DNA of 64,000 bases from an uncultured Nitrospiraceae bacterium (GTDB taxonomy: Bacteria; Nitrospirota; Thermodesulfovibrionia; Thermodesulfovibrionales; Dissulfurispiraceae). The notes beneath the pieces are model-generated. The model had not been told where the DNA came from. It did not search any database and saw nothing but the letters and a program-made list of their open reading frames with translations. Made by a program: the position numbers and the translations under genes. Below, one piece after another: positions 1 to 64,000 of this stretch (the stretch's first letter is position 1; each line of letters begins with the position of its first letter). Location: NCBI GenBank assembly GCA_963705105.1, contig CAVPIW010000005.1:256001-320000 (forward strand). Direction: 5' to 3'.

Positions 1-964
1 CGGAATACAGAAACGATCTGTAGTACTGGGCTCTCGCATTGAGAATAGCCGTGGAGATCGACAGGTACTCGAATAGCCAATAGCGATGCTTGAGCGCGTA
101 CCAATAGAGCAATGCCCGAGCCGTTCGCCCGTTGCCGTCCATGAAGGGATGAACATAGGCGAGCCAGAAATGCAGAATAATGCCCTTGACGACGGGGTTG
201 ACGAATGCGTCCTCGCCATTGGTGTTCGCAAAGTCGCACATGCTTGCCATGAGTTCGGGCACATCGCCGGCCTTTGGAGGAATATGGAGCACCGTCCGCC
301 CGTCAATGTCAGCCACGTGTATCTCCTCATCACCAGGGGACCTGAATCGACCCGCCCATGAAGAGTCATCCAGTGTATTGATGGTCATTGCGGCATGAAT
401 CTCCTGTATCAGTCCGATCGTGAGGGGTTCCCTGAGCCGCTTCTTCAGGAGCTGCATCGACAGATAGTTGTTATAGATCATCTGCTCGGATCGGTCTCGC
501 GGCCGTCTGCCTGTCTGCAGCATTTCTTTCGCTATGACACGCGTTGTCGCCGCTCCCTCGATCCGGCTGGATGATATCGCTTCATCGACGAGGGACCCTA
601 TCATGTATCTCTTCTTTTCGTCCCCGTGGACTGAGGGGTCATCAACGAGGATAGATCCGCCTGCCTGCCGGTCTATGAAATCAAGCTCCCGGAGCACGCA
701 ATCGGGAAGCCAATACACGAAATTGTGTCCCGATGGGTCAGCCAGGGGAAGGGACCTGTGCTGAACGAGCCGGGAAAGCTTTACCATGCCCCACGCCGTC
801 TCGGGGTCAGCGCCTTCCGGCAGAGGCTGGTATTTCAACTGGTCCCAGTACATATAGTCGCTGTTTGCCTTTCTGACGAGGTCCATCATCTTATATGCCA
901 ATGCACCCGCAATTGGCTTTTTCAGCGTTTCCTCCCAGCGGGGCGCCTTCTCCGGTTTTTTCAA
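1..964 (-). CDS. Fic family protein (runs off window start; absent from ORF track)
   Basis: Open minus frame from TTG at 964 with GGAGG RBS: MKKPEKAPRW...EAISSSRIEG...LHFWLAYVHPFMDGNGRTAR; canonical Fic motif HPFxDGNGRxxR. Confidence 0.9.
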   Translation of the reverse strand, partial: MKKPEKAPRWEETLKKPIAGALAYKMMDLVRKANSDYMYWDQLKYQPLPEGADPETAWGMVKLSRLVQHRSLPLADPSGHNFVYWLPDCVLRELDFIDRQAGGSILVDDPSVHGDEKKRYMIGSLVDEAISSSRIEGAATTRVIAKEMLQTGRRPRDRSEQMIYNNYLSMQLLKKRLREPLTIGLIQEIHAAMTINTLDDSSWAGRFRSPGDEEIHVADIDGRTVLHIPPKAGDVPELMASMCDFANTNGEDAFVNPVVKGIILHFWLAYVHPFMDGNGRTARALLYWYALKHRYWLFEYLSISTAILNARAQYYRSFLYS

Positions 965-1043
965 TGAACCTCCAAATACTAATTTGACATTAATTAGTAC
1001 ATAATTAGGAACAGAACAGGTAATTTAATATAAATACTAATTT

Positions 1044-1072
1044 ATTTTACTTTAGTAATTTACCCTTGTCAA
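1044..1072 (-). promoter_or_regulatory. Sigma70-type promoter of the Fic gene
   Basis: Minus strand TTGACA-N17-TAAAAT within an AT-rich patch. Confidence 0.75.
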
Positions 1073-1181
1073 GGATATTATTATTCAAACAACTCGGGCT
1101 TTTACGGGGTCGTCAAGGTTTAGGTATAATACGATTGCTTCGATAACAGTATAGAGAACGCAAGGCAGCGGAGGCGAGATC

Positions 1182-1514
1182 ATGGAAATCGATGTGCAGA
1201 TGGGAGGAGACTCCCTTTCGATACCTGTTGACAATCCGTACCGTATCGATATGAACGCCCTTACGAGACAGATCGAGGACTTTGCCGCCATACGGGGGAC
1301 GAGCGTAACCGGCCTCGACATCAGGGGACTCCTGCCGCGCATGGTCAAGGGAGTTGCGGGATGCGAGAACGGCTGCCCGGCCAACGCACTGAGTCTGGTC
1401 CGGGAAGGGTTCGGGAATTTCGAGCTTGCCTACGTGGAGGGGGGAATCCTGAAGGCACAGGCGCCCATGGAAAACGGACGGGCCCTCTCCATCAAGATCT
1501 TTCCCGATTTCTGA
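1182..1514 (+). CDS. Hypothetical protein (110 aa, CxxxC)
   Basis: GGAGG RBS; TATAAT upstream near 1124; no family recognised. Confidence 0.7.
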   Translation: MEIDVQMGGDSLSIPVDNPYRIDMNALTRQIEDFAAIRGTSVTGLDIRGLLPRMVKGVAGCENGCPANALSLVREGFGNFELAYVEGGILKAQAPMENGRALSIKIFPDF

Positions 1515-3221
<1,707 letters not shown>

Positions 3222-3346
3222 AATGCTTCCCCTGTGTGTTTATTCGGTTTTGCTATCAAAGTATTTTAGCATAGACCTGATCGATGCATAAGCCCCGGAA
3301 AAATCATTAAGCCACGAGTCATTAGGCGGTAGTCGACAGTCGGAAC

Positions 3347-3536
3347 CAGACGACAAAGGCACCGACGGAAAGGCTGATGTGGCGAAAAGCCTTTCCTCTA
3401 GGATGCCTTGTTCATCTCCGGACCACCCTTCGCCGTGTCGATCGATACCGGAAGCCCGTCAGGCAACAGAGGCCGAACACCTTGAGATGTCTCATCATCG
3501 CCTTGGAAAGACTTTGAACCATTTCTGCCTACCCGG
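3347..3536. repeat. 170-nt rod-hairpin repeat family, copy 1
   Basis: Colinear without indels with 53651-53820 and 60759-60928; ends are imperfect inverted repeats. Confidence 0.85.
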
Positions 3537-3626
3537 CGGGGAGCAACGTTCAAGGGGAGAGAGTTAACTTGCACAGCTGCCGGTCGGGTGACTGTTTTTC
3601 GCACAGATGTGGTAAAATAAAAAATT

Positions 3627-3710
3627 GCCGAAGTGGCGGAATTGGCAGACGCGCTAGGTTCAGGGTCTAGTGGTCGAGAGGCCGTGCGGGTTCGACTCCC
3701 GCCTTCGGCA
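3627..3710 (+). tRNA. tRNA-Leu(CAG), CCA not encoded
   Basis: Acceptor stem GCCGAAG/CTTCGGC; anticodon arm CTAGG-TTCAGGG-TCTAG; long variable arm; GGTTCGACTCC T-loop. Confidence 0.95.
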
Positions 3711-3742
3711 TTTTTTTATGCCTCACGGGCATGCTACCGCCT

Positions 3743-3931
3743 TCAGGCGACGACCGCACCCTGCGAGAAGATGCACCTGTCCGTGACGACTCCCTGCTCT
3801 CCCTCGATTTCGAAGCTGTAATCCTCCACGACTTTCGCCTCTTTCAAACGGTCGAGGATCTCCTTCAGAAGCCAATGGGCATCGGACGGGTCCGTGCCGG
3901 TGAAGTTCAGCTCTACTTTAGCCTTCATCAA
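3743..3931 (-). CDS. Small hypothetical protein overlapping the purB end
   Basis: GGAGGG RBS inside the purB tail; plausible composition (MKAKVELNF...). Confidence 0.55.
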   Translation of the reverse strand: MMKAKVELNFTGTDPSDAHWLLKEILDRLKEAKVVEDYSFEIEGEQGVVTDRCIFSQGAVVA

Positions 3932-5216
3932 ACACCCTCCTGAACAAAAAGTCCACGTGTCTCAGGTAAAAATCCAGGTTGAAGATATTCCCGATCTCGT
4001 CCCCGCTCAGGACCGCCGTGACGGCCCCATCGCCGCTAAGGAGCTCCCTGAAGGGCTTTCCCTCCCGCCAGCTCCGCATCGCGTTGCGCTGCACGATGTC
4101 ATAGGCCTCTTCCCTCGTCATCCCTTTGCCGACGAGGGCGAGAAGCACCCGCTGGGAGTTGTAGAGTCCGAAGCTCCGCTGCATGTTCGCCTCCATTCTC
4201 TCCGGGTAGACCTGGAGGTCCCTGAGGGTGCAGGTGAGCCTGTTCAGCATATAGTCGACCAGGATCGTGCTGTCGGGAATGATCACCCTCTCGACGGATG
4301 AATGGGAGATGTCCCGCTCATGCCAGAGGGCGATATTTTCAATGGCCGGGATGACGTTCGCCCTGACCACGCGGGCAAGGCCGGAGAGGTTCTCGCATCC
4401 CACGGGATTCCTCTTGTGGGGCATCGCCGACGACCCCTTTTGGCCTGCCGTAAAAGGCTCCTCGGCCTCGAGGACCTCCGTTCGCTGGAGGTGCCTGATC
4501 TCGACGGCGATCTTCTCCACAGAGGCGGCGACGAGGGCGAGGGCTGCGAGGTACTCCGCATGACGGTCCCGCTGTATAACCTGTGTTGCGATCGATTCGG
4601 GCCTGAGGCCGAGGCGCGAGCAGACTTTTTCCTCCAACTCTGGAGGCATGTTCGAAAAGGTGCCGACGGCGCCGGAGATCTTGCCGACGCTGATCACGTC
4701 CCGGGCCTGCTCCATGCGGCGGAGACTCCGCTTCGCATCCTCGTACCAGAGCGCGAATTTGAGCCCGAAGGTCATCGGTTCGGCATGAACGCCGTGACTC
4801 CTGCCCATGCAGGGTGTGGCCTTGTATGCGTAGGCATTCTCTTTCAGCACGGACATCAGCTCCCTAATGTCGCCGGAGATGATGTCCGCCGCCTCCTTCA
4901 TGAGGAGGGTCAGGGCCGTGTCCGTCACGTCCGAGGACGTCATTCCCAGGTGGATGAACCGCGACTCAGGGCCGACGAACTCCGCCACGGAGGTGAGGAA
5001 GGCGATCACGTCGTGTTTGACGGTCCGCTCGATCTCGTCGATCCTGGCAATGTCGAACCGGGCCTTCTCCTTTATGATCCTCACCGCCTCGTGAGGAATC
5101 TCTCCCAGTTCCTCCCATCCCTCGCAGACGGCAATCTCTACATCGAGCCACTTCCGGAACCTGTTCTCCGGCTCCCAGATCCTGCCCATCTCCTTTCGTG
5201 TGTATCGCGATATCAT
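3918..5216 (-). CDS. purB: Adenylosuccinate lyase
   Basis: [10 protein letters not shown] start; fumarase-family signature [22 protein letters not shown]. Confidence 0.97.
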
Positions 5217-5284
5217 CGACATCCTCCCATATCTGTGTCGGGTTCTATATTAGCAGGTTTCGGGGGCACATGAGAACAGGCATT

Positions 5285-5385
5285 CTTAAACTTATCGCTG
5301 CAACGGGACATCCGGAAAGGCGGGGCGAAGATGCCGTAGAACAGTACACAGCAGACAGGAATCAGACGACAAAGGCACGACGGGA
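5285..5385. repeat. Partial modular REP-like element plus truncated leader of the 170-nt family
   Basis: CTTATCGCTGCAA...GGAAAGGCGGGGCG arm, then CAGACGACAAAGGCACGACGG as at 3347. Confidence 0.65.
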
Positions 5386-5396
5386 ATCCACACATG

Positions 5397-6344
5397 CTAC
5401 AGGGTGCCGAGTGCCCTGTAGAGACCTGTAACGACCTCTGCCATTTTGCCGTAATCGAGAGTGTCGGCGGTATCGCCCGGCCCATGGTAGTTCGGATTGC
5501 GGTAGAAGGCCGTGTCGGTGACCATGAAGGCCCGATACCCGAATTTCCAGAAGCTCCGGTGGTCGGAGAAATCGACTCCCGGGATGATCGACGGCGAACT
5601 CAGCGATTCCACGGGCATCGTAGAGGTCTCCCGGAAGGCGCGCTGCATCCTTTTCGTGAAGGGCAGTGACGAGATGTTCCCCACGAAAGCGATGAAATTC
5701 CCCCGTGTCGGATAGAAGAGCCTGAAAAACGGCAGCGGGAAATACTGGGATCCCTCTTCGCCGGAATAGAAGCCGAGCATCTCGAGGGCGATCATCCCGT
5801 ATACCTTTGCGCCCTCCTCTCTGAGGCTCTTCGCGTAGACATGGCTGCCCATCCGGCTCGTCATGAAGACCGGCGGCTCCTCAAGGGTGAAGGCAACGAA
5901 CCGCACAGTCCGACTCATCGGCCTCTCCGATGTCATCCTCGCCAGCTCGATGAGGCCCGCCATGGCGCTCGCATTGTCGTCTGCGCCGGGTGTCCCGATG
6001 ACCGTGTCGTAGTGAGCGCCCACGACGACAATGCCGTCATCATCCGCCCCCGTGCCCTTCACCTCGCCGATGATGTTGTAGTATGTGTTGTCCTTGTATA
6101 CGAAGGCCTGCCGGCTGACGACGCAACGGGCCGAACGGAGGGAATCTTCGATGAACTGCGCCGCCCGGTTGAGCTTTTCAACGTCGCGGAAACTCCGCTG
6201 GCCGATCTCCTCAGCGAGGAACCGCACCGTCATTCTGAGACGCGCTTCCATATCTTTCCTTTCGTCAGCTTGCGACAAGCCCGGTGAAAACGCCGCCATG
6301 CAGAGGACTGTGAGAACCGTCCAAGATATGGCAGCCCTGATCAT
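5397..6344 (-). CDS. M28 family peptidase, exported
   Basis: Signal peptide; GAHYD, GADDNAS, TLEEP, SDH, YH motifs. Confidence 0.9.
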   Translation of the reverse strand: MIRAAISWTVLTVLCMAAFSPGLSQADERKDMEARLRMTVRFLAEEIGQRSFRDVEKLNRAAQFIEDSLRSARCVVSRQAFVYKDNTYYNIIGEVKGTGADDDGIVVVGAHYDTVIGTPGADDNASAMAGLIELARMTSERPMSRTVRFVAFTLEEPPVFMTSRMGSHVYAKSLREEGAKVYGMIALEMLGFYSGEEGSQYFPLPFFRLFYPTRGNFIAFVGNISSLPFTKRMQRAFRETSTMPVESLSSPSIIPGVDFSDHRSFWKFGYRAFMVTDTAFYRNPNYHGPGDTADTLDYGKMAEVVTGLYRALGTL

Positions 6345-6357
6345 AATTATCCCACAT

Positions 6358-6447
6358 CACTGGTGTCCATAATAATCTGACATGACGATGAGTATGCCCG
6401 TAAACATTGTTTCAAAAACCAAACCCGCTCCTCGTTTGCAAGGTGTC
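6358..6447. repeat. Intergenic repeat (TGGTGTCC family), short copy
   Basis: Both ends match 60416-60630 (TGGTGTCCA.AATAA; TTCAAAAACCAAACCC.CTCCTCGTTT). Confidence 0.6.
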
Positions 6448-6492
6448 GCTGCAAGCTTATGACGCAGGTGACCTCACATATTTATTGTACCC

Positions 6493-7710
6493 CTATCGGG
6501 AATGAACCTGCTGCTCTCTGCGCTGAGAGGAGTCCCGGCAAAGTGTAAAGAGTGAGACAAAGGCCGCCCCGATCGACAGCAGGCAGATGGCAACAACGCC
6601 GTGCCAACCCCGGCTGTGCCAGAGCAGTCCCGGGACGATCGCCCCGGCGCCGCCTCCGGTGTAATAGAAAAAGAGATAGAGCGATGACGCGGACCCCTTC
6701 CCTTCCCGTGCAAGGTCACCGACGAGGGCGCTCGCTGCGGGCTGGCTGATGAAGAGCCCAGCGCAGAGGAGAAACAGGCCGCCGATAATGACCCCGAGGT
6801 GGGGCAGAAAAGTCAGAAGCATGCCCCCTGAAGCAGTGATCAATCCCGCGCATATGACGGGCGTCCTCCCGTAGCGGCTCGACAGGGAACCCGCCACGGG
6901 CGAAACGACTCCGGCGATGTAGATGCTGAAAAGGAGACCCAGAGACGTCGTCGAGAGGCTGTAGGGAGGAGCGCTGAGGTGGAATGTGACATACGTAAAG
7001 GCGCCGGTGAACGTGAAAAAGAGCATGAAGGCGATGGTGAACACGCCGAGAAGGCGCCGGCTTCCCAAATGCCTGAAAAGACCCGCAAGTGACTCCAGCA
7101 CGCCTCCCCTCCCCCTGAACCTCGACGAGGGAGGCAAATACCGGACCATGAGGATGCCGCCGGCAAGATTGAGGACGCTGAAAATGAGGAATGCCGTCCG
7201 CCATCCCAGTTGCCCTGAGAGCACGCCGCCGAAGACCCTGCCGAAGAAACCCGCCGCTATCATGGAACTGACGTATATCCCCATTCCCCTGCCCACGAGG
7301 GAAGGCGGGAACTCCTCCGCTATGTAGGCCATGGCAATCGCAGCGATCCCCGCGACAAAGAGACCCTGAAGGGACCGGAAAAAGAGGAATGCCTGGAAAT
7401 CTGTCGCAAAAGCGATGAGCGCCGTCGGCACGGTGAGGAGGAAACCGGAAAGGACCATAACCGGCTTGCGGCCGACGATATCCGAGAGGGGCCCGCAGAT
7501 GAGCAGCCCGCAGGAGAGGGAAAAAATGGTGAAGGACACGGCGAGGCTTGCGACAGGAGGGCTCACCGTGAATTCGGCGCCCAGGAGCGGCAGGATCGGT
7601 TGCGCGATATAGATGTCCGAGATCACGGCCACGGTGCCGAACCACAGGGTCCGGAGCGCCCTCCGGTAGGACGCGGCATCAGCGGGTTTGCTCTGGAGAG
7701 CCTGTTTCAT
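6493..7710 (-). CDS. MFS transporter (YnfM-like)
   Basis: About 12 hydrophobic segments; GPLSDIVGRK MFS motif A; likely start ATG 7710. Confidence 0.88.
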   Translation of the reverse strand: MKQALQSKPADAASYRRALRTLWFGTVAVISDIYIAQPILPLLGAEFTVSPPVASLAVSFTIFSLSCGLLICGPLSDIVGRKPVMVLSGFLLTVPTALIAFATDFQAFLFFRSLQGLFVAGIAAIAMAYIAEEFPPSLVGRGMGIYVSSMIAAGFFGRVFGGVLSGQLGWRTAFLIFSVLNLAGGILMVRYLPPSSRFRGRGGVLESLAGLFRHLGSRRLLGVFTIAFMLFFTFTGAFTYVTFHLSAPPYSLSTTSLGLLFSIYIAGVVSPVAGSLSSRYGRTPVICAGLITASGGMLLTFLPHLGVIIGGLFLLCAGLFISQPAASALVGDLAREGKGSASSLYLFFYYTGGGAGAIVPGLLWHSRGWHGVVAICLLSIGAAFVSLFTLCRDSSQRREQQVHSR

Positions 7711-7790
7711 GCCCCTTTCCTCATTCCGGTGTGCTCTGTCCTCTGTCCTTCCTGTCGCCATCCCCACCGCTGTTGATGTAAAATAACCCC

Positions 7791-8333
7791 ATGAGCATGA
7801 GACACCTGAAAATCCTCATCATGGTATTATTCACATTTCTCATCTTCCTTTCATCCACTGCCGCTGCCCAGGAGTCGAAATACCGAATCACGGAAGTGCA
7901 CGACGGGGATACCGTGAGCATACGTGTCAAGGCTTACGCGGGCATTCCGCTCAAGATTGAGCGTGCGCGACTGATCGGCATCGACGCGCCGGAGTTGAAA
8001 CAGGAGCCCTGGGGCCGGAAGGCGCACCGCCATCTCAAGAAGCTCATCAGTCAGAGCGACTGGGTCACGACAGTCGAATTCGATGTCGAGCAGAGAGACA
8101 AGCACGGGCGGCTCCTCGTCTATCTCCGCGGCAGGGACGGGAACCTGATCAACGAGCGCATGGTGGCAGAAGGTTACGCCGTGCTCTTTACCGTCCCGCC
8201 GAACGTGAAGCACGCCGATCTCTTCCTGGAGGCCGAGAGGAAGGCCCGGTCGCAGAAACGGGGCATCTGGGGCGAGAAGGGTTTGCAGGAGATGCCGTCC
8301 GAGTGGCGGCGTGCTCATCCGCGTTCCGACTGA
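7791..8333 (+). CDS. Thermonuclease (SNase-like), exported
   Basis: Signal peptide; HDGDT, RLIGIDAPE, DKHGRLLVY, KRGIW motifs. Confidence 0.92.
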   Translation: MSMRHLKILIMVLFTFLIFLSSTAAAQESKYRITEVHDGDTVSIRVKAYAGIPLKIERARLIGIDAPELKQEPWGRKAHRHLKKLISQSDWVTTVEFDVEQRDKHGRLLVYLRGRDGNLINERMVAEGYAVLFTVPPNVKHADLFLEAERKARSQKRGIWGEKGLQEMPSEWRRAHPRSD

Positions 8334-8352
8334 GATTCCCCTGGTGGATATG

Positions 8353-9364
8353 TGGGGTCAGACTTGCAAATTGCTTTTGGCTCTCTGAAACTTCAGAATC
8401 TTAATAACTTCCGACATCTGCTCTTTAACGTCTTCAGCTTCCATGAGATATCTTGTGATCACCGCAGGATCTCTTTTCAGGTATCCGGCTATCTCTTTGC
8501 CGCGATACCCATACTCCTTCGCCATCTGACTGAAGAGCCTCCTCGCCGCCATAACTTCAGCCCCCTTGCCTTTCTCTCTCATCGTAGCAAGGTTAATCCC
8601 ACGGACGTGTTCTATTCCCTGGACGATCTCCCGTAATGTATATTCTTTTGGTCTCTTTGTCATCGTGAGTTGGAGTTTGTATTTCTCTTTCACTTCCTCT
8701 GCAAAGCTCTCATCGCCGAGTATCCTCTGGTCTACGGTCCGGTAGACATCATCTTTGCTCACTGCACTACCTTCCTCCATAAAGGCCTGATAAAGTCGCC
8801 GCGCCCCGCCTGTTTCCTCTGAAAACATCCGCAGCACCCGATCCGTATCAACCAGCCCCGCACTGTCCGCCTTGGTGATGTAAAATTTGTGGCTGCTCCA
8901 CGAATATACGCCCGGATGCTTCACGAGTCGCGCTCTGACAGGATTCCGGTGGATGTACTTAAGCAGGGTCAGCAGATATTCGTCTCTGTCACAGAGAATC
9001 GCTTTGTATCTGCCCTGAAAGAGGTGACCGACCTTGTTATATTTCCAGTTGAAGTATTGCGTGTATCTCTGGTTGACCCCCTGAAGGATCTTCGACAGGC
9101 CTGTCTGCCTTGTCTCAATAAGAAGGTGGACATGGTTGCGCATCAAAACATAAGCGTACAGCAGAAAGTTGTATCGACTTTTATAGTCGGCGATGATGTT
9201 GAGGTATTTTTCATAGTCGCCGTCATCTCTGAAGATGCGCTGTTTTTGATTGCCGCGCGTGATGACGTGATAAAAGGCTCCTTCAAATTCGATGCGAGGC
9301 TTCCGCGCCATTAATTATATTAGCAATGTTTTAATGCTTAATGCAATTTGCAAGTCTGACCCCA
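8353..9364 (-). mobile_element. Y1/HUH transposase element with 22-bp perfect terminal inverted repeats
   Basis: TGGGGTCAGACTTGCAAATTGC at 8353-8374 and its reverse complement at 9343-9364; interior visibly lower in GC. Confidence 0.8.
8358..9311 (-). CDS. REP-associated tyrosine transposase-like protein (Y1_Tnp) with C-terminal HTH
   Basis: YHVITRGN, MRNHVHLL (HUH), FQGRY, YIHRNPV, YSWSS. Confidence 0.92.
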   Translation of the reverse strand: MARKPRIEFEGAFYHVITRGNQKQRIFRDDGDYEKYLNIIADYKSRYNFLLYAYVLMRNHVHLLIETRQTGLSKILQGVNQRYTQYFNWKYNKVGHLFQGRYKAILCDRDEYLLTLLKYIHRNPVRARLVKHPGVYSWSSHKFYITKADSAGLVDTDRVLRMFSEETGGARRLYQAFMEEGSAVSKDDVYRTVDQRILGDESFAEEVKEKYKLQLTMTKRPKEYTLREIVQGIEHVRGINLATMREKGKGAEVMAARRLFSQMAKEYGYRGKEIAGYLKRDPAVITRYLMEAEDVKEQMSEVIKILKFQRAKSNLQV

Positions 9365-10270
9365 TCTTCCGATTCTCCTGATCTCCGGTTCGAGGATGAT
9401 ACCGAAGGCTTGATGCACTTTCCGGGAGACGGCGTCCATGAGGCGGAGGAAATCTGCGGCCGTGCCGCCGCCGGTGTTGATGAAGAAATTCGCATGGACG
9501 GTGCTGACGGAGATGCCACCTGCTGTCATGCCCTTGCACCCTGCCTCGTCGATGAGTTTTCCCGCCGAAAGGCCGGGGGGGTTCCTGAACACGCACCCCG
9601 CGGAGCGCTGCCAGACGGGCTGTCCCGCTTTCTTTTCCTTCATAAAGGACCGGAACCTCTTTTGAATCTCGACGGGATCGTCCCTTTTCAACGCCAGCTC
9701 CGCGCTCACGATAACGGCGCCATCCGGCAGTGCCGTTTTCCGGTAGGCGAACATCATTTCTTCAGCTTTCACGTTCCTCAACACGCCGTCAGGCATAAGA
9801 ACCGAACAGGAGAGGAAGACGTCCCTCATTTCATAGCCGAAAGACCCCGCATTGCCGGCGACGGCGCCGCCGACGGAGCCGGGTATGCCAGCCAGGCCTT
9901 CCATACCGGAAAAACCCGCCCGAATTGCGGAGACGATGAAGGCCTGAAGCGCCATGCCGGACTGGACGCAGGCGATCCCGTTGCAGGAAAGGGAGCACGT
10001 CTTCATGGCTGCGGTGAGAATGACAGCGCCCTCAATACCCCCGTCATGAACGAGGACATTTGTCCCCCTGCCGAGGACCGTGTACGGGATCTGTTTGTCT
10101 CTCAGGATAGCGATGACTTCAACAAGAGACTGCTCGTCAGGGGACAGGAGCATGTCGGCGGGACCGCCGATGCCGAGGGATGTATGCCGGGCCATCGGTT
10201 CGGAAAACGTCAGCCCGATCCTCCGGGACAGGCAGAATGCCTCTATCCCGGACTCGTCATGGCGCATCAT
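9338..10270 (-). CDS. murB: UDP-N-acetylenolpyruvoylglucosamine reductase
   Basis: GIPGSVGGAVAGNAG, SAGCVFRNP, HANFFIN, LEPEIR. Confidence 0.95.
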   Translation of the reverse strand: MMRHDESGIEAFCLSRRIGLTFSEPMARHTSLGIGGPADMLLSPDEQSLVEVIAILRDKQIPYTVLGRGTNVLVHDGGIEGAVILTAAMKTCSLSCNGIACVQSGMALQAFIVSAIRAGFSGMEGLAGIPGSVGGAVAGNAGSFGYEMRDVFLSCSVLMPDGVLRNVKAEEMMFAYRKTALPDGAVIVSAELALKRDDPVEIQKRFRSFMKEKKAGQPVWQRSAGCVFRNPPGLSAGKLIDEAGCKGMTAGGISVSTVHANFFINTGGGTAADFLRLMDAVSRKVHQAFGIILEPEIRRIGRWGQTCKLH

Positions 10271-10461
10271 TGCATGCACCCTCCGGAAAGGCGGGGCGTA
10301 TGCGCCGAAAAACCTCGGTGCTGCGAAACCTTTGCCTTCCCATAAAGACTGTTTCAGGCGACGGTCATTGCCACAAAGGATGGAATCCCTAAGCCCGATT
10401 TAGAATAATCACTCTCGCTATCGGCGAGGCTTTGAGGCGCCTTGCCCCGCCTTTTCATGCT
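10271..10461. repeat. Modular REP-like inverted-repeat element
   Basis: GAAAGGCGGGGCG...GCCCCGCCTTTTCATGC arms; left ~85 bp matches the reverse complement of 63612-63697. Confidence 0.8.
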
Positions 10462-10474
10462 TCTGCGCGATAGT

Positions 10475-11869
10475 CTATGCCCGGAGCGCCGTCTCCGGGG
10501 TGCGGAGTTCCCTCAGGAGCTCCTCGCCGATGGCGTAGACATTCCCCGCTCCAAGGGTCATGAGGACATCGCCGGGCTTCAGGTCCGAGAGAAGCCGCCC
10601 GATGATATCTCTCTTGTCTCTCACGTGGATCGCGTTTTTGAGGCCCCTGGCCTTCATGACGCCGAGGAGCCGTCCTGAATCGATGCCCTCGATGGGCCGC
10701 TCACCGGCGGGATAGATGTCCATGAGATAGAGGACATCGATGTCGCCGAAGCTCTCCGCGAATTCCTCGAGATGGTCCCGCGTCCTTGTGTAGCGGTGGG
10801 GCTGAAACAGGACGGAGAGCTTCCTGTCGGGGAAGCACTCCCGGGCAGCTTTCAGCGTCGCCCTGACCTCGGCCGGGTGGTGGCCGTAGTCGTCATAGAC
10901 CCTGATCCCCCGGGCCTCCCCCTTCAGCTCGAACCGCCTCTGGATGCCGCTGAAGCCCCTCATGGCATCGGCAATGGCCGGCAGAGGGATCTGCACCTCC
11001 CGGGCCGCCGCGATCGCCGCGAGCCCGTTCAGCACGTTGTGCACACCCGGCACGGGGATGGAGAATGTGCCGAGCGGCTCGCCGCGGAACAGGGCGTCGA
11101 AGACCATCATGGTGCCCGACCGCCTGATATCCCTGGCGCAAAAGTCGGCCGATTCCGAGAACCCGTACGTCAGGACCCTCCGCTCGACAAAGGGAAGCAC
11201 CTCCCTGACGTGTTCGTTTTCGAGGCAGACGATGGAGACGCCGTAGAAGGGCACCTTGTTCATGAATGTGATGAAGGCCCGCTTGAGGTTCTCCATGTCC
11301 CGGAAGAATTCCATGTGCTCCCTGTCGATGTTCGTGATGACGGCGATCACCGGGTTCAGCTTCAGGAAGGACCCGTCGCTCTCATCGGCCTCGGCGACGA
11401 GGAAATCTCCCTGCCCCAGCTTCGCGTTGCTGCCGATTGCCTTGAGCTTCCCGCCGATCACGACGGTCGGGTCCTTGCCCCCCTCGGCGAGGATCGTCGC
11501 GATGAGAGAGGTCGTCGTCGTTTTGCCGTGCGCACCGGCGACGAGGACGCCGTATTTCAACCTTCCCAGTTCCGCGAGCATCTCCGCCCGCGGTATCACC
11601 GGGATCGAACGGCGCCTGGCCTCGACAACCTCGGGGTTCGTCTGCGGCACCGCAGAGGATATGACGACGACATGGGCATGACCCACGTGGGCGCGGTCGT
11701 GTCCGATGGAGATCCTGATTCCCATCGCCGCAAGCCTTCTTGTCGTCTCCGATTCCTTCACGTCCGACCCCGTCACCTCATAGCCGAGGTTGCGCAGGAC
11801 CTCGGCTATGCCGCTCATGCCGACGCCGCCGATGCCCACAAAATGAATGATCCTGTATGTGTTGAACAA
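10475..11869 (-). CDS. murC: UDP-N-acetylmuramate--L-alanine ligase
   Basis: GIGGVGMSG, GAHGKTTTT, EADESD, DDYGHHP; start 11869 or 11890. Confidence 0.97.
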   Translation of the reverse strand: MFNTYRIIHFVGIGGVGMSGIAEVLRNLGYEVTGSDVKESETTRRLAAMGIRISIGHDRAHVGHAHVVVISSAVPQTNPEVVEARRRSIPVIPRAEMLAELGRLKYGVLVAGAHGKTTTTSLIATILAEGGKDPTVVIGGKLKAIGSNAKLGQGDFLVAEADESDGSFLKLNPVIAVITNIDREHMEFFRDMENLKRAFITFMNKVPFYGVSIVCLENEHVREVLPFVERRVLTYGFSESADFCARDIRRSGTMMVFDALFRGEPLGTFSIPVPGVHNVLNGLAAIAAAREVQIPLPAIADAMRGFSGIQRRFELKGEARGIRVYDDYGHHPAEVRATLKAARECFPDRKLSVLFQPHRYTRTRDHLEEFAESFGDIDVLYLMDIYPAGERPIEGIDSGRLLGVMKARGLKNAIHVRDKRDIIGRLLSDLKPGDVLMTLGAGNVYAIGEELLRELRTPETALRA

Positions 11870-11914
11870 CCTTTTCCCCCTGTGTTTCAAATCTGACCGC
11901 CCTGCCGGCGGTCT

Positions 11915-13021
11915 TTACGTCTTCCTTCTCGTCTTCACCAGGCTGACGGCGATCTTCACGATCCTCTCCGCAGCATCCACCCTTCCGCAGGCCCTGGCCG
12001 CCCTCTGCATCTCCTCCCGGAGTCCCCTGTCCTGATAAATCCCGCGGATCTCCCGGGCCAGGACCTTCCCGTCGAGGTCCTTCTGGAGAATGAGCCGCGC
12101 CGCACCCATGTCCTGGAGCTTTCTCGCGTTGAACTCCTGGTGATGCGCCGCCGCAAAGGGATAGGGAACGAGGATCGACGCTTTCCCGACGGCCGTGATC
12201 TCGGCGAGGGCCGTTGCGCCGGACCTGCTGACGACGAGATCGGCCAGCGTGTATGCCTCGGCCATCTGATAGATGAACGGGACGACGATGCCCTGAAACG
12301 AGAGCCTGCGGTATGATTCGGTCACCACTTTATGGTCACGCTCGCCCGTCTGATGCAGGAACTGTATATTTTGCCTCAGGTCGACGAGGTATTGCAACGC
12401 CTCGGCCATGCATTCATTGATGCGCTGTGCGCCTGAGCTTCCCCCGATGATGAGGACCGTGAACTTCTCCCTGTCCAGGGGAAAGAGCCCATAGGCCGCC
12501 TCGATGTCTCTCCGCAGCAGACCGCGCCTGACAGGGTTGCCTGTGAGAAACGTCTTTTCATCGGGGAAAAAAGAGATGCTCTCCTGGTAGGTGACGGCGA
12601 CGGCATCGGCCCACCGGCCGAGAAACCGGTTCGCCAGCCCGGGAACGGCGTTCTGTTCGATGATCATGCAGGGGATGCCCAGCGCATGGGCCGCAAGCAC
12701 CGTCCCGACCGACGCGTACCCGCCCACGCCGATCACGATGTCCGGTTCGAGGGATTTCAGGATGCGGCGTGCGTCAGAGAGGGAGAGAAGAAAGAGCAGG
12801 ATCGCCCGGGCTTTCCTGACGAATGACTTGCCGACGATTCCCTCGGCCCGGACACGGTGAAAGGCATAGCCCTCCCGGGGGACGATGCGCGCCTCGATGC
12901 CGTGGTCCGTGCCGACAAAGACGACGCTGCCGGCGCCCCCCGTCGCCCGGAACTCTTCAGCGACGGCGATGCCCGGAAAGAGGTGTCCTCCCGTGCCACC
13001 GCCGGCGATGACAACCTTCAC
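11915..13021 (-). CDS. murG: Lipid II GlcNAc transferase
   Basis: GGGTGGHLFP, EQNAVPG, GGSSGA, RSGA. Confidence 0.97.
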   Translation of the reverse strand: MKVVIAGGGTGGHLFPGIAVAEEFRATGGAGSVVFVGTDHGIEARIVPREGYAFHRVRAEGIVGKSFVRKARAILLFLLSLSDARRILKSLEPDIVIGVGGYASVGTVLAAHALGIPCMIIEQNAVPGLANRFLGRWADAVAVTYQESISFFPDEKTFLTGNPVRRGLLRRDIEAAYGLFPLDREKFTVLIIGGSSGAQRINECMAEALQYLVDLRQNIQFLHQTGERDHKVVTESYRRLSFQGIVVPFIYQMAEAYTLADLVVSRSGATALAEITAVGKASILVPYPFAAAHHQEFNARKLQDMGAARLILQKDLDGKVLAREIRGIYQDRGLREEMQRAARACGRVDAAERIVKIAVSLVKTRRKT

Positions 13022-14310
13022 CTGTCGTCCTCAGGGTGATCCTTTCCTGCCGGCGTGCTCCTCCGGTACCGGCTGTAGCCGAACCCCCTGTCCCACCGCA
13101 GGGGGGACGTCGCCGGGATCTGCCCCATTGCCGGAGCGGGAGTGTTGTCGCCCGCCCCCTTTCCGATGGCATCCGCCCCCAACGCTTCTCCCACCGTTGC
13201 CGTGCGGCGAGAAACGTTGAGAAGGAGGCCTATGGCCGTCATGCTGACGATGAGCGACGAGCCTCCGTAGCTTATAAAGGGCAGGGGCAGTCCCTTTGTG
13301 GGGACCATTCCCGTGACGACGGCGAAGTTGATGGCTGCCTGGAGGGCGATCATGATTGAGATCCCGAAGGCGAGGTAGTAGGCAAAGAGGTCGTTGGGGT
13401 CTTTGGCCCCCCGGGCGATGGCGACGCCCCGCAGGAAGAGGAAGAGGAAAAGGATCACCACGGCGATGGCGCCGATGAGGCCGACCTCTTCGCCGATGAT
13501 CGAAAAGATGAAGTCCGTGTGCGCCTCCGGCAGAAAGGCGAGTTTCTGTTTGCCCTCACCGAGGCCGATGCCGGCCACTCCTCCGCTGCCGAGAGCGATG
13601 TAGGACTGGATGAGCTGAAACCCGCTCCCCTGCGGATCGGCCCAGGGATCGAGAAAGGCCAGGATCCGTTTCAGCCTGTACGGCTTCATTGCAAGCATGA
13701 CAACGACGGGCAGTGCAGCCCCTGAAAGGCACAGGAGATATCGCATCCTCGTCCCCGCGAGAAACAGCAGGAACATGGTGATGATCCCGAGGCTCATGAC
13801 GGCCCCGAAATCGGGCTGCTTGATGAAGATGCCCTGAAAGACGACCATCACGCCGATGGGGATGACAAAGGAAGCGACGGAGTCCTTCCTGAAATGTTCG
13901 CTGCTCGCATACCAGGCGAGAAAAAGGACAACGGAGAGCTTCACCAGCTCCGAGGGCTGGAAGGCCGACGGCCAGAGCCTCAGCCAGCGCCTCGCCCCGC
14001 CCGCCCTGACGCCCAGAGGTGTAAACACGAGCAGGACGCCGATCAGCGAGATGACGAGCAGTGGGATGACGAGTTTTTTAATGGTTTCCAGGGGGAGTCT
14101 CGACGCGGCGATGAGGGCTAAGAGACCGAGAATCGCCGTGAAGACCTGCTTCTTCACATAATGGAACTGGCTCAGCGTTGACTGTTTACCCGCCTGTTTT
14201 TCCATGACGTCGGGGCTTATGACGGACGTCGAGCTGTACACACCTGTCAGCCCGATGAGAATGAGCAGGGAAACGACAACGAGGATGGAGCGGTCGTAAA
14301 AAGCAGTCAT
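13018..14310 (-). CDS. ftsW: SEDS peptidoglycan polymerase FtsW
   Basis: QPSELVK, LPEAHTDFI, KGLPLPFISYGGSS; dcw position. Confidence 0.95.
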   Translation of the reverse strand: MTAFYDRSILVVVSLLILIGLTGVYSSTSVISPDVMEKQAGKQSTLSQFHYVKKQVFTAILGLLALIAASRLPLETIKKLVIPLLVISLIGVLLVFTPLGVRAGGARRWLRLWPSAFQPSELVKLSVVLFLAWYASSEHFRKDSVASFVIPIGVMVVFQGIFIKQPDFGAVMSLGIITMFLLFLAGTRMRYLLCLSGAALPVVVMLAMKPYRLKRILAFLDPWADPQGSGFQLIQSYIALGSGGVAGIGLGEGKQKLAFLPEAHTDFIFSIIGEEVGLIGAIAVVILFLFLFLRGVAIARGAKDPNDLFAYYLAFGISIMIALQAAINFAVVTGMVPTKGLPLPFISYGGSSLIVSMTAIGLLLNVSRRTATVGEALGADAIGKGAGDNTPAPAMGQIPATSPLRWDRGFGYSRYRRSTPAGKDHPEDDR

Positions 14311-15737
14311 AGTGCCAGCACCGCCTCCTTGAACTGCCTTCCCCGGTCTTCGAAATCCCTGAACATGTCGAAACTCGCGCAGGCCGGAGACAGGAGCACC
14401 ACATCACCGCTGACGGCAAGGTCTCGGGCCTTCCTGACGGCCGACACCAGCGTCCCTTCCCGGTGCGTCGCCGTGTCGTCGCCGACGGCCTTTTCGATCT
14501 TCCCTGCCGCCTCGCCGATAAGAATGAGAGCCTTCACTCGTTCTTTCACCAGCGGCCCCAGGACCGGGAAGTCGCCGTCCTTGTCCCTCCCGCCGGCGAT
14601 GAGGATGACAGGGCGGTCGAAGCTTTCGAGTGACTTGACGACGGCGCCCACATTCGTGCCCTTCGAGTCGTTGATGTAGGTGACGCCGCCCACCTCCCTC
14701 ACGAACTCGAGCCGGTGCTCGAGGCCGGGAAAGCGCTGCAGGACGTCCGTCACGGCCTTTCCGCTGCAGCCGAAGAGCAGCGCCGTCAATGACGCGGCCA
14801 TGGCGTTTTCGATGTTGTGCACCCCCTTGATGACGAAGGTGGTCGGGTCGAGGGTGAACCCTGACGGCAGTTGCGCGGCGCAGCGAAGGGGGAGGTCGAA
14901 CCGGATGATCCCGTCTTCGTAAAACGCTCCCTTTACCGCTCCTTTTCTGCTGAAGAAGTAGCGTTCGGGACCTTTTTGCGCACCGAGGCCCGCGCGGTCC
15001 ATCCGGGAGAGGACGTCCGGTGTCACCGCGTCGTCCGCATTGAGAACGGCGAAATCGTCGCCTCTTTGGTTGAGGAAAACGCGGCACTTGGCATCGGTGT
15101 ATGCGGAAAGGGATGGGTACCTGTCCATATGGTCCGGCGTGACATTCAGGAGAGCGGCCCCACGGGGCCTGAAAGTCTGAATCGTCTCGAGCTGGAAACT
15201 GGAGAGCTCGACGACGACGGCAGACCGGCCCTGTCTCTCTTTGCCCGCCTTCTCCGCGCCGGTCCTGATCATCTCGTCCGTTAGTGCCGTGCCGATGTTG
15301 CCGCCCAGGAGTGCGGGAAATCCGCTCTCCTTCACCATCTCATAAAGCAGCATCGTCGTCGTCGATTTCCCGTTCGTCCCCGTGACGGCCAGAAACTCCA
15401 TCCCGGCGTCGCGGTCCGTCATGACCCGGTAGGCGAGCTCCAGCTCACCGATGATCGGGATGCCTTTGTCGGCGGCCTTTTGCAGCGGCGCGATCGTCAG
15501 GGGGACGCCGGGACTGACGACGATGAGGTCAGCCGTTTCAAACAGGGCGGGAGGATGACCGCCCATTTCCCGGCGGATGCCCCGGGGAAGCCTGCCGAGG
15601 ACATCCCCCAACTCCTCCGGGCCTTTCCGGTCCGTCACGGTCACATCGGCGCCGAGTCCGTGAAGGAGCGTCGCCGCACCGGCCCCGCTGCGGGCGAGGC
15701 CGACGACTGTCACCCGTTTTCCCCTGAAATCGATCAT
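14307..15737 (-). CDS. murD: UDP-MurNAc-L-Ala--D-Glu ligase
   Basis: GTNGKSTT, ELSSFQL, NDSKGTN, SPACASFD. Confidence 0.97.
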   Translation of the reverse strand: MIDFRGKRVTVVGLARSGAGAATLLHGLGADVTVTDRKGPEELGDVLGRLPRGIRREMGGHPPALFETADLIVVSPGVPLTIAPLQKAADKGIPIIGELELAYRVMTDRDAGMEFLAVTGTNGKSTTTMLLYEMVKESGFPALLGGNIGTALTDEMIRTGAEKAGKERQGRSAVVVELSSFQLETIQTFRPRGAALLNVTPDHMDRYPSLSAYTDAKCRVFLNQRGDDFAVLNADDAVTPDVLSRMDRAGLGAQKGPERYFFSRKGAVKGAFYEDGIIRFDLPLRCAAQLPSGFTLDPTTFVIKGVHNIENAMAASLTALLFGCSGKAVTDVLQRFPGLEHRLEFVREVGGVTYINDSKGTNVGAVVKSLESFDRPVILIAGGRDKDGDFPVLGPLVKERVKALILIGEAAGKIEKAVGDDTATHREGTLVSAVRKARDLAVSGDVVLLSPACASFDMFRDFEDRGRQFKEAVLAL

Positions 15738-15761
15738 GATCCCGACAGCACCGGCGGGGAA

Positions 15762-16898
15762 TTAAGAGTTATCCGGAACGGACCCGTTCCGGGCCTGCAG
15801 TTGCCGAGATTTGGGCTGCTTCGTCCCTGATTTCTTCGTCGCGGCCTTTTTGGAGGTCGTTCCTCCCTTCGTTTTCGCCTTGACGGTCGTCTTCTTCCGA
15901 TCCGCCGCGGCGACGCTTGTCTTCTTGCCACGTGACTTTTCGGCCTTGCTCACTTTCCTGTCCGCCTTCGCCGGCGCGTAGGAGGCCAGCACGAAGGGTC
16001 TCTCGGAGGTATCCTTCACATAGATGACGGGCCTGGCCCTCTCGGTAACGACGTCATAGCCCTTGGCGAGTAGGTCCGTCGACTCTTCCCAGAGGCCTTC
16101 CCGGGCCGCCTCACCGAGGACGGCCGTTATGAGCATCGACTCTCCCCTTTGGGCGGCGCAGACGAAGCAGTGCCGCGCCGCCTTTGTGTATCCCGTCTTG
16201 CCGCCCACCACGTCGTCATCCGTCCAGAGGAGGTTGTTGGTGTTCTTGACGAAGAGCCCCCTGCCTCCCTGGGTATAGACTTTTTTGGTCCGCGTGCTGA
16301 CGATCTCCCTGATGAGCGGGTACGTGAGCGCCTCCTTCATGACCTTTGTGAGATCGAAGGCCGTTATATGCTGCCCCGGACCGGGAAGTCCCGAGGCATT
16401 GATGAACCGGGTGTTGTGGGCGCCGATGCGCTGGACCTTTTCGTTCATCAGCGTTGCAAAGGCGTCCTCCGATCCGGCAACGGCTTCAGCGAGGACCACT
16501 GTCGCCCCGTTGACGGACCTCATGAGTGCGAGATGAAGGAGGTTCCTGACGCTGATGCGCTCGTTCTGCCTGAGATGAGGCGCAACGGACGGCACGTCGG
16601 CGGCATTGGCGCTGACGGTGACGACGGAATCGGGATGGATCCTGTCGAGAACGACCATTGCCGTGACGAGTTTTGTCGTACTCGCGGGGGGCAGCTTGAG
16701 GTGAGGGTTCTTCGCGTAGAGTATCCGTTCGGAGCCCGCGTCGATAACAACGGCGGCGGCCGCCGAAATCTCCTCGGCCGGCGCGGCGGCGGGCAATGAC
16801 AGCGCTGGCATGACGAGGAGGATGAGGGTGAGCGCAAGGATGGGCCATTTGCCGTCCTTAAAGAGGAATCTCCCGTGCCTGTTCCGGATATGCTTCAT
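15762..16898 (-). CDS. D-alanyl-D-alanine carboxypeptidase (peptidase S11) with Lys-rich tail
   Basis: Signal peptide; PASTTK (SxxK), SVN (SxN), GKTGYT (KTG). Confidence 0.9.
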   Translation of the reverse strand: MKHIRNRHGRFLFKDGKWPILALTLILLVMPALSLPAAAPAEEISAAAAVVIDAGSERILYAKNPHLKLPPASTTKLVTAMVVLDRIHPDSVVTVSANAADVPSVAPHLRQNERISVRNLLHLALMRSVNGATVVLAEAVAGSEDAFATLMNEKVQRIGAHNTRFINASGLPGPGQHITAFDLTKVMKEALTYPLIREIVSTRTKKVYTQGGRGLFVKNTNNLLWTDDDVVGGKTGYTKAARHCFVCAAQRGESMLITAVLGEAAREGLWEESTDLLAKGYDVVTERARPVIYVKDTSERPFVLASYAPAKADRKVSKAEKSRGKKTSVAAADRKKTTVKAKTKGGTTSKKAATKKSGTKQPKSRQLQARNGSVPDNS

Positions 16899-16902
16899 CG
16901 TT

Positions 16903-17985
16903 TCACCTCAATTTTAATGTTGCAAGACTGAATAAGGCAAGGATAATACCGACGATCCAGAACCGCAGGACGACCTTGGGCTCCGGCCAGCCTTTGAGCT
17001 CGAAGTGGTGGTGGATCGGCGCCATCTTGAAGATCCTCCGGCCTGTCAGCCTGTAGGAGGCGACCTGCATGACGACGGAAACGGTCTCGATGACGAAGAT
17101 GCCGCCGACTATGGCGAGGACGATCTCGTGCTTCGTGATCACCGCGAGTGTCCCGAGGGCGCCCCCGATCCCGAGGGATCCCACATCGCCCATGAAGATC
17201 TCGGCCGGATGGGCGTTATACCAGAGGAACCCGAGGGACGCGCCGAATAGGGCGCCGCAGAAGACCGTCAGCTCCCCGATCCCCGGCAGGTACAGCACCT
17301 GAAGGTAGCGGGCGAACTGCGCGTGTCCCGACAGGTACACGAGGGCCCCGTTGGCGAGGGTGGCGATGGCGACGAGACCGATGGCGAGGCCGTCGATCCC
17401 ATCGGTGAGATTGACGGCATTCGATGACCCCACCATGACGAACATCGAAAAAGGCACGTAGAGCATGCCGAAGTCGAAGAGCCACTTCTTGAAAAACGGC
17501 ACACTCAGAACCGTTGTGTACGGGTCGTGGGGGTTCGCATACAGAAATGTGCCTATGGCGAGGGCAAGGGCCACCTGTCCTCCGAATTTGTAACGTCCTT
17601 TCAATCCTTTCGGGTTTTTCTTGATCATCTTGAGGTAGTCGTCGACAAAGCCGATGGCGCCGAACCCGAGGAGGGCCGTCATGACGACGCAGATGTAAAC
17701 ATTCCGGAAATCCCCCCACATCGCCATCGACACAACGATCGATGCGAGAATGATGATGCCGCCCATGGTCGGAGTGCCCGACTTGGCATGGTGGGTGCTG
17801 GGGCCGTCATCCCTGATCTGCTGGATCATGCTGATCTGCTTGAGCCACCTGATCAGGGGAGGGGCGATGATGAACGTGACGATCAGCGCCGTAAAGGAGG
17901 CAAGGGCCGACCGGAACGTGATGTACCGGAAGACGTTGAACGGAGAGTAGTATTCATGCAAACCGTAGAGCGCCTCGTAGAGCAT
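16903..17985 (-). CDS. mraY: Phospho-MurNAc-pentapeptide transferase
   Basis: KSGTPTMGG, NAVNLTDGIDG, FMGDVGS, MAPIHHHFE. Confidence 0.98.
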   Translation of the reverse strand: MLYEALYGLHEYYSPFNVFRYITFRSALASFTALIVTFIIAPPLIRWLKQISMIQQIRDDGPSTHHAKSGTPTMGGIIILASIVVSMAMWGDFRNVYICVVMTALLGFGAIGFVDDYLKMIKKNPKGLKGRYKFGGQVALALAIGTFLYANPHDPYTTVLSVPFFKKWLFDFGMLYVPFSMFVMVGSSNAVNLTDGIDGLAIGLVAIATLANGALVYLSGHAQFARYLQVLYLPGIGELTVFCGALFGASLGFLWYNAHPAEIFMGDVGSLGIGGALGTLAVITKHEIVLAIVGGIFVIETVSVVMQVASYRLTGRRIFKMAPIHHHFELKGWPEPKVVLRFWIVGIILALFSLATLKLR

Positions 17986-17989
17986 GGCG

Positions 17990-19393
17990 TTAGTCCCCGA
18001 CCCCGAGTTCGGTCAGCACCCGTTCCATCCGCATACCCCGCGATCCCTTGATGAAGACGATGTCTCCGCTTCCGGCGCATTTCCTGAGCTCCGACGCCGC
18101 CTCCTCGGGGCTCGCCAATGCGACCGCCTTTCCGCTGTATCCCGACACGGCCGCCTGCATACGGGCGCCCACACCGATGAAGAGGTCCAGGGGAAGCCCC
18201 GACAACCACTCCCCCAGCCGCCGGTGCTCGGACTCGCTCTGCTCTCCCAGCTCGAACATGTCTCCCAGGACCGCATAGGCATGGCGGTAGGGGCGGGAAC
18301 GGTGCTGATCTCCCGCAGAGATGAACCGGGCGAATTCGGCAAGGGACGACCTCATGGAGGAAGGGTTTGCGTTGTAGACATCGCTGATGAATGTCACACT
18401 GCCCTGCCTCTTAATGACGAAACGCATGTTCACTCCCCTGAAGGACCCGATGCCCTCCCTGATCTGATCGGCCGCACTGCCCAGTGAACGGGCCGTCGCG
18501 GCAGCAGCGAGACAGTTGAGCACATTAAACTGTCCCGGCAGGGGGGAGCATATATCGACCGTACCACCGTCGAAACAGAGCGTGAAGGCCGACCCTTCCA
18601 GCGATATGGAGAGGTTCCTTGCCGTCACAGCCGCATCAGCACTTTCAACGCCGTAGGTGACAAGTTCTCCACTGTAGGATGCCCTGACGCCTTCCATGAG
18701 GAATGCGTCATCGGCATTCACGATCAGGCGCTTCACATAGGGCAGGATCTCGAGTTCGGCCCGCCTCACCCCTTCGATGCTGCCGAAGCCCTCAAGGTGT
18801 TCATACCCGATATTTGTGATCACCGCCGTGTCGGGCGATGCGATCCTGCACAGCTCATCCACGTCGCCCGGTCTGTTCGTGCCCATTTCGAGGACCATCG
18901 CGCCCGTGTTCTCTTCAAGTCCGGTCATGCAGAGGGGCATGCCGATGGCGTTGTTCAGGTTTCCCGATGTCTTCAGGACTTTCATCCCACTGCCGAGAAT
19001 CGAGGCGATGAGCTCCTTCGTCGTCGTTTTGCCGTTGCTCCCGATGACACCGATGACAGGCCCCCGGCATTTCGTCCGCGCCGAACGGGCCATATCATGA
19101 AGGGCCTTCAGCGTGTCGGCGACGAGCAGGACCGTCTTTCCCTGCCATCTTCCGCGACCGCCGTCATCAACGAAGGCATCGGGCCCCGGCAGACGGCTCA
19201 CGATGGCCCCGCCGCCGGTCTTCAAGGCCTGTGCGAAGAATTCGTGTCCGTCGAAGCGCTCGCCTTTCAGCGCGAGAAAGAGCTCGCCGGGACGGATCGT
19301 CCGGGAATCGATGGACAGGGCTGTAAAGGTCTCCTCCCCGCGGGAGATGATCTGTGCGCCCGTCGCGTCTATGATCTCTTCAAACTGCAGCAT
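17990..19393 (-). CDS. murF: UDP-MurNAc-tripeptide--D-Ala-D-Ala ligase
   Basis: GSNGKTTTKE, DVYNANPSSM, LGDMFELG, KGSRGMRME. Confidence 0.96.
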   Translation of the reverse strand: MLQFEEIIDATGAQIISRGEETFTALSIDSRTIRPGELFLALKGERFDGHEFFAQALKTGGGAIVSRLPGPDAFVDDGGRGRWQGKTVLLVADTLKALHDMARSARTKCRGPVIGVIGSNGKTTTKELIASILGSGMKVLKTSGNLNNAIGMPLCMTGLEENTGAMVLEMGTNRPGDVDELCRIASPDTAVITNIGYEHLEGFGSIEGVRRAELEILPYVKRLIVNADDAFLMEGVRASYSGELVTYGVESADAAVTARNLSISLEGSAFTLCFDGGTVDICSPLPGQFNVLNCLAAAATARSLGSAADQIREGIGSFRGVNMRFVIKRQGSVTFISDVYNANPSSMRSSLAEFARFISAGDQHRSRPYRHAYAVLGDMFELGEQSESEHRRLGEWLSGLPLDLFIGVGARMQAAVSGYSGKAVALASPEEAASELRKCAGSGDIVFIKGSRGMRMERVLTELGVGD

Positions 19394-21023
19394 TCCCCTG
19401 TCCTGTCCTGTCTCCCGGCGGGCTCTTGCGCCCGCCTCTTCGCTTCACAGCCGCTTGTATGGCTTCCCTGTCGCTGAAGTGCGTCCGTACCCCCCTGACT
19501 TCCTGGTAGTCCTCGTGCCCTTTGCCGGCGACGAGCACGATGTCGCCCCTATCCGCCATCACAACGGCAAGAGCAATCGCCGTTTCCCGGTCCGGTATCA
19601 CCACATGTCGGTCACCTTGCATGCCCTGTTCAATGTCGGCGATGATCGCGCCGGGGTCCTCGAATCTCGGGTTGTCGGACGTGACGATGACGAAGTCGCT
19701 CAGTTCCGCGGCGATTTTCCCCATGACCGGCCTTTTGCCCCGGTCCCTGTCTCCTCCGCACCCGAAAACGGTAATGATCCGTCCGGGCTCTTTCCGGCGG
19801 ACCGGGCTGTGACCGTCCCCGTTTTCAAGGAGTTGACGGGCCGTTGTGATGAGGCGTTCGAGGGCATCGCCCGTGTGCGCATAATCGACGACAGCCAGGA
19901 ACTCCTGTCCCGCATCGACCTTCTCGAACCTGCCGTCTACGGCCCCAGCCGATGATATCCCGTCGCGGACAACCTCGGGAGGTATGCCGAGACAATATGA
20001 GGCGGCGATGGCGGCAAGCATGTTGTAGACGTTCGTCCTGCCGACGAGCGACGAGGCGACGGTCCATGGCCCCTTGACGCCGCTGCCGGGAGCGTCTCCC
20101 GGCGCACTCAGGCCGGCCGGGACGCATCTTCCTTCCCGGTCCCTGACGTCTATCCTGAAGGAGGTCCCGCTGACGCCCGTCTTCATCTCCGAGGCGGTCA
20201 GTCCTGCCTCCTTGCTTGTAATCCCATAGGTCAGGACGGAGACGTCCCTTCTCACATCCCTCAGCTTCGCCGCCAGGCGTCGTCCGTACGGATCGTCCAC
20301 GTTGACAACAGCGCACCCTCCCTCATCGAGCAGTTCCGTGAAAAGCCTTTCTTTGGCGGTGAAATACTCTTCCATCGTCCCATGAAAGTCCAGGTGGTCC
20401 CTTGTCAGGTTCGTAAAGACCGCTGCGGAGAACCTTGTGCAGTCGGCCCTCCGCTGGGCGAGGCCGTGTGAGGACACCTCGGCGACGACGTGCGAGCACC
20501 CCGCATCTGCCATGCTCCTTAAGAGTCTCTGGAAATCGGAGGCTTCGGGCGTCGTGTGAGGGGCATCGAAGGCCTCCCGGCCGATCAGGTACCGGATCGT
20601 GCCGATCAGCCCGGCCTTCTTCCCCCACCTCTCGATGACGGATTTCAGGAGATAGGACGTCGTCGTCTTTCCGTTTGTGCCCGTAATCCCCGCAACCGTC
20701 AGTGCGTCAGACGGCCTCCCGTAAAAAAGACTCGAAAAGGACGCGAGGGCTTCACGCGTGTCCGGCGCCTCGATCCATGTCACGCCGGCAGCCGATGACA
20801 TGATGTCCGCAAGGTCCCCTGCCCCTTTTTCAAAGGCAATCGCCGCGGCCCCCCTGCCGACGGCGTCGCCGATGTAGGCGTGACCGTCGCTCCTCTCACC
20901 CCGTATGGCCACGAAGAGGTCCCCGCGGCGCACTTGCCTCGAGTCATAGGTGACGCTGCTGACCGTCCCGTCACCGTCGCCTCTGACAAGACGGGCGCTT
21001 CCGATGATGTCCCTGATCTTCAC
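19380..21023 (-). CDS. murE: UDP-MurNAc-dipeptide--diaminopimelate ligase
   Basis: GTNGKTTT, TTPE, DYAHT, FGCGGDRD, DNPR, GKGHE. Confidence 0.96.
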   Translation of the reverse strand: MKIRDIIGSARLVRGDGDGTVSSVTYDSRQVRRGDLFVAIRGERSDGHAYIGDAVGRGAAAIAFEKGAGDLADIMSSAAGVTWIEAPDTREALASFSSLFYGRPSDALTVAGITGTNGKTTTSYLLKSVIERWGKKAGLIGTIRYLIGREAFDAPHTTPEASDFQRLLRSMADAGCSHVVAEVSSHGLAQRRADCTRFSAAVFTNLTRDHLDFHGTMEEYFTAKERLFTELLDEGGCAVVNVDDPYGRRLAAKLRDVRRDVSVLTYGITSKEAGLTASEMKTGVSGTSFRIDVRDREGRCVPAGLSAPGDAPGSGVKGPWTVASSLVGRTNVYNMLAAIAASYCLGIPPEVVRDGISSAGAVDGRFEKVDAGQEFLAVVDYAHTGDALERLITTARQLLENGDGHSPVRRKEPGRIITVFGCGGDRDRGKRPVMGKIAAELSDFVIVTSDNPRFEDPGAIIADIEQGMQGDRHVVIPDRETAIALAVVMADRGDIVLVAGKGHEDYQEVRGVRTHFSDREAIQAAVKRRGGRKSPPGDRTGQGNAAV

Positions 21024-21164
21024 TGAGCCGCTGTGTGACACGGCAGGACGGGGCGCCTCAAGGTGTCATTGAATGGGACGATGACAGGTCTAATCGGTTC
21101 TCCTCGATTGCATTTTCCGCGCATAGCACAATCCCCTGAAGCGGCGGCCCGGTGATCGGAGCGC

Positions 21165-22868
21165 TTATTTTGAAGAGACCAGGTGGAGACCCTTTTCCTG
21201 GGAATCGTCCCTCGGAATCCTCAGGTATGAGAGCGCTTCATTCGCGATGTCCCTGAAGACAGGCGCTGCAACGACACCGCCGTAAATCTGTCCCCTCGGC
21301 TCATTGATGACGATGATCATCGCGATCCGGGGGTCTCCGGCGGGTACGAAACCGACGAAAGAGCTGATAAAGCGGTCCCTCGAATAACGTTTCGTCACGG
21401 GGTCCATTTTCTGCGCCGTGCCCGTCTTGCCCGCCACCTCGTTTCCGTTGACGGCGGCCTGCGTCGCCGTGCCCCCGTCTATGGTCACGGTCTTAAGAAT
21501 GTCCTTGAATATGTTCGCATTTTTTTCTGAGATGACCCTCATCGACTCGGGCGCAGCTTCGTAGAGGAGCTTTCCGTCAGGGGAGAAGACCTCTGCCACC
21601 ACATGGGGTTTGACGAGGAAGCCGCCGTTGGCAATCACGGAATAGGCGCGCAGCACCTGGAGGGGTGTCACGGCGATCTCCTGGCCGATCGAGATGGCGC
21701 CGATGGACATGCCCGACCATTTTTCGGGTGTTCGCACCCAGCCGCTGACTTCGCCCATCAGGTCGATGCCCGTCTTCTCTCCGAAACCGTACTTCTTGAT
21801 GTATTCATACACCTTCTCCTTGCCCAGGAGCAGGCCTATCTTGATCGAACCGACGTTCGACGATTTCTGGATGACCTCCTTGAAGGTCAGTACGCCGTGC
21901 CTGTGGGCGTCTTTGATCTTCCTGCCGCCCACCTCGACGTTTCCGGCGCTGCAATCGAACTTCATATCCGGTTTGACGACGCGCTCCTCCAGCGCCGCCG
22001 TGCCGACGATTATTTTAAAGGTTGATCCCGGCTCATAGCAATCCGTGATCCCCCGGTTCCTCCGCTGCGCCGCCTTGACGCTGCCGGGCTCATTGGCGTC
22101 GTAGGTGGGCCTGCTCGCCATCGCCAGGATCTCGCCGGAGTAGGGGTCCATCATGATGGCCGTGGCGGAATCGGCCTTCCAATGTTCGACGGCGGCATCG
22201 AGTTTCTTTTCGAGGATGAACTGCAGCCCCTCGTCGATGGTCAGAACGACGTTGTTGCCGCGGATCTCCTTTCTCGTGCCTTCGGACAGCTCGTTGCCCT
22301 TCGCGTCCCGCCCGACGTACGTCTCTTCGGCCTTGGCGTTCAGATAGCGGTCGTACTGCCTCTCCACTCCCTCCAGTCCCGCGCCGTCGATGTTGACGTG
22401 GCCGATGATGTGGGAGGCGAGGTTGCCCTTGGGATAAAACCGTTTCGCATCGGGGCTGAGATAAATCCCCCTGAGGTGCATGTTTTTGATCGTCTCCGTC
22501 GATTCGCGGCTCACTTTCCGTTCAACCCAGTTGAAATGCTTGCCCTTGGAAAGCTTCGCCAGGATGAGAGAAGGCTTCTCGTTCAGCTCCCGGGCAAGGA
22601 CCCGGGCAAGCTTCTCCCTGTCCTTTTCCCCGATCTCGGCGGGATTGCAGAAGATCGACTCGGCCTCCAGGTTGATCGCAAGCTCCCTGCCCCTGCGGTC
22701 ATAGATGAGGCCGCGCCGCACAGGGATGGTCTCCTTCTTGAGCTGCTGTCCCCTCGCCTTTGCGAGAAAGGTCTCGTGGCTGAGCAGCATGATGTCGACG
22801 AGCCTGACGGAGACGGCGGCGAAGCAGAACAGGACGAAGCCGACGACGATATATGCTCGTCTGTCCAT
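21165..22868 (-). CDS. ftsI: Class B penicillin-binding protein FtsI
   Basis: EPGSTFK, SSNVG, GKTGTAQ; follows ftsL. Confidence 0.93.
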   Translation of the reverse strand: MDRRAYIVVGFVLFCFAAVSVRLVDIMLLSHETFLAKARGQQLKKETIPVRRGLIYDRRGRELAINLEAESIFCNPAEIGEKDREKLARVLARELNEKPSLILAKLSKGKHFNWVERKVSRESTETIKNMHLRGIYLSPDAKRFYPKGNLASHIIGHVNIDGAGLEGVERQYDRYLNAKAEETYVGRDAKGNELSEGTRKEIRGNNVVLTIDEGLQFILEKKLDAAVEHWKADSATAIMMDPYSGEILAMASRPTYDANEPGSVKAAQRRNRGITDCYEPGSTFKIIVGTAALEERVVKPDMKFDCSAGNVEVGGRKIKDAHRHGVLTFKEVIQKSSNVGSIKIGLLLGKEKVYEYIKKYGFGEKTGIDLMGEVSGWVRTPEKWSGMSIGAISIGQEIAVTPLQVLRAYSVIANGGFLVKPHVVAEVFSPDGKLLYEAAPESMRVISEKNANIFKDILKTVTIDGGTATQAAVNGNEVAGKTGTAQKMDPVTKRYSRDRFISSFVGFVPAGDPRIAMIIVINEPRGQIYGGVVAAPVFRDIANEALSYLRIPRDDSQEKGLHLVSSK

Positions 22869-22870
22869 CG

Positions 22871-23245
22871 TCAGTCACGCTTGGGCACAGACGCCACGAC
22901 GTTCGGGGCAGACTTCCTCGAAGCGAGGTACGACGCCCTGTAGATGTCGGCATCCTTTGTCTTCTGCACGTAGACGACCTTCGTGCGGTCCGGGAAGGAA
23001 AAGCCCGACGTTGCCGTCGTCTTCTCGACGCGGTTCACCGACAGCAGTTTTGCAGACTTTGCGGCAAGGAGCTTCCGCTCTGTCATAAGGTCCTGCTTCT
23101 TTTTTTCGAGCTTGTTGATGCTGTATTCGAGGGTCACAATGCCCGATTTAAGCGAAACGGTTGCGAAGAAGGCGCCCACAAGGAGAACACAACACAGCAT
23201 CTTCAGCAGCCGGATACGTCCGTTCTTTTTCTTTTTCTGTTTCAT
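22871..23245 (-). CDS. ftsL: Cell division protein FtsL-like
   Basis: Basic N-terminus, one TM, coiled coil; lies between rsmH and ftsI. Confidence 0.75.
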   Translation of the reverse strand: MKQKKKKNGRIRLLKMLCCVLLVGAFFATVSLKSGIVTLEYSINKLEKKKQDLMTERKLLAAKSAKLLSVNRVEKTTATSGFSFPDRTKVVYVQKTKDADIYRASYLASRKSAPNVVASVPKRD

Positions 23246-24135
23246 ATCCGCTCTGCTCCCCTCAGTTTTGCGCTCCGTGACGAAGGGTTCATACGCGTCT
23301 CCCGGAGTGTGGGCTTAACCGTTTTCTTTGTCAGTATCCGGACCGTCCCGTCTCTTTCCTGCGCCCGCATGAACCGTTTCACGATCCTGTCTTCGAGGGA
23401 GTGGTACGAGATGACGCAGAGCCTGCCGCCGGGCTTCAGGACCGCCACCGATGCATCAAGGCCTCGGCGGAGTTCCCCAAGTTCGTCGTTCACCTCGATC
23501 CTGAGCGCCTGGAAGGTCTTCGTCGCCGGGTGTATCCTTCCTCTCCTCGGAACGGCCCTTGCGACGATGTCCGCCAGGTCCGAGCAGGTGTCGATCGGCC
23601 CTTTCCGTCGACCGTTGACAATGGCCCCGGCGATCCTGCGGGCCTGATGCTCCTCTCCGTATTCCACAAGGATCCTCTCGATGTCGGATTCGGCAGCGGT
23701 ATTGACCACATCCCAGGCCGTGACGGGTCCCGATGTATCCATGCGCATGTCCAGCCTTTCATGGGAAGCAAAGCTGAAACCCCTCGTTCTGTCTCTCATC
23801 TGGAGCATGGAAACGCCGAGATCGAGGAGGACTCCATCCACCGCCCCGATAGAATATTCCTGAAGGATGTTGCGGACCATCGAAAATGTGCCTTTCCTGA
23901 GAATGACCCGTCCGTTTCCCAGCCTTACCCCCGCATACCGAAGGGCTTCCTCGTCCCTGTCTATCCCGACCAGCCTTCCCCCGGCGCCGAGCCGTGACAC
24001 GATTTCCGCCGCGTGGCCTCCCAGGCCGACCGTACCATCCACATAGATCCCCCCCTCCCTGACCGAGAGGAGAGACATCGCTTCTTCCAGGAGCACCGGG
24101 ACATGAACCGCTTCCGGCATCTCCGCGGGTTTCAT
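23242..24135 (-). CDS. rsmH: 16S rRNA m4C1402 methyltransferase
   Basis: HVPVLLEE, DGTVGLGGH, FQALRIEVNDEL, SYHSLEDR, SRSAKLR. Confidence 0.97.
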   Translation of the reverse strand: MKPAEMPEAVHVPVLLEEAMSLLSVREGGIYVDGTVGLGGHAAEIVSRLGAGGRLVGIDRDEEALRYAGVRLGNGRVILRKGTFSMVRNILQEYSIGAVDGVLLDLGVSMLQMRDRTRGFSFASHERLDMRMDTSGPVTAWDVVNTAAESDIERILVEYGEEHQARRIAGAIVNGRRKGPIDTCSDLADIVARAVPRRGRIHPATKTFQALRIEVNDELGELRRGLDASVAVLKPGGRLCVISYHSLEDRIVKRFMRAQERDGTVRILTKKTVKPTLRETRMNPSSRSAKLRGAERI

Positions 24136-24143
24136 CGTATTGA

Positions 24144-24611
24144 TCAGAGACCGAGCTGAGCGAGACCGGCCTCTATTGCCTTGGTGTCGACTTTGCTCGG
24201 ATCCATGGCGGACTCCCACAGGGATTTGTCCCAAACCTCGATTCTGTTGACGAGTCCGAGGACAACGATTTCGCTCTTTATTTCAGCGTCCTCCCTGAGA
24301 GACGCCGGTATAAGCACCCTGCCCTGCCTGTCGATCTCACACTCAACGGCAGACGCGACGACGCGTCTCATGAAAAACTTGATGGTGGGTTCGTTCGGCG
24401 CTTTTTTCTTCACTTCTTCAAGGAGTAAACGCCATTCCTCGACGGGAAAGATCTGTATGCACTTGTCGACGGCGGCGATTGTGATATATAGTGTAGGTGA
24501 GTTGTAGGTGCGGACTATGACATCGCGGAGGGCTGCAGGTATCATGACCCGTCCTTTGGGATCGAGGGTGAAATAGTACTTGCCGGTCAAGAAGGCCAAG
24601 ATTCCCTCCAC
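24144..24611 (-). CDS. mraZ: Transcriptional regulator MraZ
   Basis: DPKGR and DRQGR repeats; first gene of dcw; start may be TTG 24599. Confidence 0.95.
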   Translation of the reverse strand: MEGILAFLTGKYYFTLDPKGRVMIPAALRDVIVRTYNSPTLYITIAAVDKCIQIFPVEEWRLLLEEVKKKAPNEPTIKFFMRRVVASAVECEIDRQGRVLIPASLREDAEIKSEIVVLGLVNRIEVWDKSLWESAMDPSKVDTKAIEAGLAQLGL

Positions 24612-24672
24612 AATTTACCAATCTCTACCACTTCATACCACAATGATAGGGATTTTAAGGGGGCATTGTCAA
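24607..24672 (-). promoter_or_regulatory. dcw promoter and MraZ boxes
   Basis: TTGACA-N18-TATCAT, then GTGGT/GTGGT/TTGGT/GTGGA at exact 10-bp period. Confidence 0.75.
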
Positions 24673-24879
24673 GCAAAAAATGCTTCTGAATCCACTTTTT
24701 TTCAGCTATTTATCGATCACCACATGATGTGGTGCCGGCCCTCTGATTTCCACAAGATATAGGGGAAAACAGCGGCGTGTTCACCGATGACCCTCATCGT
24801 CGCATAGGCCGACCCAAACGGCGGGGTAAAGGCGCCGAAAAGTCTTGGTGCTAAGACACCTTATCAATCGACATTAAAG

Positions 24880-25063
24880 TGCAATACACTCCCGGGAAAG
24901 GCGGGGCTGGGGTGTATGCGCCGAAAACCTTGATGCGGCGACCCCTGTATCGTGACAGAAGACGAGGCATACGCCGATGTCAGGAGAATTGGACATCTTT
25001 TCCGACACTGACACTCACACTGACACTGTTTTCAGAGTGCTTCGCCCCGCCGTTTCATGCAAC
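24880..25063. repeat. Modular REP-like element with CACTGA hexamers
   Basis: TGCAATACACTCCCGGGAAAGGCGGGG...CTTCGCCCCGCCGTTTCATGCAAC; extra arm at 25168-25192. Confidence 0.8.
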
Positions 25064-25190
25064 AGAAAGGCAGACAGACCACCGTTTAAGGGGAATGAGC
25101 AACCACGAAAAGATGTAATCGATGAGAACCGACGCTGAAATAATCAATATCGCATTAGCAGGACGTTGAGGCGCTTTGCCCCGCCTTTTT

Positions 25191-26339
25191 ATGGAAATAC
25201 ATGATGAACTGAACCGTCTCAGGGAGGGGCATCTCTTCAGGTCCATCCGGGACAGGGAACCCTGTCAGAATGGGGCGGGACTCGCCAGGATCGTCATCGG
25301 AGGCACGACGTACATCAATTTTTCCTCCAATGATTACCTCGGTCTTGGCGCGTCTCCTGCAGTCTGCAACAGCGCAAAAAAAGCCATCGATCTTTTCGGG
25401 TTCGGCAGCGGCGCATCGAGGCTCCTGTCAGGCGGGACGTCGCTGCACCGGGATCTGGAAGGATTGATTGCCCGGCTCAAGGGGACGAAAAGCGCCGTCG
25501 TCATGAACTCGGGCTACACGGCGAACCTCGCCGTCATTCCGGCCTTCGCAAGGGAAGGCGATGTGATTTTCAGCGATGAATTGAACCATGCGAGCATCGT
25601 CGACGGCTGCAGGCTCTCCCGGGCGCGGACCCTCATTTACCGTCATCGCGATGCCGCGCACCTTGCGGAATTGCTGGAGAGGGAGAAAAGTGGGAGAAAA
25701 ATCGTCGTTACCGACACCGTCTTCAGCATGGACGGCGACATCGCCCCCCTGGCGGACCTCCATGGTCTGTGCCGGGACCACGGCGCGGTCCTTTATATTG
25801 ACGACGCGCACGGCACGGGCGTTCTCGGAAAAGGCCGGGGAGGCCTTGCCCACTGCGGTCTCGCGCCCGATGACGGAGTGATCCAGATGGGCACCTGTTC
25901 AAAAGCCCTTGGATCATGCGGCGCCTTCGTCGCCGCGACGGCCGATATTGTCGACTGGCTGATCAATACGGCCCGGGGGCTTATCTTCTCCACCGCCCTG
26001 CCGGCCTGTGCAGCGGCGGCATCCATCGCGGCTCTTCAGGTCATGCAGGGCGACGGCTCATATGTCGACCGGTTGTGGCGCAACAGGGAAAGGCTCTACC
26101 AGGGCATCCGGGCTCTCGGTATCGACACGGGCAGGAGCGAGACGCCTATCATCCCTCTCATCGTGGGAGATCTCGACAGGACAATGAGGCTTTCAGAGCA
26201 TCTGCGGCATCATCGCCAGTACGCGCCGGTCATCCGGCCTCCCACCGTCAGAGATCCCAGGATCCGGGTGACCGTCACAGCCGCGCACACCGACGAGGAC
26301 ATCGACACATTCCTCCACATTCTCTCAATAGGCCTCTGA
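25191..26339 (+). CDS. bioF: 8-amino-7-oxononanoate synthase
   Basis: FSSNDYLGL, NHASIVDG, FSMDGD, DDAHG, TCSKALG, IRPPTV. Confidence 0.92.
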   Translation: MEIHDELNRLREGHLFRSIRDREPCQNGAGLARIVIGGTTYINFSSNDYLGLGASPAVCNSAKKAIDLFGFGSGASRLLSGGTSLHRDLEGLIARLKGTKSAVVMNSGYTANLAVIPAFAREGDVIFSDELNHASIVDGCRLSRARTLIYRHRDAAHLAELLEREKSGRKIVVTDTVFSMDGDIAPLADLHGLCRDHGAVLYIDDAHGTGVLGKGRGGLAHCGLAPDDGVIQMGTCSKALGSCGAFVAATADIVDWLINTARGLIFSTALPACAAAASIAALQVMQGDGSYVDRLWRNRERLYQGIRALGIDTGRSETPIIPLIVGDLDRTMRLSEHLRHHRQYAPVIRPPTVRDPRIRVTVTAAHTDEDIDTFLHILSIGL

Positions 26340-26342
26340 GCG

Positions 26343-27497
26343 CTACTGCACTTCGAGGAAGGCGCACTTGAGATAGGCCGTCTCCGGGACGGAGAGCAGT
26401 ATGGGATGGTCCCTGGACTGGTGGCGGTACTCCAGGAGCCTGACACGCCTGCCGGCAAGGCGTGAGGCCCTGTGGAGCATGTCGAGAAAAACCGCCCTGT
26501 CGACGTGATGAGAACACGACGATGTGGCAAGAAATCCGCCGGGCCTGACGATCTTCAATGCCCGCGAGTTGATGTCCAGATACCCCCTGAGGGCCTCCCT
26601 GAGATTGGCGGCGCTCTTCGCAAAGGCCGGGGGATCGAGAACGACGACATCGTACTCATCTCCCTTTGCCTCGCCGAGATAATGAAAAACGTCGTCCTTT
26701 CTGAATGCGATGCGCGAATCGAGGCCGTTCAGCCGTGCGTTTCTCTGCGCCTGTGATAAAGCGGCCTCCGACTCGTCGATCCCGGTCATGACGACGCCCC
26801 TCTGCGCGAGGTGGAGCGCCCAGGTCCCGGAATAGCAGAAGAGGTCGAGGCCCTTTCCGCCCCTTACATAACGGCTCAGGGCGATCCTGTTTTCCCTCTG
26901 GTCGAGGAAGAAGCCCGTCTTCTGCCCTGACAGGGGATCGACCTCTATCGTGAGAGATCCTTCAGTCACCCGGGGAAGGGGTTCGGGATTGCCCGCCAGG
27001 ACCTTCGTCTCCAGGGGAAGCCCTTCGAGGGTCCTGCTTCTGGATGTATTCCTGAGGACCATGCAGCGGGGCCTGAACATGTCATCGAGGACCCCGGCAA
27101 TCGTCTCCCCGAGCCTCTCGATGCCGAGGGTCAGGAACTGTGCGACGAGGACGTCGTCGAACTTGTCGACGATGAGCCCCGGCAGGTAATCCCCCTCGCT
27201 GAACAGCACCCGGAAGGACCGCTGGTCCTCCAGGAAACTCTGCCGGTACCGGAGCGCATCGCCGATGCGGTCCCTGAAGAATGATGCATCGATCGTCTCT
27301 TTCCGCCTCGTCAGCAGCCTGACGGCGATGAGGGACCGGGGATTGATATAGCCGATGCCGAGGAAAGCCGTCCTGTCATGGACTTCGACGAGCGACCCCG
27401 GCTCGAAGCGCCTGGGGCTTTCCGTCAGTTCATTTGAAAAGACCCAGAGGTGTCCGTCGAGTATCCTTTTTGAGCGTTTCAGAAATACTTTTTCCAC
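26343..27497 (-). CDS. PUA-domain class I SAM rRNA methyltransferase (RlmI-like)
   Basis: GHLWVFSNE, GQKTGFFLDQR, LDPPAF, YLKC. Confidence 0.9.
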   Translation of the reverse strand: MEKVFLKRSKRILDGHLWVFSNELTESPRRFEPGSLVEVHDRTAFLGIGYINPRSLIAVRLLTRRKETIDASFFRDRIGDALRYRQSFLEDQRSFRVLFSEGDYLPGLIVDKFDDVLVAQFLTLGIERLGETIAGVLDDMFRPRCMVLRNTSRSRTLEGLPLETKVLAGNPEPLPRVTEGSLTIEVDPLSGQKTGFFLDQRENRIALSRYVRGGKGLDLFCYSGTWALHLAQRGVVMTGIDESEAALSQAQRNARLNGLDSRIAFRKDDVFHYLGEAKGDEYDVVVLDPPAFAKSAANLREALRGYLDINSRALKIVRPGGFLATSSCSHHVDRAVFLDMLHRASRLAGRRVRLLEYRHQSRDHPILLSVPETAYLKCAFLEVQ

Positions 27498-27636
27498 GAG
27501 GCTATTATACCGCACCTTTTCACAAACCCGTACGGGGTCGCCTGCCACTGCCCTCTCACTGACACTCCCACTGTGACTCACACTTTTTTCTATTGCTTCT
27601 GCTCCCTTATTTCTGGTATAAAAATATATAGAAATT

Positions 27637-27820
27637 AGGTGAGCCTACCCTGTTTGTGATTAGGGCGGAAATGTTGATCCCTCAAATTAGATTTTTGGGA
27701 GCTGATGTTTGGTACGCGGTGTGCAGGTCTTCCATAGAGAAGAAAGCCTAAGGTACCTTCTGGGCACCCACCTGTCGACACAGGGATCTGATTACTGCCT
27801 ACACGGCAGGGTGGGCCTGA
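27637..27820 (+). ncRNA. ssrS: 6S RNA
   Basis: About 180-nt rod: GCCTACCCTG pairs CAGGGTGGGC, GATCCCT pairs AGGGATC, central bubble; TTGCTT/TATAAA promoter upstream; directly upstream of rny. Confidence 0.75.
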
Positions 27821-28115
27821 CGACCGGATAGATGCAATACGCGCATAGAATAGAAGAGCAGAGGACGCTGGAGATGAAAAGGGGAATAGAAGGACTGAGG
27901 GTTGTCAATGGACCGCCCCGTTTTTCTTCTGTCGTCGTCTGTGACATTCCGATCGCTGTCCACATCCAATCGCAAAGGCCCATGTGATTCGTTCGTAAGC
28001 CTTTGACTGTATTGTCCTATTCGCCGTCGTCACGAGTGTAATCCCGTAACCGGCCTTCCCGACGGGCATCGCCGCCGGTTACGCCACGCGTTCCACAGTG
28101 AGGAGGGGTTCCCCC

Positions 28116-29681
28116 ATGGAGAGTACAGTCATTCTTATTCTGATTGTCCTCGTCGCCATCTGTGTTGCAGCTTTCGCCTACCTGATCATGCAGAGAAATC
28201 TCTTGAAGACCCAGCGGGAGACCCTCGAGCGCGAGCGGGTCCAGCTCATTGAAGAGGCGAAAAGAGAAGCCGAAGCGACACGGAAAGAAGCTGCGTTGGC
28301 TGCGAAGGACCTTGCATACCAGACGAAGGCCGAAGCGGAGCGGGAGATCAGGGAAAAAACGAGGGAGCTGAATCAGCTCGACCGCAGAATTCGGCAGAAG
28401 GAGGAGCAGCTGGAAAAGCGCTTCGACCAGATGGAGCGGAAGGAACAGGAATTTCACCGGAGGGACAAGGAATACCACAGCCGGGAAAAAGGGCTCGTGG
28501 ACAAGGAAGATTATTACAAGCAGCTCATCGACAGGCAGACGCAGGTGCTCGAAGAACTGTCGGGCATCAGGAAAGAGGATGCGCGGCAGGAACTGTTCCG
28601 GAGGATCGAGGAAGAATCGAAATTCGAGGCCATCAGGCTCGCCAAGCAGATCGAGGACGAGGCCCGTGAAAATGCTGAAAAGAAGGCCAAGGAGGTCATC
28701 AGCAGCGCCATACAGCGGTATGCGAGCGATTATGTGGCGGACGCAACCGTCTCCGCCGTGAGCCTTCCCAACGACGAAATGAAAGGCCGGATCATCGGCA
28801 GGGAGGGTCGGAACATCCGGGCCTTCGAGGCCGCCACGGGCGTTGACCTGATCGTCGACGACACGCCGGAACTCGTCACCCTTTCGGCACACGACCCGGT
28901 CAGGAGGGAAGTGGCTCGCATATCTTTGGAGCGGCTCATCTCCGACGGCAGGATCCACCCGACGAGAATCGAGGAGGTCGTCGACAAGACAAAGAAGGAA
29001 GTGGACCTCACGATCCGAGAAGAGGGGGAGAAAGCGGTCTTCGACCTCGGGCTCACGGGGATCAATTCGGAGCTTACGAAGACGATCGGCCGGCTCAAGT
29101 ACCGGTCTTCATACGGTCAGAACGTGCTCCAGCATTCCAAGGAGGTGGCCTACCTCGCCGGCATGATGGCAGGCGAGATGGGGGTGGACATCAAGCTCGC
29201 AAAGCGTGCGGGCCTTCTGCATGACATCGGCAAGGCCGTCGATCACGAAATCGAGGGGTCCCACCAGGAGATCGGGGCGATGCTCGGCAAGAGATACGGA
29301 GAAAATGAAAAGGTGCTCAACGCGATCCTGGCCCACCACGGCGAGGTCGACCCGGTCTGTGTCGAGTCAGCCCTCGTGGCTGCGGCGGACGCCCTGTCAG
29401 CGGCGAGGCCCGGCGTCCGGCGGGAGAGCATCGAGAACTACCTGAAGAGACTTGAAAAGCTCGAAGACCTTGCCATGTCCTTCAGCGGCGTCGACAAATG
29501 TTACGCTATCCAGGCGGGCCGTGAGATCAGGCTCATCGTGAAGCCCGAGGAAGTGACCGATGACATGTGCGCCATGGTGTCACGGGATCTGGCGCGGAAA
29601 ATCGAGACCGACATGACCTATCCGGGACAGATCAAGGTGACGGTCATCCGTGAATCGCGGTATATCGACTATGCCAAGTAG
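28116..29681 (+). CDS. rny: Ribonuclease Y
   Basis: N-terminal TM, coiled coil, KH ([14 protein letters not shown]), HD (LLHDIGK). Confidence 0.98.
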
Positions 29682-29698
29682 ACCCGGTCGCTGAGCCG

Positions 29699-30481
29699 AT
29701 GAGGGTCCTTTTTCTCGGCGACATCGTCGGCAAGTCCGGGCGCGACACCGTCCGGGCCCTGCTGCCGAACCTCGTGACCCGGTACAAGACCGACCTGGTC
29801 GTCGCGAACGGGGAGAACGCCGCCGGCGGATTCGGCATTACCGAGAAGACCGCCACAGAGTTGTTCTCCCTGGGCATCCAGATCATTACGACGGGCAATC
29901 ATGTGTGGGACAAGAAGGAGGCGATCCCTTACATCGCCAAGGAAGCACGGCTGCTCAGGCCGATCAATTATCCCACCGACACGCCCGGGTCAGGCAGCAT
30001 CGTCCTCACCGTTGCCGGCGGTGTCGGTGTCGCCATCGTCAACATCTCGGGCAGGGTCTTCATGAACACCCTCGAGTGCCCCTTCCGGGCGGCAAAGAGG
30101 GAGCTGGACCGGATCAGGGACGCGGCGCCGGTGATCATCATCGACTTCCATGCCGAGGCGACGTCCGAGAAGATCGCCTTTGCCCATTACCTGGACGGAC
30201 AAGCGAGCGCCATCATCGGCACCCACACCCATGTCCAGACGGCCGATGAGAGGATACTGCCCGGAGGGACGGCCTATATCACGGACGTCGGTATGACAGG
30301 CCCGTACCACTCCGTCATCGGCATCGAGGTCGGTCAGATCATCGAACGGTTCCTGACCCTCATGCCCCGCAAGTACGACGTTGCCGGGGGCAAGGGCATT
30401 CTTTCCGCCGTCGTCGTCGAGATCGACGACAAAAGCGGAAAAGCCAGGGCCATCCAGCGATTGCAGGTAACCCACCCTTAG
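29699..30481 (+). CDS. ymdB: YmdB-like metallophosphoesterase
   Basis: GDIVG, NGENAAGG, GNH, DFHAEATSEK, GTHTH; follows rny. Confidence 0.93.
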   Translation: MRVLFLGDIVGKSGRDTVRALLPNLVTRYKTDLVVANGENAAGGFGITEKTATELFSLGIQIITTGNHVWDKKEAIPYIAKEARLLRPINYPTDTPGSGSIVLTVAGGVGVAIVNISGRVFMNTLECPFRAAKRELDRIRDAAPVIIIDFHAEATSEKIAFAHYLDGQASAIIGTHTHVQTADERILPGGTAYITDVGMTGPYHSVIGIEVGQIIERFLTLMPRKYDVAGGKGILSAVVVEIDDKSGKARAIQRLQVTHP

Positions 30482-30505
30482 CCCGGAAACCATCAGGAGG
30501 CTATC

Positions 30506-30925
30506 ATGCTGCAGGCAAAACTACACTGGATCAATGGACTCCAGTATGTCGGTGAGTCGGGGTCAGGACACGCCATCGTCCTCGACGCCGATGAGGAAGT
30601 GGGAGGCAGGAACACGGGCATGCGGCCCGCCGAGCTGCTTCTCGTCGGCATCGGGAGCTGTTCGGGCATGGATATAGCGTCGATCCTCCAGAAAAAGAGG
30701 CAGGATGTGACGGACATCGAGATCAACGTGAAAGGCCAGAAGGCCGAGACCCACCCCAAGAAGTTCACCGATATCGAGGTCGAATTTGTCGTCACAGGGA
30801 GGAATCTCTCAGAAGAGGCCGTCCGGAAGGCCGTCGAGGCGTCGATGGAGAAATACTGCTCCGTCAAGGCGACCCTCGAAGGGACGGCAAAGATCAGCTA
30901 CAGCTCCCGGGTGATCAACGTCTGA
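30506..30925 (+). CDS. OsmC family protein
   Basis: PAELLL..GSCSGMD, EKYCSV. Confidence 0.9.
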   Translation: MLQAKLHWINGLQYVGESGSGHAIVLDADEEVGGRNTGMRPAELLLVGIGSCSGMDIASILQKKRQDVTDIEINVKGQKAETHPKKFTDIEVEFVVTGRNLSEEAVRKAVEASMEKYCSVKATLEGTAKISYSSRVINV

Positions 30926-31979
30926 GAGGCATTGCGCCTCCGTAGCGGTAATAGGCGGCGCAGCTCCCCTCGGTGCTCACCATGCAGGCGCCGACGGGTT
31001 TTTCGGGCCTGCAGGACTTCCCGAAGAGCGGGCATTCCGGCGGTATTTTGATCCCTCTCAGCACGAGGCCGCAGAGACAGCCCTTCGGTTCCCGGGCGGC
31101 GGCGACGTCGACGGGAATGACATGAACCGCCTCGCGGGACAGCCAGCGCTCCCTGAGCCGCAGGCCGCTTCCCGGTATCACGCCGATCCCCCTCCACGTG
31201 CTGTCTGTCCTTTCGAAATACTTATCCATAAATGCCAGAGCCTTCCTGTTCCCCTCCCTCGTCACGGCGATCCGGTATTGGATTTCAATGTCCGCCTTCC
31301 CGTCGGCGATCTGCCCGAGTGCGAGGGCGATGCCCGAGAGGATATCCTCCGCTGAAAACCCCGTGACGACGCCGGGCCGTCCGAATCTCTCAGCGATGAA
31401 CTCATAGGGCTCCGTGCCGATGATGGTGCTCACGTGACCCGGCAGGAGGAAACCGTCGATCCGGACGTCCCCGCTCTGGAGGAGCGCCTCAAGGGCGGGG
31501 GGCACGAGTTTGTGCACAGACAGGAGCAGGAAGTTCTCCACACCCCGGCGCTCCGCCTCGTCGACAGTGGCAGCGACGGAAGGGACCGTCGTCTCGAATC
31601 CGGCGGAAAAGAAGACGACCTTTCGTCCTGGTTCCTTCGCTGCCATATCAAGACAATCAAGAGGAGAATAAACGATCCGCACATCGGCGCCTTCCGCCTT
31701 GGCCTCCGACAGAGATACCTTCGACCCCGGCACGCGCATCATATCGCCGAAGGTGGCAAGGATGACCCCCTCCGACCGGGCGATGGCAACGGCCCGGTCC
31801 ACATCGGCGATGGAGGTGACGCAGACGGGGCAGCCCGGACCGCTGAGCAGCCTCAAACCCCCGGGCAAAAGGCTCCTGATGCCGAACCTGAAGATGGCGA
31901 CGGTATGGGTGCCGCACACCTCCATGAGGTTGACGGGTCTGCCGATGCGCTTGAACAGTTTATTGATGAGGTCGATCAT
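30915..31979 (-). CDS. hypD: Hydrogenase maturation factor HypD
   Basis: [32 protein letters not shown]. Confidence 0.96.
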
Positions 31980-33190
31980 GGGGCGGGCGTGATCCTGCAG
32001 AACTTTCTCTTACCCGCCTTGATGATGTATGAACCTGGCCTCAGCCGGTGATCTGGATCGTCTATTCTTGCGTCGTCCACCCGCACGGCGCCCTGCCTGA
32101 CGAGCCTGATCGCCTCGGCGGTGCTTGCCGTGAGGCCCGAGAGCTTCATGATCTTCGGAAGCCACATCTCCGCTTCTTCCCACTGTATTTCACTCACCGG
32201 GATGTCATCAGGAAGCCCCTTCGCTTTGAATATTTCGTTGAACTCCTCCCGGGCATGCCGTGCAGCCTCGTCTCCCCAGTACCGGCCGACGATCTCGATC
32301 GCCAGGTCCTCCTTCACCCTCTTGGGGTGAACGCTTCCGACCTTCAGCCCCTCCTGCAGCCCTTTGAACTCGTCGACGCTGATGTGGCTGAGCAGCTCGT
32401 AGTATCTGATCATCAGGTCGTCGCTGACGGACATGACTTTGCCGTACATCTCCCGCGGCGACTCATAGATCCCTATATAATTCCCGTAGCTCTTCGACAT
32501 CTTCTTGACGCCGTCCAGTCCTTCCAGCAGGGGCATCATGACGACGACCTGCGGCTTCTGTCCGAAGTGGGCCTGGAGCTCCCTCCCCATGAGGAGATTG
32601 AACCGCTGGTCCGTTCCCCCCAGTTCCACATCCGATTCGAGGACGACCGAGTCGTACCCCTGAAGGAGCGGGTAAATGAATTCATGGATGCCGATGGGGT
32701 TCTGGCTCGTGAAGCGCTGCTTGAAATCCTCCCGTTCGAGCATGCGCGCGACCGTCAGAGTCGCCTCGAGCCTGATCAGGTCCGAGGCGGTCATGGCACC
32801 GAGCCACTCGCTGTTGAAACGGATGACGGTCTTGCCGGGGTCGAGGATCTTGTACACCTGTTCCTTGTACGTCTCGGCGTTTTTCAGCACGTCCTCCCGG
32901 GTTAGCGGCTTCCGGGCCTCGGACCGGCCCGTGGGATCGCCGATCATGCCGGTGAAGTCGCCGATCAGGAATGTCACCTCGTGGCCCAGTTCCTGGAAGT
33001 GGCGCATCTTTTCGAGCAGGACGGTGTGGCCGAGGTGAATGTCAGGCGCCGTCGGATCGAAGCCCGCCTTGATCTTCAGGGGCCTGTCCTCCCGGTAGGA
33101 CGCCTCGAGCTTTTCGACAAGCTCTTTTTCGACGATGATCTCGACGACGCCGCGCCTGATGACTTCCAGTTGTTTTTCCGGTTTGAGCAT
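31976..33190 (-). CDS. tyrS: Tyrosine--tRNA ligase
   Basis: [24 protein letters not shown]4-like tail. Confidence 0.97.
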
Positions 33191-33447
33191 GACAGTTATA
33201 TTAAAATCTGCCGGTCCCGGAGGTCAAATAGCGGCAGGTTAACCCGGTCCCGCCCCTGCATGGAATCAGTTCCCCCATTGCCTGACCATATGCCATCAAC
33301 ATCACCAATTTGACGATCCCGCAGGAAGCCCGACACGGCAGTCGTCCGTTATTTCCGTGCGAGCGGGAATTCTCCACTTTCGGGTGATGTCGTATAGTGT
33401 GAATACCCGCCCCAGAGAGGGATATTTCCGAATTCATCATTTATATC

Positions 33448-33476
33448 TTGACAGATCTTTTAATACATGGTATACG
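33448..33476 (+). promoter_or_regulatory. Sigma70-type promoter upstream of the S74 array
   Basis: TTGACA-N17-TATACG with TG extension. Confidence 0.55.
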
Positions 33477-33543
33477 GAAAGCAGGAGAAAAGACGGTATC
33501 AGAATGTATTCACCGTTTCATGCCTATGCAGGGAGGGAACATA

Positions 33544-34878
33544 ATGGAAGCCGGGAAAAGAATGAAGAGGTGGACGGCTTTAACGTATCTGGCGGGAGGT
33601 CTTTTTCTTTGCGCGTTTGTTGTCTTACCGGTTGCGCAGGCCGAGGCAGCCGACTTCATCATAACAGATTCAACGCCGGAGATCATTTTTGACGATTCGG
33701 ACAACGGCGATGATTGGCGTATTTTCACCAACCACAACGTCGACGGATTCGGACTCGGGAGCGTGTGGCGTCTGTTCAAAGGGGGAGGCACAGCAGTGAT
33801 CGACATACGGGGAGACGAGGCAACGTATTCAACGAATCTGGCGGGCTCTCTTCTGATTGACTCAGCCGGGAACCTGCATTTTGCCGACGACGGCATGATC
33901 TTTGACCGTTTCAATGCCCGTATGGGCATCGGTCTTACAACACCCGGCTATACCCTGGACGCCATAGGGAACCGCATCCGCCTCAGAAACAGCACTGCTG
34001 CGGGGGCGAAGTCGATACAGATGAGGACAGACGGAACGTGGATTGACCTTCAGGCCGCCAACTCCGATCTTCTCATCAGCACGACGGGTGCCCACAATAT
34101 CTACCTGAGTTCAAACAGAGTGGGCGTCGGGACATCAAGTCCCTTCTATAAATTCTCCGTCAGCGGAGGAAACTCCGACCGCTCGACCCTTCACTTCACC
34201 AACACCGGGACCGACGTGGGGGGTTGGCTGACATCCGTGGCGGACAACAACTTCTTCGTCTCCTCCGGCGCCATGTGGAACGGCGCCGGATGGGTCCAGA
34301 AGTCACCGGACAACCTGGCCGTCATGGCGGGATCGGGACCGTCCGGCTACCGGGTTATGACGCGGTCCGGCTGTGCCGTCGGCACTGCCTGCTCCATCCC
34401 CATTACCCGCATGCTGATCGACTATGCGGGCAATGTCGGCTTCGGCATCGTTCCCGTTCATCCCCTGGACATGGCAAGCGGCGCACATGTGACGGCGGGA
34501 GGGATCTGGATGAACGCATCCAGCAGGAAGTACAAGGAGCACATCGAGGAACTCGCTATCGAGGATGCCCTCAAAACGCTCCGGAACCTGAACCCTGTGA
34601 CGTTCTCGTACAAGGCGGACCCGGCGGAGAAGCACGTCGGCTTCGTCGCCGAGGACGTCCCTGACCTTGTGGCGACAAAGGACCGCAATGGCCTGAGCCC
34701 CTTGGACATCGTCGCCGTCATGACGAAGGTGGTGCAGGAGCAGCAGAGCGTCATCGAGAAACAACGGAGTGACATGGCAAAACAGCAGAGGATCATCGAA
34801 GACCTCGTGGCGCAGATGGCTGAACTCAGGAGATTGGTTCTCCCGGGAGAGCCCGTTGAAGGTGTAAAAGCAAAATAG
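33544..34878 (+). CDS. Exported fibre-like protein with C-terminal peptidase S74 chaperone, paralog 1
   Basis: Signal peptide ending AQAEA; GIG/VGVG-T-P beta repeats; NASSRKYK...GFVAEDV; coiled-coil tail. Confidence 0.8.
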   Translation: MEAGKRMKRWTALTYLAGGLFLCAFVVLPVAQAEAADFIITDSTPEIIFDDSDNGDDWRIFTNHNVDGFGLGSVWRLFKGGGTAVIDIRGDEATYSTNLAGSLLIDSAGNLHFADDGMIFDRFNARMGIGLTTPGYTLDAIGNRIRLRNSTAAGAKSIQMRTDGTWIDLQAANSDLLISTTGAHNIYLSSNRVGVGTSSPFYKFSVSGGNSDRSTLHFTNTGTDVGGWLTSVADNNFFVSSGAMWNGAGWVQKSPDNLAVMAGSGPSGYRVMTRSGCAVGTACSIPITRMLIDYAGNVGFGIVPVHPLDMASGAHVTAGGIWMNASSRKYKEHIEELAIEDALKTLRNLNPVTFSYKADPAEKHVGFVAEDVPDLVATKDRNGLSPLDIVAVMTKVVQEQQSVIEKQRSDMAKQQRIIEDLVAQMAELRRLVLPGEPVEGVKAK

Positions 34879-34995
34879 GGATCAGCATCTGACGGACGAA
34901 CTGTCCTGCGGCAGCGCGGAAAGCGCATTGGAAACATTCGGGATGACGGTGTTCTCATCATTCTTCTGTCACATAACCTTTCCCTTGGAGGAAAC

Positions 34996-36687
34996 ATGAA
35001 AACCATTGCAGGAAGCAGAGCATCAAAGTTTATGATTTTTTCGGCCGGGGTCCTGGCGGCTCTCTTGTCGCTCCTGCCGGTCATGGCTCAAAGTCAGACC
35101 ATCGCCCAATCGCCGCGCCTTTCGGCAAACGCCGCAGGCGGAGGCCTGGAGATCGTTGCCGACCTCACCGGGGCAGAAGTGATCAGCATCGATATCGCGG
35201 GCCCCGGGATCGGCGTCCTCCATACGGAATCGAAAGAGAGCCCCGTGTTTCTATCCACCTCGGAACTTACCGATGCCTCGTACCGGTTCGAGGTGCAGCT
35301 TGTGGACGCAGAAACCGGGAAGATCGTTGAACGTCTGGCAGGGGTGTTTACGGTCAAAGACGGCCAGGTCCTCGTGCCGGTACAGAAGAAAGACAGAAGG
35401 GCCGGGAGCCTTTTGTCCGCACTTGCAGAAGTCATGAAGAACTTTGCCAAATCGGTCTGCAGCTTCTTCGTTTCCGGGGCTGAGGCTGCTGACCTGACCG
35501 TGTCCGACGCAGGCTCGGCAGACCTGTTCATCCACGTAACCAATGTCGGCGCGACGGCTCAGTGGGATATTGACGCAGTCGGCTGCAACCTGGGGGGCTT
35601 CGGGACGTGTTTTGACATCTGGAGTTACGGAGTCGCGGGATATGCCCTGCGACTCGCTGACTCGCCAAACGTCCTCCGCAGCTTCCTTGTCGACGGCGCC
35701 GGCGACATTCATTTCGCCAATGACGGCATGGTCTTTGACCGTTCCCTCAAGCGCCTGGGCATCGGGCTCACAACACCCGGCTATACCCTGGACGCCGTCG
35801 GCGACCGGGTGAGGCTGAGAAACAACACGACTGGAACGGCCCAGACCATCATGCTGAGGACCGACGGTCTTGCGACCGACCTTGAGGCTCTGAACGCCGA
35901 CCTCTGGATCCGGGCCGACCTGCCTGCGCCCGCCCACAACATCTACATGCTGTCCAACAGGGTGGGTGTGGGAACGACCGCTCCAGTGTACAAGCTGACC
36001 GTGAGCGGCGAGGGGTCCGACCGCTCGACCCTTCACTTCACCAACACCGGGACCGACGTGGGGGGTTGGCTGACATCCGTGGCGGACAACAACTTCTTCG
36101 TCTCCTCCGGCGCCATGTGGAACGGCGCCGGATGGGTCCAGAAGTCACCGGACAACCTGGCCGTCATGGCGGGATCGGGACCGTCCGGCTACCGGGTTAT
36201 GACGCGGTCCGGCTGTGCCGTCGGCAATATCTGCGCCGTCGCAACGCGCATGCTGATTGACTATGCGGGCAATGTCGGCTTCGGCATCGTTCCCGTCCAT
36301 CCCCTGCACATGGCAAGCGGCGCACATGTGACGGCGGGAGGAATCTGGATGAACGCATCGAGCAGGAAGTATAAGGACCACATCGAGGACCTGGCTATTG
36401 AAGATGCATTGAAGACGATCAGGAACCTGAACCCTGTGACGTTCTCGTACAAGGCGGACCCATCGGAGAAGCACGTCGGCTTCGTCGCCGAGGACGTGCC
36501 CGAACTCGTCGCGACAAAGGACCGCAATGGCCTGAGCCCCATGGACATCGTCGCCGTCATGACAAGGGTGGTGCAGGAGCAGCAGAAGGTCATCGAAAAA
36601 CAGCAGCAAGCAATGGAAATTCAGCAGAAGATCAACGATGACCTGAGCGCAAGACTTGAGAGGATCGAGCGCGCGATGGATCACTGA
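34996..36687 (+). CDS. Exported S74-domain fibre-like protein, paralog 2
   Basis: GGAGG RBS; signal peptide; extra N-terminal domain; same C-terminal module. Confidence 0.8.
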   Translation: MKTIAGSRASKFMIFSAGVLAALLSLLPVMAQSQTIAQSPRLSANAAGGGLEIVADLTGAEVISIDIAGPGIGVLHTESKESPVFLSTSELTDASYRFEVQLVDAETGKIVERLAGVFTVKDGQVLVPVQKKDRRAGSLLSALAEVMKNFAKSVCSFFVSGAEAADLTVSDAGSADLFIHVTNVGATAQWDIDAVGCNLGGFGTCFDIWSYGVAGYALRLADSPNVLRSFLVDGAGDIHFANDGMVFDRSLKRLGIGLTTPGYTLDAVGDRVRLRNNTTGTAQTIMLRTDGLATDLEALNADLWIRADLPAPAHNIYMLSNRVGVGTTAPVYKLTVSGEGSDRSTLHFTNTGTDVGGWLTSVADNNFFVSSGAMWNGAGWVQKSPDNLAVMAGSGPSGYRVMTRSGCAVGNICAVATRMLIDYAGNVGFGIVPVHPLHMASGAHVTAGGIWMNASSRKYKDHIEDLAIEDALKTIRNLNPVTFSYKADPSEKHVGFVAEDVPELVATKDRNGLSPMDIVAVMTRVVQEQQKVIEKQQQAMEIQQKINDDLSARLERIERAMDH

Positions 36688-36881
36688 GGAGATCATAAAA
36701 GCGCCGGTTTTCCTGCAAAGAAGCCAAGGTCGCCGGGAAAGGCGGGATGACGAACCGGGATGCAGCGGCTGTCAGACCCCCGCAGTGTGACGATGGAGGG
36801 ATTTGCCTGTTCTTTGGGGAAAGAGGGAGTCACATGACGGGCTTTGTATTAACTGACATGAACATGCAGGGAGGAAACGCA

Positions 36882-38126
36882 ATGCAGGTTATGGGAAGAA
36901 TGAAGGGATGGACTGTTTTGACGTGTCTCGCCGGGGGGCTAATTTTGTGCTTGTCCGTTGTCTCACTTCTGGCGGCGCAAGGCGGCAAAGCCCTCGCTCG
37001 GGCGGTGGTCAGGAACGTTGATGTGTCACAGGGCATTGTGCATGAGGCGGGGACATACCTGGCCGAAGCGATGGGGAGTGCAATGGCGTTTCTTGCGCCG
37101 GACGCAGAGGCTGTCGACGTGGTTGTCGAAAGCGCCTTACCCACGCTCTTCTTTGATGACACCAACGACGAGGACTGCGCGACCAATCATGATTGGCAGA
37201 TCACGGCATCGGGAGGCATCAGCAACAATGACGCGAACAATGTCTTCACCATCTCCGGCATGGGGGAATCTGCATTTGGAACTTGCAGTATCGCCGTCCC
37301 GATCATAACGATCAACCACACCGGGGCACTCGGGGTAAACAGCCCGGCGAACAGCCTCGTCATTGATTTCAACGGAGACCTCCGTTTCGCCGCCGATGGG
37401 ATGTTCTTTGACCGTTCTTTATCACACCTGGGAATCGGGATGGTTAGCCCTCAGTATAAGCTCTCCGTGAGCGGCGAGGGGTCCAACCGCTCGACCCTCC
37501 ACTTCACCAACACCGGGACCGACGTGGGGGGTTGGCTGACATCTGTCGCTGACAACAACTTCTTCGTGTCCTCAGGCGCGATGTGGGACTCGTCTGCGGT
37601 GCCCACACCCGGCTGGGTCCAGAAGTCCCCTGATGAAAGAGCCGTCATGGCCGGATCCGGGCCTTCCGGGTACCGCGTGATGACGCGGACGGGCTGCGCA
37701 GTCGGTGCTGTCTGCCCGGTCATTACCCGCATGATGATCGACTATACGGGCAATGTCGGCTTCGGCATCGCACCCATCCATCCCCTGGACATGGCAAGCG
37801 GCGCACATGTGACGGCTGGGGGAATCTGGATGAACGCATCGAGCAGGAAGTATAAGGACCACATCGAGGACCTGGCTATTGAAGATGCATTGAAGACGAT
37901 CAGGAACCTGAACCCTGTGACGTTCTCGTACAAGGCGGACCCATCGGAGAAGCACGTCGGCTTCGTCGCCGAGGACGTGCCCGAACTCGTCGCGACAAAG
38001 GACCGCAATGGCCTGAGCCCCATGGACATCGTCGCCGTCATGACGAAGGTGGTGCAGGAGCAGCAGAAAATTATCGACGATCTTCGCTCAAGGATCGAGA
38101 TGCTGGAGCGCGGGACAGTAAAATGA
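36882..38126 (+). CDS. Exported S74-domain fibre-like protein, paralog 3
   Basis: Leader and signal region homologous to paralog 1; same C-terminal module. Confidence 0.8.
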   Translation: MQVMGRMKGWTVLTCLAGGLILCLSVVSLLAAQGGKALARAVVRNVDVSQGIVHEAGTYLAEAMGSAMAFLAPDAEAVDVVVESALPTLFFDDTNDEDCATNHDWQITASGGISNNDANNVFTISGMGESAFGTCSIAVPIITINHTGALGVNSPANSLVIDFNGDLRFAADGMFFDRSLSHLGIGMVSPQYKLSVSGEGSNRSTLHFTNTGTDVGGWLTSVADNNFFVSSGAMWDSSAVPTPGWVQKSPDERAVMAGSGPSGYRVMTRTGCAVGAVCPVITRMMIDYTGNVGFGIAPIHPLDMASGAHVTAGGIWMNASSRKYKDHIEDLAIEDALKTIRNLNPVTFSYKADPSEKHVGFVAEDVPELVATKDRNGLSPMDIVAVMTKVVQEQQKIIDDLRSRIEMLERGTVK

Positions 38127-38127
38127 C

Positions 38128-38165
38128 GGGCGCCTCGCCCCGCCTTCTTATGCAACGACGAGGGA
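38128..38165. repeat. Solo arm of the modular REP-like family between convergent genes
   Basis: GCGCCTCGCCCCGCCTTCTTATGCAACG. Confidence 0.6.
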
Positions 38166-38168
38166 TTG

Positions 38169-38804
38169 CTACTGCTGCACGGGGATCAGCACTTCGTTAC
38201 GCCGGAGGAACCAGGGCATGAAGGGCGGATTGTAGCGCGCAAACACGGGCTCTCCCACTGGGCGCAAACCCTGCCTCTGCACGAACGCCCTGAGGAGGCC
38301 CTCCTTTTCCTCATACCGCTTCCTGCCCCACGTCCCGGAGTAGGTGATCGCCGCCACGCGGCGGCCCGGCACTTTTTTCAGCACCACCCTCTGATCGAGC
38401 GGCTCCGGCAGCGTCTCCAGGGTATATTCGGAGGGCATCATGAAGGTGATCCTCCAGGCGCCGCCCGTGCTTTCCTGGTTGACCGGCGCCGTCATCGCTA
38501 TCTTCTGAGAGGCCGCGTCCTGCGACACCGGCGCGGTCATGGCGATGGATTCCTTCTTGCGGTTCTTACCCGATATATACTGGAACAGCCGGCGGAAGCC
38601 CTCGTTCCCCACGTCGTCGAAATCCCCCTCGACGATCGTCTCGGCGACGATGTACGGCTCATATTGTCTGATCTCGAAGTCCCCGTCCTTGCTGAGCACG
38701 GTGTATTTCGCCTCTTCGTATGCCATACCCTCTCCATGGGTCAGTGTCACAACCAACCCGAAAAGAAGAAAAACACGGACTAAGAACATGAGGCCGCTTC
38801 TCAT
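38169..38804 (-). CDS. SOUL heme-binding family protein
   Basis: EIRQY, GFRRLFQYISG, IAMTAPV twice, YNPP..RRNEV. Confidence 0.9.
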   Translation of the reverse strand: MRSGLMFLVRVFLLFGLVVTLTHGEGMAYEEAKYTVLSKDGDFEIRQYEPYIVAETIVEGDFDDVGNEGFRRLFQYISGKNRKKESIAMTAPVSQDAASQKIAMTAPVNQESTGGAWRITFMMPSEYTLETLPEPLDQRVVLKKVPGRRVAAITYSGTWGRKRYEEKEGLLRAFVQRQGLRPVGEPVFARYNPPFMPWFLRRNEVLIPVQQ

Positions 38805-38813
38805 CCGCTCAGG

Positions 38814-39917
38814 TTACTCCTCATTCTTGCTCCCCCTTTTGAGTTGGGTGCATTTGACGACGTCGAGCTTCATAAAGCGCATGCAGCCGTTGCAGGAGAT
38901 GCAGTCCGCCTTCTCCTTGCCGTCCCTGAATTTTAACGGCAGGTCAGGCTCCCTGATAAGGGGCCGGGCCAGGGAGACGAAGTCCGCATCGCCGCTGGTC
39001 AGGACGTCTTCGGCAACGCTCCGGGAGCGGATGCCTCCGACGAGCATCACCGGGACCGTGAGGTCCTTCTTGAAGAACCGCGCCGATTCCCTGAAATATG
39101 CCTCCTGTTCGGTCCTGAGGATGTTGAGCTGCGCCGTCCTGCTTCCCGATTCATACATGCCCCCGCTCACCTCGACAGCCGCGATGCCCATGTCTTCCAG
39201 CCTCTTGGCAATCCTCAGACTTTCGTCGCGCGTCAGTCCCCCCTCAACGTAGTCTTCAGCGTTCATCTTGATGAGGATCGGGAAATCGGGCCTCACCTCG
39301 GCCCGCATCGCCCTGTAGACCTCTTCGAGAAAGTGGAATCTCCTCTCCTCGTCTCCACCCCAGTAGTCGTCCCTCCTGTTTGTGTGGGGAGAGAGGAACT
39401 CATTGACGAGATACCCGTGGGCGCCGTGGATCTGGATGCCGTCGAACCCGGCGTAGAAGGCCCTGCCTGCGGCGGCGCCGAAGGACTCGATGATCTCCCA
39501 TATCTCCTCGTTCGTCATCGCGGCGGGTGTCACCTTCGTCGAGGGGTCGTGGACCTCCGACGGCGCAAGAGGTTTGCTGCCGCCCAGGAGCGCCGGAAAG
39601 CACTGCCGTCCGCCGTGGACAAGCTGGATGACCACCCTGCCGTCGAGGCTGTGGATCGCATCGGTGAGCATCCTCAGCCCGTCGATATAATGATCGTTGT
39701 GAATGCACATCATCTGCGGAGCGGACCGCCCCGACACGTGGATGAGGGCATTTCCGGTAATGATGAGACCTGAACCGCCAAGGGTGAGTTCACGGTAAAA
39801 ATCGATGAGGGCATCGGTGACGAAACCGTCCACATCGGCCCTCTTTTCATACGTCGCCGAGCGGACGATCCGGTTCCTCAGGGTGACACCCCCGAAGGTG
39901 CACTGGTGAAAGAGCAT
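38814..39917 (-). CDS. NADH:flavin oxidoreductase (Old Yellow Enzyme family)
   Basis: NRIVRSAT, GFDGIQIHGAHGYL, CISCNGC. Confidence 0.92.
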   Translation of the reverse strand: MLFHQCTFGGVTLRNRIVRSATYEKRADVDGFVTDALIDFYRELTLGGSGLIITGNALIHVSGRSAPQMMCIHNDHYIDGLRMLTDAIHSLDGRVVIQLVHGGRQCFPALLGGSKPLAPSEVHDPSTKVTPAAMTNEEIWEIIESFGAAAGRAFYAGFDGIQIHGAHGYLVNEFLSPHTNRRDDYWGGDEERRFHFLEEVYRAMRAEVRPDFPILIKMNAEDYVEGGLTRDESLRIAKRLEDMGIAAVEVSGGMYESGSRTAQLNILRTEQEAYFRESARFFKKDLTVPVMLVGGIRSRSVAEDVLTSGDADFVSLARPLIREPDLPLKFRDGKEKADCISCNGCMRFMKLDVVKCTQLKRGSKNEE

Positions 39918-39925
39918 GCCTCCTC

Positions 39926-40885
39926 CTATTCCCTGCTCCGAGACAGGGAGACGGCGAATTTGACCGCCTCGATCATGCTCGAGGGATTCGCGATGCCTTT
40001 CCAGGCCCTGTCATAGGCGGAGCCGTGGTCAGGTGAGGTCCTGATGACGGGCAGGCCGATGGTGACATTCACGCCCGTGTCGAAGGCGATCATCTTCAGG
40101 GGCACAAGACCCTGATCATGATACATGCTGACGATGACGTCGAATTCCCCCTGGTAGGCCCGGTGAAAGAGCGTGTCGGCAGGATATGGACCAGAGACGG
40201 GAATGCCCCTGCCCCAGGCTTCCTGCACCGCCGGGGCGATTTCGTCGATCTCCTCACTGCCGAAGAGCCCCGACTCGCCGGCATGGGGGTTCAGTCCCGC
40301 CACGGCGATCTGCGGATTGCCGATCCCCATCATGCGGCAGGCCTGTTCAGCGAGGACGATCGTTTTAAACACATTCTCCCGGGTGATAAGACCGGGCACA
40401 TCCCTGAGCGGACGGTGGATCGTGACGAGGATCACCCGGAGCGGTCCGCCGCAGAGCATCATGGCATAATCGGCCGTCGCCGTCAGCTCGGCAAGCAGTT
40501 CCGTATGGCCGGGCCAGGGAAATCCCGCCATTCTGATTGATTCCTTCGTGATCGGCGCGGTGACGACGGCATCGACAATGCGAAGCTGAGCAAGCTCGAC
40601 GGCCTTCCTGATATAACTGACGCAGGCCCTGCCGTTGGCGGCATCCGTCCTGGACTTCTGAAAATCGCGGCCTTTGATTTCGCCGGTGCCGAGTACGTCG
40701 TATGCCCCGAGGTCGATGGATATGTCCAGGGCCTGGGCCGTTTCTTCGAGCACCGGCTTGTCGCCTATGATGAGGGGATTGCAGAGATCCATAACCTCGT
40801 CGTTAAGGACCGCTCTGAGGGCCACTTCCGGACCGATGCCGGCAGGGTCTCCGATTGTTATGGCGATTTTCTTGCGTTTCGGCAT
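39926..40885 (-). CDS. pdxA: 4-hydroxythreonine-4-phosphate dehydrogenase
   Basis: GDPAGIGPE, GHTE, NPHAGE, YHDQG, RTSPDHG. Confidence 0.95.
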   Translation of the reverse strand: MPKRKKIAITIGDPAGIGPEVALRAVLNDEVMDLCNPLIIGDKPVLEETAQALDISIDLGAYDVLGTGEIKGRDFQKSRTDAANGRACVSYIRKAVELAQLRIVDAVVTAPITKESIRMAGFPWPGHTELLAELTATADYAMMLCGGPLRVILVTIHRPLRDVPGLITRENVFKTIVLAEQACRMMGIGNPQIAVAGLNPHAGESGLFGSEEIDEIAPAVQEAWGRGIPVSGPYPADTLFHRAYQGEFDVIVSMYHDQGLVPLKMIAFDTGVNVTIGLPVIRTSPDHGSAYDRAWKGIANPSSMIEAVKFAVSLSRSRE

Positions 40886-40983
40886 TTCTCTTCTCCCCCC
40901 TTCCCGATTATTACATTGCAGGAGGCGGCGGGAAAAATGCAAGAGACGGTGTCAGTGTGAAGTGCAAGTGATGCCAGAAGGAA

Positions 40984-41225
40984 TTAACCTTATCGTTTCA
41001 ATGAAAATGGAAGGGTTACCTTTCTGTTGCGTGAAAAAAGGCGGGGCGAAGCGCCTCAAAGCCTTGCTGAAGGCGACACCTTAACCGTCACAAAAGACAG
41101 CGTTCTCAAGCCGATGACAGAAAAAAGTGAGCTCTTTTTCTGACACTCACACTGACACTGACACTGTCTTTCAGAGCGCATACACCCCGCCTTTTCGGCG
41201 ACCCAATTGCAACGATAAGGTTTAA
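40984..41225. repeat. Modular REP-like element with outer inverted repeats
   Basis: TTAACCTTATCGTTTCAA...TTGCAACGATAAGGTTTAA; inner AAAGGCGGGG/CCCCGCCTTT; CACTGA hexamers. Confidence 0.8.
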
Positions 41226-41299
41226 AATTATGCGTCCTGAGGTGGTATAATCTGCAGACAACCACTCACAGGAACATGCATCAACGGAGATGATCGACA

Positions 41300-41716
41300 A
41301 TGGATGACCTGCAGAAATTCGTCGCATCGGATGCGCTGGCCGGGCATCTCGGGATCGAGGTGATGGACTACGGTAAGGGCAGTGCGAAGGCCAGGATGAA
41401 GGTGAGGGACTTTCATCTCAACAGCGCAGGCACGGTCCACGGCGGCTCTATCTTCGCCCTTGCCGACGCCGTCTTTTCCGTCGCATCAAACTCCCACGGG
41501 ACCCTTGCGATGGCCATCAACGTATCCATATCCTATTTCAAGGCCGTCAAGAGCGGGACGCTCTTCGCCGAGGGGAAAGAGGTCTCCCTGAACCCGAAAC
41601 TCGCCACCTATCTCATTCGGGTCGAGGACCAGGAGGGTGCGCTCATCGCGCTCTTTCAGGGAACGGTCTACAGGAAAAGGGACCGGCTGGGAGAAGTGCT
41701 CTCTTCCGGAAAATAA
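41300..41716 (+). CDS. PaaI family thioesterase
   Basis: HLNSAGTVHGGSIFALAD hotdog motif. Confidence 0.9.
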   Translation: MDDLQKFVASDALAGHLGIEVMDYGKGSAKARMKVRDFHLNSAGTVHGGSIFALADAVFSVASNSHGTLAMAINVSISYFKAVKSGTLFAEGKEVSLNPKLATYLIRVEDQEGALIALFQGTVYRKRDRLGEVLSSGK

Positions 41717-41734
41717 GAACGACGGTCGGATGCC

Positions 41735-42094
41735 CTATGACTGCTGGGCCAGGGAGCGCGCGAGTCCCCTGTCCATCATTTCCAGCCTCCTGATGGTGAT
41801 CAGGACGACAATAGCCTTTCTGAGCGCCCTGTCATGCCGGGGAATGCGAACAAGACACTGGCAAAGGCCTTCGAGGGAGAGCGTCTTGAGCACCTGGAGC
41901 CAGGCGGCATTTCGTACGGGAGGAACGATCCCCCTCAGATACTGGCACACTTTTGTGCCGCAGGGGTCAACGCTCCTGATGACCATGGAGAGCCTGTTGA
42001 ATTCTCTGCTCTGTTCACCCATCTTGCTCCTGAGCATATTCCTCTGCCTGGAAATATCTCCCCTGTCCGTCAACGCGGCATTTTCCTCTTGCAT
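41735..42094 (-). CDS. Hypothetical protein
   Basis: GGAGGGAG RBS before ATG 42094; no family recognised. Confidence 0.5.
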   Translation of the reverse strand: MQEENAALTDRGDISRQRNMLRSKMGEQSREFNRLSMVIRSVDPCGTKVCQYLRGIVPPVRNAAWLQVLKTLSLEGLCQCLVRIPRHDRALRKAIVVLITIRRLEMMDRGLARSLAQQS

Positions 42095-42359
42095 GACTCC
42101 CTCCGTGTCTCCTGAAAGGTTCTTGTTCATTCCTGTCATAGCTTTGCAATAAACGATCATTCAATCTCAGCGATACGTATCGGAAGCGGTGCGTTAGGAT
42201 CGGTGAGGCCCGTCGTGCATCGGTGACGTCCTCACATAAAGGATAGACGAAAGGGGCGGGTGAAAAATGTGTTTCGCCTCACAGGGCCGGGGCGGCCGCG
42301 GTCGGCTGAAAACTGCAGGGGCCTGCCGGGCAGGGCCCGTAAAAAACCGGCGTTGTCTG

Positions 42360-42602
42360 TCAGTTCCTGCGGCTGGACGGGTGATCCGAAATGTCCTCAT
42401 CAATCATACGGAACTGGAACCCCTCGGAAATGTCCCCCACAAAAGCAATGAAGTCCGCGCACTGGTATCCTGTCCTGGCACAGCGGGCGACCCTGCGGTT
42501 GCTGCAGTGTATGCAGGGCGGGTCCCCGGCTTCCTTCATGGCATGAACCAGTCTGCTGTATTCCGAAAGAACCGACCTTGACATTTTGAGATCCGCTTTC
42601 AT
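42360..42602 (-). CDS. Small Cys-rich hypothetical protein
   Basis: AAGGAGG RBS; CIHC-x7-C-x6-C. Confidence 0.6.
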   Translation of the reverse strand: MKADLKMSRSVLSEYSRLVHAMKEAGDPPCIHCSNRRVARCARTGYQCADFIAFVGDISEGFQFRMIDEDISDHPSSRRN

Positions 42603-42637
42603 GGAGACCCTCCTTGCACGTCGTTTAGTGAATATAA

Positions 42638-42654
42638 AGCAATTATGATGCCAA
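42638..42654 (-). promoter_or_regulatory. Sigma54 (-24/-12) promoter
   Basis: Minus strand TTGGCATCATAATTGCT; GG-N10-GC spacing. Confidence 0.65.
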
Positions 42655-43082
42655 TTTCAACTCCCAGCGTCGCAGCCCCCCGCGGAAAGGGCCTGACTTC
42701 CTGAATGACCGACAATGCTACATCTCAGGGGGTCCCGAACATACACTGTCAGAGCCGATTTTTGTCACCTCAGTGACGATTTTTCTCATCCGGGGCCGCT
42801 CCTTTCCGAAAATATCCATAATATCCATAATAATTCCTCACCTCTGTCCAAAATATTTTGCAGCCGGACTTTGAAAACGAGGATAGGGTGTGGTTTCTGA
42901 AGCAAATCACGGCTGAAACTCGTATCAGGTTATTGTGGACTTACATTTCTTGGAACACTTGTGTATCACAACACGAACACCATTATGATCCCGAAAGGGC
43001 AATTATTTCCCGGGCTATGCACAATGTTCCCACCTGTGCCGTTGTGGTAAAATGTCACAGCCTGCAGAAGACGGGAGGGTCC

Positions 43083-46000
43083 ATGTCCGTACCTATCATG
43101 CATCTGTACCGCAGCCCCGCGCTCAGCCCATACCAGAAGGAGAATCTCCTCTCCAAAGCGCGTGATGTGGGCATGACGGCCCTTGAAGATATCCTCTCCG
43201 AATACTGCTTCAATGTGGAGACCTCTGCCGTGCTCACGGACAGCGAACTCGCCGTCCTCAGGTGGCTTCTTGCGGAAACCTTCGAGCCCTCATTTTTTTC
43301 CGCCGAAAGCTTCCTCTCCGCCCCTGCCCCGGCGGGCGTATCGCACAATACCCCTCACCGCATCGTCGAGGTGGGTCCACGGATGAACTTCACGACGGCC
43401 TGGTCCACCAATGCCGTTGCCGTCTGCCATGCCTGCGGCATCGGTAAGATAAGGCGCATCGAGCGGTCGCGGCGGTTCGGGCTCCTCTTCTCCCCTGAAG
43501 CCCGCACCGCCCTCATCGAGCAGTCCCTGCCGCTCTTCCCCGGTCTCGTTCACGACCGGATGACTGAGTGTCCCTATCCGGCACCCCTCGCCACCTTTGC
43601 GACGGGCATGAAACCGGAGAATGTGAGGATCGTCCCCGTCATCGGGGAGGGAAAACCGGCCCTGGAGAGGATCAACAGGGAACTGGGCCTCGGGTTCGAC
43701 GCCTGGGACATCGACTACTACCACGACCTCTTCGTTCGGGACCTGAAGAGGAACCCCACCGACGTCGAGTGCTTCGACCTCAGCCAGTCGAACAGCGAGC
43801 ACTCCCGTCATTGGTTTTTCCGGGGCAGGCTGATTATAGACGGCAAGGAAATGCCGCACACGCTGATGCAGGTTGTGAAAGAGCCCTATCTGCGCAACCC
43901 CGGCAACAGCATCATTGCTTTCAGCGACAACTCCAGCGCCATCAGGGGATACGAGATCAGGACGATTCTCCCCGGGGACCCCCGCATCCCCTCGCCGTTC
44001 CGTCAGAGGCGGCTGAATTACCACATTATTTTCACGGCCGAGACGCACAATTTCCCCTCCGGCGTGGCACCCTTCCCCGGCGCCGAAACGGGAACAGGCG
44101 GCAGGATCAGGGACGTCCACGCGACGGGCACGGGAAGCCTCGTCGTTGCCGGCACTGCGGCCTACTGCGTGGGCAACCTGCAGATACCAGGCTATCCCCT
44201 TCCCTGGGAAGATCCGTCGTTCCACTACCCCGGCAACCTTGCGCCGCCTCTCCGGATCGAGATCGAGGCAAGCAACGGGGCTTCTGACTACGGGAACAAG
44301 TTCGGCGAACCCGTCATCCAGGGATTCACCCGTTCCTTCGGCCTCCGCATCCCCGGAGGCGAGAGGCGTGAGTGGATCAAGCCGATCATGTTCACCGGCG
44401 GCGTCGGTCAGATCGACGACAGGCATACCGCAAAAGGCGCTCCCGGGCAGGACATGGTCGTCGTCAAGATCGGCGGGCCGGCCTACCGCATCGGCATGGG
44501 CGGCGGCTCGGCATCGAGCATGATACAGGGAGAAAATGTGGAAGAGCTCGATTTCAACGCCGTCCAGCGCGGCGACGCCGAGATGGAGCAGAAGGTCAAC
44601 AGGGTGATCAGGGCCTGCGTCGAATATGGTGACGCAAACCCCATCCTGAGCATCCACGACCAGGGAGCGGGGGGAAACTGCAATGTCGTCAAGGAGATCA
44701 TCTACCCCGCCGGCGCAAAAATCAGCATACGCAAGGTCATCCTGGGCGACGAGACTCTCTCGGTCCTCGAAATCTGGGGAGCCGAGTACCAGGAGCAGGA
44801 TGCCGTTCTCATCAGGCGGGAGAGCGCCGGTCTCTTTGGGGCCCTCTGCGAGCGCGAAAAAGTGCCCTTTGCCGTCATCGGTGACATTACCGGCGACGGG
44901 TTCATCACGCTTCATGACGAATCCGACGGATCCACGCCGGTCCACCTCGAACTCGAAAAAGTCCTTGGACATATGCCCGGCAAGACCTTTCACCTCGACC
45001 GCAGTCCGGCGGAACTCCGGCCTCTCCGTTTTCCCTGGAACGGCGAGGGGTGGAAGGGGTCGTACGGCGACGCCATCACCGAGGCCCTCGGAAGGGTGCT
45101 CAGGCTCGTCTCCGTCGGCTCGAAGCGCTTCCTCGTCAACAAGGTCGACCGCTCCGTCACGGGCCTCATCGCCCGCCAGCAGTGCACCGGTCCGCTTCAC
45201 CTCACTGTCGCCGACGTGGCGGTCATAGCACAGAGCCACCTCGGACTGACAGGCGCTGCCATTGCGATCGGCGAGCAGCCTGTCAAGGGTCTTGTCGACC
45301 CCGCCGCCATGGCGCGGATGAGCGTGGGCGAGGCCCTGACGAACATCGTCTGGGCGAAGATCAGCGACATCGAAGACATCAGGTGCTCCGCCAACTGGAT
45401 GTGGGCTCCCAAGCTTCCCGGTGAAGGCTCGAAGCTCTACGACGCGGCGGTGGCGATGCGGGACATCATGATCGACCTCGGCATCGCCGTCGACGGAGGA
45501 AAGGACAGCCTCTCCATGGCCGCAAGGGTGACCCGCCCGTCAGGGGAGACCGAAGTGGTGAAGTCTCCCGGGACCCTCGTCATCTCGGCCTACGCGCCCT
45601 GCCCCGACGTCACGAAGGTCCTCACGCCCGATCTCAGGAGGCCCGGAAAGAGCAGGCTGCTCCTGATCGACCTCGGCAGGGGAAAAACAAGGCTCGGCGG
45701 GTCCGCCCTGGCTCACTGCTACGGTCAGATCGGTGACGAGTCCCCGGATGTGGATGACACAGGGCTCCTCAAGAGCGCCTTCCGGACCGTCCAGCACCTC
45801 ATCGGGAGGGACCTCATCCTCTGCGGCCATGACAGGAGCGACGGCGGACTCATCACGGCGGTCCTCGAGATGGCCTTTGCCGGCAACTGCGGCGTCGATC
45901 TGACGGTGCCCCTCCCGGCCGGGCTGAGCGACCCCATCCCCCTGCTCTTTTCCGAGGAGCTGGGCCTCGTGATCGGGTACGACCCGGCAGACGAGCATGA

Positions 46001-47084
46001 TGTCTTTGCGGTCCTCGGTGAATATGCCGTACCCTTCGAGGTCATAGGGGAAAGCACTGTCGAACCGAGGATCAGGATCACAGCAGGAGATACTGTCATT
46101 CTTGAGGAGGACGTGACGATGCTGAGGTCCCTCTGGGAGGAGACGAGCTACGAGCTCGACAGGCTCCAGGCGAATCCCCGGTGCGTCGACGAGGAAAGGG
46201 AGACGGTCGCCCGCAGGACCGGCCCGTCGTTTCTTGTATCCTTCACGCCGGAACCGACCCCGGAGGCGCTCCTGCTGCGTGAGTCGAAGCCGGCCGTCGC
46301 GATCATTCGGGAAGAGGGAAGCAATGGAGACCGGGAAATGACGTCCGCCTTTTACACAGCGGGGTTTGAGCCCTGGGACGTGACGATGACGGACCTGATC
46401 GCAGGCCGCGTCAGCCTCTCGGGGTTCAGGGGGGTTGTCTTCGTCGGCGGGTTCAGCTACGCCGATGTCCTCGATTCGGCAAAAGGGTGGGCAGGCGCCA
46501 TACGATTCAATGCCGTCCTCTCCGACCAGTTCCGGGCATTTTACGACCGTGCCGACACCTTCAGCCTCGGTGTCTGCAACGGATGCCAGCTCATGGCCCT
46601 TCTCGGATGGGTCCCCTGGCGGGGGATAGACGACGTTACGCAACCAAGGTTCGTCAGGAACACATCGGGCCGGTTCGAGTCCCGGTTTTCGACGGTCAGG
46701 ATCCTCGAAAGTCCGTCGATCATGCTCAGGGACATGGCCGGTTCCGTCCTCGGTGTCTGGGTGGCCCACGGTGAGGGAAGGGTCCATTTCCCCGAATCTT
46801 CGACGATCGATGACGTAGAGGCCAGGGGACTCGCCCCCGTCAGGTACGTCGACGACGGCGGAGAGATCACGGAGCGGTATCCCTTCAACCCCAACGGTTC
46901 GCCCCGGGGCATCACGGCCCTTTGCACGCCTGACGGCCGGCACCTCGCCATGATGCCCCATCCCGAGCGGACCTTCCTCTTGTGGCAATGGGCCTGGATG
47001 CCCGAAGAGGTGAAGAAAACCCTCCGGGCCTCGCCATGGCTCAGGATGTTTCAGAATGCCCGGGCCTGGTGCGATGGCCGGTAA
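43083..47084 (+). CDS. purL: Phosphoribosylformylglycinamidine synthase, large single-chain type
   Basis: NSEHSRH, ETHNFP, DQGAGG, GGFSYAD, GVCNGCQ, MPHPER; GGGAGG RBS before ATG 43083. Confidence 0.96.
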   Translation: MSVPIMHLYRSPALSPYQKENLLSKARDVGMTALEDILSEYCFNVETSAVLTDSELAVLRWLLAETFEPSFFSAESFLSAPAPAGVSHNTPHRIVEVGPRMNFTTAWSTNAVAVCHACGIGKIRRIERSRRFGLLFSPEARTALIEQSLPLFPGLVHDRMTECPYPAPLATFATGMKPENVRIVPVIGEGKPALERINRELGLGFDAWDIDYYHDLFVRDLKRNPTDVECFDLSQSNSEHSRHWFFRGRLIIDGKEMPHTLMQVVKEPYLRNPGNSIIAFSDNSSAIRGYEIRTILPGDPRIPSPFRQRRLNYHIIFTAETHNFPSGVAPFPGAETGTGGRIRDVHATGTGSLVVAGTAAYCVGNLQIPGYPLPWEDPSFHYPGNLAPPLRIEIEASNGASDYGNKFGEPVIQGFTRSFGLRIPGGERREWIKPIMFTGGVGQIDDRHTAKGAPGQDMVVVKIGGPAYRIGMGGGSASSMIQGENVEELDFNAVQRGDAEMEQKVNRVIRACVEYGDANPILSIHDQGAGGNCNVVKEIIYPAGAKISIRKVILGDETLSVLEIWGAEYQEQDAVLIRRESAGLFGALCEREKVPFAVIGDITGDGFITLHDESDGSTPVHLELEKVLGHMPGKTFHLDRSPAELRPLRFPWNGEGWKGSYGDAITEALGRVLRLVSVGSKRFLVNKVDRSVTGLIARQQCTGPLHLTVADVAVIAQSHLGLTGAAIAIGEQPVKGLVDPAAMARMSVGEALTNIVWAKISDIEDIRCSANWMWAPKLPGEGSKLYDAAVAMRDIMIDLGIAVDGGKDSLSMAARVTRPSGETEVVKSPGTLVISAYAPCPDVTKVLTPDLRRPGKSRLLLIDLGRGKTRLGGSALAHCYGQIGDESPDVDDTGLLKSAFRTVQHLIGRDLILCGHDRSDGGLITAVLEMAFAGNCGVDLTVPLPAGLSDPIPLLFSEELGLVIGYDPADEHDVFAVLGEYAVPFEVIGESTVEPRIRITAGDTVILEEDVTMLRSLWEETSYELDRLQANPRCVDEERETVARRTGPSFLVSFTPEPTPEALLLRESKPAVAIIREEGSNGDREMTSAFYTAGFEPWDVTMTDLIAGRVSLSGFRGVVFVGGFSYADVLDSAKGWAGAIRFNAVLSDQFRAFYDRADTFSLGVCNGCQLMALLGWVPWRGIDDVTQPRFVRNTSGRFESRFSTVRILESPSIMLRDMAGSVLGVWVAHGEGRVHFPESSTIDDVEARGLAPVRYVDDGGEITERYPFNPNGSPRGITALCTPDGRHLAMMPHPERTFLLWQWAWMPEEVKKTLRASPWLRMFQNARAWCDGR

Positions 47085-47105
47085 CTTTTTTTCTGGGGCC
47101 GGACT

Positions 47106-48221
47106 ATGCGACATATGAAAGGGAAAGCGAATAACAATTCACACCTGCGGGCACCGGTGCAGGGCACGGCGAGGAAACGATCGACCAAGGCCGGCCTCCC
47201 TCCCGGCACCCTCGTGCACATCGGGGGAGAGAAAACCGGAACGATCGGCATCACCGTGACGGAGTATTCGTCGGACTCGCTCATTGAGCGCGAACTGTCG
47301 TCTCTTGAGGAATGTCCCATCGTCAGCGGCAAACAGACGGTGACATGGATACACATCGACGGCGTTCACGAAGCGGAGACCGTCGAAAAGATCGGCGCCT
47401 GCTTCCATCTCCATCCCCTCATCATGGAAGACATCATGAACACCGAGCAGAGGCCGAAGATCGACGAATACGACGGGTACCTCTTCATCGTCCTCAAGAT
47501 CCTGAGCTATGACGAGGGGCAAAACGCCCTCGCGGCGGAACAGGTCAGCCTGGTCGTCGGACCGAACTATGTCATATCGTTCGAGGAGCAACGGGGGGAT
47601 TTTTTCGGCGCCGTCAGGGAGCGCATCAGGAACGAAAAGAGCCGCCTCCGGTCACTGGGCGCCGATTATCTCGCCTATTCCCTGATCGACTCCGTTGTGG
47701 ATGCATACTTTATCATCCTCGAGAAGATCGGGGAGAAAATCGAGTTTGTCGAGGAGGATGTCGTCGCCATGCCGTCGACACGGATTGTGAGGGAGATCCA
47801 TGAACTGAAGCGCGAAATGATCTTCCTGCGGAGGTCGGTCTGGCCCCTCCGGGAGATCATCAGCCTCCTTGAGCGGCATGAATCCGGCATCATCCAGCAG
47901 GCGACCCGCGTCTACCTCAAGGACGTCTACGATCACACTATCCAGATCATGGATACCGTCGAGACCCATCGCGATATCATCTCGGGCATGCTCGACATCT
48001 ATCTTTCAAGTATCAGCAACAGGCTCAACGAGGTGATGAAGGTCCTGACGATCATCTCGACCATATTCATCCCCCTGACCTTCATCGCCGGCGTTTACGG
48101 TATGAATTTCAAGTTTATGCCCGAACTGGACTCGCCCTGGGGCTATCCCCTCATCCTTCTCGTCATGCTCGTCATCGGCCTCTCCATGGTCCTCTATTTC
48201 CGCAGGAAGAAGTGGATCTGA
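47106..48221 (+). CDS. corA: Magnesium/cobalt transporter CorA
   Basis: GLPPGTL, HPLIMED, YGMNF, MPEL. Confidence 0.96.
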   Translation: MRHMKGKANNNSHLRAPVQGTARKRSTKAGLPPGTLVHIGGEKTGTIGITVTEYSSDSLIERELSSLEECPIVSGKQTVTWIHIDGVHEAETVEKIGACFHLHPLIMEDIMNTEQRPKIDEYDGYLFIVLKILSYDEGQNALAAEQVSLVVGPNYVISFEEQRGDFFGAVRERIRNEKSRLRSLGADYLAYSLIDSVVDAYFIILEKIGEKIEFVEEDVVAMPSTRIVREIHELKREMIFLRRSVWPLREIISLLERHESGIIQQATRVYLKDVYDHTIQIMDTVETHRDIISGMLDIYLSSISNRLNEVMKVLTIISTIFIPLTFIAGVYGMNFKFMPELDSPWGYPLILLVMLVIGLSMVLYFRRKKWI

Positions 48222-48246
48222 TTCGTTCGAGAAGAGAGGTATAGGC

Positions 48247-48597
48247 ATGCAGGAAATCGCCCCGTTAAAACCGGAACTGAGGGACCTCTTCAGGCGGGAA
48301 CTCACGGCATCGGAAAAAATCTTCTTTCTGAAGAAGGCCGACGAGGCCATTTTCGACAAACGCTATCAGCCCGGCGAGGACCTATTCCATTACTGCTACT
48401 TCCTCACACTCAAGGAACGGCTGCGGACCGTCAGCCCCGACGCCGGAGACGGATACCTGCGATATTTTCTCGTCGAGACGAAAAGGGACGTCGAGGATTC
48501 AGCGCACCTCTATCAAGAAAGATTGGAATTGACGAAGCTGCCCAAGCCCGATGCAGCCACAGGCCAAAGGTTTATTATGGCGTTGGAAAGGGAATGA
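48247..48597 (+). CDS. Hypothetical protein
   Basis: GAGG RBS; follows corA; no family recognised. Confidence 0.65.
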   Translation: MQEIAPLKPELRDLFRRELTASEKIFFLKKADEAIFDKRYQPGEDLFHYCYFLTLKERLRTVSPDAGDGYLRYFLVETKRDVEDSAHLYQERLELTKLPKPDAATGQRFIMALERE

Positions 48598-49549
48598 CCC
48601 GCGATTCGATGAGTGCCCTGACGACAGTCGTCCAGGCCCTCGCGATATTTGAGAGGTTATACCCCCCTCCTCCGAGCGCGAGCAGCCTCCCACCGCAGCA
48701 TTCCTCGGCAAGGAGACAGAGCCGCTTCGTCACGTGATCATGGACGGCGACGGAATAATTGAGCTGTGTGATGGGATCGTCGGACAGGCCGTCGGCGCCG
48801 CACTGAAAGAGGATGAACTGGGGTCTGCCGTCTCTCAGGAATTCCTCGACGGGGCGCCAGCGTCTGAAAAACTCATCGTCGCCGGAATAGGGAGGCATGG
48901 GGATGTTGACCTTCGACCCTTCCGCAGACCCACGCCCCCTTTCGTCGGCGTCTCCCGTGCCCGGGTAGAGATAGCGGCCGTCTTCGTGGAAATCGGCAAA
49001 GATGACCGCCGGATCCGAGTCGAAGGAATAGTAGACACCGTCGGCATGATGGGCATCGATGTCGACGTAGGCGATACGATCGAGTCCGAAGACTGATTTC
49101 AGCGTCTCGATGGCGACGCCGCAGTCGTTGAAGACGCAGAATCCCCCGGCGGAATTCCTGCGGGCATGATGCAATCCTGCGATCGGAATGAAGGCCCTCC
49201 TGCAGGAGCCGTCCATAATGCGCGAAAGGGCGTCGAGGCCCGTTCCCACGACGAAGGAAGCCGCCTCGAACACGCCGGGAAAGGCAGGGGTATCACCGTA
49301 GTCAAGATACCCGGTCCCCCTCTCCGATTGGCTTTTGACGCGCTCGACGTAATCGTGGGTATGAAAGCGTTCTAACTCATCCCCCGTTGCCATGACGGGT
49401 TTGCCGGGGCAGACCTTTCGGTCCAGTTCGAGGCGGAACAGCTCATCCTGAAAGACGCTGAGGCGGCGCGGCCCCAGGGGATGGGAAGGGCCGAAGTTGT
49501 ACCGTCCGAGATCATCGCCGCTGTAAACACAGACGATGCAGTCCTTCAT
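48575..49549 (-). CDS. Histone deacetylase/AcuC family protein
   Basis: GLHHA, GFCVFND, DIDAHHADG, QCGAD, GGGGY. Confidence 0.92.
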   Translation of the reverse strand: MKDCIVCVYSGDDLGRYNFGPSHPLGPRRLSVFQDELFRLELDRKVCPGKPVMATGDELERFHTHDYVERVKSQSERGTGYLDYGDTPAFPGVFEAASFVVGTGLDALSRIMDGSCRRAFIPIAGLHHARRNSAGGFCVFNDCGVAIETLKSVFGLDRIAYVDIDAHHADGVYYSFDSDPAVIFADFHEDGRYLYPGTGDADERGRGSAEGSKVNIPMPPYSGDDEFFRRWRPVEEFLRDGRPQFILFQCGADGLSDDPITQLNYSVAVHDHVTKRLCLLAEECCGGRLLALGGGGYNLSNIARAWTTVVRALIESRVIPFPTP

Positions 49550-49582
49550 GTTTTCTCTCCCTCTCGGCAGGTGCACGCCTGC

Positions 49583-50539
49583 TCAGGCGATGGCGCCCAC
49601 TCAGGTCGAGCCCTGGCCGGCCGTGCAGCCGAAGCAGTGATCGCCGACGACGATCTTTCTTTCCGACAGGCGGCTGTAGTCGAACTCTTCGATGCGCTGG
49701 GGGCAGTCCTTTGCAAGGGGAATGCCGAGGATCTGGTTGAAGTCACAGTCGTGGAGACTGCCGTTCCAGGAGACGCTGACCAGGTGACGGCACATGAGAC
49801 CATCGAGGGTGCCGGCGTTGAAGGCATTGACAAGACTTGACTGATACCTTCCGAGATTGCCTGACCGGACGAGGAAATGCCGAAACCTGCCGATCGGCAT
49901 GTTCGTGAAGGTATAGAGGTTGTTGAAATGGATCCCGTGCCGTTCTGCAAGAATCTTCCGGTATTCTTCCTCGAGGTTCTTCTGCGGCGGCGCCAGGTAG
50001 GCCCCCGGCGGATTATAGACGAGGTTCAGCACGAGACCCGATGAGTCCATCCCGTAGCCGAGGCTGTTGAGCAGTTTCAGCGCCTGCAGGCTTCTGCAGA
50101 ACGTCCCTTTCCCCCTCACCCTGTCGACGGTATCCTCCGTATAATAGGGGACGGAAGCGACCACCTCGGCGCCCGTTGCAGCGAACATCTCCGGCAGGTC
50201 CGTCATGCCCTCTTCAAACAGGACGGTCAGGTTGCTCCTGACGACGGTGCGAATACCCATGGACGCCGACTCCCTGAGAATCCGCCGGAAATGGGGGTTC
50301 AACTCCGGCGCGCCGCCTGTCAGGTCGAGGGTCCTGATAGAGCCTTCGCCGAGAATCCTCAGGACATGACCAGCCGTGACGTCGTCCATCTCCTCCGTCC
50401 TCGCAGGGCCGGCCTCGGCGTGACAATGCTTGCAGGCCATGTTGCACCGGTATCCGAGATTGACCTGCAGGATGCTGATTTCTCTTGCGCCGAGCGATGA
50501 CAGCCCCGCCGTCTGCAACTTCTCCAGAAAAGCCGTCAT
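49583..50539 (-). CDS. arsS: ArsS-like radical SAM protein, probable selenoprotein (UGA at 49601-49603)
   Basis: CNMACKHC; LMCR..SVSW..DCDFNQ; CFGCTAGQGST-UGA-VGAIA followed by a hairpin. Confidence 0.75.
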
Positions 50540-50554
50540 GGCAATCAAACCTCG

Positions 50555-50887
50555 TTACAAGGATATCCTGTCAGCGGCATTGTGCGCCTGGATGCCGTGG
50601 ATGAGCGCCGCTCCTCCCCTGATGGCAGAAGCGACATGCACCGCCTCGGTGACATGATCGAGACTCATGCCCTCTTCCATGCATGCCCTCGTGTAGGCGT
50701 CGATACAGTACGGGCACTGAAGGACATGGGCGACGGCAAGCCCGATGAGGGTTTTTTCACGTTTCGACAGGATCCCGGGTTCGAGTGCCGCACTGTACCA
50801 GTCCATGAATTTCCGGAAAAGCTCCGGGTTGTATTTCCCCATCTCGCCGAACCTCTCGAGGTCTTCTTCACGATAGTATCCGCTCAC
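50555..50887 (-). CDS. AhpD/CMD-like peroxidase-like protein (ArsS-associated)
   Basis: REKTLIGLAVA..QCPYCID; EAVHVA..IRGGA. Confidence 0.85.
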   Translation of the reverse strand: MSGYYREEDLERFGEMGKYNPELFRKFMDWYSAALEPGILSKREKTLIGLAVAHVLQCPYCIDAYTRACMEEGMSLDHVTEAVHVASAIRGGAALIHGIQAHNAADRISL

Positions 50888-50967
50888 AACACCCCTCCTC
50901 CCGGAATGACAGTTTTTTTGTTTGTTTTATTATATCCCATACACAGAACAATCCGGAACCCAGCCTT

Positions 50968-51295
50968 TGGGGTCAGACTTGCGAATTGCATTAGACATGG
51001 AAACATAGTAATACGAACCCGAAAAGACATAAGAAATTAACATTTTTTGGATTGACCGAGGCAGAGAGCATTTCTCGGATTAAACTTAGGCAATATGGGA
51101 GAAAGACAAAGGGGTTGAAGTCATGGCGACTCTTCAGTCTTTCGGCAAGGGCCTATGGGCATCTCGGGATACGGATTGCCGCGTATCTGAAGAGATATCG
51201 GTCGGTGATTGCGAGATTTCAGGGAAGCCAATAACCAGACGTTATCAAGAGTCCGGAGTTTCAGAAAGCCAATAGCAATACACAAGTCTGACCCC
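50968..51295 (+). mobile_element. Non-autonomous, internally deleted derivative of the Y1 element
   Basis: Same ends TGGGGTCAGACTTGC...CAAGTCTGACCCC; degenerate transposase C-terminus inside. Confidence 0.8.
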
Positions 51296-51334
51296 GGTTG
51301 GATCAGCTATGGTGTGAGAGGCCGAAAAAAGGGG

Positions 51335-51858
51335 CTAGCGCCCCTGTGTTTCGGCGAAGGTCCAGCGGTCCTGGATTGTCTTATGCCGGGAGCAGAAAGC
51401 CTGACGGACCTGTTCGAACATCTCCTTTGTCCAGGGGGGCAACTCTTTTGCCGCCTTCGCCGCTGCGGCATAAAAATCGGCGAGATGATTCCTCAGGAAG
51501 ATGGTTCTTTCGTCGTCGAGGTCGTCCCCGTAAAAGTGAATGCCGTAGTTCTCCTGGGAGCGCCCGCCTCGAAGTGTCGCGGACCGTCAGCGCCGTGATA
51601 GTCGATCCAGACTTCATAGGTATTTGTCGTTCCCATCAGCGTCGTCGTCCTGATCAGGACCATGATGAGAAGGACATTATCCTCCCTTATCATACAGGGC
51701 AGGACGATGTTGGGTGACTGTGAGGTGCTGCGGATGGTCTTCGAATTCTCCCGTATCAGATAATCCAGATGTGCATCCGGTCTCGACACGAGAGCGGCGA
51801 TGGCCGAGCCTTCATTCTGCCTGACAATGAACTCCTGGGGATTTAATATGTTTTCCAT
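51335..51858 (-). pseudogene. Frameshifted hypothetical gene (or sequencing error)
   Basis: ORF from 51858 appears to shift frame near 51560 into a protein-like frame (SQENYGIHFYGDD...TQGR, stop at 51335). Confidence 0.55.
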
Positions 51859-51970
51859 GGGAGGGATTATAGCTGAAAGAACATCCCTCTGTCATCCCCA
51901 GTGACCTCAGGAATGCAACCCTTGCAGACGTCCTAGGGAACCCCTGAAATGCGGATCGGCCTTGGTCGTC

Positions 51971-53104
51971 TCATGACAGAAGGGACTGCTTCGCTTTTTT
52001 TCGAAGGATGATCAGGCAGACGAAGAGCGCTGCCAGAACGCCGAAGAGCAGCAGGGATTTTCCCATCAGGATCCCCGACAAGTCACCGCCGCCGGCCGCC
52101 GCTCCGCTCTGTTTCGTGGCCAGATAGGCGAGCCAGCCGCCCATGCCCGCGTTGGCGATATACTGTTTTGCCAGCCTGTAGCCGTTGCCGTAGACGGGGT
52201 CCATATTCCTCTCTATGGCTGCAATGGCCTGTTCCGCTTCCGGACTCCTTTCGTCTGCGAGCACCATGACGGCGAGAGCCTGACAGCTTCCTTCCTCGAA
52301 GGTCTCGTCGAGGCCGTGGTTGTCCTTCAGCCTTATCCAGGCGTGGCAGAGCTCGTGGGCCGCGACCTCGAGGAAATTGACGTGGGGCAATCCTTCGAGG
52401 ATGAGGATCTCCAGTCCCTCCGTCCTCTGGTCATTGAATGTGCGGACGGTGTTAACGTGTGTCACCCCGTTTATCCCCTTTTTCCCCATGATCTCTTCGA
52501 GACGGAAGGCTGTTGCCAGGCGGAGAGGGATCTCCCGGTCGGGAAAGACGAATCCATAGCGGGCAATCTTTGTTTTTACTTCCTTGAACAAATCTGCCGC
52601 CTCACCCTCTTTCCAGACCGTCGTCCTGTCACACCTGTCACAGACGGTCCTGCCATCCTGGTAACGACTGTTCTCACCGGACTGAGCGCGTTGTATCACC
52701 CGGCCGCAGTATGTACAGTGCTTCAGTTCAGCCTGATGATGGGGATGATATTTTGTGCCCCACTCATCTGTCAGGTAGCGCCCCTCGAGAATCTGACCGC
52801 ATATGTCGCACTTGGGAAGGGCCTTCTGCTTATAGCAATTCGGGTGTAAGTATTTCCCGTCGTCTTTCGCAATGTCACCGTGAATAGGTTCGTTGCAGAG
52901 AGCGCAGAGAAGATGCCCCGGATGGAAAAACCTGTCATCGACCTGCAGATGTTGTCCCTCAATTTCCTCGCCGCAGTGATGACAGACGACGCCGGCAGGA
53001 GCGGGATCGGGACAAAATGCAACGATGAGCAGGATTAGGACTGCACAGATAAAATAAAGACGCTCCTTCAAACGCCGGAGCGGGGTTGTCCTGTGGGCTG
53101 ACAT
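51971..53104 (-). CDS. LIM-like zinc finger plus DA1-like HExxH metallopeptidase, membrane anchored
   Basis: Repeated CxxC...H(P)xH/C modules; AHELCHAW, EEGSCQ, DPVYGNGYR; N-terminal signal and C-terminal TM. Confidence 0.8.
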   Translation of the reverse strand: MSAHRTTPLRRLKERLYFICAVLILLIVAFCPDPAPAGVVCHHCGEEIEGQHLQVDDRFFHPGHLLCALCNEPIHGDIAKDDGKYLHPNCYKQKALPKCDICGQILEGRYLTDEWGTKYHPHHQAELKHCTYCGRVIQRAQSGENSRYQDGRTVCDRCDRTTVWKEGEAADLFKEVKTKIARYGFVFPDREIPLRLATAFRLEEIMGKKGINGVTHVNTVRTFNDQRTEGLEILILEGLPHVNFLEVAAHELCHAWIRLKDNHGLDETFEEGSCQALAVMVLADERSPEAEQAIAAIERNMDPVYGNGYRLAKQYIANAGMGGWLAYLATKQSGAAAGGGDLSGILMGKSLLLFGVLAALFVCLIILRKKAKQSLLS

Positions 53105-53218
53105 ATATGATAAATCGGGGAATTACGGGGTTTCTTGAGCGGACGATCAGCGTTCAGCCGGCATCATCGTCCCGATCCGCCAAACCGAGAGGCGGGGTGC
53201 ACGCGCCGCTTGTGAACA

Positions 53219-53381
53219 GTGACGATCTCCTAAAAAGTCGTCATATCCGCAAAGCTTGTCCCCGCAGATAGTAAGCGGGGAGCGGGTATCCAGAGTACAA
53301 ATAACTACCTGAAGGACTGGATTCCCGTCTGCACTGGAATGACGGATAAGCCCTTTACAGGACTTTTTACGAGGCTGTCAA
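53219..53381. repeat. Palindromic repeat of the GGGTATCCAG/CTGGATTCCCG type
   Basis: Outer inverted repeat CTC.TAAAAAGTC/GACTTTTTACGAG; inner CGGGTATCCAG/CTGGATTCCCG. Confidence 0.7.
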
Positions 53382-53395
53382 CAGTAGACCCTGCA

Positions 53396-53600
53396 GTTGC
53401 ATGAAAAGGCGGGGCGAAGAGCCTCAAAGCCTTGCTGAAGGCGACGATGATCATTGTCATCTTCGTGTTTCAGGATTCCACTCTTTGTGTCATCGACCAT
53501 TTGCGAATAGTTTGTCTTTCGTCTTGATGCAGGTGTCGCCGCAGCAAGGTTTTCGGCACATACACCCCGCCTTTCCGGGAGTGTATTGCAACGATAAGGT
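53396..53600. repeat. Modular REP-like element
   Basis: TTGCATGAAAAGGCGGGGCG...CACCCCGCCTTTCCGGGAGTGTATTGCAACGATAAGGT; arms match 41027-41075 and 24880-24950. Confidence 0.8.
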
Positions 53601-53631
53601 AGACAGAATACAGTGGACAATAGACAGCAAC

Positions 53632-53908
53632 CAGATGACGAACATGCCGACGGGGAGGCTGATGTGGTGAAAAGCATTTCCGCTAAGATACCTTATTCGT
53701 CCCCAGACTACCCTCTGCCGTGTCTATCGGTGCCAGATACCCGTCAGGCAACAGGCGCTAAACACCTCGAAATGTCTCATCATCGCATTGGAAAGGCGTT
53801 GAACCATATCTGCCTCCCCGGAGGCAGCGGTGGTGACACCGACTCTGACACTGACACTCACACTGTCACTGTTTTTCAGAGCGCTTCGCCCCGCCTTTTC
53901 ATGCAACC
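53632..53908. repeat. 170-nt rod-hairpin copy 2 plus hexamer tract and REP-like arm
   Basis: Hairpin at 53651-53820; near-colinear with 60740-61003. Confidence 0.85.
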
Positions 53909-53944
53909 GCAAGGTAAAATTATAGGGGCATTCGGCTGACGACG

Positions 53945-54913
53945 TTACTCCAGCATTATGCCCGTCACGATGATGACGAGAGTACCTGCAAAGATGAGCA
54001 GCAGGGCCGTCGTCTCGAGAAAATGCCCCATGCGGTAACGCTTGTTGAACTCTCCGAGGCGGTATTGCTTGAACCACGTCCCGGAAAAGGGCATGGCGTA
54101 GGCGCGGATTTCCTCGAGCGCCATCAGCAGGTTGGCGTCTTCGTGAAGGACCGATCTCAGGAAACGGCCGGCATGAATGGCCAGGAATCCGCCTGAGCAG
54201 AGCAGAAAGACGGCCGGGAACAGATAGATCATCCCATGAGGCATGTTGCGCCTCAGAAAGAGGAGCGCCAGGGCGGCCAGGACGGCGGCGGTCAAGGCAA
54301 CGAGGATCACGATCTGTCCTATCTTCTCCTGTCCCCTGGCCGAACAGAAGCCGAAGTACGTGCTCTCCACCTTTTTCGGATCGGCAGCTTCTTCCTGGAC
54401 CGCCCGGACCGGTTCGCGCTGCGTAACCTGAGAGGCCTGTCGATCGTCCGCTGACTCCTCCATGCTCGTCCCGTCACCCGGTGTTTCCCTTTGAACGTGA
54501 AAGACGACGGACTCCGTCAGTCTCCTGATTTCCCGGGACAGGCGCGCGGGATCGCGCAGGTCGGCTCCGAGCTTGCCGGCCAGAAAGGGCGGCACCTCGC
54601 AGGTATTGATGACGACGGGAAAGACGGTGAACCGCCTTCCGCCGATGTCCGTCGTCATTGCGCGGATCAATTCGCTCCGGACCCAGTCGGTCATGACGGA
54701 CTGGCTCGATATAAGTGCGATGACGACGTCATGCCTTCCCGTCGCATCCCCGATTTTTCGCAGCAGCGACTCGCCCTGTTTCATCTCATCCTCGTCGAGC
54801 CGGACCTGGATGTCTTCGTTGTTCAGCTCCCTGATGATGCGACGCGCCATGGGTTTATCCGAATAACAATGTACAAGAAAAACCGAATGTGCGGTACTCC
54901 CCTGCCCGCTCAT
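53945..54913 (-). CDS. TIR-domain protein with three predicted C-terminal TM helices
   Basis: VFLVH..SDK, DEDEMKQGESL, ISSQSV.TDWVRSEL, VFPVVI..CEVPPFL; three hydrophobic segments. Confidence 0.8.
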   Translation of the reverse strand: MSGQGSTAHSVFLVHCYSDKPMARRIIRELNNEDIQVRLDEDEMKQGESLLRKIGDATGRHDVVIALISSQSVMTDWVRSELIRAMTTDIGGRRFTVFPVVINTCEVPPFLAGKLGADLRDPARLSREIRRLTESVVFHVQRETPGDGTSMEESADDRQASQVTQREPVRAVQEEAADPKKVESTYFGFCSARGQEKIGQIVILVALTAAVLAALALLFLRRNMPHGMIYLFPAVFLLCSGGFLAIHAGRFLRSVLHEDANLLMALEEIRAYAMPFSGTWFKQYRLGEFNKRYRMGHFLETTALLLIFAGTLVIIVTGIMLE

Positions 54914-54916
54914 CGG

Positions 54917-57429
<2,513 letters not shown>

Positions 57430-57519
57430 GCAATATGTGGGAATGCCGAATGCTGTGAGAAAGTATACCAGAGCGGGAAGAATGAAGACTACAGGGGGTG
57501 CGGAAAAGGAATGACGCCT

Positions 57520-58287
57520 CTACTTTCCTTCGATGAGCTGGATGAAAGCCTTTGCGTCCTTGTAACCGGGAACGACGCGGCCGTCGGAGAGGACCGTCGC
57601 GGGGGTACCGCTTATACCGAGCTTTTCGGCGAGTTTGATGTTTTCATCAAGGGCCTTCGTCTCGCACGTGGCCTTCGGGAGCGGCTTTTTCTGATAGGCG
57701 TCCTCGAGGAGGGCGAGAGATTTTTCGCAGACGACCGCCTTCGATTTGTCGTAAGCTTCCGGGTGCATCTTCAACGGAAACAGCTTGACAAAAAAGACGA
57801 TGTCCTTCCTCTCACTCAGTATTTTCTTCATCTCCTGATGAAGTTTCTCGCAGAAGGGTCAATCGGGGTCGCTGAAGACGATGGCGCGGTACTTGGCGTT
57901 CTTGTCACCCATGACGATGGCGTCATCGAGGGGGATCTGAGACACATCGACCCGCGTAATGTCCGCCATCCGCTCCTGCGTCAGGTTCTTCCTCTCCTTG
58001 ATCGAGATGACAGCGCCGGAAAAGAGGTTTTTCTTCGCGTAATCGATGTAAACAATGCCTTTCCTTCCGCCCGACTCGATGACGAGCTCCCAGAGACCGC
58101 CTGCCGGCGCCTTGTTGACCTCGGCGACCTTTACGTCGGGGATGATGTCCTTGAGGATCTTTTCAGCCTCGTCCTTTGCCAGGGTGTGACACTTCGAGCA
58201 GTCCTTATCTCCTCCCGCGAAGCCGAAAGCGATGCCGGCCGGGAGCAGGCAGAGGATGAGCAGAGCGAGGGCTGAGATCCGTTTCAT
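57520..58287 (-). CDS. DsbC/DsbG-like thiol-disulfide isomerase, probable selenoprotein (UGA at 57859-57861)
   Basis: Two same-frame ORFs joined by TGA: FSDPD-U-PFC; GISGTP cis-Pro loop; SECIS-like hairpin; signal peptide; CSKCH. Confidence 0.88.
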
Positions 58288-58403
58288 GCTTTTCAGTATA
58301 CAGAGACGGAGTCGAAATATGCAAGGTATCTTGCAGTTGCGTGAAAAGCCGGCGCGAAGCACCTCACCTTCCCGGAGGGCGTATATAACAATAAGGCTTA
58401 CGC

Positions 58404-59045
58404 TCATCGCGCGCCGAAGCGATGACGGAGGAATTCGATGACGCCGGGCATGACCGATATGACGATGATGGCGAGGATGACAAGGGAGAAGTTGTTTTTG
58501 ACCACCGGTATGTTGCCGAAGAAATAGCCGGAGAGGACAAGGCTCGTTATCCAGAGCACTCCCCCGGCAATGCTGAAAAGCACGTAGCTCCCGTAGCGCA
58601 TCCTGCCGATGCCCGCGACGAAGGGTGCGAAGGTCCGGACGATGGGGACAAACCGGGCGATGATGATCGTTTTGCGACCGTACTTCTCGTAGAAATGGCG
58701 CGTCCTGTCGAGGTGCTTCCTGTTGAGAAAACGGGAACTCTCGCTGTGGAAGACCCGCGGTCCCGTAAAACGCCCGATCCAGTAATTCACGTTGTCGCCT
58801 GAAAAAGACGCCGTGATCAGGAGCGCGATGATCAGCCTGACGTCGAGGGACCCCATCGCGGCCAGGGTACCGACGGCGAAGAGGAGTGAATCTCCCGGCA
58901 GGAAGGGCGTGACGACGAGTCCCGTTTCGCAGAATATTATGAGAAAGAGTATCGCATAGGTCCAGGTCCCGTAATCCCTGATGACGATATCGAGGTACTT
59001 GTCCAGGTGCAGGACGATCTCGATGACGTCACGGATGAATTCCAC
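58404..59045 (-). CDS. DedA family membrane protein
   Basis: ETGLVVTPFLPGDSLLF, GDNVNYWIG, ARFVPIVRTFAPFVAG. Confidence 0.95.
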   Translation of the reverse strand: MEFIRDVIEIVLHLDKYLDIVIRDYGTWTYAILFLIIFCETGLVVTPFLPGDSLLFAVGTLAAMGSLDVRLIIALLITASFSGDNVNYWIGRFTGPRVFHSESSRFLNRKHLDRTRHFYEKYGRKTIIIARFVPIVRTFAPFVAGIGRMRYGSYVLFSIAGGVLWITSLVLSGYFFGNIPVVKNNFSLVILAIIVISVMPGVIEFLRHRFGAR

Positions 59046-59579
59046 TCACTCTCCCTCGAACTCGGTGAGAGAAAAGATCCTGTATCCCTTTTCAAGAAGC
59101 TTCCCCTCTCCTCCCACATCGGGGAGATTGACGATGAAGACCATCTCGGCAACGGTACCGCCGAGTTTCTCGACGAGGGCCGCCGCTGCGAGGGCCGTAC
59201 CGCCCGTGGCGAGAAGGTCGTCGACGAGGAGCACCCGTGTCCCCTTCTGGAGGGAGTCGCTGTGAATCTCCATTGTGTCCGTTCCGTATTCAAGTTCGTA
59301 TTCGTGGCTGATTTTGTCAGCCGGGAGCTTGCCCTTCTTCCTGATGGGGATGAACCCCTTTCCGAGGGAATAGGCGAGAGCGCCGCCGATGATGAAGCCC
59401 CTCGATTCGATGCCGACGATGATGTCGAACTTCAGATCCCCCCTTATGTACCGCTGCGTGAAGCTGTCGATGACGAGCCTGAACCCCACGGGGTCCTTCA
59501 GCAGCGTCGTGATATCCCTGAAAAGAATACCTTTTTTCGGGTAATCCGGTATGGTCCGTATCTTCGACTTTATCGGCAT
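59046..59579 (-). CDS. apt: Adenine phosphoribosyltransferase
   Basis: PDYPKKGILFRDIT, ESRGF, YELEYG, VDDLLATGGT. Confidence 0.97.
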   Translation of the reverse strand: MPIKSKIRTIPDYPKKGILFRDITTLLKDPVGFRLVIDSFTQRYIRGDLKFDIIVGIESRGFIIGGALAYSLGKGFIPIRKKGKLPADKISHEYELEYGTDTMEIHSDSLQKGTRVLLVDDLLATGGTALAAAALVEKLGGTVAEMVFIVNLPDVGGEGKLLEKGYRIFSLTEFEGE

Positions 59580-59592
59580 CGCTTCCTCCTCC

Positions 59593-60357
59593 TTAATGGT
59601 TGCAGCTCTTCAGGCCCCCGATCTTCGGGACCGTCTTCATAATCAGGTTCCTCACATTACCGGCGTTTTTCTCCATGATCGCGACGATCATCTCCCACGT
59701 GACGGGTTCTTCCCCTTCTTTCCAGCAGTCGTAGTCGGTGGACATGGCGATCGACTGATAGCAGATGCCGGCCTCCCGGGCGAGGATCACCTCGGGTACC
59801 GTGGACATGTTGATGACGTCGGCGCCGAGTTTCCTGAACATGTGCGATTCAGCCCGCGATGAAAACCTGGGCCCCTCGATCGTGACGACCGTTCCCCTGC
59901 GGTGGTGGCGGAGACCCAGCTCCTTTGCCGATTCGACGAGGAGACCCCGCAGTTCCGCGCAGAAAGGATCGCTCATCGGCGTGTGGATCACCTGCTGTTC
60001 ATGGAAGGTGAGCACACGGTGTTTCGTGAAGTCGATGAACTGATCGACGAAGACGAGATCGCCCGGCCTGATCCTCACTCTCAGGGAGCCGACTGCCGTC
60101 GTGGCGAGGATGTGTGAGCAGCCCGCCTCTTTCAGGGCGAGGATGTTGGCCCGGTAATTCACGTTCGTCGGCGAAACGCCGTGATCCTTGCCGTGGCGGG
60201 ACAGCACGACCATATCGATGCCGTCGAGCTTTCCCGTCGTCAGCGGTGACGACGGATCGCCGTACGGCGTCTCCACCGCATGCTCCTCCATATCGCTCAG
60301 GAGACGGGGGTCGTCCATGCCGGATCCGCCGATGATGCCGATCTTTATCTTTTCCAT
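59593..60357 (-). CDS. mtnP: S-methyl-5'-thioadenosine phosphorylase
   Basis: GIIGGSG, RHG, EGPRFSS.AES, NMSTVPE, TDYDCW. Confidence 0.93.
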   Translation of the reverse strand: MEKIKIGIIGGSGMDDPRLLSDMEEHAVETPYGDPSSPLTTGKLDGIDMVVLSRHGKDHGVSPTNVNYRANILALKEAGCSHILATTAVGSLRVRIRPGDLVFVDQFIDFTKHRVLTFHEQQVIHTPMSDPFCAELRGLLVESAKELGLRHHRRGTVVTIEGPRFSSRAESHMFRKLGADVINMSTVPEVILAREAGICYQSIAMSTDYDCWKEGEEPVTWEMIVAIMEKNAGNVRNLIMKTVPKIGGLKSCNH

Positions 60358-60415
60358 GAGTACACCTCACATTTCCAAGTCAAAAAGTTTACCATACGGG
60401 AATCACTTTTTGAAT

Positions 60416-60630
60416 CATTGGTGTCCAAAATAACGTGACACGAGGAGAGGGCATGCTTTCTTCGCAAAATAAACTACCTCTCCTCAAGGGCATGTCTCTA
60501 GTATGAAAACATATGTCTTCGCAGGTACACTGTACGGCTCCCGCTACGGCTTGCGCCTTCGACTCCCGCCGCCGTTCACAGTACCCGTGAATTTTGCTTC
60601 AAAAACCAAACCCTCTCCTCGTTTTCGACG
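60416..60630. repeat. Intergenic repeat (TGGTGTCC family), long copy
   Basis: ACGAGGAGAGGG (60440-60451) pairs CCCTCTCCTCGT (60611-60622); ends shared with 6358-6447. Confidence 0.6.
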
Positions 60631-60667
60631 TCTCACTGTGAAATAATTACCATATCGTTTGCAGACG

Positions 60668-61003
60668 TGCGACCGAAAGGCGGGATGTATGCGCTGCTTA
60701 CAAACAGCAGACAGAATTCAGTAAACAATAGACAGCAACCAGACGACGAACACACCGACGGGAAGGCTGATGTGGTGAAAAGCCTTTCCGCTAAGATACC
60801 GTGTTCGTCCCCGGACCACACTTTGCCGTGTCTACCGATACCAGATGCCCGTCAGGCAAGAGGCGCTGAACACCTCGATATGTCTCATCATCGCATTGGA
60901 AAGGCTTTGAACCATATCTGCCTTCCCGGAGGCAGTGACACCGACACTGACACTCACACTGTCACTGTTTTTCAGAGCACTTTGTCCCGACTTTTCATAC
61001 AAC
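60668..61003. repeat. Modular REP-like element enclosing 170-nt rod-hairpin copy 3
   Basis: GAAAGGCGGGATGTATGCG arm, hairpin at 60759-60928, CACTGA tract, degenerate right arm. Confidence 0.85.
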
Positions 61004-61070
61004 TGGTAAGAATATAATACCTCCGTAGACAAATTGCCGGTCCTGTGGTACCCTTTATGAGAAACGGCAG

Positions 61071-62801
61071 ATGAATACCACAACTGCATATCATGACATC
61101 GTCATCGTCGGCTCCGGCCTCGCCGGGTTGAGGGCGGCCCTCGAAGTCGCCGGCAAGGCGGACGTCGCCGTGATCAGCAAGGTCTACCCGACCCGCTCCC
61201 ACTCGGGCGCCGCCCAGGGAGGGATCGCCGCCGCCCTCGGCAACGAAGAGAGCGACTCCTGGGAATGGCACATGTTCGACACGGTGAAGGGCGGCGATTA
61301 CCTCACCGACCAGGACGCCGCAGAGATTCTCGCACGCGACGCTCCGAGGGCAGTCTATGAATTGGAGCATTGGGGAGTTCCTTTCAACAGGACGCCCGAC
61401 GGGAGAATAGCACAGCGCGCCTTCGGCGGACACACGAGCGAATTCGGACGGGCAGCCGTGAAAAGGGCCTGCCATGCCGCCGACCGGTCGGGACGGGTCA
61501 TGCTCGACATCATGTACTGGGAGGCGGTGCGCCGGGGGATCAAAGTATACAGCGAGTTTCATGTCCTCGATCTCGTCATGACGGGAGACGGTGTCGCAGG
61601 GATCGTCGCCTGTGAGTTTGCCACGGGACAGATCCATGTCTTTCATTCCAAAATCGTGCTCCTCGCCACGGGAGGGTTCGGCAAGGTCTACAGGACGACA
61701 TCGAACTGTTTTGCAAACACCGGCGACGGCGTCGCCATGGCCTTCCGGTCCGGCATACCGCTCGAGGACATGGAATTCGTCCAGATCCATCCGACGGGCA
61801 TCTACGGTCTCGGAGTCCTCATCAGCGAGGCCGCCCGCGGCGAGGGAGGCATCCTGAGAAACAGGGACGGAGAGGCCTTCATGGGACGCTATGCCCCGAC
61901 GGTAAAAGATCTCGCGGCGAGAGACGTCGTGAGCAGGGCCATCTATACCGAAATCCGCGAGGGCAGGGGGATTGACGGAAAGGACTTCGTCCATCTCGAC
62001 CTTACCCATCTGGGGAGGGAGAAAATCGCCGAGAAGCTCTCCGACATCAGCTCATTCGCCACAATCTACCTCGGCGTGGATGCCACGAAATCGCCCATCC
62101 CCGTGCAACCGACCTGCCATTACATGATGGGCGGGATCCCCACAAACTTGGACGGTCAGGTGCTCAGCGAGAATCACGAACCCGTGCCCGGTCTCTATGC
62201 TGCGGGAGAATGCGCATGCCTCTCTCTCCACGGCGCGAACCGCCTCGGCTGCAACTCTCTCCTGGACCTCGTCATCTTCGGCAGGAGGGCGGGTCTGAAA
62301 ATGGCAGAGGAAGTCGGGCGCCTCCAGTTCGTCGATCTCCCCCATCGCCCCGAGGCGAGGGTGACGGACACCGCAGCCGTCCTCAGGGAACGGAAGACGG
62401 GAGAACGGGCGACCGCAATCAGGAGCCTGATGCAGCAGACAATGACAGACCGCTGTTCCGTCTTCCGGACGAGAAATGGACTGATGGAGGCCCTTTCCAT
62501 ACTCAGGGGATTGCGGGACCGGTTCGATCAGGTCATCATCGCCGACAAGGGCGAGCGCTTTAACACCGACCTGCTGGAGGTGCTCGAGTTGGAGTCCCTG
62601 CTGTCCCTGGCGGAGACCATTGTCCGCTCGGCCCTCGCCAGGGAGGAGAGCCGGGGCGCTCACTTCAGGGAGGATTTCCCGGACAGGGACGATGCGAACT
62701 GCCTCAAGCACACGTTGATCAGGAAGGACGGCGAAGGCTGCCGCATCTTCTACAAGCCTGTGCGCATCACCCGTTTCCAGCCCCAGAAGAGGGTCTACTG
62801 A
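61071..62801 (+). CDS. sdhA: Succinate dehydrogenase/fumarate reductase flavoprotein
   Basis: [41 protein letters not shown]. Confidence 0.93.
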
Positions 62802-63508
62802 TGGATATGCACTTCAAGATATACCGTTTTGACCCGGCCGCCGACAAGGGTCCGCATTACCGTCACTACACCGTACAGGCCGAACCGGAGGAGCGCATTC
62901 TTGACTGCCTGAACCGGATCAAGTGGGAGCAGGACGGGACCCTGGCCTACCGGATGTCCTGCGGCCACGGCGTCTGCGGTTCCGACGGCCTCAGGATCAA
63001 CGGCACCTGCAGGCTCGCATGCCAGGCCCTCGTCAGGGATTACCAGTGCCCCGAGGTCGTTATCGAGCCTCTCCCGGGCTTCAGGGTGCTCAAAGACCTC
63101 ATCGTCGACATCGACGGGTTTCTCGAGGGGATCCGTCTCATCAGGCCCTTTCTCATCGCCGCGACGGATCCGCCCGAAAAGGAGCGCCTCCAGGACCCCG
63201 AAGACAGGAAAAAGGTGGATGCCGTCATACGCTGCATCCTCTGCGCCTGCTGTACCGGCGCCTGCCCCGTCCGCTGGATCGACGAGGCCTACGTGGGTCC
63301 GGCAGCACTCGTATGGGCCTACCGCTACATCTTCGATTCACGCGATGAGGAGCGAACGGTGAGGCTGCAGCAGATCGACAACGCGACCGGCGCCTGGGGC
63401 TGCGTCAACCACTTCGAATGCACCCGCGTCTGCCCGAAGGATATCCCTGTCACCAAGTCCATCAACGAGATCAAGAGGGAGATCGAGAAGCGCCTCCGCC
63501 GCACCTGA
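62801..63508 (+). CDS. sdhB: Succinate dehydrogenase/fumarate reductase Fe-S subunit
   Basis: SCGHGVCGSDG, CILCACCTGACP, CVNHFECTRVCP. Confidence 0.93.
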   Translation: MDMHFKIYRFDPAADKGPHYRHYTVQAEPEERILDCLNRIKWEQDGTLAYRMSCGHGVCGSDGLRINGTCRLACQALVRDYQCPEVVIEPLPGFRVLKDLIVDIDGFLEGIRLIRPFLIAATDPPEKERLQDPEDRKKVDAVIRCILCACCTGACPVRWIDEAYVGPAALVWAYRYIFDSRDEERTVRLQQIDNATGAWGCVNHFECTRVCPKDIPVTKSINEIKREIEKRLRRT

Positions 63509-63528
63509 TACGTGTCTTTGCCGTCCGG

Positions 63529-63720
63529 CTGCACGGAAAGGCGGGGCGAAGCGCCTCTAAAAACAGTGTCAGTGTCAGTGTGAGTGTCAGCAAAAGGGTC
63601 ACTTTTTTCAGCCGTCAGCCTGAAATGGTCTTTATGGGAAGGCAGAGGTTTCGCAGCACCGAGGCTTGTCGGCGCATACGCCCCGCCTTTCCGGAGGCCC
63701 GATTGCAACGTTGAGGTTTA
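63529..63720. repeat. Modular REP-like element between convergent genes
   Basis: GGAAAGGCGGGGCG...CGCCCCGCCTTTCC arms; CAGTGT hexamers; terminal TTGCAACGTTGAGGTTTA. Confidence 0.8.
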
Positions 63721-63734
63721 CGGATTCGTCCCCT

Positions 63735-64000
63735 TCACTCCCCGGGCAGCTTGGCGGCAAGCACATCGACCTTCTCGATGACGGGCGGCTTCGAAAGCAG
63801 CTCGTCAGCCCTGGCCATCAGAGCAGCGGCGACCTTGCCCGTCAGGTGAGCCTGACGCCCCGACTCATCGGGAAATGCGTCGAAAATGCCGAACGTGGAA
63901 GGTCCGAGGCGGATAGCGAACCACGCCGTCGTCGCAGGCTCCTGCTGCACCACCGGCAGGCCGCCGAGCAGGAAGTCCTCAACGTCCTTCTCTTTTCCGG
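63735..64000 (-). CDS. ABM/putative quinol monooxygenase family protein (5' end outside window)
   Basis: GKEKDVEDFL..QEPATTAWFAIR..FGIFDAFPDESGRQAHL. Confidence 0.8.
   Translation of the reverse strand, partial: GKEKDVEDFLLGGLPVVQQEPATTAWFAIRLGPSTFGIFDAFPDESGRQAHLTGKVAAALMARADELLSKPPVIEKVDVLAAKLPGE

Follow-up and report, generated by a model that had tools for sequence, protein, structure and literature searches.

Bacterial MITEs such as Correia/CREE, ERIC, Nezha and TIME are portrayed in the passages cited here as short, multicopy, intergenic elements without a transposase, with IS-like terminal repeats, target duplications and a predicted long stem-loop, and the model put forward there has them moved by a transposase acting in trans (PMC3184786, PMC4133298). 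The bcr1 element of the Bacillus cereus group is described in one of these sources as about 155 bp long, mobile and flanked by direct repeats, with compensatory changes that keep its structure and with some copies in which the structure is lost (PMC3184786). The IS1380 family (NF033539, PF13701; ISEcp1, ISPme1) has, in the account cited, terminal repeats of about 15-17 bp that start with CC and contain GTTGCA, T/A-rich 4-bp targets, outward promoters and end misrecognition (PMC9330008). Bacterial MITEs often fold into stems, and the fold could simply follow from the inverted repeats, could be an RNA feature selected by the host, or could be a part of the jumping mechanism. REPINs are abundant intergenic imperfect palindromes with strand-specific mismatches, and we know of no target duplication in the REPIN/RAYT system.

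The repeat analysed here was noticed in the window, a stretch of 64,000 nucleotides from an uncultured Nitrospiraceae bacterium, where the initial annotation described a 170-nt rod-like hairpin in three indel-free copies. The three 170-nt stretches do lie on one strand and align without gaps, and the leader, the short repeats before the copies and the truncated leader near 5363 were all present. The count of three was far too low, since a genome-wide profile search combined with arm pairing recovered about 112 copies. The hairpin family is referred to as A and a sister subfamily of MITEs as B. The parts of the window are listed below; leaders, tails and tips were assigned from the sequence, and bit scores are those of model matches.

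3276..3365, +: copy 1, 25-nt leader preceded by short tandem repeats and, at 3276, a degenerate left MITE tip
3366..3535, +: hairpin core A copy 1, stem decayed, in the glnS / tRNA-Leu interval (model 83 bits)
5290..5386, +: truncated composite that has a left tip, a subterminal motif and a leader with heptamer repeats
10286..10457, +: B MITE core, a homologue of A (42.8 bits, E 8e-10, with B copies left out of the model)
53389..53599, -: intact B MITE within the heptamer repeats preceding copy 2 (51.5 bits; TAGA duplicated on both sides)
53600..53650, +: copy 2 leader with its heptamer repeats
53651..53820, +: hairpin core A copy 2 (sequence, fold, model 88.6 bits)
53821..53914, +: copy 2 tail, containing GACACT repeats, the subterminal motif of B and a right tip of IS left-end type
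60650..60758, +: copy 3 leader with heptamer repeats and a degenerate B left end
60759..60928, +: hairpin core A copy 3 (sequence, fold, model 102.9 bits)
60929..61011, +: copy 3 tail, containing GACACT repeats, the subterminal motif of B and a right tip that is degenerate

The core of copy 1 is not followed by a right MITE end, and the truncated composite at 5290..5386 breaks off five bases into the hairpin. Tandem repeats of 6, 7 and 8 bases, which expand, fill the space between tip and core in A composites (for example 53600-53640 and 53830-53870), and those in A leaders and tails also serve as targets for B insertion. A tRNA-Leu(CAG) gene (3626-3711, +) lies just 3′ of copy 1, and copy 2 is flanked by genes for a TIR-domain membrane protein (53945-54913, -) and a LIM/DA1-like protein (51971-53104, -). 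Repeats of families unrelated to A were seen ahead of copy 2 (a GC-rich palindromic REP-like unit, 53240-53345) and ahead of copy 3 (two repeats in 60400-60640, visible as depth peaks). Weak model matches at 41033-41196 (-, E 0.06) and 63534-63691 (-, E 0.96) are possibly decayed cores.

Cores of 168 nt run between a terminal GGG and CCC (3367-3534, 53652-53819 and 60760-60927), to which the 170-nt repeat adds one more closing pair; their pairwise identities are 137/168, 144/168 and 151/168. In copy 3 two arms of 30 bp (60760-60789 and 60898-60927) enclose an interior of 108 nt and depart from Watson-Crick pairing at a T/T, a G-T and a GA/GA, and each arm of A is itself a small palindrome. The terminal stem of about 30 bp that had been proposed for the repeat was borne out in copy 3 (z -5.49) and copy 2 (z -2.99) but not in copy 1 (z -0.57), whose fold of lowest energy differs from the rod. 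Copy 3 folds on its bottom strand too (z -3.97). The compensatory change quoted for the closing stem was real, the pair being A-T in 81 of 96 family copies, G-T in 7, G-C in 7, A-A in 1 and A-C in none. The two inner helices fared less well: GTGTTC/GAACAC exists mainly in copy 3, two of its six pairs being kept in just 10/96 and 30/96 copies, and the pairs of TTGCC/GGCAA hold in 90-96 of 96 copies but without two-sided change. Among the 30 of 96 copies tested, the A interior had no excess folding energy (median z -0.31).

A profile search of the 4.2-Mb genome returned 181 non-overlapping matches. Of these, 97 were full length, with a median identity of 89%; 73 of the 97 cores are exactly 168 nt and 90 measure 167-169 nt. 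Pairing of arms resolved the matches into 94 short copies, 18 long copies and 48 unpaired ends. The copies are dispersed over many contigs, and 111 of 112 are intergenic according to simple in-house gene calls. Most long copies contain a sister element inserted at one fixed place, and the remaining insertions in A copies are bounded by clean 4-bp duplications. Fifteen right arms stand alone, 8 of them directly 3′ of a leader, an arrangement that a deletion between the two arms, whose starts are similar, would produce. Difference from the consensus amounts to 2.6% of sites in the arms and 9.6% in the interior. In one copy (G000:C14:50607) the core is inverted relative to its flanks and the stem is extended by a perfect 10 bp, a sign of arm-to-arm template switching. 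No gene recurred among 301 flanking proteins, the neighbours being unrelated housekeeping genes, and A had no match in phage and plasmid collections or viral contigs.

A is a gene-less, non-coding element of a MITE superfamily whose ends are of IS1380 type, and the 170-nt repeat forms its inner hairpin. The reading that we favour, and consider probable, is that this non-coding hairpin of an IS1380-ended MITE was spread by an IS1380 transposase acting in trans and is needed on one strand during copying. The core alone has no IS tips, and the terminal repeats belong to the composite; a match to a known IS end, raised beforehand as evidence against a structured element, was found in the flanks. 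B is far more abundant than A, with 753 matches to its subterminal motif, some of them by chance. Of the 112 A copies, 75 have the motif on their left, 76 have it on their right and 57 have both; the 55 copies that lack it on at least one side weigh against the favoured reading. A composites with both tips readable are about 330-410 bp long, or longer if nested, and 9 of 27 have a 4-bp target duplication (shuffled mean 1.5, maximum 6 in 5000 shuffles), its absence from the other 18 likewise weighing against that reading. Of 178 plain B elements collected, 105 have two readable tips, and 60 of these carry the duplication, against a shuffled mean of 7.3. Nested insertions with duplications were also seen; they take the place of empty orthologous sites, the 40 relatives including no genome of the same genus.

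The tips of B match both ends of an IS1380 clade in relatives and metagenomes (loci L031, L033-L035 and metagenome loci). The clade was assigned by NF033539 (234 and 249 bits, cut-off 180), and 11 of its 41 loci with both ends parsed show direct repeats, which in the IS1380 family measure 4-5 bp. Leaders in this clade (L146-L225, L031) come in two lengths, about 120 and 200-256 bp; in the long ones a CAC-N5-GTG palindrome is conserved at 88-92 bp from the tip, and leaders of either length end in an inverted repeat ahead of the start codon. In 148 of 165 B1 copies the CAC-N5-GTG motif is 90-91 bp away from the tip, compared with 88-92 in the IS, at a median score of 8.6 versus -8.9 in shuffled sequence. 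The IS leader motif is missing from A and most relatives, and a leader profile did not score the cores above shuffles, except weakly for B1, so that the hairpin may or may not have come from the IS. Two further negatives count against the favoured reading: the hairpin model had no match in 19 IS1380 loci, and no IS1380 transposase was found in the genome (99% complete, 19 contigs). No transposase gene lies inside A. The ends of the genome's other DDE, IS110 and Y1 transposases, compared by eye, are unlike A.

A and B have boxes in common, a left one of GA-AAAG-N-CTT and a right one of AAGGCTTT-GA, separated by 132 bp in A and by 128-130 bp in B. In public genomes this box pattern matched at least 82 stretches, and the matches listed comprise 80 loci from 19 assemblies, 16 of Nitrospirota and one each of Chloroflexota, Bacteroidota and an unclassified lineage. 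The Bacteroidota match has no stem and was taken as chance. The span was 126-130 in 69 of the 80 listed loci, though the pattern allowed 118-149. A covariance model was built from the 3 window copies and 48 of the 80 listed loci; those set aside were 25 near-identical copies of a single assembly and a further 7. Built without the B copies, the model matched both B copies of the window, which identifies the A hairpin as homologous to the inner arms of the sister MITE. With 18 candidates scored per genome, it found cores in 11 of 150 Nitrospirota genomes. In the relatives, tips of at least 3 kinds immediately enclose the core, and the boxes stand 48-49 bp from the left tip (42 of 46 readable) and 37-38 bp from the right one (31 of 38). 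Six loci (L078, L095, L238; L229, L240, L249) have the same core with two other kinds of outer ends.

In the alignment of 51 sequences, 91.8% of cells were paired. Two-sided changes numbered 232, compared with 67.5 after shuffling and at most 74 in slid registers, a count that is inflated by relatedness and in which the central boxes were fixed by the search pattern. Across the relatives (Nitrospirota and one Chloroflexota), stem, length and GA/GA loop are kept while the sequence turns over. The left loop, which the pattern did not fix, reads GA in 45 of 51 sequences and its complement in 1 of 51. The inner pair outside the arms is C-G in 24, G-C in 5 and G-T in 1 of 30, which amounts to about two independent swaps. 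At 19 variable pairs G-T occupied 133 cells and A-C 18, a lean present in 47 of 48 relatives and 16 of 19 columns, and on a tree of the interiors parsimony gave 91 G-T versus 14 A-C events. The interiors are not rich in G+T (0.43-0.44), and a double-stranded inverted repeat gives no reason for an excess of G-T over A-C. The stem is real and favours one strand. The initial annotation was right that the closing stem is constrained: the covariation across genomes is strong and strand-specific. Within A alone the lean was not significant (G-T 45 versus A-C 30 cells, 36 versus 26 events, p 0.25), and the top strand folds better than the bottom in just 29 of 96 A copies, which weighs against the favoured reading. 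C-to-T changes exceed G-to-A changes in B1 interiors (3.3 versus 1.2 per column), so that strand-biased mutation is possible to some extent; A interiors have no such excess.

Variants private to one copy were about as frequent in the arms as in the interior (0.55 versus 0.63 per column), and those found in up to two copies equally so (1.15 and 1.15). Variants common to at least 8 copies occurred in 2 of 60 arm columns versus 36 of 108 interior columns. Equal private rates and a scarcity of common variants in the arms indicate that resident copies decay neutrally and that only sources with an intact stem left many descendants. The stem seems, then, to be filtered when copies are made and not in resident copies. 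Such a filter would point to a single-stranded step, and it explains the weak bias inside A together with the strong bias between lineages. Distance between cores was independent of distance between leaders or tails (Mantel r -0.15, 0.003 and 0.064), consistent with modules shuffled by recombination among copies. The core of copy 3 differs from that at C5:632553 at 2 of 168 positions, yet leaders and tail types are different; several of the closest core pairs do have leaders in common. What is copied may thus be the core and not the whole composite, a point against the favoured reading, and conversion may play a part in copying alongside transposition.

Under the favoured reading, an IS1380 transposase, present earlier or passing through, would have acted on the tips and left the 4-bp duplications. 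An A-type hairpin may have come inside B-type ends by replacing a broken B left arm, and the resulting composite of 330-410 bp would then have been amplified, cores and flanks later being shuffled between loci by recombination. The top strand is predicted to fold at the copying step, since the strand bias would need a single-stranded top-strand stage there, either DNA or RNA. Source copies with a broken stem would leave no offspring, and inserted copies would be free to decay. The family is presumably orphaned now, as the assembly yielded no such transposase. Protein sites may account in part for the fixed geometry. A more specific proposal, which we advance as a doubtful one, is that copying passes through a strand-specific folded intermediate (single-stranded DNA or RNA) that an IS1380-type DDE transposase or a host factor has to recognise, the fixed-length, sequence-flexible GA/GA hairpin serving as a mobility licence that can be swapped between transposon ends and phyla. 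A search of the literature found no description of a single-stranded step in IS1380 transposition. Nor did it find a published account of this hairpin family, although supplementary tables of repeats or RNA motifs could hold one.

Another view would see in A an ordinary MITE, its arms being double-stranded sites at fixed spacing for the transposase or an IHF-like bending protein and its covariation a result of arm copying, with no single-stranded fold under selection. The AAAG-N-CTTT boxes are at 48-49 and 37-38 bp from the tips, distances about one helical turn apart, a similar box occurs at 50-51 bp in 5 of 29 IS leaders, and B1 retains the IS motif at the IS distance. The inverted core at C14:50607, with its perfect 10-bp stem extension, bears the mark of arm copying. 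Arm copying, however, yields Watson-Crick pairs and cannot produce 133 G-T against 18 A-C cells. The GA/GA loop has covarying pairs on both sides and retains GA rather than the complement in nearly all left arms (45 of 51 against 1), the pair beyond the arms also swaps (24, 5 and 1 of 30), and A composites conserve the hairpin despite widely varying distance from the tips. We regard this view as unlikely, though it deserves to be taken seriously. It is less probable again that the hairpin is a structured RNA with a function of its own, such as regulating the host, providing a site for nuclease processing or assisting the transposase, and that it hitch-hikes in MITE ends. Tolerance of G-U, the tandem GA/GA loop, the fixed length and the covarying inner pair are all RNA-like, and the same core occurs inside at least 3 kinds of outer ends. 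The arms, on the other hand, are not depleted of private mutations. Between co-directional genes the A top strand is sense in 29 cases and antisense in 51 (p 0.018; B has no bias, 72 versus 60), and no promoter- or terminator-like site was seen in 60400-61100. No sign of a transcript was found; two sequencing runs that may be of RNA gave no start, end, strand or level and speak neither way. Rfam gave no match to the copies at gathering scores or to 12 loci at E up to 1. A free-standing multicopy RNA, as first suggested, finds no support, in view of the lack of an Rfam match, the homology to MITE inner arms, the 4-bp duplications and the neutral decay of resident copies.

The near-identical cores in different flanks, and the core distance that is unrelated to flank distance, could also mean that existing copies acquire the core from one another, through gene conversion or homing in which a folded single strand is the donor, the IS-type ends being no more than historical landing sites. 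Several of the closest pairs nevertheless have common leaders, ordinary recombination among more than 100 repeats predicts such mosaics, and no enzyme could be linked to the process, the genome's single reverse transcriptase having no core nearby; we think this very improbable. Least credible of all is the idea that the repeat is left over from a coding sequence or that its open plus frame encodes a peptide module of 56 residues. That frame is open in 72 of 82 ungapped copies, a number within the null (mean 61, sd 12; reached in 64 of 300), and the synonymous share of 0.36 versus a null of 0.28 was reached in 6 of 100 permutations. Codon periodicity and Pfam families were absent, 111 of 112 copies lie outside genes, and the A and B peptides have no likeness to the IS1380 transposase. 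The coding signal was thus not significant, in agreement with the initial annotation's view of the element as non-coding.

The favoured reading bears on the question of why MITEs fold, and this family separates the three options, since its stem lies apart from the terminal repeats, its bias falls on one strand, and the filter seems to act at copying and not in residents. Ready-made natural variants would permit a direct test of a single-stranded step in transposition by the IS1380 family, which is known for mobilising neighbouring genes. Should that test fail, A would be an abundant but ordinary MITE.

Among known systems, 6S RNA (RF00013) resembles A in its length near 180 nt and its long closing stem, and differs in that A is multicopy with IS-type flanks. 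The suggested likeness to a 6S-type rod was not upheld, as the copies do not match RF00013 and the window's own 6S lies elsewhere. The only Rfam families in the window were a 6S gene and a tRNA, neither at the copies; the 6S RNA gene is at 27639-27821 (+, RF00013, 70 bits). A retron RNA was considered and rejected, the one reverse transcriptase of the genome having no core within its 3.4-kb locus and no such gene being found among A neighbours. It is a stand-alone protein of 512 aa (L256, 1141-2679, +) beside an IS3-like fragment, and is possibly of a defence type. Like a REPIN, A is an abundant intergenic imperfect palindrome with palindromic arms and strand-specific mismatches; unlike the REPIN/RAYT system it has target duplications and IS1380 tips, and the earlier comparison with REPIN cargo gives way to these ends and their 4-bp duplications. 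A does not flank any of the genome's four Y1 transposase genes, which carry other flanking repeats (NF047646 tested), and model matches about 1 kb from 2 of the 4 are expected from copy density by estimate. One Y1 (IS200-like) transposase lies in the window at 8358-9311 (-), bracketed by its own short inverted repeats (REP_Tyr_transpos 72 bits, cut-off 80), and three further such genes lie elsewhere in the genome.

With the IS1380 family, as far as the cited account describes it, A has the tip type and the 4-bp targets in common, and B1 keeps the long-leader motif at the IS distance. The element differs in having no transposase gene, in a core that was not found in 19 IS loci and in the lack of the leader motif from A. 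The bcr1 element, as portrayed in its source, resembles A in size, mobility, flanking direct repeats, compensatory changes and the presence of structureless copies. It is cruciform-like, with two stem-loops and 5-bp repeats, and was shown to be transcribed (PMC3184786), whereas A, known here from DNA sequence, is one rod closed by 30 bp, with 4-bp duplications and IS1380-type tips. Measured against the MITEs in the passages cited above, A stands apart in that its long stem lies 15-30 bp inward of the tips, as a module distinct from the terminal repeat; this module turns over in sequence while keeping its pairing with a top-strand bias and, in this subfamily, is nested inside the ends of a sister MITE. 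The ends of A are thus ordinary for a MITE; what is unusual is a separable, strand-specific hairpin that seems to be filtered at copying.
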